A DNA stretch of 64,000 nucleotides from Verrucomicrobiia bacterium (lineage in GTDB: Bacteria; Acidobacteriota; Polarisedimenticolia; Gp22-AA2): the NCBI GenBank assembly GCA_035638075.1, contig DASRAU010000027.1, positions 41,508 to 105,507 of the forward strand, read 5' to 3'. This document shows positions 1-64,000 of this stretch, piece by piece (position 1 is the stretch's first letter; every line of letters starts with the position of its first letter). The notes beneath the pieces were generated by a model, which was not told the DNA's origin, did no database searches, and was given only the letters and a program-made list of their open reading frames with translations. A program made the translations under genes and the position numbers.

Positions 1-128
1 TCCCGGTCGGGACCGGGTCGCAGGAGCTGGTCCGGATGACGCGCACCGGGCAGGGTTTCGAGCGCGAGTCGCTCCTGCCGGTCCGCTTCGTGCCGATGAC
101 CGGCGACGCGAGGCGGCCGTCGTCCTGA
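1..128 (+). CDS. 3' end of an upstream gene (partial); the tail resembles protein-L-isoaspartate O-methyltransferase
   Basis: The frame is open from the window edge to TGA at 126-128. It reads PVGTGSQELVRMTRTGQGFERESLLPVRFVPMTGD..., similar to the usual PCMT C-terminus (..PVG..Q.L....L..V.FVPL.G). Only about 41 codons are visible. Confidence 0.4.
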   Translation, partial: PVGTGSQELVRMTRTGQGFERESLLPVRFVPMTGDARRPSS

Positions 129-183
129 CCGTTTCTTTGCCGAAGCTGAAGTTGCCGAAGACGAAGGCTCTCACGGAGAACGC

Positions 184-1614
184 ATGTCGAAAGTGATCAC
201 GCCCCGCGCCGAGGACCCCTCCCGCTGGTACACCGACGTCATCCTGCAGTCGCAGATGGCCGACTACTCGCCGGTGAAGGGGTGCATGGTCATCCGCCCG
301 CTCGGCTACGCCGTCTGGGAGGCGATGCAGCGCGAGCTCGACGCCCGCTTCCGGGCCACCGGCCACCAGAACGCCTACTTCCCGCTGTTCATCCCCGAGT
401 CGTTCATGAAGCGCGAGGCCGAGCACGTCGAGGGGTTCGCGCCCGAGCTGGCGGTGGTCACGCACGGCGGCGGCAAGAAGCTCGAGGAGCCGCTGGTGGT
501 GCGGCCGACGTCCGAGACCATCATCTACGAGATGTACTCGAAGTGGATCCGCTCCTACCGCGACCTGCCGCTGCTCATCAACCAGTGGGCCAACGTGGTG
601 CGCTGGGAGATGCGCACGCGCCTGTTCCTGCGCACCACCGAGTTCCTCTGGCAGGAGGGACACACGGCGCACGCGACCGAGGCCGAGGCGGAGGAGGAGA
701 CCCTCAAGATCCTGGAGATCTACCGCTCCTTCGCCGAGGACGTCATGGCGATGCCGGTGTACACCGGGCTCAAGACCTCGCGCGAAAAATTCGCCGGGGC
801 GCTGCGCACCTACTGCATCGAGGGGCTGATGCAGGACGGCAAGGCGCTGCAGGCCGGGACGTCGCACAACCTCGGGCAGAACTTCGCGAAAGCGTTCGAG
901 GTCAAGTACCAGACCGCCGCCGGCGACTGGCAGCATGTCTGGAACACCTCGTGGGGCGTCTCCACGCGGCTCGTCGGCGCCGTGGTGATGTCGCACGGCG
1001 ACGACAACGGCGTCGCCTTCCCGCCGCGCCTCGCCCCGATCCAGGTGGTGATCGTGCCGATCTGGAAATCGGACGAGCAGAAGGCGCGCATCGGCGAGGT
1101 GGCCCGCAAGGCGGAGGCGGAGCTGGCCCCCGCGTTCCGCGTCAAGGCCGACCTGCGCGACGAGATCTCCCCCGGCTGGAAATTCAACGAGTGGGAGCTC
1201 AAGGGCGTGCCGCTGCGCCTCGAGATCGGCCCGCGCGACCTCGAGGCCGGCCAGTTCACCGCCGTGCGCCGCATGGACCGGAAGAAGACCCCGGTCCCGT
1301 TCGCGGACCTCGCGAAGACGGTCGGCCCGATGCTCGACGACATCCAGACCAACATGACGGAGATCCGCCGCCAGGATCTCCATGCGCGTACGTTCGTCGC
1401 GACCGACTACCAGCAGTTCCAGAAGGATCTCGACGAGAAGGGCGGGTTCTATCGTGCGGGCTGGTGCGGCAACGCCGACTGCGAAGCGAAGATCAAGGAA
1501 GACACCAAGGCGACGATCCGGTGCATCCCGCTTTCCGGAAACAAGGAAGAGGGACACTGCATCCGCTGCAACGGTGCCTCGCACGAATGGGTCCTGTTCG
1601 CTCGCGCGTATTGA
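184..1614 (+). CDS. proS: Proline--tRNA ligase (archaeal/eukaryotic-like class II form, about 476 aa)
   Basis: Full-length ORF. Typical ProRS blocks are present (YSPVKGCMVIRP, FRATGHQNAYFP, RPTSETIIY, FLWQEGHTAH, QAGTSHNLGQNF), plus a C-terminal Cys-rich ProRS-C domain. Confidence 0.9.
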   Translation: MSKVITPRAEDPSRWYTDVILQSQMADYSPVKGCMVIRPLGYAVWEAMQRELDARFRATGHQNAYFPLFIPESFMKREAEHVEGFAPELAVVTHGGGKKLEEPLVVRPTSETIIYEMYSKWIRSYRDLPLLINQWANVVRWEMRTRLFLRTTEFLWQEGHTAHATEAEAEEETLKILEIYRSFAEDVMAMPVYTGLKTSREKFAGALRTYCIEGLMQDGKALQAGTSHNLGQNFAKAFEVKYQTAAGDWQHVWNTSWGVSTRLVGAVVMSHGDDNGVAFPPRLAPIQVVIVPIWKSDEQKARIGEVARKAEAELAPAFRVKADLRDEISPGWKFNEWELKGVPLRLEIGPRDLEAGQFTAVRRMDRKKTPVPFADLAKTVGPMLDDIQTNMTEIRRQDLHARTFVATDYQQFQKDLDEKGGFYRAGWCGNADCEAKIKEDTKATIRCIPLSGNKEEGHCIRCNGASHEWVLFARAY

Positions 1615-2825
1615 TCGGGCTGGTCTTCGCCGCTCTCGTCTCCGGGGTTCTCGCGCAGGCGCCCCCGGCCGCCGACCCTGCGGTTTCGCCCGTCAAGATT
1701 CGCTTCATCGAGCCGGGCGCGGCGCTGCTCGAAGGGACCATCCGCATCACGGTCGAGGCTTCGACCTCGCCCGACGCCACGATCGCCAGCGTCTCCGTCT
1801 TCGCGGACGACCGGCTCCTCACCATCCTCGAGCGCACCCCTTACACGCTCACCTGGGATTCCGGGCATGGGGCGGGCCTTCGGAAGCTTCGAGCGGTCGC
1901 AGAGGACTCGCTCGGGCGCAAGGCCGAGGCGGTGCTGGTGTCCCGGCGCATCGGCTCGGTGCAGTACGAGGACGTGCGCCTCGTGCAGGTGTACGCGGCG
2001 GTGCGGGATGCGAAGGGGCGGCCGGTGACCGACCTCGACAAGAGCGCCTTCACGTTGAAGGAGGACGGGGTGCCGCAGTCGATCGCGACGTTCGCGCCGG
2101 CGCGGCTGCCGATCACCATCGCGCTGCTCATCGACACCTCGAGCAGCATGCGGCTCGGCGGGCGCATCGACCTGGCGCGGCGCGGCGCCGAGACCTTCCT
2201 CGACGCGGTGGCTCCCGAGGACCGGCTGATCGTGCTGTGGTTCGACGACACGGTCAAGGGAGACCGCGAGCCGACGACCGACCGCAGGACCTTGAAGCAG
2301 CGGATCGCCGCGGTCGCCGCCGGCGGCGGCACCGCGCTCTACGACGCGCTCTTCCAGACGGGCGAGACGCTGACCGGGCTCGAGGGGCGGCGCGCCCTGG
2401 TCTTGCTCTCCGACGGGCGCGACCAGGCGCTGGCCGAGAACGAGCCCGGGAGCCTGCACGTCTTCGAGGAGGCGCTCGAGCGCGTGCAGCGCTCCGACGC
2501 GGCGGTGTATGCCATCGGGCTCGGCCCGCGGCTCGACCAGGAGATGGACCTCGAGCACCGGCGCAGCGTGAAGGAGCTCCTCGAGACGCTGGCGGCGCAG
2601 ACCGGAGGCAGGGCCTACTTCCCGCAGAAGGCGTCGGCGCTCGAAGAGGTGTACCGGCAGGTGGCGGTCGACCTGAAGGATCAGTATCTGCTCGCCTACG
2701 CCTCGTCCAACACGGCTCGTGACGGGCGCTGGCGCGCCATCGAGGTGAAGACCTCGGACCCCGCGCTGAAAGTGACGGCGCGCGCCGGCTACTTCGCTCC
2801 CGGCGCCCCTTCCGCGGCCCGCTGA
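1587..2825 (+). CDS. Secreted VWA-domain protein (VWFA-related Acidobacterial domain type)
   Basis: This is the 3' part of track ORF 282..2825. ATG at 1587 gives the signal-like N-terminus MGPVRSRVLIGLVFAALVSGVLAQA. A MIDAS-like block (LLIDTSSSM) and a VWA fold follow. The portion 282-1586 is an alternative frame of proS and is rejected. Confidence 0.8.
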   Translation: MGPVRSRVLIGLVFAALVSGVLAQAPPAADPAVSPVKIRFIEPGAALLEGTIRITVEASTSPDATIASVSVFADDRLLTILERTPYTLTWDSGHGAGLRKLRAVAEDSLGRKAEAVLVSRRIGSVQYEDVRLVQVYAAVRDAKGRPVTDLDKSAFTLKEDGVPQSIATFAPARLPITIALLIDTSSSMRLGGRIDLARRGAETFLDAVAPEDRLIVLWFDDTVKGDREPTTDRRTLKQRIAAVAAGGGTALYDALFQTGETLTGLEGRRALVLLSDGRDQALAENEPGSLHVFEEALERVQRSDAAVYAIGLGPRLDQEMDLEHRRSVKELLETLAAQTGGRAYFPQKASALEEVYRQVAVDLKDQYLLAYASSNTARDGRWRAIEVKTSDPALKVTARAGYFAPGAPSAAR

Positions 2826-3124
2826 ACCGCGGCCACCGCGGGCTGCGGTACCTCGCTCCTCCGGATCAGCATCAGGTTGCGCGAGTAGACCAGGAGACCC
2901 GCCGCCTGCCCGAGCGTGAAGACCAGGTCATGCCGGTAGAGCAGGGCGTACGCCAGCAGGATCGATCCCCCCGCCAGGCTGAGATACCAGAACGCCACCG
3001 GCACCGTGCTTTCGCCGCGGCGCTCGGAGGCAATCCACTGCACCACGAAACGGGCGGTGAAGAAGGCCTGTCCGAGCAGGCCGAAAATCACCCAGGCGTC
3101 GACGTTGAGCAGCCGATCAAGCAT
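2789..3124 (-). CDS. Lipid-A-biosynthesis N-terminal domain (LAB_N) small membrane protein
   Basis: 111 aa with 3 predicted TM segments and the motif FTARFVVQWIASE typical of LAB_N. It overlaps the stop of the upstream GT2 gene by 8 nt, so the two appear to form an operon. Confidence 0.7.
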   Translation of the reverse strand: MLDRLLNVDAWVIFGLLGQAFFTARFVVQWIASERRGESTVPVAFWYLSLAGGSILLAYALLYRHDLVFTLGQAAGLLVYSRNLMLIRRSEVPQPAVAAVQRAAEGAPGAK

Positions 3125-3857
3125 CGTCCCTCACCTCGTAGCGCAGCGAACGCTTCTTCATCCAGCGCACCGCCAGCAGATCCATGAACGACGGCACCAG
3201 CCGGTTGGAGATGCCGTACTTCGACTGGCCGTGGATGCGCGGCCGATGCCCCACCGGCAGCTCGCTCACCCGGAAGCCTTCCATGCGCAGGAGCGTCGGC
3301 AGGAAGCGGTGCAGGCCGTTGTACAGCTTCAGCCGATCGAGCGCCGAGCGCCGGTAGGCCTTCAGCGAGCAGCCCGTGTCCTCGATGGTCTCGTCCGAAA
3401 GGCGGTTCCTGACGTAGTTGGCGACCCGCGACGACACGCGCCGCACCAGCGTGTCGCGGCGGCCGACCCTCACGCCGACGACCGCGTCCCAGCCGTCCAT
3501 GGCGCGCACCAGGTTCGGGATGTCCGCGGGATCGTTCTGCAGATCGGCGTCGAGCGTCACGACGATGGTGCCGCGCGCGCGGTGGAAGCCGGCGTCCATC
3601 GCCGCCGTCTGCCCGGCGTTGCGCTTGAACCGGATCACCCGCAGCGCCGGGTGGGCGCGGCGCAGCGCCAGGAGAGCCTCCCCGCTCCCGTCCGAGCTGC
3701 CGTCGTCCACCATCAGGATCTCGTAGCGCCAGCCCTGGCCCACGAGGCTGCGCTCGATCTCCGCCAGGAGCGGCTCGATGTTGTCCCGCTCGTTGTAGAC
3801 CGGGATGACGAGCGACAGGTCGAGGTCGTCGCGCTCGGCGCTCAATTGAAGATCCAC
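3117..3857 (-). CDS. Family-2 glycosyltransferase (polyprenyl-phosphate sugar transferase, ArnC/DPM1-like)
   Basis: Motifs LSLVIPVYNE, MVDDGSSDGS and TLDADLQND are present. A GTG start at 3857 is chosen. Upstream of it the track ORF (to 4415) runs in another frame of the neighbouring kinase gene. Confidence 0.75.
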   Translation of the reverse strand: MDLQLSAERDDLDLSLVIPVYNERDNIEPLLAEIERSLVGQGWRYEILMVDDGSSDGSGEALLALRRAHPALRVIRFKRNAGQTAAMDAGFHRARGTIVVTLDADLQNDPADIPNLVRAMDGWDAVVGVRVGRRDTLVRRVSSRVANYVRNRLSDETIEDTGCSLKAYRRSALDRLKLYNGLHRFLPTLLRMEGFRVSELPVGHRPRIHGQSKYGISNRLVPSFMDLLAVRWMKKRSLRYEVRDDA

Positions 3858-4498
3858 AGCCGGCGCAGGCGGCTCATGCGGCGGTGCCGCCGCTTCTGGG
3901 ACGGGGTCATCTGATCGGGCATCAGGAACGAGCGCCACTTCAGGAGGGCGGCGCGATCGAGGCGCCGCAGCCAGGGGAAAATGACGCGCGACGCCAGGGA
4001 CCCGGGATGGAACAGGACGCTGGCGTTGAAATCGATGATCCCCGGCCGGCCGTCGTCGCCGACGAGGATGTTGTCCCGCTTGCGCAGGTCGAGGTGGGCA
4101 ATCCCCCGCTCGTGGATGCGCGAGACCAGCGCCTCCAGCCGGTCGAGCATCGGCGCGATCTCGGCGGCCGGCCGGCGGCGCCAGCGGGTGATCGGCGAGC
4201 CCGGCATCGGCTGCAGCAGGAGCCCGCACGGCGGGAGCTCGCCCAGGACCGCGGGAATCCCCTCGATCCCGGCGAGCCGCCGCAGCGCCCGGCGCTCGTG
4301 CCTGAGCTGGCGGCCGCCGAACCAGCGGATGAGCCGGCTCTTGCCGGAGAAATCCTTCAGGATCATCTCGGTCGCCGGCCCCTCGCCCAGGGCGAGGATG
4401 TCGGCCTTGCCCCACGGGCCGTGCTTGAGGACACGCACCGTGAGACCGGGGGGCAGGGGGGTCCGTTCGTCACGGACCGCCGCGGGGCGGGTGTTCAA
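3842..4498 (-). CDS. Lipopolysaccharide kinase (Kdo/WaaP) / RIO-like small kinase
   Basis: 218 aa with catalytic-loop-like HLDLRKRDNIL and a metal-binding IIDF. It lies in LPS context directly upstream of the GT2 and LAB_N genes. Confidence 0.65.
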   Translation of the reverse strand: MNTRPAAVRDERTPLPPGLTVRVLKHGPWGKADILALGEGPATEMILKDFSGKSRLIRWFGGRQLRHERRALRRLAGIEGIPAVLGELPPCGLLLQPMPGSPITRWRRRPAAEIAPMLDRLEALVSRIHERGIAHLDLRKRDNILVGDDGRPGIIDFNASVLFHPGSLASRVIFPWLRRLDRAALLKWRSFLMPDQMTPSQKRRHRRMSRLRRLWIFN

Positions 4499-4535
4499 GG
4501 ACGCGCGATCTCCTGTGCTATTCTCGGCCGGGTCG

Positions 4536-5201
4536 ATGGTGCCGCATCATTTTAATACAGCGCCCCCGGTCCCCCTCTCCCGCGGCCTCCTGGAGCGGCT
4601 TCCCCGCACCAGTCTCCACGCCGGCCGCAACGTGTCGAAGGCCTCGATCGACATCGTGGAGCACGAGGGGAAGACCCTCGTCATCAAGGACGTCGCCCAC
4701 CGGCCGTTCTGGGTGCGGACCATCCTCGGGCCGTTCCAGCTGCGGCGCGAGGCGCGCGCCTATCGGCGCCTCGCGGGGCTCGAGGGAATCCCGTCGCTCG
4801 TCCAGGTGATCGACCGCCGGGCGCTGGCCATGGAGCGCATCGACGGCCGGGCGATCCGGGAAGTGCCGCGCGGCACCGTGCCGGCGGTCTTCTTCGACCG
4901 GCTGCAGGCGCTCGTCGAGGCCATGCACGCCCACGGCGTCGCCCACGGCGACCTGCACCACGGCGACGTGCTCGTGGCGCCCGGCGACCGCCCCTACGTC
5001 ATCGATTTCTCCACGGCCTCCTTCACCGGCCGCCGGCGGGGGCGCTTCCGCAAGTTCTTCTTCGACCAGGCGCGCCTCGCCGACCTGCGCAACGTCGCCA
5101 AGCTCCGCCGCCGCTGGCTCGGCGCCTCGGCCGCGCCGGTGCCCGAACGGCCGCTGCTGTACCAGGTCGGGACCACCCTGCGACGGATCCTCGGGCTCTG
5201 A
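4536..5201 (+). CDS. Second Kdo/WaaP-type kinase-like protein, paralog of 3842..4498
   Basis: ATG at 4536 (MVPHHFN). It shares RRLAG(I/L)EGIP and DRL(E/Q)ALV..H..G(I/V)AH.DL........G.P..IDF with its divergent neighbour. Its catalytic loop reads HGDLHHGDVL, lacking the Asn seen in the paralog. Confidence 0.6.
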   Translation: MVPHHFNTAPPVPLSRGLLERLPRTSLHAGRNVSKASIDIVEHEGKTLVIKDVAHRPFWVRTILGPFQLRREARAYRRLAGLEGIPSLVQVIDRRALAMERIDGRAIREVPRGTVPAVFFDRLQALVEAMHAHGVAHGDLHHGDVLVAPGDRPYVIDFSTASFTGRRRGRFRKFFFDQARLADLRNVAKLRRRWLGASAAPVPERPLLYQVGTTLRRILGL

Positions 5202-5258
5202 ACTTTACAGGTGTCCGGGGAGTCTGCTAACGTCCCGCGCATCCGCGGAGAATCCAGC

Positions 5259-6002
5259 ATGAAGGGCGTCATTCTGGCGGGAGGTCTGGGGACGAGGCTG
5301 TTCCCGCTCACGAAGATCACCAACAAGCACCTGCTGCCGGTCTACGACCGGCCGATGATCCACTATCCGCTGAAGACGCTGGCCGACGCCGGCATCCGCG
5401 ACGTCCTGATCGTCACGGGCGGCAACCACTCCGGGGAGTTCCTCCGCCTCATCGGCAACGGCAAGGAATACGGTCTCAACGAGATCGCCTACGCCTACCA
5501 GGAGGGGGAAGGCGGCATCGCCGACGCCCTGGCGCTGGCGCGCCCGTTCGCGAAGGGACACCCGGTGGTCGTCGTCCTCGGCGACAACATCATCGAGCAG
5601 GACATCCGGCGCCCGGTCGCCGCCTTCGCCGAGCAGAAGAAGGGTGCGCGCATCCTCCTCAAGAAGGTCTCCGACCCGGAGCGCTTCGGCGTGCCGGTGT
5701 TCGAGGGGTCGAAGATCGTCGCCATCGAGGAGAAGCCGAAGAAGCCGCAGTCGGATTACGCCGTCATCGGCATCTACATGTACGACCCGGCCGTCTTCGA
5801 CATCATCACGACGCTCAAGCCCTCCGACCGCAACGAGCTGGAGATCACCGACGTGAACAACGCCTACGTCAAGCGCGGCGAGATGCAGCACGACATCCTC
5901 GAGGGCTGGTGGACCGACGCCGGCACCTTCGAGTCGCTGTTCCGCGCCTCGCAGCTGGTGCGCGAGCGGATGATCGAGAAGCTCACCGCGGGGCAGAGGT
6001 AG
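5259..6002 (+). CDS. rmlA: Glucose-1-phosphate thymidylyltransferase-like sugar nucleotidyltransferase (short form)
   Basis: MKGVILAGGLGTRLFPLT is the G-x-G-T-R-L nucleotidyltransferase signature. The start is taken at the internal ATG at 5259. It lies immediately upstream of rmlB. Confidence 0.8.
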   Translation: MKGVILAGGLGTRLFPLTKITNKHLLPVYDRPMIHYPLKTLADAGIRDVLIVTGGNHSGEFLRLIGNGKEYGLNEIAYAYQEGEGGIADALALARPFAKGHPVVVVLGDNIIEQDIRRPVAAFAEQKKGARILLKKVSDPERFGVPVFEGSKIVAIEEKPKKPQSDYAVIGIYMYDPAVFDIITTLKPSDRNELEITDVNNAYVKRGEMQHDILEGWWTDAGTFESLFRASQLVRERMIEKLTAGQR

Positions 6003-6004
6003 CG

Positions 6005-7006
6005 ATGCGCGTCCTCGTCACCGGCGGCGCCGGGTTCATCGGCTCGCACTACGCCCACCACGCCATCGAGCGGCATCCCGACTGGCAGGTCACCGTCCTC
6101 GACAAGCTGACCTACGCCGGCAACCCGGCCAACCTCGCCGACCTCGAGAAACACCCGCGCTACCGCTTCGTGAAGGGCGACATCGCGGTGGCGAAGGACG
6201 TCGCCGAAGCCTGGGGCGACGGCGTCGACCTCCTGTTCAACTTCGCGGCGGAGACGCACGTCGATCGCTCCATCGGCGACCCGGAGGGGTTCATCCGCAC
6301 CGACATCTACGGCGCCTACACGCTCCTCGAGATGGCGCGCGAGCGCGGAGTCAAGCGCTTCGTGCAGATCTCGACCGACGAGGTCTACGGCAGCGTGAAG
6401 GAGGGGGCGAGCACCGAGGATGCCCCCCTCATGCCCTCGAACCCGTACTCGGCCAGCAAGGCCGGGGCCGACCGGCTCGCCTACTCGTACTTCGCCACCT
6501 ATGGCGTCCCCGTGGTCGTGTCGCGGGCCTCGAACAACTTCGGGTCGCACCAGTACCCGGAGAAGATGATGCCGCTGTTCATCACCAATGCCCTCGACGA
6601 CCAGCCCCTCCCCGTGTACGGCGACGGCCGGCAGATCCGCGACTGGCTGCACGTCCGCGATCACTGCGAGGCGCTCGACGTCGTGGCGGAGAAGGGAACG
6701 CTCGGCGAGGTCTACAACATCGGCGGCGGCAACGAGCGGGAGAACATCGACGTGACCCGCCGCATCCTCGAGCGCCTCGGCAAGCCGCCCGATCTCCTGC
6801 GGCACGTCACCGACCGCGTCGGTCACGACCGCCGCTACGCCCTCGACTGCAGCCGGCTGAAGTCGCTCGGCTGGGCGCCGAAGGCCGACTTCGACACGGC
6901 CCTCGACGACACCATCGCCTGGTACAAGAGCCACCGCGCCTGGTGGGAGCCCATCAAGACGGGCGAATACAAGGACTACTACCGCCGCCAGTACGGCCAC
7001 CGCTGA
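6005..7006 (+). CDS. rmlB: dTDP-glucose 4,6-dehydratase
   Basis: MRVLVTGGAGFIGSH Rossmann motif and YSASKAGAD (YxxxK) SDR catalytic motif. The protein is 333 aa. Confidence 0.9.
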   Translation: MRVLVTGGAGFIGSHYAHHAIERHPDWQVTVLDKLTYAGNPANLADLEKHPRYRFVKGDIAVAKDVAEAWGDGVDLLFNFAAETHVDRSIGDPEGFIRTDIYGAYTLLEMARERGVKRFVQISTDEVYGSVKEGASTEDAPLMPSNPYSASKAGADRLAYSYFATYGVPVVVSRASNNFGSHQYPEKMMPLFITNALDDQPLPVYGDGRQIRDWLHVRDHCEALDVVAEKGTLGEVYNIGGGNERENIDVTRRILERLGKPPDLLRHVTDRVGHDRRYALDCSRLKSLGWAPKADFDTALDDTIAWYKSHRAWWEPIKTGEYKDYYRRQYGHR

Positions 7007-7045
7007 GCGACGTCGCCGGCTGCGCCCGCCCGGGCGCGTGAGCTT

Positions 7046-8317
7046 CTAGAACTGCGCCTTCTCCGTCGAGTCGTCGAGCGCCAGCGTCGAGGCGCCGCCG
7101 TCGGAGATGACCCGCGCCACCTCGTCGAAGTAGCCGGTGCCGACCTCGCGCTGGTGACGCGTGGCGCTGTAGCCGGCCGATTCGGCCGCGAACTCTCTTT
7201 CCTGAAGGTCGGAGTAGGCCGCCATCCCCTTGTCCCGGTACGCCTGCGCCAGCTCGAACATGCCGTGGTTGAGGGAGTGGAACCCGGCGAGGGTGACGAA
7301 CTGGAACTTGTAACCCATGGCCCCGAGCTCGCGCTGGAAGCGGGCGATGTCGGCGGCGGACAGGTGCTTCTTCCAGTTGAACGACGGCGAGCAGTTGTAC
7401 GCCAGCATCTTGTCCGGGAACTGCGCGCGGATCCCCTCGGCGAAGTGCTTCGCCTCGGCGAGATCGGGCGTGGAGGTCTCGCACCACAAAAGGTCGGCGT
7501 ACGGGGCGTAGGCGCGCCCGCGCGCGATCGCCATGTCCACCCCGCCACGGATGCGGTGGAAGCCTTCGGGGGTCCGCTCCCCTGTCAAGAACTCGCGGTC
7601 GCGCGGGTCGATGTCGGAGGTCAAAAGGCGCGCGCTGTCGGCGTCGGTGCGCGCGATGAGAACCGTCGGCGCGTCGAGGACGTCGGCGGCCAGGCGCGCC
7701 GCCACCAGCGTGCGGATGAAGTGCGAGGCGGGGATCAGCACCTTGCCTCCGAGGTGGCCGCACTTCTTCTCGCTCGACAGCTGGTCTTCGTAGTGCACGC
7801 CGGCGGCGCCGGCCTCGATCATCCCCTTCATCAGCTCGAAGGCATTGAGCGGGCCGCCGAAGCCGGCCTCGGCGTCGGCGATGATCGGCGCGAACCAGTG
7901 CCGCTTCGATCCGCCCTCGGCGTGCTCCACCTGGTCGGCCCGCTGCAGCGCCTGGTTGAGGCGCCGGACGAGCACGGGCACGCTGTTGGCCGGATAGAGG
8001 GACTGGTCGGGGTAGGTCTGGCCCTGGAGGTTGGCGTCGGCGGCGACCTGCCAGCCGCTGCAGTAGATCGCCTTCAGCCCGGCGCGCACCATCTGCATGG
8101 CCTGGTTGCCGGTCACCGCCCCGAGCGCGTGCACGTAGGGTTCCTCGTGCAGGAGCGACCAGAGCCGCTCCGCTCCGAGCCGGGCCAGCGTGTGCTCGAT
8201 CCGGATCGAGCCGCGCAGGCGCTCGACGTCCTTCGTCGAGTAGGGCCGGACGATCCCCGCGAAGCGATCGCGGGCCGGCTGCTTCACGGCGCGGTTCTCG
8301 GAGGCTGCGACGGACAT
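7046..8317 (-). CDS. aceA: Isocitrate lyase
   Basis: 423 aa with the KKCGHLGGK active-site signature and typical ICL blocks ([19 protein letters not shown]). Confidence 0.9.
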
Positions 8318-8330
8318 GGGCTCGGCTCCT

Positions 8331-9926
8331 TCATTCGGAAGCCGGCTCGAGCGCGACCAGGCGCTCGTACGCCGGAAGGGTGAGAAAGTCGATGAGCGGA
8401 ACGGACAGCGCCACTCTTTCGAAGAGCGGCACCGTGTCGGGACGGAGACTCATGCGGCCGGTCTCCTCGGCCAGGAAGGTTTTCACCAGCGCAGCGTCCA
8501 CGGCCCGGCCGTCCTCCAGGCGCGCGCCGTGGCGGACCCACTGCCAGATCTGCGTGCGGCAGATCTCCGCCGTCGCGGCGTCCTCCATGAGGTGATCGAG
8601 CGGGACGCACCCGAGCCCGCCGAGCCACGCGTCGAGATAGCGCAGCCCGACGACGATGGCGCGCCGCAGCCCCGCCTCGGTCCTGGTTCCCTGCGCCGGC
8701 CGCAGCAGATCCCCTTCGCGCGTGACCACGTCATCGCGCCGGCGGGCGATCTGGTTCGGCCCGGGCATCCCCCTGTCGAAGATCTCCCGCGCGAGCGGCA
8801 CGAGCCCGGGATGGGCGACCCACGTGCCGTCGTGGCCGTCCTTCACCTCGCGCTCCTTGTCGGCGCGGACCTTGGCAAGGGCCGCTTCGCCCGCGACCGG
8901 GTCGTTCTTGATCGGGATCTGCGCCGCCATGCCCCCCATGGCGTGCACGCCGCGGCGGTGGCAGATGCGCACCAGCGCCTGCGTGTAGGCGCGCATGAAC
9001 GGCTGCTCCATCGTCACCTGGGAGCGATCGGGCAGGACCGCCCCGGGATCGGCGCGGCGCGTCTTGATGAAGGAGAAGATGTAGTCCCAGCGGCCGCAGT
9101 TGAGCCCGGCGGAGTGCTGCCGCAGCTCCCAGAGGATCTCGTCCATTTCGAAGGCGGCGGGGAGCGTCTCGATGAGCACCGTCGCCTTGATGGTCCCGGC
9201 AGGGAGCCCGACCGCCTCCTGCGCGCGCAAGAAGATCTCGTTCCAGAGGCGGGCCTCGAGGTGGCTCTGCATCTTCGGAAGGTAGAAGTAGGGCCCGCTG
9301 CCGCGCTCGACGAGCGCGCGCGCGTTGTGGAAGAAGAAAACCCCGAAATCGAAGAGCGCGCCGGGGATGGGGGTGCCCTCGAGCAGGACGTGCGCTTCCG
9401 GCAGGTGCCAGCCGCGCGGTCTCACGCACAGCACCGCCGTCCTGTCGCCGAGCCGGTACTCCTTGCCGGTCGCCGGGTCGGTGTGACGGAGGGTCCCCTG
9501 GACGGCCTCGCGCAGGTTGGCCTGGCCGCGCACCAGGTTCTCCCAGGTCGGCGTCGTGGCGTCCTCGAAGTCGGCCATGAAGACGCTCGCCCCCGAGTTG
9601 AGGGCGTTGAGGATCATCTTGCGATCGACGGGTCCCGTGATCTCGACCCGGCGGTCGAGGAGATCGGCCGGAAGCGGGGCCACGGTCCAGTCGCGCTCGC
9701 GGATCTCCCGCGTCTCCTCGAGGAAACGGGGAGGCGTGCCCCGGTCGAACTCCTCCTGCCTGCGGCTCCGGCGCTCGAGGAGCCGCGCGACCTCGGGGGC
9801 GAATCGCCGCGCCAGGTCCTCCACGAAGGCGAGGGCCGCGGGGGTGAGCACCGCGTCCGCCTCCGCCAGGCGGGGGGCGCGGATCCGGAGGCCCGTCGGC
9901 GGGCTCGATGGTGCCGGCGTCGTCAT
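8331..9926 (-). CDS. aceB: Malate synthase A
   Basis: About 531 aa from the internal ATG (MTTPAPSS). Typical MSA blocks are present ([28 protein letters not shown]-like region). It sits directly downstream of aceA, completing a glyoxylate-shunt pair. Confidence 0.85.
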
Positions 9927-10018
9927 GGTCTGGGTGTCAATCCGGGCACGCAGGAATCTGTCATGACCTCCTCTCCGCGGCAAGCGACAGTTTCGTCATT
10001 TGGCCCGTTCTTCTTTCG

Positions 10019-10765
10019 TCATCCGGGGGGTTCTTCCCCCGGGGCGGCCTCTTCCCCGGCTGGACTGGACTCCCTCTCGACCGGGCTCGTGGAGAGCCGG
10101 CGGGCCCTCACCTCGCGCACTTCCCCGTTGGCGGCCAGCCGGAAGCGCAGCTCAAGGACCGGCCACCCGGCGCGGGCGGTCTCCCAGTAGAACACGTTCA
10201 CGGCCATGCCCTCGGCGGTCCGCTCGATGGGGATGCGCGCCAGCGGATCCCCCTCGGCGATGCGGTCGGCGAGGTCGTGCAGCGCCTCCTCCCCCTGCGG
10301 GCGCGTCTCTTCGACCGCCAGGCGATCCGCTTCGTCGAGGAGCCGCCCCGGGGCCAGCCCCTCCAGCCTCAGGTAGAAAACGATGAGCCGCCGGGCTTCG
10401 TCGTCGTCGGGACGGATGCGCTCCCCTCCCACCACTTCGTTGATGCGCTTCCGGGTCGAGAGCACGCTCTCCGGCGGGATGCGTGCCGGGTTGGCGAGCG
10501 GGATGAGCTGAAGCCCCTTCATCGCGACGATCCTCCAGATGCCGTCGCAGTTCTCGGTGCACAGGACGTAGAAGCGCACGCGCGGCAGGGGCTCGCACGG
10601 GATGAGGTCGATGTCGGCTGCCTCGGTCGGCAGCGGGTACAGCGTCGCCCACAGGGCGACGCGGCGCTGCAGAGACTCCGGAGGGGTCAGCCACCCCTCG
10701 AACCAGAAGAACGCGAGGAGCATGCCTCCGAGCAGGATCCCGGTGAGCAGACGGATCCATCTCAT
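10019..10765 (-). CDS. Hypothetical N-terminally membrane-anchored protein
   Basis: ATG at 10765 (MRWIRLLTGILLGGMLLAFFWF) overlaps the stop of the upstream ArnT-like gene by 4 nt (ATGA). No recognisable domain was found. The track ORF extension to 11212 is an alternative frame of the neighbouring gene. Confidence 0.55.
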   Translation of the reverse strand: MRWIRLLTGILLGGMLLAFFWFEGWLTPPESLQRRVALWATLYPLPTEAADIDLIPCEPLPRVRFYVLCTENCDGIWRIVAMKGLQLIPLANPARIPPESVLSTRKRINEVVGGERIRPDDDEARRLIVFYLRLEGLAPGRLLDEADRLAVEETRPQGEEALHDLADRIAEGDPLARIPIERTAEGMAVNVFYWETARAGWPVLELRFRLAANGEVREVRARRLSTSPVERESSPAGEEAAPGEEPPG

Positions 10766-12468
10766 CGTGGTTCGTTCCCCGCGGGCGGCGCGCCGTCTGT
10801 TTGAGCCCCGCTGATGCGCCGCGCCAGCAGATGGTACGGGCGTCCGGAGACCCGGCCGGTGTGGAGGATGCGGACGTCCGGCGGCAGGCGCGGAGCGATG
10901 TCCCTGTACAGCTCCTCCTCGATGAGGAGATCCCGGTCGGGGCCCTCCCCGATCCAATGCAGGATCTGCTCGGGCGTGTCCAGCTCCTCGACGGTCGTCC
11001 GGAGATAGAAGACCCAGACCTCCCGCTTCTCCTCGGTGGCGCCGAGCGGCACCGCCGGGTCGCGCGCCGCGGTGACCTCGGCCGCGAAGCCGCTCAGGTT
11101 CATGTGCCGGTCCGCCAGGGGCAGGACGATCTCGCACGCCACCAGCATCAGGACGGACATCGCCGCCGCGATCCCCCAGGGGACCGCCAGGAGCCGCCGC
11201 GAGGCGCCCCACAGGGCCACGGCCCCCGCCGCCAGCAGCAACGCCCCCACGGCGAGGGCTGCCGTGCGGAACTCGGGATGTTTCCGCGGCACGGCGACGG
11301 GCAGCGCCGCCGCGATGATGAAGGCGAAGAGGGCGAAGACCCGGGCGGACCGCGTGGCGAGGACGCGATGCGCGTCACGCGTGAACAGCCGCGCCACGAG
11401 CAGCGCCGCCGCCGGGTAGATCGGGATGACGTAGACGCCCCGTTTGCCGGTCGAGAAGGAGAAGAAGATCAGGATCGCCGCCATCCAGGCGGTCAGGAAG
11501 ATTGCCGCGGTCCGCTCCGCTCGATCCGGTGCCCCATCCTGTCCCTCACCCTGTCTGCGGCGTCCGAAGGCCGCGATGAGCGCTGCCGGGAGGAAGAACG
11601 ACCACGGCATGAACCCGGCCGGGAAGCGCCAGGCGTAGTACCAGACCGGATGCTGCGCGTTCCAGGCATTGACGTAGCGCTCGACCGTCTGGTGCGTGGC
11701 GATGTGCACCGCTTCGCCGAAGCCCAGGCGGAGCGAGAACGGCACGAACCAGCCGGCGACGACCAGAAGGTAGAGCGCGATTCCGGCAATCGGGACAAGG
11801 CGTCTCAGGTTTTGGGCTCGTCGCAGGAGGACGAGCGCCGGGACGATCGCCAGGAGCGGCATGACGAGACCGACGGGCCCCTTCGCGAGGGTCGCGAGCC
11901 CCATGGCGCCCCAGGCGACGACGGCCCGCCAGCGGCCGCCGCGAGCCCCGGATCCGGCCGGGGCCCGCGCCCCTTCCACCTCCGGATGCCGCGCCCTTTC
12001 CACCTCCTCCCAGAAGAGGACGATCGCGGCGAGCACGAAGAAGTTCAGGGTCATGTCGATCGAGGCCCAGCGCGCCCGCTCGAGGATCTGCATGCTGGTG
12101 GCGAACAGGATCGCCCCGAGCACCCCGGTGGTCCGGTCGTACAGCCGCGTCCCGAGCCGGGCCACGAGCAGAAGCGCCAGCACCGAGCCGAGCAGAGACG
12201 GCAGGCGCGCCGCCGCCTCGTCCACCTGCCCCCCGCGCAGCAGCATGGCGCCGGCGTCGATGGCCCAGAAGAAGAGCGGCGGCTTGTCGGTGTACAGGCG
12301 GCCGTTGCGCGACAGCACGACAGGGTCGCCGCGCTCCAGCATTTCGCGGGCCACGAGACCGAAGCGCGGCTCGTCCGGGGGCCACAGGTCGTGTCCGCCC
12401 AGGCGCCAGCCGAAGAGCAGCAGCCCGAACAGCACGAGCGCCGCGTTGACAGCCTGCCGCCGGTTCAC
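10762..12468 (-). CDS. ArnT/PMT-like glycosyltransferase (GT39/GT83, undecaprenyl-phosphate-sugar dependent)
   Basis: 568 aa and polytopic. The N-terminal motif DLWPPDEPRF...YTDKPPLFFW is typical of ArnT-like lipid A or glycolipid arabinosyl/mannosyl transferases. Confidence 0.8.
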   Translation of the reverse strand: MNRRQAVNAALVLFGLLLFGWRLGGHDLWPPDEPRFGLVAREMLERGDPVVLSRNGRLYTDKPPLFFWAIDAGAMLLRGGQVDEAAARLPSLLGSVLALLLVARLGTRLYDRTTGVLGAILFATSMQILERARWASIDMTLNFFVLAAIVLFWEEVERARHPEVEGARAPAGSGARGGRWRAVVAWGAMGLATLAKGPVGLVMPLLAIVPALVLLRRAQNLRRLVPIAGIALYLLVVAGWFVPFSLRLGFGEAVHIATHQTVERYVNAWNAQHPVWYYAWRFPAGFMPWSFFLPAALIAAFGRRRQGEGQDGAPDRAERTAAIFLTAWMAAILIFFSFSTGKRGVYVIPIYPAAALLVARLFTRDAHRVLATRSARVFALFAFIIAAALPVAVPRKHPEFRTAALAVGALLLAAGAVALWGASRRLLAVPWGIAAAMSVLMLVACEIVLPLADRHMNLSGFAAEVTAARDPAVPLGATEEKREVWVFYLRTTVEELDTPEQILHWIGEGPDRDLLIEEELYRDIAPRLPPDVRILHTGRVSGRPYHLLARRISGAQTDGAPPAGNEPR

Positions 12469-12497
12469 TAGGATGCGCGCGCTCCGGGGGAACCGCC

Positions 12498-13058
12498 TTG
12501 TCCGAACGAAGCGTCCTGCTCGGCCGTCTGCGCCTCGTCGCCCTGTTCCTGTTCGTCATCGCGCTCATCTTCGTATCGCGACCGACGCAGGGGCTCGTCG
12601 TGGCGGGCGCGTGCATCGCCGCGGTCGGCGAAGCGGTCCGCCTGTGGGCCGCCGGCCACCTGAAGAAGTCGGTGCGTCTCGCCGTCTCCGGTCCGTACGC
12701 TCACACGCAGAACCCGCTCTATCTCGGACGGCTCTTGATTCTGACCGGCCTGGGGATCGCGGCGAAGAGCCCGTACGGCATCAACTGGATTGCGCTCGTC
12801 ATCGGCTACGCGATCTTCTTCTTCTATTACATCCCGCGGAAACTTCGCGTCGAAGGGGCGCGGCTGGAGCGGATCCACGGCGACGCCTTCGTCCGGTGGC
12901 GCAACAGCGTGCCGATTCTCTTCCCGTCACTTCGAGCCTATCCGGACGGCACCGATCGCTGGTCGTTCGGGCAGATGGTCCGCAACCAGGAGCCGCTGGT
13001 GTTTCTGGGCCTGGTCGCGGCCTTCGCGTGGCTCTGGTTCCGAATTCCCCCGGCCTGA
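12498..13058 (+). CDS. Isoprenylcysteine carboxyl methyltransferase (ICMT)/phospholipid methyltransferase family membrane protein
   Basis: 186 aa, multi-TM, with GPY.H.QNPLYLG and E...L...G..F..W blocks typical of the ICMT/PEMT family. The start codon is TTG. Confidence 0.7.
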   Translation: MSERSVLLGRLRLVALFLFVIALIFVSRPTQGLVVAGACIAAVGEAVRLWAAGHLKKSVRLAVSGPYAHTQNPLYLGRLLILTGLGIAAKSPYGINWIALVIGYAIFFFYYIPRKLRVEGARLERIHGDAFVRWRNSVPILFPSLRAYPDGTDRWSFGQMVRNQEPLVFLGLVAAFAWLWFRIPPA

Positions 13059-14159
13059 TCCACGCGCGGCGCCGCCGCGCCGCTCCTTCGTCCCCTTGCG
13101 GCCGCGCCGCGCCGGCAGATCGGCGAGCAGCTCGGCCAGCCGCGTGCCGATGCGATCCGCGGAGTAGCGCGCCTCGACCCGGCCGCGCCCGGCCGCCGCG
13201 AGACGGCGTGCGCGATCCCGGTCGGTGAGCAGGCGGACGATCGCCTGCGTCCACTCCGCGTCCCCCGCGGCGAAGAGCCCCGTGACGTCGTTCTCGACGA
13301 TCTCGAGGTTCGCCCCGACGGGGCTGCAGACGACCGGCAATCCCGCCGCCTGGTACTGGAGGATCTTGAGCCCGCACTTGCCGTGGCTGAACGGACTGTC
13401 GTCGATGGGCATCAGCCCGACATCGAAGCCGAGGAGATCGTCGGCTTCGCGCTCGGCGCTCCAGGCCACCTTCTCCGTCGGCACCCCCGGCAGGTCGAGG
13501 AAGTCGTTGCACACCTGCACCAGCCGCGCCCCCGGAACGCGCGCGCACGCGGCGCGCAGCGGTCCCGCGAGCGCCGCGAGATAGCGCAGGCTGGCGCGGC
13601 TGCCGATCCAGCCGATGCGCGGACCGTCGGCCGAGGCGGCGCGGCGGGCCGCGGCCGCCCGCACCCGCTCCTCCGGGAACGGCGCGAGATCGACCCCGGT
13701 CGGAAGCAGCTCGAGACGCGGCGAGGCCCCCGGCGGCGCCAGGCGCGAGGCGTGATCGGCCAGGAACTTGTTTCCCGCCAGGACGAGCGCGGCCCGCCCC
13801 AGGACCGATCGCAGCCGGCGCCGTCGCGCCTCGGCGCGGCGCTCCGCCTTGTCGGATCCGTAGCGCGCCGCCTCGGCGGGACTCACCTCGAAGATCGCGT
13901 CGTCGAAGTCGAACGCCACCGGCACCGACGGCGGCAGCAGGCGCAGCTTCCACGACGACAGCAGCTTTTTCTGGATGAGCACGGCGTCGCACTTCGCCGC
14001 ACGGCGCCGCAGCGCGATCGGTCCGTAACCTTCGTCGCGCTTGGCGATGAGCGTCTCCGGCTCGATGCCGTGGGCCCGCAGCCGGTCGAGGTGCTGCAGG
14101 ACGCGGAAGCGCGTGCTCGGATGCTCGGCACCGCCGTTCAAAACGCAGAGAAGACGCAT
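12927..14159 (-). CDS. Family-1 (GT4-type) glycosyltransferase
   Basis: ATG at 14159 (MRLLCVLNGG). The C-terminal GT-B block is GLMPIDDSPFSHGKCGLKILQYQAAGLPVV. The last roughly 44 codons overlap the 3' end of the convergent ICMT gene. Confidence 0.75.
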   Translation of the reverse strand: MRLLCVLNGGAEHPSTRFRVLQHLDRLRAHGIEPETLIAKRDEGYGPIALRRRAAKCDAVLIQKKLLSSWKLRLLPPSVPVAFDFDDAIFEVSPAEAARYGSDKAERRAEARRRRLRSVLGRAALVLAGNKFLADHASRLAPPGASPRLELLPTGVDLAPFPEERVRAAAARRAASADGPRIGWIGSRASLRYLAALAGPLRAACARVPGARLVQVCNDFLDLPGVPTEKVAWSAEREADDLLGFDVGLMPIDDSPFSHGKCGLKILQYQAAGLPVVCSPVGANLEIVENDVTGLFAAGDAEWTQAIVRLLTDRDRARRLAAAGRGRVEARYSADRIGTRLAELLADLPARRGRKGTKERRGGAARGSGRGNSEPEPREGRDQAQKHQRLLVADHLPERPAIGAVRIGSK

Positions 14160-14217
14160 CGCGGCGCATCGTGACAGAGATGCCGGATGGTGGTCAACGC
14201 GTGGTAACGTCTGCGCC

Positions 14218-15177
14218 ATGAGCACTCCGGAGCCCGACCTTTCGGTCGTCGTCCCGACGTACGGGAAGGCGGACACCTTGCCGCTGGTCGTCCGCGCGCT
14301 CGAGGCCCAGACCGTCGCGCCCGATCGCTTCGAGGTGGTCGTCATCGACGACGGATCGCCGGACGACACGACGACGCGCCTGGCGCGGCTCGAGAAGGAA
14401 ACTTCGCTTCGCTTCCGGTGGATGACGCAGGAGAACCACGGGGTGTCGGCGACCCGCAATCGCGGCGCCCGCGAGGCGCGCGGCCGGATCCTCCTCTTCA
14501 TCCAGGACGACATCGTCGGACGGCCGGACCTGCTCGAACGTCACCTGGCGATCCACGCGCGGCATCCGGAGGCGACCGCCTGCGGCGTCGGGCGGGTGAC
14601 CTGGCCGCCCGAGTGGCAGGTCGATCACTTCATGCACTGGCTCGACCACGGGGGGCCGCAGTTCCGCTACGACCAGGTCCGGGGGCAGAACAAGGTCGGG
14701 TTCAAGCACTTCTACACCTGCAACGTCTCGCTCAAGCGGCAGGCGCTCCTCGATCACCCGTTCGACGAGGAGATCGTCTACGGCTTCGAGGACCTCGAGC
14801 TGGCGCTGCGGCTGGAGCGGGCCGGGTTCGTCTTCCACTACGACCAGGAGGCGGTGGGCTACCACCATCACCGGCGCTCCTTCGCAGACTACCGGCGCCG
14901 GCAGTTCAAGGCCGGCCAGTCGCTCTACGTCGCCTTCCGCAACCATCCGGATCTGGTCGGGAAGACCGGGATCACCTTCATTCCGCCGTCGAAGCGGCGG
15001 CGGACGCGGATGCGCGGCGCGGTGCTGCCGCTGGCCCGGGCGCTCGGAGCGAACCGGACGATCGAGAAATACTGGCGGGCGGTCCTCGACGAAGAGCTGG
15101 TGGCGGGCTACGAGCAGGCGCGCGAGAAGGACATCAGAAAATCAGCCGCACCCCGCCCGGCGCCGGCAGCATCGTGA
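14218..15177 (+). CDS. Family-2 glycosyltransferase
   Basis: ATG at 14218. Motifs LSVVVPTYGK, VIDDGSPDDT and a FIQDD DxD-like motif are present. Confidence 0.8.
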   Translation: MSTPEPDLSVVVPTYGKADTLPLVVRALEAQTVAPDRFEVVVIDDGSPDDTTTRLARLEKETSLRFRWMTQENHGVSATRNRGAREARGRILLFIQDDIVGRPDLLERHLAIHARHPEATACGVGRVTWPPEWQVDHFMHWLDHGGPQFRYDQVRGQNKVGFKHFYTCNVSLKRQALLDHPFDEEIVYGFEDLELALRLERAGFVFHYDQEAVGYHHHRRSFADYRRRQFKAGQSLYVAFRNHPDLVGKTGITFIPPSKRRRTRMRGAVLPLARALGANRTIEKYWRAVLDEELVAGYEQAREKDIRKSAAPRPAPAAS

Positions 15178-15994
15178 CCTTGCGCGGCCGGCCGTCCTCG
15201 CGGCCGCCGCGGCGCGAATCGACCACCATCCGGCCGACGCACAGCCCGTTGAGATAGCCGAAGTAGACGTCCGGCAGCCAGTGCGCGTCCTCGTTCATGC
15301 GCTGCAGCGCCGTCAGGCCGGCCGTCCCGTACATCCCCCAGGCGCCGAACCGCTTCCAGAACCGCACCGCGCCTCCGTCGCTGTCGCGCACCGTCAGGTG
15401 CCGGTCGATGATCGGCGCCAGCATCGACGCGGCGATGGTGACGTCGAGCGACACCGCGTGCCCGTTGCCGCCGAACAGCTTGATGTCGTCGCCGTCGCGC
15501 GGCCGCTCGGTGGCGATGACCTGGTTCGTGACCCCGGCGATGAAGCTCGCGTACGTGACGGTCTCGAGGAGAACGACGGCGGTCTCCTTCGCATGGTCGC
15601 TTTCGCGCGCGAGACCTCCGAGCCAGAAGCCGCCCGCGGCCAGGAGCGGCGTCGCCAGGCGCCCCATCAGCCGGGCGTTGTCGAGCAGCTGATCCCAGTG
15701 CTCGTCCCCGTGCTCGAGGGCGAAGTCGCGCGCTTCGTCGCGCACGCGGTAGAGGGCCGCGCCGGTGCCGACACCGGCGCCGAGGCGCACCCAGCCCGCC
15801 GTGTCGAGATGCGCCGGCCGCCCGAAGACGTACTTCGCGTCGTGCCCGATCTGCTTCCAGCCGAGCGGCGCGTCGGCCGGCGGCGGGGCATCCGTGTCGG
15901 TGTCGACAGCGTCTTCGGCGCGCACGAGGGTCGAGCCGAGGACGAAGCAGAGAGACAGGACCGCGAGGACGGCGTGGCCCGGCGCGCGTCTCAC
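15134..15994 (-). CDS. PAP2-family (acid phosphatase / lipid phosphate phosphatase) membrane protein
   Basis: GTG at 15994 overlaps the stop of the upstream ArnT-like gene (GTGA). A signal/TM segment is followed by PAP2 motifs ..ERP.., GNGH and R-x5-H-x3-D (RMNEDAHWLPD). Confidence 0.7.
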   Translation of the reverse strand: MRRAPGHAVLAVLSLCFVLGSTLVRAEDAVDTDTDAPPPADAPLGWKQIGHDAKYVFGRPAHLDTAGWVRLGAGVGTGAALYRVRDEARDFALEHGDEHWDQLLDNARLMGRLATPLLAAGGFWLGGLARESDHAKETAVVLLETVTYASFIAGVTNQVIATERPRDGDDIKLFGGNGHAVSLDVTIAASMLAPIIDRHLTVRDSDGGAVRFWKRFGAWGMYGTAGLTALQRMNEDAHWLPDVYFGYLNGLCVGRMVVDSRRGGREDGRPRKVTMLPAPGGVRLIF

Positions 15995-17634
15995 GGATCG
16001 CCGCCCGGAGGAGCGGCGGCCCGCACGAGGACGAAGTCGCGGTGACCGATGCGTCCGGTGAGAATCGTCTCCATTTCGGGCCCGTCCCAGGGTTGCATCG
16101 CGTTCCAGGCGCCGCGCTCGACCAGGGCGACGCCCCGATCCGGCTCTCCGACGAATCCGGCCAGCGCGTCCCGGTCCGGCAGCAACGCAACGGGGCGCGC
16201 CAGGTACCAGGCGAACCCGGCATGCGGGTCGGGAAGGATCCCGACCGGCGCCCCCCCGCTGGCCTCGGCGACGCGTCCCGCGAGCGGGCGCGCCGATTTG
16301 AGGGGATCGATGGCGGGAAGCACGCCGTGCACCACGACGAGCCCCGTTGCCGCGGCGCCCGCGGCGAAGAGCGCGATGGCACGCCCGGTCCCGAGCCGGC
16401 GCAGGAGAAGCGCCGGCGGCAGGAACGCGAGCACACCCGCGAGCCCGAGCCGGCCGGACACCGCCGCGAGATCGGCCGACTCGCGCCCCGCCTTGTGCCA
16501 CACCACGGCGGCGGCCACGACGACGATGACCGCCCACGAGGTCAGGCCCGCCGCGACGAGGCGCCGCGCCGGCGGCGGATCCCAGTCGAAGAGGGACAGG
16601 TCCCAGAAGCGGCCGAGGAGGAGCGCCAGGAGCGGCACCATCGGCAGCAGGTACACGCCGCGCTTCTCCACCGAGGCCGCGAAGATGAGCGCGTCGCTCG
16701 CGAGGAGCGTGTAGAGGAAGACCGCCCGGTCGTCGCGCGGCGCCCGCCGCGGCCAGGTCTCGGCAATCGTCGCAGGAAGCAGCGCGATCCATGGGACGAG
16801 CGCCAGCGGCAGCATCGTCAGCAGCTGCCACGCGGGGTGCGGGTGGTGCAGGCCCGAGACGACCCGTTCTTCGAACCGCTGCAGCACCGCCCCGAGCGGG
16901 AAATGCGACCCGGTGGAGGCGCTCCAGGCCAGCATCCACAACACGACCGGCGCGGCGAGCAGCGGCAGCCCGGGCACCCAGTCGGGGCGCGCGAGACGCC
17001 TGAGCCGCCGCGTCGACGCCAGGAAAAGAAGCGCCCCGGGGATCGGCAGGAAGCCCACCGGCCCCTTGGTCAGCACACCGAGACCGCACATCAGGAAGAA
17101 GCCGGCCCAGTTGAAGGCGGCCCCCTCCTCCACCGCGGTCGCCCGCCACAGGAACAGCACCGCGAGCGTCAGCCACAACGCCAGCAGCATGTCGGGGCGC
17201 GCCCAGCGCGCCTCGATCAGAAAATCCTCCATGGTCAGGAGCACGAGGGCCGCGAGCGCCCCGGGGCGCCGGCCGTACAGGTCGCGTCCGAGGAGGAACA
17301 CCGTGAGCGCCAGGAGAACCGCGGCGAGATTGGCTGGGAGGCGCGCCGCCGCCTCGGTGACGCCGCCCGTCGCCGAGGCCGCCGCCGCGGCGAGCCAGTA
17401 GTAGAGGGGCGGCTTCTCCAGCCAGGGATGTCCCGCCTGCTCGGGGGCCGCCCATGAGCCGCGCACGATCGACTGCGTGATGGTGGCGGTGCGCGGCTCG
17501 TCCGGATCCCAGAAATCGCGGCCGGCAAGCCCGGTCGCCACGAGCAGAAGCGCCGCCGCGACCAGGAGGAGCAGGGCGCGCCGGTCGGTCGCGAACAGCA
17601 GCACCGCGGGGCGCACCCCCCGGGGCGGATTCAA
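15991..17634 (-). CDS. Second ArnT/PMT-like glycosyltransferase (GT39/GT83)
   Basis: 547 aa and polytopic, with DFWDPDEPR...EKPPLYYW. It is a paralog of 10762..12468. Its start overlaps the msbA-like stop by 4 nt. Confidence 0.8.
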   Translation of the reverse strand: MNPPRGVRPAVLLFATDRRALLLLVAAALLLVATGLAGRDFWDPDEPRTATITQSIVRGSWAAPEQAGHPWLEKPPLYYWLAAAAASATGGVTEAAARLPANLAAVLLALTVFLLGRDLYGRRPGALAALVLLTMEDFLIEARWARPDMLLALWLTLAVLFLWRATAVEEGAAFNWAGFFLMCGLGVLTKGPVGFLPIPGALLFLASTRRLRRLARPDWVPGLPLLAAPVVLWMLAWSASTGSHFPLGAVLQRFEERVVSGLHHPHPAWQLLTMLPLALVPWIALLPATIAETWPRRAPRDDRAVFLYTLLASDALIFAASVEKRGVYLLPMVPLLALLLGRFWDLSLFDWDPPPARRLVAAGLTSWAVIVVVAAAVVWHKAGRESADLAAVSGRLGLAGVLAFLPPALLLRRLGTGRAIALFAAGAAATGLVVVHGVLPAIDPLKSARPLAGRVAEASGGAPVGILPDPHAGFAWYLARPVALLPDRDALAGFVGEPDRGVALVERGAWNAMQPWDGPEMETILTGRIGHRDFVLVRAAAPPGGDP

Positions 17635-19499
17635 CGGACGATGAGGCGCGGACCGGCTTCGTCGCGGAACTGCAGGTGGTGCAGGCGGGCGTAGACCCCC
17701 GCGCGGGCGAGCAGCTCGGCGTGCGCCCCGCGCTCGACGATGCGGCCGTGATCGAGCACCACGATGGCGTCGGCGCGACGGACCGTGGAGAGCCGGTGCG
17801 CGATGACGAACACCGTGCGCCCCTGCATGAGGTTCTCGAGCGCCGCCTGCACCTCGGCTTCGGATTCGGAGTCGAGCGACGAGGTCGCCTCGTCGAGGAT
17901 CAGGATCGGCGAGTTCTTGAGGAGCGCGCGCGCGATCGACAGCCGCTGCCGCTGCCCCTGCGAGAGACGGTGCCCCGACTCGCCGAGGGGCGTGTCGTAG
18001 CCCTGCGGGAGCGTCTCGATGAACTCGTGCGCGTGCGCCGCCCGCGCCGCCCCGATCACCCGGTCGAGGGGGATGTCGGAGCGGCCGTAGGCGATGTTGT
18101 TGCGCACCGTGTCGTCGAAGAGGATGACCTCCTGGGTCACGAGCCCGATCTGGCTGCGCAGCGACGCCAGCGACACCTCGCGCACGTCGCGGCCGTCGAC
18201 GAGCAGGCTCCCGGCCGTGACGTCGTAGAACCGCGGCAGCAGGTTCACGAGGGTCGACTTGCCGGCGCCGCTGCTGCCGACGATGGCCACGACCTCGCCC
18301 CGCTTCACCGTCAGGTCGAGCCCTTCGAGCACCGGGCTGCGGCCGTAGGAGAAGGACACGCCGCGGTACGCGATCTCCTCTGAAAAGGGAGGCAGGGCCG
18401 GCGCTCCCGGCTTCTCCACCACCTGGGGCGCCTGGTCCATGATCTCGAAGACCCGGTGCGCCGCCGCCATCGCCTGCTGCAGATCGTTGTTGATCTTCAC
18501 GAGGTTGCGGATCGACGTGAAGATGAGGAAGAGCGACCCCACGAAGGTGGCGAACTCCCCCGCCGAGAGCTTGCCCGTGGCGATCCGCTGCCCCGCCCAG
18601 ACGAACAGCGCCGCCCCGCCCAGCGCCCCGAAGATCTCCATCACCGGACTGCTGATCGACACGAGGCGCGCCGCCCGCTTCTCGGCCCGTTGCACACGGT
18701 CGAGCGCCTTCACGAAGCGGGCGGTCTCGAATTCCTCCATCCCGAACGCCTGCACGATGCGGGCGCCGGCCAGCCCTTCCTTCATGATCAGGGCGGCGTC
18801 CCCCATCTTCTGCATGCCGCTGCGGCTCGCCGCCTTCAGGCGCCCGGCGATGCGCGCCACCGGCGCCACGATGATCGGCAAAAGCACCAGGCAGAAGCCC
18901 GCCAGGCGCCAGTTCAGGTAGAACAGGTAGGTCGCCTGGCCGATCACCAGGGCCAGGAGCCGGAACACCTCCGCGAGATCACCCGAGACCGTGCGCTGCA
19001 GGCGTCCGACGTCCCCCAGGATCCGGGAGATCAGGTGCCCGGTGGAGTGCTCGGAGAAGAAGGCCAGCGACTGGCGCTGGATGCGGCCGTACAGGTCGCG
19101 CCGGAGGTCGCGCACCGCCTGCAACCCCGTCCAGCGGGTCAGGTAGGCGGTGAGGTAGGTGAACAGCCCCTTGAACAGGAAGATGACGACGACCAGGACC
19201 CCGATCAGGACGATCGTGCCCTTCGTCCCTGCGTGGATCGCCTCCGACCAGCGGGCCAAAAAGGGGAAATGCACCGCGCCGGCGTCGATGAGGCCGCGCG
19301 CCTGGTCGAGCAGGCGGAACTTGCCTTCGGTCGCGGTGGGCGACGCGGCGGTCTTCGGCAGGGCCTCGTCGAGGATCGGCTGGATCAGGGCCAGGAGGGC
19401 CAGCCAGCAGACCGAGATGGCCACGGCCGACAGGATCGCGCCGACGACCCTGCGCCAGTAGGGCTTGACGTAGTCGACCAGCCGCAGCAGGTCTTTCAT
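17631..19499 (-). CDS. msbA: ABC transporter permease/ATPase fusion, MsbA-like lipid A/lipid exporter
   Basis: 622 aa. The N-terminal 6-TM ABC exporter domain is followed by Walker A GSSGAGKST, signature LSQGQRQR and Walker B ILILDEATS. Confidence 0.8.
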   Translation of the reverse strand: MKDLLRLVDYVKPYWRRVVGAILSAVAISVCWLALLALIQPILDEALPKTAASPTATEGKFRLLDQARGLIDAGAVHFPFLARWSEAIHAGTKGTIVLIGVLVVVIFLFKGLFTYLTAYLTRWTGLQAVRDLRRDLYGRIQRQSLAFFSEHSTGHLISRILGDVGRLQRTVSGDLAEVFRLLALVIGQATYLFYLNWRLAGFCLVLLPIIVAPVARIAGRLKAASRSGMQKMGDAALIMKEGLAGARIVQAFGMEEFETARFVKALDRVQRAEKRAARLVSISSPVMEIFGALGGAALFVWAGQRIATGKLSAGEFATFVGSLFLIFTSIRNLVKINNDLQQAMAAAHRVFEIMDQAPQVVEKPGAPALPPFSEEIAYRGVSFSYGRSPVLEGLDLTVKRGEVVAIVGSSGAGKSTLVNLLPRFYDVTAGSLLVDGRDVREVSLASLRSQIGLVTQEVILFDDTVRNNIAYGRSDIPLDRVIGAARAAHAHEFIETLPQGYDTPLGESGHRLSQGQRQRLSIARALLKNSPILILDEATSSLDSESEAEVQAALENLMQGRTVFVIAHRLSTVRRADAIVVLDHGRIVERGAHAELLARAGVYARLHHLQFRDEAGPRLIVR

Positions 19500-19509
19500 G
19501 GAGCGGATC

Positions 19510-19932
19510 TTACCGGGGCGGGATCTCGAGTGCGCTGAAGAAGTAGGAAGTCTCGAACGCCGCGGTCGCCGACGCGTCGGAGCCGTGCACGATATTCTGT
19601 TCGATCGACGAGGCGAGGTCCTTGCGAATGGTCCCGGCCTCGGCCTTCAAAGGGTCAGTCGCCCCCATGATGCGGCGCACCGTCGCGATGGCGTCCTGCC
19701 CCTCGACGATCATCGGCACGATGGGGCCGGAGGTCATGAAGGACACCAGCGACTGGAAGAACGGCCGCTCGCGGTGCACGTGGTAGAAGCCGGAAGCGCC
19801 GGCGGCGTCGAGGCGCGTCATCTTCAGCGCGACGACCTTCAGGCCGGCCGCTTCGAAGCGCCGGATGACTTCGCCGACGACGTTCTTCTTCACGCCGTCC
19901 GGTTTCACGATCGAGAGCGTCCTTTCGGTCAT
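19510..19932 (-). CDS. ndk: Nucleoside diphosphate kinase
   Basis: 140 aa with [12 protein letters not shown] and NIVHGSD (active-site His) signatures. Confidence 0.95.
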
Positions 19933-19948
19933 CGTCCCCCCCCCGTCA

Positions 19949-20833
19949 TCATCTCCCTCCGGATGCGTCGAGCAGGCGCCCGACCGTTGCGCCGATTTCC
20001 GCCGGCGTCTTGAGAACCGTGGCGCCCGCCGCCGAGAGCGCCGCCATCTTGTCCGCCGCCGTGCCCTTGCCGCCGGCGATGATCGCCCCGGCGTGCCCCA
20101 TGCGCCGCCCCGGCGGCGCCGTCTGGCCGGCGATGAAGGCGACGATCGGCTTCTTCACCGACGCCTTGGCGTAAGCCGCGGCTTCCTCTTCCATGCCGCC
20201 GCCGATCTCCCCGATGAGGACGATGGCCTTCGTCGCCGCGTCCGCCTCGAACAGGGCCAGCGCGTCCTTGTGCGTCGTGCCGATGATCGGGTCGCCGCCG
20301 ATGCCGATGCAGGTGGACTGCCCGATGCCGGCCCGCGACAGCTGCGCCACCGCCTCGTAGGTCAGGGTGCCGCTGCGCGACACGACGCCGACGGGGCCGG
20401 GCTTGTGAATGGCGCCCGGCATGATGCCGACCTTGCAGGCGCCCGGCGTGATGATGCCGGGGCAGTTCGGGCCGATGAGCCGCGCTCCCTTCGCGCGCAC
20501 GAACGGCGGCACCCGCACCATGTCCGCGGCCGGGATCCCCTCGGTGATGCAGACGATGAGCTTCACGCCGGCGTCGGCCGCTTCGAGGATCGCGTCGGCC
20601 GCGAAGGCCGGCGGCACGAAGATGAGCGACACGTCGCAGCCGGTCTTCGCGACCGCCTCGTTGACGGTGTTGAACACCGGGATGGTCTCGTGCGTCTGGC
20701 CGCCGCGCCCCGGCGTGACGCCGGCGACGACTTTCGTGCCGTAGTCGAGGCACTGCTTGGCGTGGAAGGAACCTTCGCGTCCGGTCAGCCCCTGGACGAC
20801 GATGCGGCTGTTCTTGTCGACGAGCACGCTCAT
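19949..20833 (-). CDS. sucD: Succinate--CoA ligase subunit alpha
   Basis: ATG at 20833 ([18 protein letters not shown]) overlaps the sucC stop (ATGA). Blocks SRSGTLTYE and GHAGAII (phospho-His) are present. Confidence 0.95.
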
Positions 20834-21996
20834 CGCGTCGCCCCGGCCAGCGCCACGACCTTCTTCGCGGCGTCGAGCATGTTGTCGGCGACCGTGACGT
20901 TGAGCTTCGCCTCGGCGATGAGGCGCTTGCCCTCGTCCACATTCGTGCCCTCGAGCCGGGCGACGATCGGCACCTTGACGCCGACCTTCTGCACCGCGTC
21001 GATGAGACCGCGCGCCAGCACGTCCACCCGCAGGATGCCGCCGAAGATGTTGATCAGCACCGCCTTGACGTTCGGATCCGCCACGAGGATGCGGAAGGCC
21101 GCCGCCACCTGCTCGCTCGAGGCGCCGCCGCCGACGTCGAGGAAGTTGGCGGGCGAGCCGCCGACGTGATGGATGATGTCCATCGTCGCCATGGCGAGAC
21201 CCGCGCCGTTCACCATGCAGCCGACGCTGCCGTCGAGCTTGATGTAGTTGAGCGAGTGGGCGGAAGCCTCGACCTCGAGCGGCTCCTCCTCGTCCGGATC
21301 GCGCAATTCGCGGATGCGCGGGTGGCGGTAGAGGGCGTTGTCGTCGAAGGTCATCTTGGCGTCGAGCGCCACGAGCCCACCCGCCTTCGTGACCACGAGC
21401 GGGTTGACCTCCACGAGCGAGGCGTCGACGGCGTCGTACATGCGCGCCAGCGCGGAGATCAGGTTGACGCCGCGCGTCACCTGATCTCCCTCGAGCCCGA
21501 GGCAATAGGCGATCTTGCGCGCCTGGTAGGAACGCAGGCCGAGGGACGGCTCGATCGGCTCGACCAGGATGGCTTCAGGCTTCTTCGCCGCGACGTCCTC
21601 GATGTCCATCCCCCCTTCGGCGCAGGCCATCACGGCGGGGACGCCGCGGCCGCGGTCGAGGGTGATGCCGAGGTACAGCTCGCGGACGATCTCGAGCGTC
21701 TCCTCGACCAGCAGACGCCGGACCTTCTTTCCCTGCGGGCCGGTCTGCGGCGTGACCAGGGTCATGCCGATCATCTTCTCGGCCAGCGCCCCGGCCTCGA
21801 CCGCGTCGGCGGCGACCTTGATCCCGCCTCCCTTGCCGCGGCCGCCGGCGTGCACTTGCGCCTTCAGGACGACGCGGCCGCCCAGGCTCGAAGCCTGCGC
21901 CATCGCCTCGCGCGGGCTGAACGCGACGTCACCGCGCGGCACGTCGATGCCGTGGCCGCGGAGCAGGAGCTTCGCCTGGTATTCGTGGATCTTCAC
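20830..21996 (-). CDS. sucC: Succinate--CoA ligase subunit beta
   Basis: 388 aa with [11 protein letters not shown] and an ATP-grasp region, plus the typical [10 protein letters not shown] block. Confidence 0.95.
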
Positions 21997-22099
21997 CGGA
22001 CCCTCCGGGGAAAGGGCTTTCTATCATCCCGCCCGAGGTGTGTCAAACCCTTGTTTTGACAGCCCTTGCACGCTGTGCGAGAATCCGCCGCCTGTCTCG

Positions 22100-23662
22100 A
22101 TGATGTCGCTCCCGCGCAACCTTCCCCGGCTCTTCGTCGTCGCGATCCTCGGCGGAACGCTCGCCTTCGCATCCGCCTCCGCGGCCGTCCCCACACCTGC
22201 TGCCGGAGCCCCGGGTGCGCCCCCGGCCGCGGCCGCCGCCGCGGACCAGAAAGCGACCATCGCGCCGCTGGCCTCCAGCCTCGGCGGGCTCGTGACCTCT
22301 TCCGCCGTCCTTCATCCCCAGGAGACCGGCATCGTCGTCATGGCGCTGCCGGAGCGACGCGTCGTCTACTCCAGGCAGGGCGATCGGCCGCTCAAGCCGG
22401 CCTCGACGCTCAAGATCCTCACGACCGCGACGTCGCTGGCGCTGCTGCGGCCGGAGTTCGTCCCGACCACGCCGATCTACGCCGACGCCGACATCGATGC
22501 CTCGGGCGTGCTGTCCGGAAACCTGTACCTCCAGGGACGAGGCGCACCGGACCTCGTGGGCGAGTCGTTCTGGCTCATCGCGCGGCGCCTGGCCGACCTC
22601 GGGCTGAAGAAGGTCACCGGGAACCTGGTCGCCGACGAGTCCTACTTCGACACCGTGCGCCGGCCGCCGGGCTGGCCGGCCCCGACCGCCGACTCCTGGT
22701 ACAACGCGCCGCAGGGGGCGTTGTCCTGCAACTTCAACGTCGTCACGGTGCGCGTCGCGCCCTCGCCGCTCCTCGGCTCACGCCCCGACCTGACCCTCGA
22801 GCCGGCGTCGTCGTATTTCCAGGTGCTCAACCGCGCGACCACCGCCGCGCAGACGACCGACCTGCGCGTCGATCGCCTGTACGAGGAGGGACAGAACCGC
22901 ATCGTCGTCGGCGGCACCGTGCGCCGCGGCGGCGGCACGGAGATCGTCAACCGCTCGGTCGAGGAACCGGCGCTGTGGTCCCTGACGGCGTTCCGGGAGA
23001 TCGCCAAAGGCCTCGGCATCGAAGTCGCGGGGAAGCTCGAGATCGGCACGGTGCCGGCGGGTGCGCGCCTGCTCTACACGCACGACTCGAAGCCGCTGGC
23101 CTCGCTCGTTCGCGACATGAACAAGAACAGCAACAACTTCATGGCCGAGATGCTCTTGAAGACGCTCGGAGCCCAGTTCGTGCAGACGCCGGGGACGACG
23201 GAGGGCGGCCTGGAGATGGTGCGCGCCTATCTCGCGGGGCTGGGGCTCGACCCCGCCGACATGCGCATCGTGGACGGGTCCGGCCTCTCCGACAACGATC
23301 GGATGCCCGCAATGATGATGGCCGAGATCCTGGCGCGCGCCCGCGCCGACTTCGAAGTGGGTCCGGAGCTGGTGTCGTCACTTCCCATCGGCGGCGCCGA
23401 CGGAACCCTCGCCGATCGCTTCGCCTCCGAGGAGGGACGCCGGCGCGTGCGCGCCAAGACCGGGCGCGTCGCCGGCGCGATTTCCCTCGCCGGCTACGCC
23501 TCCAACCGGGACGGCCACGTCCTGGCGTTCGCGATTTTCGCCAACCAGCCGCGCGGCACCCTCGACGCCGTGCACCGCTCGCTCGATCGCCTGGTCGACG
23601 CGATGGCCGCCAGCCGCGACACCGACCTGGTCGCGGGCCCGACGGCGGCTCCGGCGCAGTAA
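22100..23662 (+). CDS. dacB: D-alanyl-D-alanine carboxypeptidase/endopeptidase (PBP4, peptidase S13)
   Basis: ATG at 22100 with a signal peptide. PASTLKILT (SxxK), NKNSNNFMAE (SxN) and KTGR (KTG) motifs are present. Confidence 0.85.
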   Translation: MMSLPRNLPRLFVVAILGGTLAFASASAAVPTPAAGAPGAPPAAAAAADQKATIAPLASSLGGLVTSSAVLHPQETGIVVMALPERRVVYSRQGDRPLKPASTLKILTTATSLALLRPEFVPTTPIYADADIDASGVLSGNLYLQGRGAPDLVGESFWLIARRLADLGLKKVTGNLVADESYFDTVRRPPGWPAPTADSWYNAPQGALSCNFNVVTVRVAPSPLLGSRPDLTLEPASSYFQVLNRATTAAQTTDLRVDRLYEEGQNRIVVGGTVRRGGGTEIVNRSVEEPALWSLTAFREIAKGLGIEVAGKLEIGTVPAGARLLYTHDSKPLASLVRDMNKNSNNFMAEMLLKTLGAQFVQTPGTTEGGLEMVRAYLAGLGLDPADMRIVDGSGLSDNDRMPAMMMAEILARARADFEVGPELVSSLPIGGADGTLADRFASEEGRRRVRAKTGRVAGAISLAGYASNRDGHVLAFAIFANQPRGTLDAVHRSLDRLVDAMAASRDTDLVAGPTAAPAQ

Positions 23663-23665
23663 CCG

Positions 23666-24592
23666 CTAGAGCGGCAGCTTCTCGACGAGCTCCCGCACTG
23701 CGGCGGCGGATTTGTCGAGGGCGGCTTTCTCCTCGGCCGTCAGCTTGATCTCGATGACCTTCTCGAGGCCTTTCTCGCCGAGCTGCACCGGCACGCCCAC
23801 GAAGATCCCCGTGTAGCCGTACTCCCCTTCGAGGTAGGCGGCGCAGGGCAGGATGCGGTGCTCGTCGAGGAGGATCGCCTGGACCATCTGCACCACCGAC
23901 GAGGCCGGCGCGTAGTAGGCGCTGCCGCTCTTGAGCAGGTTGACGACCTCGATCCCGCCGTCGCGCGTCCGCTGCACGATGGCGTCGACCCTGTCCTTGG
24001 GCAGGAGCTCGGTGATCGGGATGCCGGCGACGGTCGAGTAGCGCGGCAGCGGCACCATGGTGTCGCCGTGCCCGCCGAGGACGAAGGCGTGCGTGTCGGC
24101 CACCGACACCCCGAGCGCCTCGGAGATGAAGAAGCGCATGCGCGCCGAGTCGAGCACGCCGGCCATGCCGAGCACCCGCTGGCGCGGGAAGCCGCTCACC
24201 TTGAGGGCCGTGTGCGCCATGGCGTCGAGCGGGTTGCTGACGATGATGAGGACCGCGTTGGGCGACTGCTTCGCCACCTCGGTCGTGACCTGCTTGACGA
24301 TCTCGAAGTTCTTCGCGACCAGGTCGTCGCGGCTCATGCCGGGCTTGCGCGGCAGGCCCGAGGTGATCACCACGACGTCCGAACCGGCGGTGGCGGCGTA
24401 ATTGTTCGCCCCGGTCAGGCGCATGTCGTAGTTGTCCACCGGCCCCGCCTCGTTGAGGTCGAGGCTCTTCCCCTGCGGCATCCCCTCGACGATGTCCACG
24501 AGGACGACGTCCGCCAGCCGCCGCATGACGATCCGCTCCGCCGCCGAGGCGCCGACGTTGCCCGCACCGATGATCGAGACCTTCCTGCGCAT
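23666..24592 (-). CDS. mdh: Malate dehydrogenase (LDH-like type)
   Basis: 308 aa with [24 protein letters not shown] and GGHGDTMVP motifs. Confidence 0.95.
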
Positions 24593-24613
24593 CGCTCCTC
24601 CTCTTCCCCGGGG

Positions 24614-25864
24614 TTACGCGACCGCCTGCATGCGGTCGATGACGACGCCGGCAAACTCGGAGCAGCGCACCGTCTGCGCCTCCTGCATCTGCCGCGCCAG
24701 ATCATAAGTGACCTGCCGGCTGGCGATGGCGCCGCGTACCCCCGCGACGACGAGCCGGCCCGCCTCCTCCCAGCCGAGGTGCTCCAGGAGCATCGCTCCC
24801 GACAGGATGAGCGCGCCCGGGTTCACGTCGTCGCGCCCGGCGTGCGCCGCGGCCGTGCCGTGGGTCGCCTCGAAGACCGCCAGCTCGTCGCCGAGGTTGA
24901 CGCTCGGCGCCAGCCCCAGGCCCCCGACGAGGCCGGCGGCGGCGTACGACAGGTAGTCGCCGTTGAGGTTCGTCGTCGCCAGGACCGAGTAATCCTCCGG
25001 CCGGGTCATGAGCTGCTGGAACATCGAGTCGAGGATGCGATCCTTGACGATGACGCGCCCGTCGGGCCCCTCGGTGCCGCGCTCGGCGGCGTCCTCCTCG
25101 GTGACGGTGAGGTCGCCGAACTCCTCGCGCGCCACGGCGTACCCCCAGTCGCGGAAGGCCCCCTCGGTGAACTTCATGATGTTCCCCTTGTGCACGAGGG
25201 TGACGCTCGGGCGCCCGTGCTCGAGGGCGTGCCGCAGGGCGCGGCGCACCAGGGCCTGGCTGCGGCGCGCGCTCATCGGCTTGATGCCGAGCGCGGTTTC
25301 CGCCGGCAGGTCGCAGCCCATCTCGCGGTTGAGGAACTCGATCACCCGGCGGCTGCCGCCGGTCTTCTCGCGCCACTCGATGCCGGCGTACACGTCCTCG
25401 GTGTTCTCGCGGAAGATCGCCAGGTCGATGCGCTCGGGATGTTTCATCGGCGACGGCGCCCCCGGGAACCAGCGCACCGGCCGCAGGCACGCGTACAGGT
25501 CGAGCTCCTGGCGCAGCGTCGAGTTGAGGCTCTTGAACCCGCCACCGACCGGCGTCGTCAGCGGCCCCTTGAAGGCGATGCCGTAGTGGGCGAGCGCGTC
25601 GAGGGTGTCCTGGGGGAGCCACTCGCCGTAGCGCTCCCAGGCCTTGCCGCCCGCGAACACCTCGAACCAGACCAGCCGGCGCTCCCCCTCGTAGGCGCGC
25701 GCCACTGCGGCATCGAGGACCCGCCGCGCCGCCGCGACGATCTCCGGCCCGACCCCGTCCCCCTCGATGAACGGGACGATCGGCTCGGGGGGCGTCAGGC
25801 AGCGTCCCTCCTCGTAACGCAGGGGATTCCCTTCGACCGGCGGGTGGAGCTTTTCGAATTGCAT
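24614..25864 (-). CDS. icd: NADP-dependent isocitrate dehydrogenase
   Basis: 416 aa with typical IDH blocks (GDGVGPEI, SLNSTLRQELDLYACLRP, NLNGDYLSYAAAGLVGGLGLAPS). Confidence 0.95.
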   Translation of the reverse strand: MQFEKLHPPVEGNPLRYEEGRCLTPPEPIVPFIEGDGVGPEIVAAARRVLDAAVARAYEGERRLVWFEVFAGGKAWERYGEWLPQDTLDALAHYGIAFKGPLTTPVGGGFKSLNSTLRQELDLYACLRPVRWFPGAPSPMKHPERIDLAIFRENTEDVYAGIEWREKTGGSRRVIEFLNREMGCDLPAETALGIKPMSARRSQALVRRALRHALEHGRPSVTLVHKGNIMKFTEGAFRDWGYAVAREEFGDLTVTEEDAAERGTEGPDGRVIVKDRILDSMFQQLMTRPEDYSVLATTNLNGDYLSYAAAGLVGGLGLAPSVNLGDELAVFEATHGTAAAHAGRDDVNPGALILSGAMLLEHLGWEEAGRLVVAGVRGAIASRQVTYDLARQMQEAQTVRCSEFAGVVIDRMQAVA

Positions 25865-25920
25865 GAGGCCCGTACTTTACCAGCGAAGCGGGCGGCCGGG
25901 CCCCTGACTCGGATCGGATC

Positions 25921-26727
25921 CTAGTACTGGACGAGGGAACCTTCGGCGCGGGCGCGGCGGATGGCGAAGCGGAAGGCGATGGCGCCGAGCGGCACCAGGA
26001 TCACGACGAACACGAGGAGCGCCGCGATGTCGGGGAGGATCTCCTGGAACGTCGCGCCCTTGAGGAGCGCCTGCCGCCAGGCGTGCAGGGCATAGGTGAT
26101 CGGCAGGAACTTCGACAGCGAGCCGAGCCACGGCCACATGTCCTGGGGCGGGTAGAAGACGCCGCCGAGCAGCACCGAGACGCTCGACACGAGGTAGGTG
26201 ATGGGGTCCCCGCGCTTCAAGTAGAAGACGAAGGCGGCCGACAGGATGCCGATCCCTGAGAACGCCAGCACGGTGATCGCCAGCACCAGCAGGCACAGCG
26301 GCAGGTTCTCGAACCGGATGGCGATGCCGAAGGCCCAGCCGATGACGAGGTAGATCGCCACCTTCACCGAGGACAGGACGAATTCCCACAGCGCCGAGCC
26401 GAGCACCACCGTCCCGGGCGAGGTCGGCGTCACCAGGATCGCCTCGAGCGTCCCGGTCATCTGCTCCTGCCGGATCTTCTGCGAGAACGACCCGAGTGCC
26501 GACGACAGGTAATGGAAGAAGGCCAGCCCGAGGAGGACGTAGGCGAAGTAGTCCATCCCGTCGAGCCCCGGCGTGTCGGCCGGCGCCTTGAGCACGCCGG
26601 ACACGAAGCGCCAGATCAGCACCGACATGAGGATTCCGAAGAACTGCAGCAGGAACGCGGTCCGGTAGGACGTCTCCACCAGGAAATCGCGCTTCAGGAA
26701 GGCGAGCAGGATGCCGAGGGTCTTCAC
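25921..26727 (-). CDS. ABC-2 type transporter permease
   Basis: GTG at 26727 overlaps the ATPase stop (GTGA). The protein is 268 aa with 6 predicted TM segments and ABC-2 topology. Confidence 0.8.
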   Translation of the reverse strand: MKTLGILLAFLKRDFLVETSYRTAFLLQFFGILMSVLIWRFVSGVLKAPADTPGLDGMDYFAYVLLGLAFFHYLSSALGSFSQKIRQEQMTGTLEAILVTPTSPGTVVLGSALWEFVLSSVKVAIYLVIGWAFGIAIRFENLPLCLLVLAITVLAFSGIGILSAAFVFYLKRGDPITYLVSSVSVLLGGVFYPPQDMWPWLGSLSKFLPITYALHAWRQALLKGATFQEILPDIAALLVFVVILVPLGAIAFRFAIRRARAEGSLVQY

Positions 26728-27734
26728 CGGGGGTGCTCCCGCTCCATCTGGTCGAAGACCTCCTGCAGCCCGGGCTCGCGTCGCGTGCAGGAGAGGATGG
26801 TGCCGCCCGCGGCGAGCAGCGCCTGCAGGAGATCCGACAGCGGCCGGCCGCCGCGATCGATCGCCGCCGCGAGGCGCAGGACGCCGTCCCGGCGCGGCTC
26901 CGGCTCGAGGACCCAGCGCGGACCGGCGGGAGGCCGATCGATTCCGGTGACCTCGATGGCGTACTGTTCGCGGCCCGGCAGTCCGGCGGTGATGTCGGCC
27001 AGGCTCCCCTCCCGCAGCACCCGGCCGCGGTGCAGGATCGCCAGGCGCTGGCAGAGGTCCTCCGCCTCCGGCAGGTTGTGCGTCGCCAGGAGGATCGTTT
27101 TTCCCCGCTGCTGGTGCAGACGCGTCCCGATGAACTGGCGCAGGTGTTTCGCGGCGATCGGGTCGAGGGAGCGGGTCGGCTCGTCGAGGCACAGGACCGG
27201 CGGGTCGTGCAGGAGCGCGCGGCAGATCGCCAGGCGCTGCTTCATCCCGGAGGAGTACGACATGAACTGGCGCTTCGCGACCTCGCCCAGCTCCATCGTC
27301 TCGAGCAGGTCGCGGGTGCGGCGGCGCGACTCCGCGGCGCCGAGGCCGTAGAGCCGGGCGAAGAACTCGAGGTTGTCCTCTCCCGAGAGCCGCCAGTAGA
27401 ACGAGCGCTCGTCGGCGGTGACGAAGCCGATGCTGCGCCGAACCTCCTCGTCGTCACGCGCCACATCGCGTCCTTCGACCTCGGCCGTGCCGCGCGTCGG
27501 CAGGATGAGGCAGGCGAGGATCTTGAGCAGCGTCGTCTTGCCGGCGCCGTTGGGCCCGAGCAGCCCGTAGAGGGTGCCACGCGGCACCTCGAGCGAGACG
27601 TCCACGAGCCCCTCGACGCGCTCGGCGCGCCGCCACGGGTGCAGGGTCATTTCGAGGATCGACCGCCGTTTGATGTAGGTCTTGCCCAATCCGCGCAGCC
27701 GCAGCGCCGGCACGTCCCCGGGAGCCGCCATCAT
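26724..27734 (-). CDS. ABC transporter ATP-binding protein
   Basis: ATG at 27734 overlaps the stop of the upstream gene (ATGA). Walker [10 protein letters not shown], signature YSSGMKQR and Walker B VLCLDEPT are present. Confidence 0.85.
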
Positions 27735-30700
27735 TTCCCCTCGAGGTGGCGCGTGTTGTACGTGGTGCGCCAGTCTCGGTGGGCGGCGTCGTCGGGGTAC
27801 TTCTCCCCTTCCGCGTAGGGGTAGGACTTCATGTCGCGGAACGGCAGCGGCTCGACCGTCTCGCCGTGCGCCGTGTGCGGATCCATGTCCTTGCACCAGC
27901 CGGACAGGTTCAGGACGAAGGAGCGGATGGTCCCCTTGGGGGCCGGCGGCAGCCCCTTGACCGGGAACTCGAGCGTCACTTCCTCACCCTTGCCGAAGAT
28001 GACCGAGAGATCGTCCGCCTCGGTGACGAGGTCCGTCACCCGTCCCAGGCGGGTGTAGTCGCCGCTCATGACGCGGAAGGGCTGCGTGTTGTCGAGGATG
28101 CGGTAATCGTAGAGACGCGGCTCCTTCCCGTCGGGGCTGTGCTCGCGCGGAAAGCCGCGGCGGTGCAGGTGCGCCGCGGCCGTCTTCGCCTCGCTCACCT
28201 GGAGGCGCGACGCCATGGTCGCCTCGTCCCACGGCCGCGCCAGGAAGATCTGGTCCCAGTAGACGCGCATGTTGGTGCGCAGCCGCATGCGCCGGCCACG
28301 GAGCTTCCCGAGCGACGAGAGGTCGACCGCGATGGTGCGCGCCATCCCGGGCGGGAAGCCCATCGGCTCGAGCACCGGCTGGAAGATCCCGTCGGCGTTC
28401 TCCATCTCGAGGATGGGGATCACCATCGACAGCTCCTGCTGGGACGCCGCGTAGTTGCTCGACGAATACTCGAAGTCCGTCCAGCCGTTGAGGAAGAGGA
28501 CGTAGCCCTCCTGGTCGACGATCGACGGCGGGAACTCCATGGTGATGTCGTGCATCTCGGCGTAGCCGGCGAGGTTGAGCTTGCGGAACTCGTCCGGGTA
28601 GGTGCGATCCACCTTGACGATGCGGTCGAGCACGTCGCGCCCGTGGTGATCGACGGCGCGCGTCGGGACGATCTTCGCCGTCTTCTCGAACGCATACAGG
28701 CGCGGGGTGCCGCGCGGCACGCCGGCGTTCATGTTCGGGACGACCTCGACGTCCTTCGGGGCGTCGATCACCTGGAGCCGCGCCGCGTCGAGGTAGGTGA
28801 CCTCCTCGAGGTTCTCGAGCACCTGGAAGTAATACGCCCCGTCGAGCGGCTGCAGCTGCGTCGCCGAGATTGCCAGCGACTCGTCCGGCACCGGCGTGCC
28901 GTACTTGCCCGGAGCGAGCCAGGTGCCGAGTCCGCCGACGCCGAGCACGTCGGTGACGAAGCGGTAGGAGCCGCCGTCCCAGGCGAACAGCAGCGGGCAC
29001 GAGGATCCCTTGCGGTCGAGCTCCTGGGGCTCGATGCGCTGGCCCGACGAGACGTCGAGCTCCGCCTGCAGCACGCCGCCCGGCCAGAGGAGACGGACGA
29101 CATCGGCGACCGGACGCGGGCCGAGCCCGGCGTGGAGCGGCACTGCGGAGGACGAGAGATAACCCGAGCCCGCGGTCACTTCGCGCCGCTGCCAGGACGG
29201 TCCCGCCTGGATCTCGATCTTCGTACCGACCGCCTGGCGATTGCTGCCGAGTCCGTGCGGCGCGACCTCCACCCACTTGTTCTGCGACGGCGTGTCGTTG
29301 AGGAGCACGAGAGCCGCACCGCCGTTCTGTGACACGACCAGGTCGAGATCGCCGTCGCCGTCGAGATCGGCGGTCGCGGCGCCGCGGCCGTCCTTGATCG
29401 CGATGGTGCCGAGCCCCGCCGCCGCGGTGGCGTCGCTGAAGGCGCCGTGCCCGTCGTTGGTGAGCAGCACCTGGCCGGCGCCGCACAGATACAAATCGAG
29501 GTCGCCGTCGTTGTCGGCGTCGAACAGGACGGCGCCGTAGAACGACCCCTTCGCCGCCGCCGGCAGATCCCGCCGCGCGAATCCGCCGTTCTCCTGGCCG
29601 AGGAAGAGAGCCGTCCCTTCCGGCGCCGGCGCGGGGAAGACGAGATCGGGCCGGCCGTCGCCGTCCACGTCGCCCACGGCCACGCCGCGTCCTCCCCCCG
29701 CCGCGCGCAGTCCGGCGCGCCCGGCTGCCTCGGCGAATCCGTCCTCGCGCCGGTTGTCGAGCAGCGTGTCGGCGCCGCCGACGCCCGCGACGACGATGTC
29801 GAGGTCGCGGTCGAGGTCGAGGTCGGAGAACAACACGCCGATCGCTCCGCCCGCGCCCGGACGGACAGGCAGGCTGGAGGTCGCCTCCTCGAAGGTGCCG
29901 TCGCCACGGTTTCGCAGCAGGGTCAGGCGCGCAGCGCCCGCCGCCGGGCTCGGGCGCGCCAAGAGCAAATCGAGATCCCCATCATGGTCGGGATCCCCCC
30001 AGGCGGCGCCGGCGATGAGCCCCTTCGCCGCGATTTTCGACGCGGTGCTGACATCCTGGAACGTGCCCTTGCCGTCGTTCCGGAAGAGAGCCGCGCCCGA
30101 AGCCCCGGTGAGACAGAGGTCGAGGTCGCCGTCGTTGTCGTAGTCGCCCAGCGCCGCCGCCAGTCCCGCGGAAGGGAACGCGACCCCGGCGCGGGCAGAG
30201 ACGTCCTCGAAGCGGCCGCCGCCGCGGTTCTTTTCGATCACCGGCGTCCCCTTGCCGTCCGCGGAGACGTTGGCCAGGATGAGATCGATGAGACCATCGC
30301 CGTCGAGATCGCCGGCGGCAACCCCCGAACCGAGACGCGCCGCCTCGGTCGCCTTGCCGTCTCCGCCGGGACCGCCGTGCTTGAAAATGATTCCCGAAGC
30401 GACGGTGGCATCGCGGAAGCGCGCCGCCACGGCCGGTGCCGGAGCCTGTGGCCCGAAGGCGGAATAGTCGGTGATGACGAGCGCGTACCGTCCTGCCTCG
30501 CCGTACTGGTTGCCGGTCGGCACCGCGAACTTCGGGTTGGCGGCCAGCTTCTGGTAGGCCGCCATCTCCTTCTCCCCTTCCGCCGCCTGCCCCGACTGTA
30601 CCAGCGCGCGGGCCAGCTGGTAGCGCACCGACATGCCGTTGGGGTCGAGATCCCTGGCCTTGCGCAGCGACTCGATGGCGCGATCGAACTGCCGCTGCCG

Positions 30701-31192
30701 GCCGTAGAGCAGCCCGATGTTGTAGAGGATGTCGGGATCGGCGGGGTCGAGCTTCTGCGCGGCTTCGAATTCGGCCAGGGCCTCGGCGCTCTGTCCCTGG
30801 CCTTTCTGGAGCGTCGCGAGCCCGTAGTGCCCGGCCACGAGCTTCGGGTCGAGACGGATCGCCTCCTGGAACGCCTGCGCCGCCTTGTCCATCTGGCGGG
30901 CATAAAGTGCCGCGAGCCCGAGATTGACCTGCCCGGGCGCCCACGCCGGAGCCGTCGTCGTGACCTTGGTGAATTCCTCCAGCGCCTGCGCCGGCTTGTA
31001 CTGCTCCATCAGCGCCGCACCGCGATTGTTCGCCGCGAAGAGCGCCTCGGTGTCCACCTTGCCCGCGGTCGACGCGGGCGCGGCGTCACGTGGGCTCGCG
31101 CCACTGGAGCAGGCCGCGACCAGGAAGAGCGCCGCGAGCAGCCGCGCCAGCGTCCTGCCCCGCGCCGCGCCCAGGCCGCTCGTCCCGCTCAT
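27731..31192 (-). CDS. Large lipoprotein with N-terminal TPR repeats, FG-GAP/VCBS repeats, an ASPIC/UnbV domain and a roughly 450-aa C-terminal extension (CRTAC1-family-like)
   Basis: ATG at 31192 (MSGTSGLG...LFLVAACSSG lipobox) overlaps the stop of the upstream gene (ATGA). There are at least 7 Ca-binding-like DxDxDGxxD repeats (DLDGDGLIDL, DYDNDGDLDL, DPDHDGDLDL...), followed by an UnbV-like block GSGYLSSS. Confidence 0.8.
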   Translation of the reverse strand: MSGTSGLGAARGRTLARLLAALFLVAACSSGASPRDAAPASTAGKVDTEALFAANNRGAALMEQYKPAQALEEFTKVTTTAPAWAPGQVNLGLAALYARQMDKAAQAFQEAIRLDPKLVAGHYGLATLQKGQGQSAEALAEFEAAQKLDPADPDILYNIGLLYGRQRQFDRAIESLRKARDLDPNGMSVRYQLARALVQSGQAAEGEKEMAAYQKLAANPKFAVPTGNQYGEAGRYALVITDYSAFGPQAPAPAVAARFRDATVASGIIFKHGGPGGDGKATEAARLGSGVAAGDLDGDGLIDLILANVSADGKGTPVIEKNRGGGRFEDVSARAGVAFPSAGLAAALGDYDNDGDLDLCLTGASGAALFRNDGKGTFQDVSTASKIAAKGLIAGAAWGDPDHDGDLDLLLARPSPAAGAARLTLLRNRGDGTFEEATSSLPVRPGAGGAIGVLFSDLDLDRDLDIVVAGVGGADTLLDNRREDGFAEAAGRAGLRAAGGGRGVAVGDVDGDGRPDLVFPAPAPEGTALFLGQENGGFARRDLPAAAKGSFYGAVLFDADNDGDLDLYLCGAGQVLLTNDGHGAFSDATAAAGLGTIAIKDGRGAATADLDGDGDLDLVVSQNGGAALVLLNDTPSQNKWVEVAPHGLGSNRQAVGTKIEIQAGPSWQRREVTAGSGYLSSSAVPLHAGLGPRPVADVVRLLWPGGVLQAELDVSSGQRIEPQELDRKGSSCPLLFAWDGGSYRFVTDVLGVGGLGTWLAPGKYGTPVPDESLAISATQLQPLDGAYYFQVLENLEEVTYLDAARLQVIDAPKDVEVVPNMNAGVPRGTPRLYAFEKTAKIVPTRAVDHHGRDVLDRIVKVDRTYPDEFRKLNLAGYAEMHDITMEFPPSIVDQEGYVLFLNGWTDFEYSSSNYAASQQELSMVIPILEMENADGIFQPVLEPMGFPPGMARTIAVDLSSLGKLRGRRMRLRTNMRVYWDQIFLARPWDEATMASRLQVSEAKTAAAHLHRRGFPREHSPDGKEPRLYDYRILDNTQPFRVMSGDYTRLGRVTDLVTEADDLSVIFGKGEEVTLEFPVKGLPPAPKGTIRSFVLNLSGWCKDMDPHTAHGETVEPLPFRDMKSYPYAEGEKYPDDAAHRDWRTTYNTRHLEGK

Positions 31193-32844
31193 GCGGCGCG
31201 CCTCAGGACCTGGCCCACCGCCTCGGGGCGATAGACGCCCGCTTCCACCTGGGCGCGGCCGTTGACGAAGACGTGCTCGATGCCGAGGGCCATGCGCCGC
31301 GGAGAACCGTAGTCCGAGGCCGCGCCGACGCGGACGGGATCGAAGGCGACGAGATCGGCCCGCGCCCCGGCCTGCACAACGCCGCGATCCCTGGTGCCGA
31401 GGCGCGCCGCCGGAAGCGAGGTCATCCGCCGCACCGCCTCCTCCAGATCGAGGACCCGTCGCTCGCGCACGTAGTGGCCGAGGACGCGCGGGAACGCGCC
31501 GTAGGCTCCCGGGTGCGGCGCCCCCTTGCCGATTTCCCAGGCATCGCTGACGAACGCCAGGTGCGGCGCCTCGAGAAATGGCAGCAGGTCCTCGTCCCCC
31601 TCGTCGTCGCCGGAGATCCCGAAGATCAGCTGCGTCGCCACCCCCTGCTCCTCGACGAGGAGGTCGGCGAGGGCGTCGAACGGGGTCACATCCCGCTCCT
31701 GCGCGATCGCCGCGATCGACAGCCCTTCGAGGCGCTTGTTCGGCGCCCCGTCCACATGCGCCACGCGGATGCGCTCCCAGCCGCACTCGCGCGCGATGTT
31801 CATGGTGAAGCGGGACGGATCCTCCCACGGCGGCCAGACGGCGTCGCGCTCTTCGATCTCCTCGCGCATCCGGCGGCGCTGGGCGTGATCCCGCAGCCGA
31901 TCGAGGAGCGCCACGACACCTCCGTCGAGCGCCCAGGGAGGCAGCAGGGCCAGAAGCGTCGTGCACACCGCCGTGTACGGGATGACATCGCCGCTCACCG
32001 GCCGTCCGCGTCGCGACGCTTCCTCGTGCAGTCCCAGGACATCGCGCGTTCCCGGCCAGGCGCGCGGCCCGACCGTTTCGACGTGCGAGTGGTGCACGGC
32101 CGCGCCGCTGCGGCGCCCCACCTCGAGAAGCTCCCGCACCGCCGGCAGGAGCGTGGCGTGGCTGCTCCCGCGCTGGTGGAACGCGGCGAAGCCTCCGGCG
32201 GCCGCGGCGGCGCGGGCACAGCCCGCGACTTCATCGGTGTCGGCGAACTGCCCCGGCGGATAGATGAGCCCGAAGGAAACGCCGAACGCCCCCGCTTCGA
32301 CCGCCTCGCGCAGGTGACGCTCGATCGCCGCCTGCTCGTCGCGGGTCGGACGCCCGGCACGCCCTCCCATCACCGCGGCGCGGGCCGGGCCGTGTGCCGC
32401 CAGCGTCGCGACGTTCTGAAGGACCCCCTGCGCCTCGATCCGATCGAGCCATTGCGCCAGGGTGCTCCAGGACCACTCGACGCCGTCCGGAGCGAAGAAG
32501 CCGCACACCTTGCGGACCTCGGCGGCGTGCGGCGGGACGAGCGGGGCGACCCCGATCCCGCAGTTGCCGACCACCTCCGTCGTGATCCCCTGGCGCAGCC
32601 GTCCTTCGAGGAGCTGCCGCTGCCGGGCCAGAGGCAAAGCGAAGACGAGGTCGTGATGCGAATGCAGGTCGATGAAGCCGGGGGCCAGCACGAGACCGCG
32701 CAGCTCGAGGCGGCGGACACCGGGAGAGTCGATGCGCGGCGCGACGGCGGCGATCGTCCCGCCCTCGATCCCGACGTCGAGGCGGGCGCGGGGGCGCCCG
32801 GTTCCGTCGATCACCTCGGCATCGGCGAGGACGAGATCGAGCAA
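31189..32844 (-). CDS. N-acyl-D-amino-acid deacylase (D-aminoacylase) family amidohydrolase
   Basis: 551 aa with the metal-binding GFIDLHSHHD motif, and TEVVGNCG and FVSDAW..G..HPGAYG blocks typical of D-aminoacylases. Confidence 0.8.
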   Translation of the reverse strand: MLDLVLADAEVIDGTGRPRARLDVGIEGGTIAAVAPRIDSPGVRRLELRGLVLAPGFIDLHSHHDLVFALPLARQRQLLEGRLRQGITTEVVGNCGIGVAPLVPPHAAEVRKVCGFFAPDGVEWSWSTLAQWLDRIEAQGVLQNVATLAAHGPARAAVMGGRAGRPTRDEQAAIERHLREAVEAGAFGVSFGLIYPPGQFADTDEVAGCARAAAAAGGFAAFHQRGSSHATLLPAVRELLEVGRRSGAAVHHSHVETVGPRAWPGTRDVLGLHEEASRRGRPVSGDVIPYTAVCTTLLALLPPWALDGGVVALLDRLRDHAQRRRMREEIEERDAVWPPWEDPSRFTMNIARECGWERIRVAHVDGAPNKRLEGLSIAAIAQERDVTPFDALADLLVEEQGVATQLIFGISGDDEGDEDLLPFLEAPHLAFVSDAWEIGKGAPHPGAYGAFPRVLGHYVRERRVLDLEEAVRRMTSLPAARLGTRDRGVVQAGARADLVAFDPVRVGAASDYGSPRRMALGIEHVFVNGRAQVEAGVYRPEAVGQVLRRAA

Positions 32845-32848
32845 GGTT

Positions 32849-33175
32849 CTAGGAGGTTCTCGGTCCGAACTGGGTGCGACGCTTCAGGTCGTCGCGATAG
32901 CGCGCGATGTTCGCCTTGAGGTTGTTGCGCCCCTGGCCGCAGTCGCCGCACCCTTCGTAGCTGTTCTCGTGATGGCGCGAGCAGCAATCCATCAGGTTGT
33001 ACCAGACCCCGTACTTCCAGCAGTAGAAGTCGGCGTCCGGCGGCCTGTAGGTGCAGCGCAGGATTTCGATGGGCCGGCGCTCCTGGTCTTCCGAGGCGGG
33101 ATCGGATGGAGGGGACTCCACGATCCGCATGCCCCGCGCCGCGGCCGGCTCCTTGTCGGGGTCGATGGCGCTCAT
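32849..33175 (-). CDS. Small Cys-rich hypothetical protein (first gene of the operon)
   Basis: 108 aa with six Cys arranged C-x10-C-x11-CC-x10-C-x2-C. It ends 4 nt before the D-aminoacylase start. No family was recognised. Confidence 0.5.
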   Translation of the reverse strand: MSAIDPDKEPAAARGMRIVESPPSDPASEDQERRPIEILRCTYRPPDADFYCWKYGVWYNLMDCCSRHHENSYEGCGDCGQGRNNLKANIARYRDDLKRRTQFGPRTS

Positions 33176-33309
33176 GACCCGGGTATTCTAGCGGAACTCT
33201 CCGGCCACGCCCCCCCGACTGCGGTGCGTGTTCGGGGACGCAAACCTCGTGCCCAGACGGGTCGATGCCGTTGCGGCCGGCCGGGGTTGCGGCTAACCTC
33301 AACGGCCCC

Positions 33310-34389
33310 ATGAGCCGCTCCCGGACCCCGGCCACTCTCAAGCCTCTGCTGCCTCTGATCTTTCTGTGGCTTCCGGCCTGCGGGGACGGCGGCCCACCGA
33401 TTCCTGCCGAGGAAGCGGTGCAGGTTCCCGGTCAGGGCAGAGTCGTGGTGTTCGTGGAGGCGCCGCGTTATCTCGCCGCACCCATCCTCAAGATGTTCAC
33501 GGAGCAGACGGGCATCGCCGTCGAGGCGATCTATCGCGAGGAGGCGGGGCCGGCGTTCTTCGATCAACTGAAGGCGGCTGCCTCGTCCGGGAAGGCCGAC
33601 CTCCTGTGGGGGGCGAGTCCGCTGTCGGCGCTCGACCTGCAGGAGGCCGGGCTGCTGCTTCCGTTCCGGCCCGCCGGAGCACGCCCCATCCCGGCGCAAT
33701 ACCACGATCGCGCCTGGAGGTGGATCGGCTTCGCCGCCAATCCGCGCGTCATCCTCACCCACGACGAATCAATGGGCGACCGTCCCCCCGCCGGCCTCGA
33801 GGATCTCGTCGAGGGACCGTGGGCCGGCAAGGGCATCCTGCGACGCCCGTCCGAAGGCACCGCGGCGTTCCAGGCGGCGGCCCTGTTCGCCTGGATCGGC
33901 TCGAGCCGGGGGCGCGAGTTCTTCCAGAAGGTCGCGTCCTCCGGGAACCAGGTCGTGGACGACGACGCCGAGGTCCAGAAGCAGGTGGCGGCGGGCACCC
34001 GCGCCTGGGGCCTCATCGACCTCGATCGGGCCATCTGCTCCAAGCGGCAGGGAGACAAGGTCTCCATCCTCTTTCCCGACCGCCTCGGGATGGGGGCGGT
34101 GGCGATCCCCGAGGTCATCGCGCTCCTCAAGGGGGCGCCGAACCCGGCCCAGGCGCGTGGCCTCATCGGTTATCTCTTCGCGACCGACGCCGTCTGGGCC
34201 GTCGGGCAGAGCGATTGCGCCCTCATCAGCCTCATGCCGGTCAACGACCTCGGCATCCCGAAGCCCGACTGGGTGCCGGTCCTCGGCTCTTTGAACATCC
34301 AGGCCATCGACAACGCCAAGGTGTACGACGCCTGGACGCGCGAGCGGACGTTTCTGCAATCCTGGCCCGCCGCTCCGTCCGCACGCTGA
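33310..34389 (+). CDS. Periplasmic/extracellular solute-binding protein (family 1, iron- or thiamine-type ABC SBP-like)
   Basis: ATG at 33310 gives a signal sequence ending LWLPACGDG. The fold is SBP-like (VVVFVEAP..., LLWGASP, RVILTH). No cognate permease or ATPase gene is adjacent. Confidence 0.65.
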   Translation: MSRSRTPATLKPLLPLIFLWLPACGDGGPPIPAEEAVQVPGQGRVVVFVEAPRYLAAPILKMFTEQTGIAVEAIYREEAGPAFFDQLKAAASSGKADLLWGASPLSALDLQEAGLLLPFRPAGARPIPAQYHDRAWRWIGFAANPRVILTHDESMGDRPPAGLEDLVEGPWAGKGILRRPSEGTAAFQAAALFAWIGSSRGREFFQKVASSGNQVVDDDAEVQKQVAAGTRAWGLIDLDRAICSKRQGDKVSILFPDRLGMGAVAIPEVIALLKGAPNPAQARGLIGYLFATDAVWAVGQSDCALISLMPVNDLGIPKPDWVPVLGSLNIQAIDNAKVYDAWTRERTFLQSWPAAPSAR

Positions 34390-34543
34390 CGCCGTCATCG
34401 CCCGGCTGACGATCCCCGGGCGCACGCGCCTCCCCGGGATCGCCGGGAAACCGTTGGCCCACGGGGTTTTCCGTTGCCCGGCTCGCGGGGCGGTGGTATA
34501 TGATTCGTCGCGGCGCGGAGTTTCCGTGCCGCCGGCTCTCTCC

Positions 34544-35635
34544 ATGAACGACAGGGACACGACAGCCCCCGGCGTCGCGGCACGCCCCGCCCCGCCCACC
34601 CGTCGCTTCCGCATTCTGGTGGTGGACGATGACTCCGACAGCGTCGATCTGCTCCAGCGCTGGCTCGCGATGGAGGGGTACGACGTCTCGACGGCCAAGG
34701 ACGGCGCCGAGGCGCTGCAGGCGATCGCCGGGCAGCGCCCCGACCTCGTCCTGCTCGACCTGCTCATCCCGCCGCCGGAGGGGCTCCAGGTGATTCGCAC
34801 CGTGAAGCGCGACCGCGCCATGTCGACGGTGCCCATCGTCGTCATGACGGTCAAGCGCGACGTGAAGACGAAGATCGAGGCGCTCCGGACCGGGGCCGAT
34901 GACTTCATCGTCAAGCCGTTCCACTTCGACGAGCTCGACGCCGTGATGCGCGCCTCGCTCAAGAAGCGCTACCTCTACACGTCGCTCGAGCGGGCGAATC
35001 GGCAGCTGCGCGACGCCAACGAGAAGCTGACCAAGCTGTCGGTCACCGACGACCGCACCAACCTGCTCAACGACCGCTACCTCAAGCGCCGCCTGTCGGA
35101 GGAGTTCAAGCGCGCGCGGCGCTACGAGGCGCCGCTGACCGCGATGCTGCTCGACCTCGATCACTTCAAGCAGGTGAACGACAAGTACGGGCACGACTGC
35201 GGCGACCAGGTGCTGGCGGAGTTCGCCAAGATCCTCCTCGACAACGCGCGCGAGATCGACATCGTCGGCCGCTACGGCGGTGAGGAGTTCCTGATTATCC
35301 TGCCGAACACCGACGGCATCCGCGCCGCGGTCGTGGCCGAGCGCGTTCGCAAGGCGGCCGAGGAGCACGTCTACCGGTACCGCGAGTTCCTGGTGCGGAT
35401 GACGGTGAGCATCGGGCTGGCGTCGGTGCCGGCCAACGCCGCGGTGCACACCGAGGCCGACCTCGTGCGCGCCGCCGACGAAGCGCTCTACCGGGCCAAG
35501 CAGACGACCCGCAACAAGGTCATCCTCGACCGCGCCTCGATCCCCGGCGACATCCTCGAAGGGGACCTCTCCACCATCTTCAAGGCCTCGTACGAGGACG
35601 GCCCGGCCATCCCGCCCCCCGGGGACGATTTCTAG
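34544..35635 (+). CDS. Response regulator receiver + GGDEF diguanylate cyclase (PleD/WspR-like)
   Basis: The REC domain (ILVVDDD...DLVLLDLLIP...) is followed by a coiled linker and a GGDEF domain with an intact GGEEF and an RxxD I-site (REID) 5 residues upstream. Confidence 0.85.
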   Translation: MNDRDTTAPGVAARPAPPTRRFRILVVDDDSDSVDLLQRWLAMEGYDVSTAKDGAEALQAIAGQRPDLVLLDLLIPPPEGLQVIRTVKRDRAMSTVPIVVMTVKRDVKTKIEALRTGADDFIVKPFHFDELDAVMRASLKKRYLYTSLERANRQLRDANEKLTKLSVTDDRTNLLNDRYLKRRLSEEFKRARRYEAPLTAMLLDLDHFKQVNDKYGHDCGDQVLAEFAKILLDNAREIDIVGRYGGEEFLIILPNTDGIRAAVVAERVRKAAEEHVYRYREFLVRMTVSIGLASVPANAAVHTEADLVRAADEALYRAKQTTRNKVILDRASIPGDILEGDLSTIFKASYEDGPAIPPPGDDF

Positions 35636-35691
35636 GAAATCCGGATGGTAGACTGAAGGCTCGCGCGCGCGGGATCGCGCCGGAGCAACCT

Positions 35692-38034
35692 TTGGCCTCA
35701 CCTCGCCGCAAGACCCCCAGGCGCAAGACCGCAACGTCCACCCGCCGCCTGCTCTTCGTCTGGCTGCCCCTGGGGTTCGGCGTCGTGCTGGCAGGCGCCC
35801 TGACCATCGCCTGCATCGACGCGAACTGGCGCTTCTCGCTCGCGGCGCCGCCTCCGCCGGTGCGGATCCTCTCGACCTCGTTCGCCATCCGCGAAGACAT
35901 GCGGCTGTCGCGCGAGGATCTCGTCGAGCGGCTGAAGCGCCTCGGCTACCGGCAGGTGGAGGGCCGCCCGGCGACGCCCGGCGAGTACGCGCTGCGCTTC
36001 CACGCGATCGAGATCGCGCGCAACCGTTTCGACGGCCCGGACGGGCCGGTCGAGCCGCTGACCGTGCGCGTGCGGCTGTCGTCGCGCGTCGGCAACGTCG
36101 AGAACGCGGAGACGGGACGCGACGTGAAGGACTTCCGCCTCGAACCCGAGCCGCTCGGCCTTCTGTCGGGGGACGCGCACGAGGAGCGCCTGCCCACGCC
36201 GCTCACCGATATTCCCCCGGTGCTGCAGCACGCCGTCATCGCCATCGAGGACCGGCGCTTCGAAAGCCACCCCGGCTTCGATCCTCTGGGCATCCTGCGC
36301 GCCCTCATCGCCAACATGCGCCACGGGGAGGTCGTGCAGGGAGGGAGCACGATCACCCAGCAGCTCGCAAAAAACCTCTACCACGCGCAGGACAACCGCA
36401 CCGTGGCCCAGAAGATCTGGGAGACGCTGTCGGCGATCAGCCTCGAGATGGCGCGCACCAAGCAGGCGATCCTCGAGCGCTACCTGAACGAGGTGTACCT
36501 GGCGCAGCGCGGGCCGACGGCGATCGTCGGCGTCGGCGCCGCCGCGCACCACTACTTCGGCAAGGAGGTGCGCTACCTCGATCTGCCGGAATCCGCCCTG
36601 CTCGCCGGGCTCATCCAGTCCCCCGGCCGTTACCACCCGTACCGGCACCCCGACGCCGCCCGCGAGCGGCGTGATCTCGTCCTGCAGGCGATGCGCGAGG
36701 CCGACTTCATCACCGAAGACGAGCGCAAGGCGGCTTCCGCCGCGCCATTGCTCCTTCGTCCGGAGCCGTCGCACGACTCGCGCCAGGCGCCGTACTTCGT
36801 GGACTATGTGGCCGAAGAGCTCAACCGGCTGGGCATCACCGACAAGGAATCGGCCGGCCTCATCGTGCACACGACGCTCGATCCGCTCCTCCAGGCGCGC
36901 GCCGAGGCGGCGCTCGAAACGCGGCTGGCGAAGGACGAGCGCACCTTCAAGCAGCTGCGTCCGCTCCCGGGAGGCAGCCTGCAGGGGGCGGTGGTGGCGC
37001 TGCGTCCTACCGACGGGGCGGTGCTCGCGATGGTCGGGGGGCGCGACTACGGCCGCTCGCAGTTCAATCGCATCGCCCAGGCGCACCGGCAGCCGGGCTC
37101 GCTGTTCAAGCCGTTCGTCTACCTCGCCGGCTTCCAGCGCGCCCAGGAGGAGGGCGAGCCGTCCTTCACGCCGGCCACGGTGCTCGACGACTCACCCTTC
37201 GAGGAGGAGGTGGCCGGGGTCGTGTGGGCGCCGCACAACTTCGACGAGGAGTTCCGCGGCCCGGTGACGGCGCGCCAGGCCCTGACCCACAGCCTCAACG
37301 TGCCGACCATCCACGCCGCCGAGCAGATCGGCCTGCGCGAGGTGATCCGCGCGGCGCGGCGCTGCGGCATCGAGAGCCCGCTCGAGCCGGTCCCGTCGAT
37401 CGCCCTCGGGACCTTCGAGGTCACGCCGCTCGAGATCGCCGCCGCCTTCACTCCCTTCGCCACGGGCGGCGAACGCCACGCGCCGCGTTCGATCGAGGCG
37501 ATCGTGGACGGCAAGGGCAAGAAGCGCCTGCTGCCGGATCCGGAGCACAAGACCGCCGCGACGCCGCAGGCCGCCTACCTGACCCTCGACCTGATGCGCG
37601 ACGTGGTGCGCCAGGGCACCGCCGCCGGGATCGGCGCCTGGGGCCTCCAGGCCGATCTCGCCGGCAAGACCGGCACAACCGACGAAGGCCGCGACGCGTG
37701 GTTCCTCGGCTTCAATCCCGACTTCCTGGCGCTCGCCTGGGTCGGCTTCGACAACAACCGCCCGCTGCGCCTCGGCGGCTCGGCGCTCGCCCTGCCGATC
37801 TGGGCCGACGTCGCCGCCGGCGCCGGCCTCGACCCTCAGTCCAAGTTCGAGGAGCCCGACGGCCTCGTCCGCGAGGACGTCGATCCGACCACGGGCCTTC
37901 TCGCCGGCTGGCGCTGTCCCGATTCGATCAACGAACTCTTCATCGCCGGCGCCGAGCCGGTCGAAGCCTGCCAGCACGATCGCCCCGTCACCTCGTGGGC
38001 GAAGCGCTTCTTCCACTGGCTGCAGCGCGAATAA
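35692..38034 (+). CDS. Class A penicillin-binding protein (PBP1A-type transglycosylase/transpeptidase)
   Basis: 780 aa from a TTG start with an N-terminal TM anchor. GT51 motifs are AIEDRRFESHPG and GGSTITQQLAKN. Transpeptidase motifs are SLFKP (SxxK), SLN and KTGTT. Confidence 0.85.
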   Translation: MASPRRKTPRRKTATSTRRLLFVWLPLGFGVVLAGALTIACIDANWRFSLAAPPPPVRILSTSFAIREDMRLSREDLVERLKRLGYRQVEGRPATPGEYALRFHAIEIARNRFDGPDGPVEPLTVRVRLSSRVGNVENAETGRDVKDFRLEPEPLGLLSGDAHEERLPTPLTDIPPVLQHAVIAIEDRRFESHPGFDPLGILRALIANMRHGEVVQGGSTITQQLAKNLYHAQDNRTVAQKIWETLSAISLEMARTKQAILERYLNEVYLAQRGPTAIVGVGAAAHHYFGKEVRYLDLPESALLAGLIQSPGRYHPYRHPDAARERRDLVLQAMREADFITEDERKAASAAPLLLRPEPSHDSRQAPYFVDYVAEELNRLGITDKESAGLIVHTTLDPLLQARAEAALETRLAKDERTFKQLRPLPGGSLQGAVVALRPTDGAVLAMVGGRDYGRSQFNRIAQAHRQPGSLFKPFVYLAGFQRAQEEGEPSFTPATVLDDSPFEEEVAGVVWAPHNFDEEFRGPVTARQALTHSLNVPTIHAAEQIGLREVIRAARRCGIESPLEPVPSIALGTFEVTPLEIAAAFTPFATGGERHAPRSIEAIVDGKGKKRLLPDPEHKTAATPQAAYLTLDLMRDVVRQGTAAGIGAWGLQADLAGKTGTTDEGRDAWFLGFNPDFLALAWVGFDNNRPLRLGGSALALPIWADVAAGAGLDPQSKFEEPDGLVREDVDPTTGLLAGWRCPDSINELFIAGAEPVEACQHDRPVTSWAKRFFHWLQRE

Positions 38035-38074
38035 CCAAGGCGCGCTTCGAGTGTGAGGCCGCGGGACGGCCGCC

Positions 38075-40333
38075 CTAGCGGGATGACGCCTGAGCCGGCG
38101 GCACCTCGACGACGGTACGCCCGGCGCCCACGTTCCCGGCGGAATCGACGGCGCGCACGACGATGCTGCATTCGCCGGCCGGCGGCGTGGGGATCTCGAT
38201 CTCGAAGGCCTCGGCGGCGGAATCGCTCAGGCCGTCCTCGGGCCGCGCCGGCATCCATTCGCCGGCGTCGACGGAGTACTGCGCCTCGCGCACCACGCTG
38301 AAGCCGTCGTTGGCCTCGAACGAGACCTTGAGGGTGCCGTGGTCGAGCTGCGCCTTCAGGCGGTCGATGCGCGGCGGGGTGTTGTCGACGTCGAAGGGCG
38401 CGGAAATCTTCTCGGCGGTCAGCGCCTGCCCGCTCGGATTCGAGAGAGCGTCGCTCGCGACGACCCGCACGAGGTAGGTGCCGTCCGGCAGGGCCGAACC
38501 GTCGAAGGTGATGAAGTCCTCGTCGATCCCCTTGCGGACCGTCTTCCAGGCTTTCTCGTCGAGCGCCCGGTACTGCACGTCGTAGAGCAGGTCGTCCTCG
38601 TTCGGATCGGCCACCTGCCAGGTGATGCTGCGTGCCCCGGCGTCATAGCCGCGCCGCGACGTGGGGCGGGCCCGGTGCCGCGTGGAGGTGTCGGCGTCGG
38701 TTCCACCCTTCGTGTCAGGCGCCGGGCTCGAGGCCGCCGCCGGAACTTCCTGGAGCGTCACGCCGACCGGCAGGACCTCCATCTTGCGGAACTCCGGCGG
38801 CAGGTTCTTCTGCATGTAGACGACCCCCACCTCGCGCAGCTCGGGGGTGAGCGCCGCCTCCTTGCTGTTGAGGATGGCGCGCCACTGGAGGAAGCGTGCG
38901 GACGGGGATTCCACGCGGCCGCCGCCCGGCTCCGAGGTCTCCTTGCTCCATTCGGACCAGGTGCGATCGGGCTCCTCGGTATTGCCGCTGCGGGTCTGGA
39001 AGGCGACGGAGGTGCCCGACGGCACCTCGGCGCGCCAGGCGAGGCGTCCCCAGGTGGCGAACGACTGCGCGTCGAACACCTTCGACTCGAACCGTCCGGA
39101 GGAGAGATAGCCCGGCTTCAGGACCGCGACACTGCCGAGATTGCTGCCGGCCACGACGATCTCCGACCCGGCTTTGCCCGTCCCCGGCCGCGGCAGGAGC
39201 GCCGTGACCTGCGAGGCGCTGGTGCGTCCCACCTCGCTCAGCGTCCCCTTGGTGTCGAGGAGGTACAGCTTCCCCTCGTTGTTCGAACCCAGGAGAACCG
39301 AGCCGTTGTCGAGGCGCGCCAGGCTCAGGATCGCTTCATTGCTGTTCGACCACACCTCGCGCGCGTAGCCGTCCGGGGAAATCGACAGGACCTTCCCCTC
39401 CATGTTGACGCTCAGCCGCTGCTCGGCGCCACCCGACTGCGAGCCGCTGTTGCCGCTGTCCCCCGACGAGGAAGACGAGGAGGACGACGAGGCGCCGCTG
39501 TCCGACGAATCGCTCGAACTGCGCGACGGGCTCGAAGAGCGCGAGGACCGACCCGCTTCACCCGCCACGGCGGCGTACAGGGAGCCGTCCATCCCCGGCG
39601 CCAGCCCCACGACTTCGGTCAGCGGCGCGTCGTAGAGGACCGTCCCCTTGCCGTCCGGGGTGATGCGCAGGATGAGGCCATGGCCGTCGGTCCCCGCGAG
39701 CAGGTTCCCGTCGCGATCGATCGCCAGCGTGCGCACGTGCGTCTCGGCGCTGTCGAAGTGCACCCGGCTCGAGCCGTCCTTGCCGATGAGCAGCACCCGC
39801 CCCTGCGTCCCGGTCGCGGCGTAGAGCGAGCCCTTGTGATCGAACTGCAGCGACCAGATGTACTGCTCGAGGGTGTCGGTGCGCCAGACGAGCTTGCCGT
39901 CCGGGTTGAACTTGTAGACCCGGCCGCCCGGAGACGACCCGGCGTAGACGGCGCCGTTCGCGTCGACCGCGAGCGCCAGGACCTCGGGCTCCTCGACGTT
40001 GCAGAAGGGCGTCGCCGGCTTCCCCGGCTCGACGCGGTACACCGCCCCCTCGTTGCCGCCGGCGGCGTACACAACACCGCCGGGACCGGAGGCCACGGCC
40101 CAGATGTAGGGCTGGTCCGGCTCGAAGAGCGTTTCGAGGCGCGCGCCGAGGCGGATCGGCCCCTCGGCGAGGAGCGACACCCCTGAGGGCTCCCCCTGCT
40201 CGAAGTCGGCGCGGTCACGCTGTTTCCAGGTGCGGGAGGACACGGCGCCGGCCGGCGCCGCGAGGGCACACGCCACGAGGGCGACGAGCACGCCCGGGGC
40301 GGCACGCCGAAGAGAAGCCTGGATGTGGTTCAT
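38075..40333 (-). CDS. Secreted beta-propeller-like protein with an internal Ser-rich linker and a C-terminal Ig/FN3-like region
   Basis: 752 aa with a signal peptide. It has repeated G..Y..... propeller-like blades, a 40-residue S/G/D tract, and a C-terminal beta-rich domain. Its start overlaps the stop of the upstream S55 peptidase gene by 4 nt. Confidence 0.7.
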   Translation of the reverse strand: MNHIQASLRRAAPGVLVALVACALAAPAGAVSSRTWKQRDRADFEQGEPSGVSLLAEGPIRLGARLETLFEPDQPYIWAVASGPGGVVYAAGGNEGAVYRVEPGKPATPFCNVEEPEVLALAVDANGAVYAGSSPGGRVYKFNPDGKLVWRTDTLEQYIWSLQFDHKGSLYAATGTQGRVLLIGKDGSSRVHFDSAETHVRTLAIDRDGNLLAGTDGHGLILRITPDGKGTVLYDAPLTEVVGLAPGMDGSLYAAVAGEAGRSSRSSSPSRSSSDSSDSGASSSSSSSSSGDSGNSGSQSGGAEQRLSVNMEGKVLSISPDGYAREVWSNSNEAILSLARLDNGSVLLGSNNEGKLYLLDTKGTLSEVGRTSASQVTALLPRPGTGKAGSEIVVAGSNLGSVAVLKPGYLSSGRFESKVFDAQSFATWGRLAWRAEVPSGTSVAFQTRSGNTEEPDRTWSEWSKETSEPGGGRVESPSARFLQWRAILNSKEAALTPELREVGVVYMQKNLPPEFRKMEVLPVGVTLQEVPAAASSPAPDTKGGTDADTSTRHRARPTSRRGYDAGARSITWQVADPNEDDLLYDVQYRALDEKAWKTVRKGIDEDFITFDGSALPDGTYLVRVVASDALSNPSGQALTAEKISAPFDVDNTPPRIDRLKAQLDHGTLKVSFEANDGFSVVREAQYSVDAGEWMPARPEDGLSDSAAEAFEIEIPTPPAGECSIVVRAVDSAGNVGAGRTVVEVPPAQASSR

Positions 40334-42210
40334 TTCACCTTGACGGAGATGCGGCGGCCGCCGGTCGCGACGAGATCGAGGTCACGGCCGACCTCCAGGA
40401 TCGGGGCCTCCATCATGACGGACGAGTCGGCGCTCAGCCGCGGGTTGTTGAAGACGCTGAAGACCGACAACGGCAGCTCGGGGAGCAGGTCGCTTCGGAC
40501 GATGGCGGACGGGGCCCGCCGCAGCACGCGCAGGAACAGCGTGTGACTCTTGCGCTGGCGACCGACCAGGCGCAGCAGGTCGTCGAGGTCTTTCGCCTGC
40601 GACGCCTGGCGCTCGATGACGCGGCGGTCGAGGTTGTCCATCGCCGACCCGCCGCCGACGAAAATCTGCACGTCGCCCGGAGGCGTGTCCTCCGGCAGCG
40701 TGACGTCGAACGACACGATGCGGTCACGCCCGCGGAACGGGCTGAGGACGGCGCTGACCTTGAACGGCTCGCCCGCCCGCACCTCGCCTTTCGCGGTGTG
40801 CACGGACGTCAGGGTCGCCACCTGCGACGGCGGCAGGATCTCGATCTTGGTCTCGGCCGAGCGGACCACCGCCTCCTCGAACGGGTTGTTGCACAGGAGG
40901 CCGATGAGGCTGCCCACGTCGTTGGCCGCCTGGATGTGCACCGGCTGCGACGGGCTCGTCCCGGAGTAGAGGTCTTCGTAGATCACCTCGGGATGGCCGT
41001 CGAGGACGATCCGCGACTTGAGGGCCACCGTCGCGGCGGCGTCGAACTCGGTGCTGCGCACCAGGCTGTTGGCCGTGGTCATCGCCGCGATCACCGGCGT
41101 CCAGGTGCGGTCGCGCACCACGTCGTACTTGAACTCGCGCTCGCCGCCGGCCGAAGTCACGCGCACCTTCATCGGCAGCACCGCGGCCTTGCGGCCCACT
41201 TCGCCGACGATCGCCGTCAGGCGGTCCTCGGTGATGGCGCCGACCGGGGTGGTCGTGTTGGCCAGCTTGAACGACCCGAGGGTCGACGCCAGGGTCACGA
41301 CGACATCCGCCCGGGTCATCGGCACGTCGATGGGACCCAGGCCCGCCATCGGATGTCCGAAGGCGTAGACCTTGTTGCCGTCCACGTGGGTCAGGGTGCC
41401 GATGGCGGCGAGGCTCAGGTCGCCGCTCGCGAGCTCGGCGCCGATCGCCTCACCCGGCTTGAGAGGCGAAGGATCGGGCGGGGTGTCGGGGGCCGAGCCC
41501 CCGCCGCCGCCCGACGAAGGATGCATACCGAACGCCTGGAAGGCGGGGGCGTAGTGGTCGAGAACGCCCGGGTCGCAACCCGCGCAGACCAGCGGTGTGG
41601 CGATGGGAACGAAGTTGCCGAAGGCACCCGCCGGAATCGCGTCGCTGCCGGCGACTCCCGGGGCCGTGGCGGCGGCGCGATCCGCACTGCCACGCTCGAG
41701 CCAGCCGAGAATCCCGCCTTCGTTGCTGGCGATGCGGGGGCGGACGGAAGCGGTCCCCGCCCGCATCATGTCGGCGATCGGGGTGATGCCCGCGATCGGC
41801 TCCTTGGCGAAGGCGCCGAGGCGATAGGAGATGGCGCCGACGATGCGCCCGTCGACATAGACCGGGCTGCCGCTCATGCCGGCCACGACCCCGGTGAACT
41901 CGACCTTTTCACCGTGGAGACGCGCCAGAATCATGTCCTGCTGGGGACCAATGGCGTTCTTCAGAACGCCGAGAAACTCGACCTCGAAATCCTCGAGCCG
42001 GTTCCCCTCGAAAACGGTCCGCGCCACGCCCCGGAGGCCGGGATGGATGTCGGCGACCGGGAACGGCAGAGGACCGAGGTCCGGCACGACGACAGCCGGA
42101 GGATGGGTCACCTCTGGGGGAGGCTGAACCGGGGAGGCGGCGAAGGCGGCCACCACGACGGCAGAACAGAGGGAGACAGCAGACAACGAAACGACCGTAC
42201 GTAGTTCCAT
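40330..42210 (-). CDS. SpoIVB-type peptidase S55 domain protein
   Basis: The start is taken at the internal ATG (MELRTVVSLSAV..., signal-like). The catalytic-Ser block GVVAGMSGSPVYVDGRIVGAIS is typical of S55. Confidence 0.75.
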   Translation of the reverse strand: MELRTVVSLSAVSLCSAVVVAAFAASPVQPPPEVTHPPAVVVPDLGPLPFPVADIHPGLRGVARTVFEGNRLEDFEVEFLGVLKNAIGPQQDMILARLHGEKVEFTGVVAGMSGSPVYVDGRIVGAISYRLGAFAKEPIAGITPIADMMRAGTASVRPRIASNEGGILGWLERGSADRAAATAPGVAGSDAIPAGAFGNFVPIATPLVCAGCDPGVLDHYAPAFQAFGMHPSSGGGGGSAPDTPPDPSPLKPGEAIGAELASGDLSLAAIGTLTHVDGNKVYAFGHPMAGLGPIDVPMTRADVVVTLASTLGSFKLANTTTPVGAITEDRLTAIVGEVGRKAAVLPMKVRVTSAGGEREFKYDVVRDRTWTPVIAAMTTANSLVRSTEFDAAATVALKSRIVLDGHPEVIYEDLYSGTSPSQPVHIQAANDVGSLIGLLCNNPFEEAVVRSAETKIEILPPSQVATLTSVHTAKGEVRAGEPFKVSAVLSPFRGRDRIVSFDVTLPEDTPPGDVQIFVGGGSAMDNLDRRVIERQASQAKDLDDLLRLVGRQRKSHTLFLRVLRRAPSAIVRSDLLPELPLSVFSVFNNPRLSADSSVMMEAPILEVGRDLDLVATGGRRISVKVK

Positions 42211-42290
42211 CACTTCAGGCATGATACAGCACGGAAATGGCAAAGCCAGTCCAAAGTGAGAATACGGATAAAGAAAGGGAGGTTTTTGTC

Positions 42291-42851
42291 ATGTCGAAGG
42301 CTTTCTACGTAGCCGTCACGCTTTTGTTCCTCGGCGCCGGCTTCGGCGATGGCCTCCAGGCGCAGACCACCGCGCCCCACCCTCCCCCCCAATCCTGGCG
42401 CGACCGCATGTTCTTCGGCGGGGGCATGGGAGTGGGCTTCGGAGACGTCGATTTCGTCTCGATCGAGCCTCTTTTCGGGGTCCATCTCAACAAGCAGTTC
42501 TCGGTCGGTGGCAGCCTCATCTACCGCTGGACCAACGACAATCGCTACGCCGACTCGCTCAATTTCAACGACTACGGGGCCCGCGCCTTCGTTCAGTATT
42601 TTCCCGTGCCCAATTTCTTCGGGCAGCTCGAGTACGAGTACCTCAACTACGAGTACGCCCTGCCGACGCTCGACACCGATCGGAACACTCAAGGGAGCCT
42701 CTTCGTCGGGGGCGGCATCAGCCAGCCGGTGGGAGGCAAGGCCGCCTTCTTCGCATCGGCTCTCTACAACCTGTCCTACGACGACAACGACCCGTTCCGT
42801 CCCTACGACAGCCCGTGGGTGATCCGCGCCGGCGTCGGGGTCGGCTTCTGA
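42291..42851 (+). CDS. Small outer-membrane beta-barrel protein
   Basis: ATG at 42291 is preceded by GGGAGG. A signal peptide is followed by alternating aromatic/hydrophobic beta-strand pattern and a terminal ..GVGVGF, an OMP-like C-terminal Phe. Confidence 0.6.
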   Translation: MSKAFYVAVTLLFLGAGFGDGLQAQTTAPHPPPQSWRDRMFFGGGMGVGFGDVDFVSIEPLFGVHLNKQFSVGGSLIYRWTNDNRYADSLNFNDYGARAFVQYFPVPNFFGQLEYEYLNYEYALPTLDTDRNTQGSLFVGGGISQPVGGKAAFFASALYNLSYDDNDPFRPYDSPWVIRAGVGVGF

Positions 42852-42862
42852 AGGAGTCCCGC

Positions 42863-43510
42863 ATGCCCCGAACGTTCCTGCGCCGCGCGCTGGTTCTCGC
42901 CGCGCTCCTGTCCCCTCTCGCCCTCGGGGCCTGCTCCGAGTCGATGAAGCTGGTCCGCTCCCAGGTCGATCCGGCCTTCGTGCCGGGATCGGTGAAGAGC
43001 GTCTTCGTCGTCGGCGTGTCCACCAACCCCATCATGCGGAAGGAGTACGAGAACACCTTCGTGTCCGCGCTGCAGTCCAAGGACCTCAAGGTCATCCCCG
43101 GGAGCGAACTCATCCCCGACATCAGCCAGGTGGACAAGGACGCGGTGGCGGCGGAGCTGCGGAAGATGGGAGTGACGCACGTCATGGTGACGCGCGTCGT
43201 GGATCGGAAGCAGGTGGAGCAGTACCACCCGCCGACCTACACGACGGTCGGGGTCGGCTACGGCGGCTACCCCGGCTACTACGGCGGCTGGGGCTCGTAC
43301 ATGTCGGTCGGCTACTCGACGATGTCGAGCCCGGGCTACACGACGCTTCATACCGTCGTGAGCGTCGAGTCGAACCTCTACGATCTGGCGACCGAAAAGA
43401 TGGTCTGGACCGGTCTGAGCGAGGGGTACCCGGACGACAACCCGACCGATTCCATCCGCCCCTACATCAACCAGCTCATCTACGACATGAAGGCGAAGAA
43501 GGTCATCTAG
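42863..43510 (+). CDS. Lipoprotein (DUF4136-like)
   Basis: ATG at 42863 is preceded by AAGGAG. It has the lipobox LALGAC and a Gly/Tyr-rich internal segment. Confidence 0.6.
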   Translation: MPRTFLRRALVLAALLSPLALGACSESMKLVRSQVDPAFVPGSVKSVFVVGVSTNPIMRKEYENTFVSALQSKDLKVIPGSELIPDISQVDKDAVAAELRKMGVTHVMVTRVVDRKQVEQYHPPTYTTVGVGYGGYPGYYGGWGSYMSVGYSTMSSPGYTTLHTVVSVESNLYDLATEKMVWTGLSEGYPDDNPTDSIRPYINQLIYDMKAKKVI

Positions 43511-43531
43511 CGCGCCCGCCGCGGCGCGGCT

Positions 43532-44077
43532 TCAGGACTCTGGATTCCGCTTCAGCGCCAGCTTGATTGCCTCGACGATGAAGTTCTGCATCGACGGCGG
43601 CTGGTGGCGGACGGCGGCGTAGACGAGGCTCGGCAGCTTCAGCGAGATCTGCACCCCTTCTTCTCGCAGGCCGTCGAGCCAGGCCGCGAATTCGTCCCAG
43701 GACCCCCACGTCATCTTCTCGATCGCCCCGCGCGAGTACAGCTCGATCTGGGTGATCTCGTCGCGCAGCTTGAAGAGGACGTCGTGCGCGCTGTGCTCCT
43801 TGAAGTCGGAGTAGGCGAAAAACTTCACCTCGCCCGCGGTCTGGCTCTTTCCCTTGATGCTGATCTCCGGCTCTTTGTTGCAGCGCAGCATGATGTAGTC
43901 GTCGCGCCCGCGGAAATGGAAGCCGAGGATGGGATCGGTGGTGCGGTCAGTGTCGGCGGGGGTCTTGAGGGCCCGGTAGACGCGGCGCGCGATGCGCTCG
44001 TTCGTGCTATACGCTCCGCCGCTCTTCGCTAGGCGCTTCGCCACCAAGCGACTATAGCACGGCGCTCGTCCGGCCAT
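43532..44077 (-). CDS. Hypothetical protein with a possible C-terminal ribbon-helix-helix-like tail
   Basis: ATG at 44077 (MAGRAPCY) is preferred over 44176, which would overlap the divergent gene. Codon bias is coding-like. The tail ISLKLPSLVYAAV....SMQNFIVEAIKLALK resembles Arc/HicB-type RHH segments, a weak match. Confidence 0.45.
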   Translation of the reverse strand: MAGRAPCYSRLVAKRLAKSGGAYSTNERIARRVYRALKTPADTDRTTDPILGFHFRGRDDYIMLRCNKEPEISIKGKSQTAGEVKFFAYSDFKEHSAHDVLFKLRDEITQIELYSRGAIEKMTWGSWDEFAAWLDGLREEGVQISLKLPSLVYAAVRHQPPSMQNFIVEAIKLALKRNPES

Positions 44078-44145
44078 GGATCTTTCGAGCGTCGCGGAAC
44101 GAATCTCCCTTGAGCGGACCGTGCTTTCGGCGTACCTGAACGCCC

Positions 44146-44850
44146 ATGCCGGTCGCCGGAAAGCCGCGCCAGTCAAGGCTTCTACGCCTGTACGCGGCCG
44201 CCATCGCCGCGGCGATCCTGGCGCCGGTTGTTCGTGCCGACGACACCGTTCCGGCCGACAGCACCATTCGGCCCGAAGGCACCGTCTGCGCCGCCAGCAC
44301 CGACCCGGCGGAAAGCCTGCTGGCCTCCCTGCATCCGGACTACCGGCAGTTCATCTCGTCGATCCGTCCGCTCGCCGAGGGCGAAGGGACGCGCGCGTCG
44401 GTGTACATGGTGCTGGTCCGGCCGGGCGCATCCGATGCCACGTCGCGCACCAGCGCGCCGCTCGCCGGCCAGGGAGCCCGCAACGACATCCTCTATGACC
44501 CCGGCGTCCTGCACTCCGACCGCAGCATGGCCTGGAGGCAGCTGCTGCTCGATCACGAATACTTCCACGCACGGCACCTGGCCGGCTCGACGTCGGTGCC
44601 GCTGCCGTCGCGGGCGGGGGCGGGCTTCGAACGCCACTATTTCGAGGCGGCGGCGTGGGGCTGGAGCGTGGCGCAGGCGCGCGCCGGACGCTACCCGGGG
44701 CTGCGCGAAGCGGAGTTCCGCGAAGCGCTCGATCGGCTGGGAGACCACCTGCGCGCCATGCGCCCGGCGGGAAGCTACGCCGCGGTCACGATGCCGACTT
44801 CGTCACTTCTGCCAGCAGCTGCCGCGCCTCTCGCTGCTGCGGGTCGATGA
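44146..44850 (+). CDS. Secreted hypothetical protein with an HExxH motif
   Basis: It has a signal-like N-terminus (LLRLYAAAIAAAILAPVVRA) and HEYFH at nt 44554-44568. Its last roughly 21 codons overlap the convergent gene 44786..47692. Confidence 0.45.
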   Translation: MPVAGKPRQSRLLRLYAAAIAAAILAPVVRADDTVPADSTIRPEGTVCAASTDPAESLLASLHPDYRQFISSIRPLAEGEGTRASVYMVLVRPGASDATSRTSAPLAGQGARNDILYDPGVLHSDRSMAWRQLLLDHEYFHARHLAGSTSVPLPSRAGAGFERHYFEAAAWGWSVAQARAGRYPGLREAEFREALDRLGDHLRAMRPAGSYAAVTMPTSSLLPAAAAPLAAAGR

Positions 44851-47692
44851 CCAGCGACTCTTTCAGGTATTCGACCCCCTTCGCCTTCTGGCCATCCTGC
44901 AGGTAGGAGAGCGCCAGGGCGTTGTAGAGCGTCGTCGTCTTATACCCCTTGCTGCGCGCGGTCTCGAGGGCGGCAATTGCTTCTTTCGGATGCTGCAGTC
45001 TTCCCTGCGCGGCGCCGAGGTTCACCCAGGCCTCGAGGTTGGAGTCGTCCTTGGCGACGGCCTTCTTGAGGATCGCCACCGCCTCCTCGAGCCGGTTGGA
45101 CCGCCCGTACATCGCCCCCAGGTTCGCCATGGTCGCGGCGTAGTCGGGGTCGAGCTCCATGGCGCGGCGGAACTCCCGCTCGGCGCCCGGGAGATCCCGG
45201 TTCCACTCGAGGATGAGTCCCATCCAGTTGTGATGCACGACCGACTGCTCGTTGAGCGCCAGGCCCTTGCGGACGATGCCTTCGAGGGTCGGGATCTTGG
45301 CCGTGTTCTGGTAGAGCGTATGCAGCTCGGTGAGCGGATCGCCCAGGCTCGGGTCGAGCTGCAGTGACGCAAGCAGCTCGCGCTCGGCCGCGACCTTGTC
45401 GCCCGACTTGAGGAGCAGCGCCCCGAGCGCCGCGCGCGCCTCCGCGAAATCGGGGTGGGCGGCGACCTGGCCCCGGAGGAACTGCAGCCCCTCGTCCATG
45501 CGCCCGGCCTCGCCGTAGAGCCGCGCGAGCTGCGTGTAGGTCAGCCGCTCCCCCGCCGCGTCGATCTCGAGCACGCGCTTTGCGGCCGCGATCGCCGTCG
45601 CGTAGTCCTTCCTCTCGCGGGCGATCTGCGCTTTGAGCAGGAGCGCCGGGACGAAGTCGGGCGACAGCTTGAGCGCCTCGGCCACCGACGCCTCGGCGCG
45701 GGCGTAGTCCTTGGCCTTGAGCCGCAGCGTCGCTTCGTTCACGTGCGCCGTGATCAGCGCCTCGCCGCCGAGGGTCGTCGCTCCCGGAGAGCCGGCGCCT
45801 GCGCCGCCGCCCGCCCCGGCGCCCGCGCCCGGGGGCGCTCCCGTCGCTCCCCCCTCTTCCCCGCCCGAGATGTAACCGAGGGAGCGGAGCTTCTCCATCA
45901 TCTCTTTCTCGACCTCGCCCTGGGCCGCGCCGCCCGCCACGAGCGTGCCCGTCTGCAACGGGCGGCCGACAGGCTCGTAGCTCGGAATCGTCTGGCGCGG
46001 GAAGCGGGCGAGGAACTCGGGTGCGATCGCCTCCTCGACGACGCGTCCCGGCATGTCCTCGCCTTTCGGGAGTCCCAGCAGGTAGAGCGCGGTCGGCGCG
46101 ATGTCGAGGAGCGACGTCGTGTCGAGCGCGCCCGCCTTCACCTCCGGCCCCGCCAACAGGAAGATGCCGTAGCGCCGGTGCCAGAGCCCCGGCTTCCCCT
46201 CGACGTAGGGCGGCTCGTTGGCCGGCCGCCCGGTGCCGTTCCGGAAGCCGTGGTCCGACATCACGATGACGACGGTGCGCTTGTCGAGCTGCTTCAAGAC
46301 CTGCCCGAGCAGCTCGTCCTGGTAGGCGTAGTAGGCCTCGACCGTCCCGCGGTAGCGCTGGAAGTCCTCCGCCGAGACCATCCCCATCTTCGGGGGCATG
46401 AAGTGCTGGTAGCGATGCCCGACCTCGTCGATGCCCTGGTAGTAGATGGAAAACAGGTCGGGCTGCCCATGCGCCAGCAGGTCGAGCGCGGCGGCGTGGT
46501 ACGAGCGCGCCCCGGCGACGATGCCCGCGAGCCGGCGGAACTCATCCGGCGTCGCGTCTGCGAAGCGGCGCAGGTCGCGGTCCGGGATGTCCTCCGCCTT
46601 CACGAGCCGCGGCTGCAGCTTCGCGAAGTAATCGGTCGGCCAGGTGGCGCCGCCCGCATCCTTGAGCTCCGGCGCGAACGAGAAGGTGCTGTAGGCGACG
46701 CGGTCGGAGACCATCGTTCCTTCGATCTGCTCCGCGGGCCAGGTGGCCCACCAGCCGATGAAATCCGAGGTGCGGCCGACATCCCCGAGGATGTTCCAGA
46801 GCGCTTTCACTCTGCGGGCCCGGCTCGACACCGGGGTCGGCTTGCCGGTCGCGGCGTCGCGCACGAGGAAGTCGATGACCCCGTGCTGGTCCGGCGGCTT
46901 GCCGGTGGCGGCGGTGGTCCAAAGGATGGGCGAGAGCATCGGGTCCATCGACTTCATCGGCCCGTACGCGGCGCGCGCCTTGAGCGCGGCGAGATTCGGC
47001 ATCCGTCCGGCCTTGATGAGCGGGTCGAGGATTTCCCAGTCGGCGCCGTCGAGCCCGAGGATCGCCACCTTGAGCCCCGTCTGCGCCGCGCGCCGGCGGA
47101 CCGCCTCGGCAGAGAGTTTCGCCTGCAACTCGGCCGAGCCGCCGCCGTTGCCGAGGCGCACCGCCACCGGGTCGAAGCCTTCCGCCTGGAGACTCTTGCG
47201 GATCGACTCCTCGGCGTTCGAGCGTCCTTCGCCCAGCGCGATCGCTTCGCCCGAGAGACCGCGCGCCCACGACTCGACGGCCGAGACGGCCGCGCCGCGG
47301 ATCTTCTCTTCGAGGTCGGGGGTCGTTCGGACCGAGCCGAGCACGCGCCCCGCCGCAGCATCTGGAATGCCGGCGCTCACCTCGTAGGTCGCGGCGAGCG
47401 AAGCCCCTTCGCTGGAATGCAGCGACACTTCGCCATGCACGACCAGAGGACCCGAGCCGAGGCGGATGGTCCGGCTCGAAAACGGCAGGTGGAAGTGAGT
47501 GCCGGGGGCGAGTGGGGTGGCCTGGCCGCCGCTCAGGCGGTAGGCCCGCTCGCCCGGCGCGACCCGCTCGAAGCCGAAGGCAAGCACGAGTGCGGCCACC
47601 ACGGCGAGCGCGGCCGCGGCCGGAAGCCATGCCGGGACGGCCGACCGCCCTGTCCGCTTCGGCGGCGGGGCCCCTTTTCCACGCTGGCTCAC
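44786..47692 (-). CDS. Membrane-anchored fusion protein: SPFH/band-7-like segment, alkaline-phosphatase-superfamily (type I phosphodiesterase/nucleotide pyrophosphatase) domain and C-terminal TPR repeats
   Basis: 968 aa with an N-terminal TM segment. AP-superfamily motifs are LGLDGADW, SPILWTTAATG, IDEVGHRY and VIVMSDHG. There are at least 8 TPR-like repeats at the C-terminus. Confidence 0.75.
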   Translation of the reverse strand: MSQRGKGAPPPKRTGRSAVPAWLPAAAALAVVAALVLAFGFERVAPGERAYRLSGGQATPLAPGTHFHLPFSSRTIRLGSGPLVVHGEVSLHSSEGASLAATYEVSAGIPDAAAGRVLGSVRTTPDLEEKIRGAAVSAVESWARGLSGEAIALGEGRSNAEESIRKSLQAEGFDPVAVRLGNGGGSAELQAKLSAEAVRRRAAQTGLKVAILGLDGADWEILDPLIKAGRMPNLAALKARAAYGPMKSMDPMLSPILWTTAATGKPPDQHGVIDFLVRDAATGKPTPVSSRARRVKALWNILGDVGRTSDFIGWWATWPAEQIEGTMVSDRVAYSTFSFAPELKDAGGATWPTDYFAKLQPRLVKAEDIPDRDLRRFADATPDEFRRLAGIVAGARSYHAAALDLLAHGQPDLFSIYYQGIDEVGHRYQHFMPPKMGMVSAEDFQRYRGTVEAYYAYQDELLGQVLKQLDKRTVVIVMSDHGFRNGTGRPANEPPYVEGKPGLWHRRYGIFLLAGPEVKAGALDTTSLLDIAPTALYLLGLPKGEDMPGRVVEEAIAPEFLARFPRQTIPSYEPVGRPLQTGTLVAGGAAQGEVEKEMMEKLRSLGYISGGEEGGATGAPPGAGAGAGGGAGAGSPGATTLGGEALITAHVNEATLRLKAKDYARAEASVAEALKLSPDFVPALLLKAQIARERKDYATAIAAAKRVLEIDAAGERLTYTQLARLYGEAGRMDEGLQFLRGQVAAHPDFAEARAALGALLLKSGDKVAAERELLASLQLDPSLGDPLTELHTLYQNTAKIPTLEGIVRKGLALNEQSVVHHNWMGLILEWNRDLPGAEREFRRAMELDPDYAATMANLGAMYGRSNRLEEAVAILKKAVAKDDSNLEAWVNLGAAQGRLQHPKEAIAALETARSKGYKTTTLYNALALSYLQDGQKAKGVEYLKESLVIDPQQREARQLLAEVTKSAS

Positions 47693-47832
47693 CTGGCTCG
47701 AACGCTCCGGAAGGTCAGACCGACGATGCTAGGGGCCATGCCCGCGATTGGCAAGACCCGCCACGGGAGAGCCGGGAGTGGGTCCGGAGGAGAGGGACGG
47801 CGGGAAAAGCTGCCCCCGACTACGAGAATGAT

Positions 47833-48936
47833 ATGGACGCCCCGGCGGCTTCGACCGATCTTTCCGGCTGCGGAGCCCCCGAGCCCATGCCCATGACCCC
47901 GGACCACCTGTCCTCCTTCGTCCTGACCTCGGGAATCCTGGCCTGCTCGACGCTCGTCGTCTGGATGTCCGCCTCGGCCCTGCGCCGCCTTGGGCGCGCG
48001 TCGATTCGCCCGGGGTCACTGGACGGAAACGCGCCGGAAGGCCGACGCCCGGTGGCGACCGCGACCCCCGCGCCCGAGTTGGACCGCTTCGTCCGGCTGG
48101 TCGAAGGGCTGGCCGCCGCTGGACCCGATGCAGAACACGGACAGGCCGCGCCGGAAGCGACCCGCGACCTGGCGGTGGACATTCTCGAGCGGCTGGGCGG
48201 CTCACCGCAGGAAGTCGAAGCATTGCGAGACCGGCTGGATCGGGAAGCCTCACGCCCGGACGCCCCTCGTCCGCCGCGCGCCCTGGTCGAGCGGCTGCGT
48301 CTGGTATTTCGGCCCGCGGCCAGTCTCGGCAATCCCGCCGCCGTCCAATCTTCCGCCGGCCGTACCGCCGCAAGCACTCCCTCCGCCGGCGCTTCTGTGG
48401 CCGCCGAGAGTGCGCCCGACGGCTCGACCGAAAACCGGCTGCTGTTCGTGAGCTTCGAGCAGGAAATCCGCACGGCCGAGCGCCGCAAGGCGCCGCTCAC
48501 CCTTCTCGACCTGCGGGTCGAAGGGTTCGACGCGTTCGAAGAGCGCTTCGGCCGCGCCGCCACCGACCGCATCCTGCGCGGCGTGGCGCGCGCCGTCCGC
48601 AGCCAGCTCCGCCCCGACGACAAGCTCGTCCGCGACGCCGGCGGCGCCTTCCTCGTCATCGTCCCCGGGCTCGCGGCCGAGGGCGTCCGCGCGCTCGCGG
48701 CGCGCATCGAGTCGGCGATCGCCCGGCACAAGTTCGCCCTCGAGCGCGGCCGCACCGCCGTGGTCGAGGCGAGCGTGTGCGCCGCCACCTACCCGCAGGA
48801 CGGCCGCTCGTACGACGCGCTCCTGACCGTGGTGCGGACCCGCCGGGCACTCGCACCCAAGGGGCGCGTCGTCCCCGGCCCGTCCTCCGGTCCCTGGCGC
48901 CCCTACCCGCACCGCATCGACGCCCCGGTCAACTAG
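47833..48936 (+). CDS. Membrane-anchored protein with a degenerate GGDEF domain
   Basis: ATG at 47833; the alternatives 47887 and 47893 are possible. One TM segment is present. The C-terminal GGDEF fold has ..RDAGGAFLVIV.. in place of R.GG(D/E)EF and DLRVEGFDAF in place of the DLDHFK metal site. Confidence 0.6.
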   Translation: MDAPAASTDLSGCGAPEPMPMTPDHLSSFVLTSGILACSTLVVWMSASALRRLGRASIRPGSLDGNAPEGRRPVATATPAPELDRFVRLVEGLAAAGPDAEHGQAAPEATRDLAVDILERLGGSPQEVEALRDRLDREASRPDAPRPPRALVERLRLVFRPAASLGNPAAVQSSAGRTAASTPSAGASVAAESAPDGSTENRLLFVSFEQEIRTAERRKAPLTLLDLRVEGFDAFEERFGRAATDRILRGVARAVRSQLRPDDKLVRDAGGAFLVIVPGLAAEGVRALAARIESAIARHKFALERGRTAVVEASVCAATYPQDGRSYDALLTVVRTRRALAPKGRVVPGPSSGPWRPYPHRIDAPVN

Positions 48937-49062
48937 TCGCTCGGCTGCCGCCTCGCTTGTGAGCGCCCGCCGGCGGCTGCGCGGCCGACCGTCAGGAAAA
49001 CGTCGCCCCTTCTGCCCCTTGCGGCACCCCCGGAACGGGTGTAGTTTCCAGCCAAATTTCTG

Positions 49063-54531
<5,469 letters not shown>

Positions 54532-54629
54532 GCAGGTCCTCTGACGGGTAGCGCCCGACAGTCTCACCAAGTCGTTCTTCCGAGTGCCTCCTAAGCAATT
54601 GCAATAACGCTACTTGCCGCGATTTTTCC

Positions 54630-54649
54630 GAGACTCGCAACCAAGTCTC
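54630..54649. promoter_or_regulatory. Inverted repeat GAGACT-N8-AGTCTC, a candidate upstream activator site
   Basis: A perfect 6-bp inverted repeat lies about 200 bp upstream of the -24/-12 element. Related AGTCTCA / CAAGTC(G/T) words recur at about 54561-54575, 54641-54650, 54711-54737 and 54787-54794. Confidence 0.3.
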
Positions 54650-54826
54650 ACGATTCAGTCTACTAAGTCTAGTTTTAACAATGAGTTAATTAACCTTCCC
54701 ATCAGGACACAGTCTCATCTCAAGCCTCCAAGTCGGGAGCCTGGGCTCCGGAGCAATCCGCACCGCCAAATATAAGTCGTTTAAATCAAGTCGGTTGAGT
54801 AGCGAACGTACCATCCATTACGGAGT

Positions 54827-54842
54827 TGGTATCGGGGTTGCT
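54827..54842 (+). promoter_or_regulatory. Candidate sigma-54 (-24/-12) promoter TGGTATCGGGGTTGCT
   Basis: It matches TGGCAC-N5-TTGCW with exact GG/GC spacing (GG at positions 2-3, GC at 14-15). It lies about 50 nt upstream of the MKK start of the first peptide gene and directly downstream of a sigma-54 activator gene. Confidence 0.5.
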
Positions 54843-54892
54843 CCTAGGGGTGGCAGATGAGGACGATTAAAACGCCGCCTCGGGAGGATACG

Positions 54893-55162
54893 ATGAAGAA
54901 GATGAGCGCAGTGATGGCACTTGTGGTGGTTCTCGGAACGATGGTGATGACGGCCGCCCCCGCTTCGGCGGCGACCCCTCAGATCTCGGCCCCGACGCAC
55001 ACGGCCATGCCCCCGGCCGCCGCGATCGGCCTCCTGGAGCGGGTGATGCAGCTTCTGGGCATCCGCGTGGCGCCGACGGCTCCTGTGGCCAGTCCGACCG
55101 CCCCTGCTACGCCGACAACGGACGGTGCCATTTGGGGGTGCAGCCTTAGGGGTACGTGCTAG
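54893..55162 (+). CDS. Small secreted peptide precursor, copy 1 (89 aa; predicted mature about 63 aa, C-terminal AIWGCSLRGTC)
   Basis: ATG at 54893 lies 5 nt after GGGAGG. The Sec-type signal is MKKMSAVMALVVVLGTMVMTAAPASA/AT. A conserved amphipathic core is followed by a Pro/Thr/Ala linker and a terminal two-Cys motif. Paralog comparison shows only synonymous changes in the core. Confidence 0.7.
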   Translation: MKKMSAVMALVVVLGTMVMTAAPASAATPQISAPTHTAMPPAAAIGLLERVMQLLGIRVAPTAPVASPTAPATPTTDGAIWGCSLRGTC

Positions 55163-55210
55163 TCAGCCCAAGCAATGAGGACGATCAACAAGTCGCCTCG
55201 GGAGGATACA

Positions 55211-55471
55211 ATGAAGAAGCTCAGCGCAGTGATGGCACTTGTGGTGGTTCTCAGCGCGATGGCGATGACCGCCACCCCCGCCTCGGCGGCCACCCCCCAG
55301 TTCTCGGTCTCGGCGCACACGGCCATGCCTCCGGCCGCCGCAATCGGCCTCCTGGAGCGCGTAATGCAGCTCCTGGGCATTAGGACCGCCCCGGTCGCCA
55401 GCCCGACCACGCCTTCGCTTAGGCCCGATGAGGCCATTTGGGGCGGCTGCAGGGCGCGTGGGACCTGCTAG
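55211..55471 (+). CDS. Small secreted peptide precursor, copy 2 (86 aa; C-terminal AIWGGCRARGTC)
   Basis: It has the same architecture and the same GGGAGG RBS as copy 1, and lies 318 nt downstream of the copy 1 start. Confidence 0.7.
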   Translation: MKKLSAVMALVVVLSAMAMTATPASAATPQFSVSAHTAMPPAAAIGLLERVMQLLGIRTAPVASPTTPSLRPDEAIWGGCRARGTC

Positions 55472-55497
55472 TCGAAAATAGACAACCAATTCCAAGA

Positions 55498-55526
55498 GGG
55501 CCCCTCTACGGGGGGCCCTTTTTTTT
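55498..55526 (+). terminator. Rho-independent terminator
   Basis: The GGGCCCC / GGGGCCC stem has a 7-nt loop and is followed by T8 (55519-55526). It sits 27 nt after the copy 2 stop. Confidence 0.75.
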
Positions 55527-55533
55527 GGCTGAT

Positions 55534-57363
55534 CTAATCTAGGTGGGCGCGGTCTGAGTCACCCATCGGTACTTGGTCTCTCGGAAAGTATTCCTTCCAC
55601 CGATTTCGCACAATATCGACCGTCTCTCGGTCAGCGAATAACTCTTCTGGATACCAAGGTTTCATACGGGCGTCGATGGCGATCGGTGATTCGAAGACCG
55701 GGTGATGGCGTGCAAGGTAAACCCTTCGAGCGTGCAAGTCTGCTGCGGGCTCAAAGCGGGTGAAGGTCATCCAAAGGAAATTGAAGACGCTTCGGGTGGC
55801 GCGCTGGGCGTCGTCGGTCAGGACAACGAGGGGCCAGGGCGCGAGGGATGGGTGTTCCAGCCACGGCGTCACGTCGGTGGCCGGGGTCCCGGGCGGCAGC
55901 TCTGACGGAAATGGGGTCGCGGTCAACACGAGGCATCCCGGGGCAAACACGCGAGCTTCCCTGATGCCGGCCGGCAGCGCGCCTTGGAATTCCCCCGGCA
56001 GCTCGCGCACTGGCTCACCGACACCAAGTAGCACCGCCTTGCTTCCTTCATTGACGCGGGGGCCGGCGTAGTCGAGGCTGTCCATCGCGAGGTTTGCGAA
56101 GACGAACAAGTCGGTGCGGAAATCTGCGCGCCGCAGCACCTCGGTCAGCACCCTCCGGAAATCCTTCAGGTCGCAGGGCCGATCGAGAGCCAGCAGGAAT
56201 TTGGTGAGCGAGAGCTGGCCTTCGCCCAGGATGCGGAACGCCGACGCCATTGCCTCGCGCTTGTAGCGCTGGCGCACGACGGCGGCCGACAGGGAGTGAT
56301 AACCGGTCTCACCGTATGACCACAGGTCGGTCACGGCTGGCATGACGACGGGGAAGAGCGGCGACAGCAGCGCCTGCAGATAGTCGCCGATGTAGAAATC
56401 CTCCTGGCGCGGCTTGCCGACCACGGTCGCGGGATAGATTGCGTCGCGGCGGCGCGCCACTGCGTCCACCCTGAACACTGGGTAATCATGAGTCAGGGAG
56501 TAGTAGCCGTAGTGATCGCCGAATGGCCCTTCGGGACGGCGCTCCCCAGGCGGCACCTGTCCCAACAGCACAATCTCCGCGTCGGCCGGGAAGGACAGCG
56601 GGAAACTGTCCATCCGCGCCATCGGCAGCTTTCGCCCCATCACGAGCGAGGCTAGGAGGAGCTCAGGAGTGTTTTCTGGAAGGGGGGCCACTGCGGACAG
56701 CATTAGCGCCGGCGGGCCGCCGAGCGACACTGCCACGGGAAGCGCGCGCCCGAGGGTCTCCGCCGCCGCGTGATGGAATCCTCCGCCCTTTCCGATCTGC
56801 CAGTGCATGCCGGTGGTGGTGTCGTCGTAGATCTGCAGTCTGTAGAGCCCGAGGTTATGTCCATGCCCGTCGGGATGCTCCGTGTAAACCTGCCCGAGCG
56901 TGATGAACGGACCGCCGTCTCGAGGCCAGGTCGTGAGGGCGGGCAATTGGTTTAGATGGGGCAGGTGCTCGACCTGCTCCAGAACCGGCGAAGCCGTCAC
57001 CGTCCGGGTGCCGAGGTTCATGATGACAGGCAGTAGGTCCCTCTGCCTCCAGAGCTTCGCCGGCGTCGGCGGCATCAACACTTGGGGAAGCGACGCGGCC
57101 CGGGCGATGAGCTGTTCCGGGCGACGGCCGAACGACCGCTCGACCCGCCGCGCGGTCCCGAACAGGTTAGTGACGACAGGCATCCGGTGTCCGCGGACGT
57201 TCGTGAACAGGAGCGCGGGCCCGCCGGCGGCCACGACGCGACGGTGGATCTCGGCTATCTCCAAGCGCGGATCAACCTCCGCCTTCACTTCGGCCAGGTC
57301 GCGGTCGCGCCGGAGCAGATCGAGGAACGCCCGTAGATCCTTCAGTGGAGAATCAACCCGCAC
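55534..57363 (-). CDS. UbiD-family (prenyl-FMN dependent) decarboxylase
   Basis: 609 aa with typical UbiD blocks (GGPALLFTNV.G, WP.DGGPFITLG, LGLYRLQ, MHWQIGKGGG, EGPFGDHYGYY). Confidence 0.85.
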   Translation of the reverse strand: MRVDSPLKDLRAFLDLLRRDRDLAEVKAEVDPRLEIAEIHRRVVAAGGPALLFTNVRGHRMPVVTNLFGTARRVERSFGRRPEQLIARAASLPQVLMPPTPAKLWRQRDLLPVIMNLGTRTVTASPVLEQVEHLPHLNQLPALTTWPRDGGPFITLGQVYTEHPDGHGHNLGLYRLQIYDDTTTGMHWQIGKGGGFHHAAAETLGRALPVAVSLGGPPALMLSAVAPLPENTPELLLASLVMGRKLPMARMDSFPLSFPADAEIVLLGQVPPGERRPEGPFGDHYGYYSLTHDYPVFRVDAVARRRDAIYPATVVGKPRQEDFYIGDYLQALLSPLFPVVMPAVTDLWSYGETGYHSLSAAVVRQRYKREAMASAFRILGEGQLSLTKFLLALDRPCDLKDFRRVLTEVLRRADFRTDLFVFANLAMDSLDYAGPRVNEGSKAVLLGVGEPVRELPGEFQGALPAGIREARVFAPGCLVLTATPFPSELPPGTPATDVTPWLEHPSLAPWPLVVLTDDAQRATRSVFNFLWMTFTRFEPAADLHARRVYLARHHPVFESPIAIDARMKPWYPEELFADRETVDIVRNRWKEYFPRDQVPMGDSDRAHLD

Positions 57364-57680
57364 GTTGGTCCTTGTACCAAACCTGGACTCTGCTCACCCT
57401 AGGCGGAGTGCTGGGCCGGAATTGTTCACGCCCAGAAGAGGCTGTGCTTTATCTTGTGGTCCCGCGCTGAAGCAGGAAAGATGTCGGCTCAAGCCCATAC
57501 GGAGCGCGTAGCCTACACCAACTGATTCTCTTGTGCCGCCCCCAATTCATTCGGTGCTACCCTCAGCATGGCTGTGGGCTTGCGTCAGCCCATTCCTTCG
57601 CCGCCGCCGAATCGGCTGACCGAATCCTGCAGTGCTTTGTGGCTCTTACTCAGGTCTGTCTACTTCGGCCTTAGGCGCGC

Positions 57681-58217
57681 ATGGTCATACGCGTCCGCAA
57701 ACTGGAGGCCGCGCGACTGCAGCTCGAAGCTGCTGTGCGGTTGTATTTCTCGGATGCTAGTCCAGTCCCAGTGCACACATTAGTGTCCGCAGCGTATGCC
57801 ATCTTGCGAGACATCAACGAACAACGTGGCGGTGGGTTCATGGTGAAAGATCTCCACACGCTTGTTGGTGCGGAGCGTGCAGCCGACCTTCGGAAACAGT
57901 TCAAGCGAGCTGAGAACTTTTTCAAGCATGCCGATACAGACCCGGAAGGAGAGATAGAGTTCAACCCGATCGAGACGCCGTTACCGCTCTTTGAGGCGAT
58001 TCTCAAGTACGTCGAGTTCACCGGCGAGAAGCCTCCTGAGCTCATGGCCTTCGCCATTTGGTTCTTGCTCGAAAACAAAGACTCGCTATCGAAGGACTCG
58101 CCCTACGGCATCATGGTTGAGCGGCTACTGGCGACCAATCCGTCACGCACGCGGGCGGCGTTCTTTCGTGAGGCGCTTGAGTTCCTGGGCGGTAGCCCAG
58201 GGGAGCGTGGCGCATAA
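57681..58217 (+). CDS. Hypothetical all-alpha protein
   Basis: 178 aa from an ATG start. Codon usage is atypical for the upstream 54 kb. It contains an R-x6-H element (RAENFFKH). No family was recognised. Confidence 0.5.
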   Translation: MVIRVRKLEAARLQLEAAVRLYFSDASPVPVHTLVSAAYAILRDINEQRGGGFMVKDLHTLVGAERAADLRKQFKRAENFFKHADTDPEGEIEFNPIETPLPLFEAILKYVEFTGEKPPELMAFAIWFLLENKDSLSKDSPYGIMVERLLATNPSRTRAAFFREALEFLGGSPGERGA

Positions 58218-58346
58218 GGGCGCGCGCCTACAAGTATCGGATATTCGGTTGCGCGCGCAGCTGACGTAGCGTTCGCCGGTCAGCGTGGACATGGTCTACA
58301 CGTTCTCTGGCTACTATGTGCGCGGTGCCGCGCGAGGGGGGGGTGA

Positions 58347-58727
58347 ATGACCCGCCATCTGTCATGGTTAGCAGTTACGGTCGCGGTCCTAGGGTCCTTA
58401 GCGTGTAGCGAAACATCAACCCAACGCAGCAAGTCGCAGGGCAGCGACAACGGCGTCAGGACTCAGCGGTCCTTTACTGAGTCTAACGCGTACGAAGTGG
58501 TCCCAGTCGCGGATGGCGGCGCCTATGCCATCGCGTTCGATTCCATCTGGTACCTCCGAGCTGGGGAAGCTGTGCGAGTGAAAGAGGTTGAGAGGCTCAG
58601 TGAAGGAACAGGGGGCGGTATTCCAGCGCACGGCGAGGCGTGGGCCCTTGCTATGGTGGCACGCGAAAGACAGTTACGAAAGCTCGCGGAGAGCCCTGAC
58701 GAGGAGCCAATTCCATCAGATCAGTGA
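58347..58727 (+). CDS. Hypothetical small lipoprotein
   Basis: 126 aa. ATG is preceded by a G-rich RBS. The signal sequence has the lipobox-like LGSLAC. It uses TTA/CTA/ACA codons that are rare in the upstream core genes. Confidence 0.45.
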   Translation: MTRHLSWLAVTVAVLGSLACSETSTQRSKSQGSDNGVRTQRSFTESNAYEVVPVADGGAYAIAFDSIWYLRAGEAVRVKEVERLSEGTGGGIPAHGEAWALAMVARERQLRKLAESPDEEPIPSDQ

Positions 58728-58960
58728 CATGGTCTTCGGGCGGTTGCCTTCGTGGCGTGCACCCCGGCGCGCCCTCGGTCCGGCCTTGGTTGCCCTTCGT
58801 TGCGCCCCGCCCGCAGCTGACGCCGCACGTCAGAAGAACTTCTGTCGGATTCGTGTCGGGTTGGCGCCGTGGCCGGCTGCTGATGCCACGATCGGGGATC
58901 GGGCGGGCGACCGCCCCGAGGACTCGGGGCGGCAGGGGGTGGCTCCCCACGTGATCGACC

Positions 58961-59025
58961 GTTCGAACTCAAGAGTGGTTCGAACCAGGGTGCCGCTGCA
59001 TGCACAAGTCGACCAACGTTCGAAC
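58961..59025. repeat. Three copies of the 8-bp palindrome GTTCGAAC (58961-58968, 58978-58985, 59018-59025)
   Basis: Exact copies are read directly from the sequence. Two are preceded by TCGACC (TCGACC-GTTCGAAC and TCGACCAAC-GTTCGAAC). They lie in the convergent gap between 58347..58727 and jetD. Confidence 0.6.
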
Positions 59026-59075
59026 ATGGTTTGGCCCGGACTAGGGTCGTGTGATAGCTCGCCCCCCTCCTAGCT

Positions 59076-60143
59076 CTACGCCGACCAAGCCCTTCGAAGC
59101 TCGTTAGGCCCAAGGACCTCCTCCGGAATGCGGCGACCGGCTTTGAGGATGGCGTCGACTTGATCACGCACGTCCGGGGACAGCACGTCGAGGACTCTGG
59201 CTCGATCGACATCAACGAAGCACTCTTGAACCGGCCAGCCTTGTGGGTGGCCGAACGACTCGGCTGCCAACAGCATTTGGCGGTGGAGCTCAGTGGCTGG
59301 CAGCACAGTGGGCAGTCCCAGGTCCATTGCGCAGCGGCCCGCATTCCAGGCGATGTCGAGCCCGGCATAGTCAAGATCGCCGACGTAGTGGATAGATTCA
59401 ACATTGCGCTCGATCGTTTTGAGGTGGCCAAGCGCCGCAAGGATGCTCCTTCCACCGCCATACGCTACCAAGTCGTAGGACCTTGCTGCGGTCTCACTAA
59501 GGACGACCCGCGCGATGCTGAAGGGGCCAGCGTTTTCGAAAATCACTACGCGGCCGCCCTCGCCGACCGCTTCCCAAGCAAGCGGTAACGCGCTGGGCAG
59601 GCACGCAAGCATCTCAAGCGTCAGGTGCCCGGGCCCGAACAGGGAGGTGGTCGCGAGCGACGCCAGCAGCTTCTCATCACCTGTAAGCTGCAGCGAACGA
59701 TACTTCAGGGGCGCTGGCTCACGGAACGCTCCGTTCACCAGTCCCTCGTGGACACCGTGCAGGAACTCGACCTGCTGCACGGACAGGCTCCGGCACTGAG
59801 CCACCCAGTGAAGGCTCGGGTGCCACGCAAATGTCCTCCACGGAAAACCAGACTGTGCCGCTCGATCGCGAACAATGTCCACGCTGGTCGGAACAGCGGG
59901 ATTCATCAACCGATCCCAGCGCTTCCCCCGCTCTGGTGGAAGCCGTATGCTTCCGCGTGCCTCGATGGACCTGAGCGCCTCGAGCAAGAGGCGCCGCTCT
60001 GCAGGCCCTGCCATCCTGTGGGGAAAGACCTGTGCCAAGTGCCGCCAGAGATCTTGCGAGCCGACGCGAACGGCGGTGCCAGCAAGGAGGCCGCGCTCGA
60101 ACTCGTCGAGTCGGCGTTCATCGAGCACGGAGTGTGCCCTCAA
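59076..60143 (-). CDS. jetD: Wadjet JetD-like protein (DUF3322/DUF2220, Toprim-like nuclease subunit)
   Basis: 355 aa from a TTG start that overlaps the upstream stop by 4 nt. Toprim-like motifs are VVIFENAGPF (Glu) and YVGDLDYAGLDI (DxD). It lies immediately downstream of a giant coiled-coil SMC-like ATPase. Confidence 0.6.
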   Translation of the reverse strand: MRAHSVLDERRLDEFERGLLAGTAVRVGSQDLWRHLAQVFPHRMAGPAERRLLLEALRSIEARGSIRLPPERGKRWDRLMNPAVPTSVDIVRDRAAQSGFPWRTFAWHPSLHWVAQCRSLSVQQVEFLHGVHEGLVNGAFREPAPLKYRSLQLTGDEKLLASLATTSLFGPGHLTLEMLACLPSALPLAWEAVGEGGRVVIFENAGPFSIARVVLSETAARSYDLVAYGGGRSILAALGHLKTIERNVESIHYVGDLDYAGLDIAWNAGRCAMDLGLPTVLPATELHRQMLLAAESFGHPQGWPVQECFVDVDRARVLDVLSPDVRDQVDAILKAGRRIPEEVLGPNELRRAWSA

Positions 60144-63100
60144 TGCTCCACACTGCCGCGAACGGCGGCGGGGGCGTTTTCCCGCCGTCCGATGCGAACC
60201 GCTTCGATGACACGGGCCTCGTCGGGAGCGTACTCGACCAGCCGACGCCCCGTGTTGCGATCGACTCGCTCGTTGCGGAGGCGGATCACGTTCGGAAGGG
60301 CGCGTAGGGCTTCGTGATCGTTAACGCCCGTCGTGTAGATGAGTTGCACGCCCATTGCCCGGGCGACATCACGCTGAAGTTCCAGAAAACGAACCCGCGA
60401 CGCACGGCCGATGGGGTTATCGAGGATGAGGACGCTGGAGGCGCGCCTTGAGAGCCCGCGGGCGCGGCCTCGCACGCGGGCGAGCGTGCAGTAGAGAAGG
60501 ATGGCGCCCGTGAGCTGTTCGCCACCGCTCGAACGGGCCATCTCCGGGATGCTCACGGTCCGGCGGTCAAGCGCTGGGTCGGGATGCAGCACGCGAACCT
60601 GAACCGGGCGCGCGAGCCGTCGCACAGCGGCCTGGACCAATCCAACGCCCCCCAGATCCTGCTTGCCATCGAGGAGCTCGTCGATGAGCTCCGCGAGGCG
60701 AGCGCGTTTCTCACTCGGGTCTTCTGGCTCCTGCGTTTGAATCCTGAGGAAGTATGCACCCCCGACGCCCGGCACGTGATCCGGAAGCTTCGAGAGCCCC
60801 GAGGCCTGGCGCAGCAGCTTCATCCCATCTTCCGCGACGGCATGCAATTCATCAACTAGAACCGTTCGGTGGCGATCGATGCCCGAGATCTGTTCCTCCA
60901 GCACACTGCGGCGTAACTCAAGCTGGGCTCCGAGCTGCACGCTAGCGTTCTCGAGTGCAGGGTCGTCATGTTCCTGGAGACGCCGCACCCAGGGCGTATC
61001 GAGACGCTCGAACTCGGTGCCGCCCGCGAACGTTCTAAGCGCCGCGACTGCGGTTCCTCGCTCGCTGTCCATCGACTGCCAGTCCACGCGGGCTTTGCGG
61101 AGCCAATCGCCCAGCTTCTTCAGCCGCGAGGGCAGCATTGACTCTTCGAGCGTTGCTGGCAGACTAGGTCCGGCAGGCTGGATTCCATCCGCGAGCAGAT
61201 CCGCATAGTGATCGCGCAAGGACCTTAGCCGCTCCGCATGCCGCCCGATGTCAGCTGCACGCTGTCTAACCTGCTCGGCATTCTCCTTGGCCTCGTTCGC
61301 CTGCGCCTGCTCGGATTCCGCGCAGTTGTGGTGCAGCTTCGCCTCGCCGTCTAAGGCCGCGGCCTCGGCCTCGGCGAGTTCGGGCGTGCTCGGTGGGCGC
61401 GGAAGGGGTGGCAGCATGATGAACGCTTTGCAGGCCTCTTCGGCCTGCTGGAGTGACAGCATTGCAGGTTCGATACGGCCCTTGAGATTGCCCATGCGGC
61501 CCTGCAACGAGCTCGTCTTCGCCTCTGCCTCTTGCCGCAGTTGCTCAACCGTGTCCGGCTCTGCGAGGCCAGCTATGTACCCTCGAACGATGTCCTCCGT
61601 GATTTCCGCAGAAAGCAGCTTCGCGAGTCGAGCGCGCTCATCTCTCCCGTTGTCGTCGTTCTGCTTCGCCAGGGCCAGGAGAGCATCCGCCCCGACCTTT
61701 CCTTCGTACTGGCCCCGTATGAGACGGTAACGCGCACGAAACTCGTCGAGCGGTCCCGGCTCAGCGACAATCTCGCCTTCGACGTATTCAATCTCTGACC
61801 GCTCGGCTTCGATAGGCCGCGCCTCCTCCGCTTCCTTCTGTGCGACTTCGGAGGCGTCCTTCGCACGGTTGTCGGCAGTGTCTGCAAGGTCGAGCCACTG
61901 CTTGCTCTCGTCAGCGGCTTTCTTCGCCCGAATCCTCGTCACTTCGAGATCCGCATGCCACTTCAGACCTGGCCGGATGTATTCTTCGACCAAGGCGCTG
62001 ATGAGACGGACTGCGTTCCGGGCAGCCTCCAGATCGCGCTCCTGATTCCGCCGCTCGTTCTCGAGTTGCTTACGCTTGGCTGTCTTCTGGTCGCGCTCCT
62101 CCTGCAGTTCATGCTGCCGTGAGCGAGCCTCCTCCTCCCGTTGGTACGCACCCTGGACCTCACGCGAAGTATTTTCGAACCAGCTCATCGGGTAACGCGC
62201 GCGGAACGACCGAAGCGTTTCGGCTGCACGAGTGAGATCGCGATGTTGTGCTTCCGTCGAATGGATCCGCTGTCGGTACTCATCCAGGCGGACTCGTAGT
62301 TCGGTCAAGCGCACCTGCGCCACCTCACGGTCAAACCAGCCCCATTCCTTTGGTCCAACAACAACGCCTGGCAGATCCGGCGCTCGGGTTAGTGTATCGG
62401 TGTCACCGATAAGCACCGGGCCTTCCGGCTCGAGTCCAGCCTCACGTAGGAGCTCGGCGGCCCGTTTGAGGTCGGCCGGCCGAACGACAACTCCCTGAGC
62501 GAGGGAAGGCGCTTTGCGGACGGCGGCTCGTGCTTCCTGCTTGGGCACGTTTGTCTGAATCCAGGACCACCCCGACCAGGCTTGGCCGCCGAGACGTTTG
62601 CTCAGGAACTCGACGACGTGCTGGGCATCGGCCGACGGCGGCAAAAGACCGTGCTCCTCAAGGTGAAGAGCGGAACGTTCGTCGTCTGCAACCGCCAGCC
62701 GCGTTTCCACCACGCTTCGCTGCGCGGCGCGAGCTGCTTGTTCGAGCGTGGCCACCGCGTCGTCCCCGATACGATCGGCATCGATCGCCTCGAGCTCAAG
62801 CGCGGCCTTAGTCACCGCATCTCTCTCGATGGCCTCGCGGTCCCTTGTGGCGCGCTCGAAGCGATCCTTGAGTGTCTGATGCTGTAACTGGCACTCCGAC
62901 AGCACGTTTCCGGCCCCTGCGAGGGCATCGTCGAGCGACTTGAGCGCCTCGTCGAGACGCGCGATTTCGCCATCGAGGTGCTCGACCGCACTCTGATGAT
63001 CCGAGGCTTTGGTCGTCCAGCGGATGACGCCGCCGTCCGGTGACTCCTCGGGACCGAGGAATCGCTCGCGCACCAGTTGCTTACGCTTGGTCTCGCCAGC

Positions 63101-64000
63101 CTCAAGGCGTTGCTCGAGTCCCTTCGCCTCGGTTTCCGCCTGACTCTGCACCTTACCGGCCTCGACAGCCTGAAGCCGGCACTCGCGTGCTTCATCGCGG
63201 GTGGTCTTCTCGGCGCCACGTGCGTCCTCGGCCCTCTTTCGATGGCCTTGGGCCCGCCACGTCAACGCCGCCGCGAACCTGCGCGCCGCGCCCTCAAGTT
63301 CTGTGCGCAATGGCGCGTGTTCGCGCTCTCGTTCCTGCAGCAACCTGCGTTGGTCTTTAGCCTTCTCTTCGAACTGGAGGGCCCGGCGGAGTGGTACAGC
63401 AGCACTCCAAATCCGGGCGAGACGCTGGGCGTTGCGCCACTCGTCCTGGGCCTGTTCGTGCTCCTCTTGGAGACGGGCGAGTCGTAGCTCCGCGCCATGT
63501 TTCTTGAGTTGCGCGGCACGCCCCAACTTGCTCGCTGCCTGTCTCATCTGATCCTCGGCGGCGGTGGCATGACCAATTCGTGCCGCCTCGTTTCGGCGCG
63601 CCTCCTCGCCGAGTTCCTTCAGACGGATTCCCGCAAGCGCGTCGAGGGATCCGAGATCAGCGTGCACTTCGCCGAGCTGAACACGAAGCCCTTGGCGACG
63701 CTCGTGGATGCCGCCTAGCGTGGACACGCGCGCGATCAAGCCGCCAACGAGATTCTGCTCGGGAACAAGCTGCTCCTTGCGTTGTAGGAGCTCTCGCCTG
63801 AATGTGGTTATATTCTTACCGACCCTGTCACCGAGGGCGGGATCAAGCGCGAGTGCCAGCAGGAAGTCGATAAAGTCCTCGGCCTCTGGGAAACGGAATA
63901 GCTCATCCGCTCCACCCTCACGCTGATTCATCCTGACCTGATACGAGAACAGCTCTGGATCGATGCGGGCCGCCTCCAACACCTCCTGCCACTCGCGTTG
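60140..64000 (-). CDS. jetC: SMC-like coiled-coil ATPase, JetC-like (partial; N-terminal head outside window)
   Basis: The frame stays open to the window edge (..QREWQEVLEAARIDPE..). More than 1000 aa are heptad-rich coiled coil. The C-terminal head carries signature SSGGEQ and a Walker-B-like VLILDNP. Walker A is not visible. Confidence 0.6.
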   Translation of the reverse strand, partial: QREWQEVLEAARIDPELFSYQVRMNQREGGADELFRFPEAEDFIDFLLALALDPALGDRVGKNITTFRRELLQRKEQLVPEQNLVGGLIARVSTLGGIHERRQGLRVQLGEVHADLGSLDALAGIRLKELGEEARRNEAARIGHATAAEDQMRQAASKLGRAAQLKKHGAELRLARLQEEHEQAQDEWRNAQRLARIWSAAVPLRRALQFEEKAKDQRRLLQEREREHAPLRTELEGAARRFAAALTWRAQGHRKRAEDARGAEKTTRDEARECRLQAVEAGKVQSQAETEAKGLEQRLEAGETKRKQLVRERFLGPEESPDGGVIRWTTKASDHQSAVEHLDGEIARLDEALKSLDDALAGAGNVLSECQLQHQTLKDRFERATRDREAIERDAVTKAALELEAIDADRIGDDAVATLEQAARAAQRSVVETRLAVADDERSALHLEEHGLLPPSADAQHVVEFLSKRLGGQAWSGWSWIQTNVPKQEARAAVRKAPSLAQGVVVRPADLKRAAELLREAGLEPEGPVLIGDTDTLTRAPDLPGVVVGPKEWGWFDREVAQVRLTELRVRLDEYRQRIHSTEAQHRDLTRAAETLRSFRARYPMSWFENTSREVQGAYQREEEARSRQHELQEERDQKTAKRKQLENERRNQERDLEAARNAVRLISALVEEYIRPGLKWHADLEVTRIRAKKAADESKQWLDLADTADNRAKDASEVAQKEAEEARPIEAERSEIEYVEGEIVAEPGPLDEFRARYRLIRGQYEGKVGADALLALAKQNDDNGRDERARLAKLLSAEITEDIVRGYIAGLAEPDTVEQLRQEAEAKTSSLQGRMGNLKGRIEPAMLSLQQAEEACKAFIMLPPLPRPPSTPELAEAEAAALDGEAKLHHNCAESEQAQANEAKENAEQVRQRAADIGRHAERLRSLRDHYADLLADGIQPAGPSLPATLEESMLPSRLKKLGDWLRKARVDWQSMDSERGTAVAALRTFAGGTEFERLDTPWVRRLQEHDDPALENASVQLGAQLELRRSVLEEQISGIDRHRTVLVDELHAVAEDGMKLLRQASGLSKLPDHVPGVGGAYFLRIQTQEPEDPSEKRARLAELIDELLDGKQDLGGVGLVQAAVRRLARPVQVRVLHPDPALDRRTVSIPEMARSSGGEQLTGAILLYCTLARVRGRARGLSRRASSVLILDNPIGRASRVRFLELQRDVARAMGVQLIYTTGVNDHEALRALPNVIRLRNERVDRNTGRRLVEYAPDEARVIEAVRIGRRENAPAAVRGSVEH

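Follow-up and report, generated by a model that had tools for sequence, protein, structure and literature searches.

A probable sigma-54-dependent transcription unit encoding predicted exported two-cysteine peptides, with a possible signal-like role

The stretch of DNA analysed here (the window) is 64 kb in length and contains a compact module in which the gene for a very large enhancer-binding protein, designated EBP1, is followed by an AT-rich spacer, a -24/-12 element, two genes for small pre-peptides (pep1 and pep2) and an intrinsic terminator. A preliminary description of this DNA had listed an 1822-aa activator, the spacer, the promoter, two pre-peptides preceded by GGGAGG sites and a hairpin followed by T8, and all of these parts were recovered in our analysis. 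The features of the module and its neighbourhood are as follows.

44786-47692 (-): TPR and type I phosphodiesterase protein of 968 aa, with matches to Phosphodiest and numerous TPR families in Pfam; conserved flanking gene on the outer side of the block
47512-48936 (+): GGDEF-domain protein (Pfam GGDEF, E=3e-17), directly 5' of EBP1
49063-54531 (+): EBP1, 1822 aa, a Ser/Thr-kinase / AAA_16 STAND / TPR / GAF / sigma-54 AAA+ / HTH_8 enhancer-binding protein
54560-54565 (+): candidate activator half-site AGTCTC(A), at about -293 from the predicted transcription start
54630-54649 (no strand assigned): candidate activator dyad GAGACT-N8-AGTCTC, at about -223 to -204
54711-54716 (+): candidate activator half-site AGTCTC(A), at about -142
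54827-54842 (+): predicted sigma-54 promoter TGGTATCGGGGTTGCT, with GG at 54828-29 (-25/-24) and GC at 54840-41 (-13/-12)
54853-54892 (+): inferred 5' UTR, a conserved sequence block with GGGAGG at 54882-54887
54893-55162 (+): pep1, an 89-aa pre-peptide; signal peptide 54893-54970, predicted mature peptide of 63 aa at 54971-55159, then stop
55175-55210 (+): duplicated 5' UTR block, with a second GGGAGG at 55200-55205
55211-55471 (+): pep2, an 86-aa pre-peptide; signal peptide 55211-55288, predicted mature peptide of 60 aa at 55289-55468, then stop
55494-55526 (+): intrinsic terminator, a G+C-rich hairpin (stem 55494-55522) and T8 (55519-55526)

The domain architecture of EBP1 is supported by Pfam-type matches to Pkinase, AAA_16, TPR, GAF, Sigma54_activat (E=6e-69), AAA_lid_14 and HTH_8. 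Inspection of the kinase motifs VALK, HND, DFG and APE found all of them intact, as are Walker A at residue 1507 and GAFTGA at residue 1554, and this is the sole GAFTGA/HTH enhancer-binding protein gene of the window. Most relatives carry a second, paralogous activator (EBP2) 3' of a single peptide gene. Hydropathy analysis revealed no convincing transmembrane segment in EBP1, and EBP1 and EBP2 are predicted cytoplasmic proteins. No domain matches to the Rap, NprR, PlcR or PrgX families were obtained for the activator in Pfam or NCBIfam. A search of relatives for linkage between the peptide and an STK-GAF-sigma54 activator, as the preliminary description had suggested, returned such linkage in every contig that reaches far enough upstream, with EBP1 orthologs (42-92% identical) directly 5' of the peptide gene. 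On the outer side of EBP1, the GGDEF protein, whose ORF start is probably over-extended, has a degenerate active-site motif (GGAF in place of GG[DE]EF). Its gene occupies the equivalent position in two related loci (L097 and L100), and the TPR-phosphodiesterase gene keeps its position in both. As read from these sequences, the ancestral order is activator, peptide and second paralogous activator, set within a conserved GGDEF / TPR-phosphodiesterase block.

Between the activator and the peptides, G+C content falls from the 0.68-0.76 of coding sequence to 0.41-0.53 across 54550-54850. The promoter TGGTATCGGGGTTGCT matches TGGYAY-N5-TTGCW, a pattern that occurs once in the 64 kb where 0.06 matches would be expected, and the positions of the promoter's GG and GC predict, from promoter geometry only, a transcription start near 54853. 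We compared the window with 16 related metagenomic loci, and TGG[CT]A[CT]-N5-TTGC is present in all 17 of these distinct loci, 62-81 nt 5' of the start codon. The dedicated arrangement of activator, sigma-54 promoter and exported peptide proposed at the outset is thus a conserved one. Further upstream lie candidate TGAGAC/GTCTCA half-sites for the activator, which stand out by local enrichment, by fixed upstream positions and, in distant loci, by clean dyads. Of the 12 AGTCTC sites in 64 kb, four fall inside 54560-54716, and the motif recurs at conserved positions in 11/11 distinct upstream regions, including a half-site about -181 from the start codon in nine of the 11 loci. Dyads equivalent to that at 54630-54649 take the form GAGTCTCA-N11-TGAGACTC in L100 and GTCTCA-N11-TGAGAC in L102. 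The 5' UTR block is invariant among close relatives. A hairpin considered within it (GAGG...CCTC) was rejected, as RNAalifold gave four invariant pairs with no covariation and the pairs are broken in two distant loci, and the block is retained only as conserved sequence.

A separate hairpin with T-run follows every related peptide gene, and the stem sequence differs by locus. The unit is monocistronic in the 16 related loci, and in the window it comprises the two peptides alone; in view of the private terminators, the idea that relatives co-transcribe their peptide gene with the second activator downstream was rejected. Because activator, promoter, half-sites and terminators are all conserved across the 16 related metagenomic loci, the regulatory reading is strong, and the peptide genes very probably form a transcription unit controlled by sigma-54 and EBP1.

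Both peptide genes have GGGAGG 5 nt 5' of the ATG, and the single promoter match in the window leaves pep2 with no -24/-12 element of its own. A direct repeat (D1) pairs 54857-55062 with 55175-55380 at a spacing of 318 nt and 88% identity over 206 nt. An in-frame upstream ATG at 54857 (MRTIKTPPREDT...) was evaluated as the true start of pep1 and rejected, since the codon reads AAG in five related loci (L086-L090) and the copy of this ATG ahead of pep2 has no ribosome site. The identical core and the conserved two-cysteine C-terminus noted in the preliminary description were both confirmed. The core is a 23-residue segment (HTAMPPAAAIGLLERVMQLLGIR) shared without change by pep1 and pep2, and the C-termini, AIWGCSLRGTC in pep1, with a single G before the first Cys, and AIWGGCRARGTC in pep2, run exactly to the stop codon. 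The pep2-type ending CRARGTC also occurs in a fragment from another sample (P0022). Between pep1 and pep2, pS is about 0.40 and pN/pS 0.31 (0.22 in the helix), and purifying-selection analysis of the peptide genes gave pN/pS of 0.2-0.56 overall; by these substitution patterns, pep1 and pep2 are real genes under purifying selection. The duplication of the exported peptides, which had been taken as part of the design, is a real tandem pair in the window but not a feature of the family, as tandem copies are found in this one locus of the 17 and the relatives have a single copy.

The two peptides belong to a family of approximately 65 sequences, almost exclusively metagenomic, whose signature runs from a Sec signal peptide through a short amphipathic helix and a low-complexity linker to AIWGG and a C-terminal hypervariable C-x(2-6)-C loop. 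Exactly two Cys are present in 63 of the 65 members, the loop spans 2-6 residues with 48 distinct sequences among the 65, and 0-1 residues follow the last Cys. Most members have GG directly ahead of the loop, and two (P0021 and P0064) carry repeated AIWGG modules. The linker between helix and AIWGG is rich in Pro, Thr, Ser and Ala, and in family alignments the helix is at least as conserved as the C-terminal module. The metagenome scan for family members used alignment A1; the broad alignment A5 has no conserved stretch.

The signal peptide call is made on just three features: an MKK (K/R) n-region, a 19-residue hydrophobic core (mean Kyte-Doolittle 2.1) and an invariant P-A-S-A/A cleavage site (slash, point of cleavage). 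The pattern [AS]xA[AG] falls within the first 80 residues of 48/65 members. Export by Sec and formation of the disulfide loop are likely on this anatomy. The helix has a modest hydrophobic moment (0.25 over a 16-residue segment, 0.5 over the 12-residue core) and the net charge is near neutral. Structure models are of low confidence (pLDDT 55 and 59 in two predictions) and contain no fold beyond the 12-residue helix.

The family had not been recognised in the preliminary description, and profile and sequence searches of Pfam, NCBIfam, PDB sequences and Rfam likewise yielded nothing above noise. A description of the family was not found in the literature. Family motifs, patterns that reach the close subfamily only, gave no confirmed match in a scan of 185,579 species-representative genomes, and a profile search of 80 UbiD-anchored genome loci gave no peptide homolog. 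The peptide family is previously undescribed and unannotated. Several candidate memberships were considered and rejected. Matches to the NCBIfam WGxxGxxG family (NF041742) reach approximately 11-12 bits against a curated cut-off of 35 and begin in the signal-peptide region, which marks them as noise; Phr_nterm (E=0.72 in one of 22 members) is also at noise level. Membership in the type IV pilins is contradicted by the absence of a class III leader or F/M-T-L-I-E motif from all members of alignments A1 and A4 and of any pilin match in Pfam or NCBIfam; a geopilin match (E=1.1) arises through hydrophobicity. Cys-containing C-terminal sorting signals of the MYXO-CTERM and JDVT-CTERM type, which consist of a Cys motif, a transmembrane helix and an Arg-rich tail (bioRxiv 10.1101/2023.06.07.544157), do not fit proteins that end 0-1 residues after the second Cys.

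The best explanation of the whole, to which we assign a probability of roughly 0.4, is a sigma-54 unit encoding an exported two-Cys peptide that acts as a signal-like cue and is neither a bacteriocin nor a RiPP. As the conserved anatomy suggests, EBP1 would bind the TGAGAC/GTCTCA half-site array 140-300 bp upstream and activate the -24/-12 promoter at 54827-54842. A single short transcript, strongly terminated and bearing strong ribosome sites, would encode the two paralogous pre-peptides, which Sec would export with cleavage after A-S-A. In the oxidising periplasm, the only two cysteines may close a small C-terminal loop, and the mature product of about 60 aa would then comprise one short amphipathic helix joined by a flexible Pro/Thr/Ala linker to an AIWGG segment capped by the hypervariable disulfide loop. 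The peptide could serve as an extracytoplasmic, strain-variable cue that is signal- or pheromone-like, with the flanking sensor-rich regulators controlling its output and possibly responding to it.

The signal-like role, taken by itself, is a tentative proposal. In its favor, the peptide gene always abuts large regulators of sensor type, which flank it on both sides in most relatives, the hypervariable loop is set between invariant anchors, and neither immunity nor modification genes are linked. The repeated AIWGG in two members is also reminiscent of multi-copy pheromone precursors. However, a mere pro-region would not usually be conserved as the helix is, and an abundant structural or envelope protein would be equally compatible with the monocistronic, high-expression layout. 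An extracellular cue would also lack a route of feedback, since EBP1 and EBP2 appear cytoplasmic and the neighborhood has no conserved importer or membrane receptor.

We favor a cue that acts outside the cytoplasm and is linked to its flanking regulators, with an abundant envelope or surface peptide as a close second. The latter alternative, which is possible although we hold it with considerable doubt, is that the product is a structural or protective envelope, surface or matrix peptide under sigma-54 control, periplasmic or extracellular, in which the helix would mediate self-association or binding to a membrane or partner and the loop would be a diversifying exposed epitope. It requires no extra genes and would be consistent with the monocistronic unit with its strong ribosome site and terminator in all loci, with conservation that peaks in the amphipathic helix and with the low-complexity Pro/Thr/Ser linker, and the conserved degenerate GGDEF neighbor may hint at a biofilm or surface program. 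Type IV pilins bear a variable disulfide-bonded region, which the hypervariable loop resembles. Conversely, the mature peptide is tiny for such a role, with no predicted fold beyond its 12-residue helix, no assembly or secretion machinery is linked, and the peptides are unlike pilins and show no similarity to ZraP/CpxP/Spy or other structural families in Pfam, NCBIfam or PDB sequences.

Two known types of locus bear on this choice. In pilS/pilR-pilA loci, a sigma-54-dependent type IV pilin gene lies beside its enhancer-binding protein, and the likeness to the module extends to a short monocistronic gene with a strong terminator after the activator, an exported product with a C-terminal variable disulfide region, and tandem paralogs. 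The peptides differ in having a Sec/SPase I signal and no class III (prepilin) leader or G/FTLIE with Glu5, and a kinase-STAND-GAF protein takes the place of a response regulator as activator. In zraSR-zraP and pspF-pspA, a small envelope protein is the dedicated sigma-54 target of the adjacent activator. The module shares with these the activator-adjacent small signal-peptide gene, the -24/-12 promoter and the character of a one-gene regulon, but has no sequence relationship to them and no ZraP/CpxP/Spy Pfam match; the peptides here are far smaller and their Cys-loop signature is absent from those families.

If the peptide is a signal-like cue, the module could represent a peptide cell-cell signaling cassette of a Gram-negative soil phylum (probably Acidobacteriota), with the disulfide loop as a pherotype-like determinant sensed by the two flanking kinase-STAND/TPR-GAF activators, either directly after re-import or indirectly, and thus a sigma-54 analogue of the Firmicute RNPP systems; this we consider rather unlikely. 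RNPP cassettes of the Firmicutes include rap-phr, plcR-papR and nprR-nprX. The likeness is an analogy of layout only, comprising a cytoplasmic TPR regulator followed by a gene, under its control, for a small Sec-exported pro-peptide whose active C-terminal part is strain-variable. The differences lie in the phylum, in a regulator that is a sigma-54 AAA+ protein with kinase and GAF domains and not an HTH-TPR or phosphatase-TPR protein, in the lack of a linked Opp-type importer, and in a disulfide loop that has no RNPP counterpart.

A bacteriocin-like function had been among the options initially raised and is now disfavored. A Sec-dependent antimicrobial, in which the helix would attack target membranes and the loop would set specificity, could account for small exported peptides with a predicted amphipathic helix and C-terminal disulfide, a hypervariable loop and tight inducible control. 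The peptide gene is nevertheless monocistronic, with a terminator directly after it in all loci and no co-transcribed or adjacent-conserved immunity gene. Across the window and the related loci, no dedicated exporter, processing gene or small downstream gene is conserved beside it, and its neighbors are regulators, UbiD or unrelated genes. The near-neutral charge and modest helix moment also fit poorly, and the locus lies in a syntenic chromosomal setting, not on a mobile island; a toxin is improbable. The heat-stable enterotoxins STa and STb offer a comparable anatomy of Sec signal, pro-region and C-terminal disulfide peptide ending at or near the stop, with periplasmic oxidation; they differ in having no sequence similarity and two or three disulfides against the one predicted here, and the locus here is chromosomal, sigma-54-regulated and from an environmental bacterium.

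Less probable again is a processed or modified RiPP-like precursor, in which the helix would serve for recognition and AIWGG for cleavage of the double-glycine type, releasing a cyclic disulfide peptide of 7-10 residues. The GG just ahead of the Cys loop in most members, the repeated AIWGG units in P0021 and P0064 and the conserved N-terminal part with its variable C-terminal core, which mimics leader/core logic, are all compatible with this. Yet a C39-peptidase ABC transporter is absent from the window and the related loci alike, as are radical-SAM enzymes, lanthipeptide synthetases, cyclodehydratases and further modification enzymes. RiPP precursors do not typically carry a classical Sec signal peptide, and pep1 has just one G ahead of its first Cys. 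The lack of a linked modification enzyme, transporter or immunity gene argues against both the RiPP and the bacteriocin. The EbfG proteins, products of tandem paralogs, have a double-glycine leader and a C39-peptidase transporter, not Sec. Described in PMC9260433 as small secreted biofilm proteins of Synechococcus elongatus, they are likened to the window peptides by description only, as a lead, and the Sec signal here contrasts with their double-glycine leader.

Finally, the view that the ORFs are artefacts, either chance ORFs of the kind that high-G+C intergenic DNA yields in numbers or a non-coding RNA locus, could draw on the absence of database annotation but is effectively refuted by purifying selection with many synonymous changes, by some 65 homologs that retain the signal peptide, helix, Trp and Cys pair, by conserved ribosome sites and by the lack of an Rfam match.

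Annotation systematically overlooks small exported peptides, and the soil bacteria that carry this family (probably Acidobacteriota) are represented here almost only by metagenomes. The locus provides a cleanly bounded and conserved module of activator, candidate binding sites, promoter, peptide and terminator with a previously undescribed family of hypervariable-loop peptides, and offers a testable handle on the targets of giant kinase-fused sigma-54 activators. If the peptide is a signal, it would be an uncommon instance of peptide-based communication for a diderm phylum; should it prove structural, it would define a new envelope or surface peptide. In either role, the promoter and activator pair would constitute a ready-made reporter system.

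The stretch running from EBP1, the kinase-fused sigma-54 activator (enhancer-binding protein), to the terminator of the peptide unit agreed with the preliminary description throughout. That account's 1822-aa activator and the AT-rich DNA after it (G+C falls from ~0.70 to 0.41-0.53), its -24/-12 element, its two paralogous ORFs with GGGAGG ribosome-binding sites (pep1 and pep2, encoding two-Cys pre-peptides of 89 and 86 aa predicted to be exported) and its hairpin-T8 terminator were all borne out.

Features of the window
47512-48936, + strand: GGDEF neighbour of EBP1, with GGAF replacing GG[DE]EF
49063..54531, + strand: EBP1 ORF, 1822 aa, with Pkinase, AAA_16, TPR, GAF, Sigma54_activat, AAA_lid_14 and HTH_8 matches
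54630-54649: candidate dyad GAGACT-N8-AGTCTC, among four clustered AGTCTC sites
54827-54842, + strand: predicted -24/-12 promoter, TGGTATCGGGGTTGCT
54893..55162, + strand: pep1, GGGAGG 5 nt 5' of the ATG
55211..55471, + strand: pep2, GGGAGG 5 nt 5' of the ATG
55494-55526: terminator closing the peptide unit, a hairpin with a 13-bp stem plus T8
55534-57363, - strand (convergent): UbiD-family, futalosine-pathway-like decarboxylase, 609 aa
59076-63982, - strand: Wadjet type III defence system, JetD then JetC

The two peptide ORFs are real genes. They are separated by 27 synonymous and 24 non-synonymous differences (pS ~0.40), giving a pN/pS of 0.31, or 0.22 for the helix alone, and ortholog pN/pS is 0.2-0.56. 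An in-frame ATG 36 nt upstream was ruled out as the start codon because this codon is AAG in five loci. The second copy was produced by a tandem duplication of 318 nt that included the 5' UTR block and excluded the promoter. In the closest relative the single peptide (P0001, L086:4016-4285) combines a pep2-like signal-peptide region with a pep1-like C-terminal half, a mosaic that points to unequal crossing-over, or to gene conversion, involving tandem copies.

Homologs were recovered by a word-indexed search (17), by a profile search run exhaustively over 1.84 billion representatives (only 11) and by a broadened profile (60 clusters); all are unnamed and nearly all metagenomic, with forest-soil assemblies among the sources. 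The signature derived across 65 sequences begins with a Sec-type signal peptide that has an A-x-A site. A short helix follows, both hydrophobic and amphipathic, with an invariant Gly at its end (in the close group GLLERVMQLLGI), then a linker rich in Pro/Thr/Ser/Gly whose length varies, and finally, at the C-terminus, (S/T)(T/P)(D/E)xAIWGG, in most cases a basic residue, and C-x(2-6)-C. Exactly two Cys occur in 63/65 members, the chain ends no more than one residue past the last of them, and the loops show 48 different sequences among the 65. In P0021 and P0064 the AIWGG module is also repeated internally, ahead of the terminal Cys loop; P0021 (L095:5407-5772) has four AIWGGSG copies, three preceded by (D/N)E. 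AlphaFold2 modelled the signal helix, a helix of 12 residues and a turn at the C-terminus, and gave no fold beyond these elements (pLDDT 55-59). The peptides are likely Sec-exported, with a periplasmic disulfide.

The family had initially gone unrecognised, and searches of Pfam, NCBIfam, PDB and Rfam likewise returned no match. Weak matches to the WGxxGxxG family begin in the signal peptide and, at 11 bits, fall short of the 35-bit cut-off. Cys-type C-terminal sorting signals require a transmembrane helix and an Arg-rich tail (bioRxiv 10.1101/2023.06.07.544157); the peptide family has neither.

The promoter is the single TGGYAY-N5-TTGCW match in 64 kb (0.06 expected), and TGG[CT]A[CT]-N5-TTGC lies 62-81 nt 5' of the start codon in 17/17 loci (the window and 16 further distinct loci), retained even where peptide identity to pep1 is 25-31%. 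The heptamer TGAGACT/AGTCTCA was found in all 11 upstream regions examined, with GAGAC-core sites at conserved positions (about -332, -263, -248 and -181 relative to the start codon). AGTCTC occurs 12 times in the window, and four of these sites lie in one 157-bp stretch; distant loci carry the dyad GAGTCTCA-N11-TGAGACTC. A proposed 5' UTR hairpin lacked covariation support. Each peptide gene has a separate hairpin and T-run after it, the stem differing in each, so the peptide unit is autonomous.

The suggested co-occurrence of activator and peptide held in relatives: an EBP1 ortholog (42-92% identical) ends ~300-400 bp 5' of the peptide gene on every contig with upstream sequence. The tandem pair is real in the window but is confined to it among the 17 loci, the other 16 having a single copy. 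The conserved block comprises a TPR-phosphodiesterase (-), GGDEF (+), EBP1 (+), the peptide (+) and a second activator (+), a paralogous kinase/pseudokinase-STAND-TPR-GAF-sigma-54 protein; the window has the first four genes and lacks the last. In one relative (L002:1211-7162), peptidase genes of the caspase-like (C14) and subtilisin (S8) types stand in place of this activator, together with an IS21-family element (IstB and a transposase), which marks the region 3' of the peptide gene as a rearrangement hotspot. Relatives also carry a second conserved -24/-12 element, TGGTATCGG[TC]GTTGC (L001:10003, L003:7899, L097:17023(-)), before a third sigma-54 activator of 462-473 aa that adjoins UbiD and is absent from the window, suggesting a cascade of enhancer-binding proteins. 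Given its GGAF, the window GGDEF protein is probably inactive as a diguanylate cyclase; its listed start overlaps a gene on the other strand and probably lies too far 5'.

In EBP1 the kinase motifs (VALK, HNDLKPQN, DFG, APE) are intact, as are Walker A and the GAFTGA loop, and a search of the protein for a convincing membrane segment found none. Downstream, the UbiD protein scores 475 bits against NCBIfam mena_SCO4490, slightly below the 496-bit cut-off; its C-terminal extension of ~165 aa past the profile is conserved across 80 related genomes, and the protein puts the organism near Acidobacteriota MAGs (best identity 73%). JetD (355 aa; PADLOC JetD3 defence profile, E=7e-62) and JetC (at least 1280 aa, E=1e-137, continuing past the window end) lie beyond two ORFs (57681-58217 and 58347-58727) with no match to anything searched.

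Predicted control of the peptide unit by sigma-54 and EBP1 is well supported. In pilR-pilA and zraR-zraP an activator adjoins a small exported sigma-54 target, as in the window, and the layout also resembles the RNPP receptor/pro-peptide cassettes of Firmicutes and ST-enterotoxin pre-pro-peptides; the unit failed the tests for membership of all four. For the role of the peptides we infer, with a probability of about 0.3, a strain-variable extracytoplasmic cue tied to the flanking sensor-activators. That they serve instead as an abundant envelope or surface peptide is about equally probable. No RiPP enzyme, C39/ABC exporter, immunity gene or importer was linked to the peptide unit; a bacteriocin-like toxin appears improbable and a processed RiPP-like precursor more doubtful still. 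Whichever role applies to the peptides, the module is genuine, conserved and unannotated, pairing regulatory logic of a familiar kind with a new family of output peptides.
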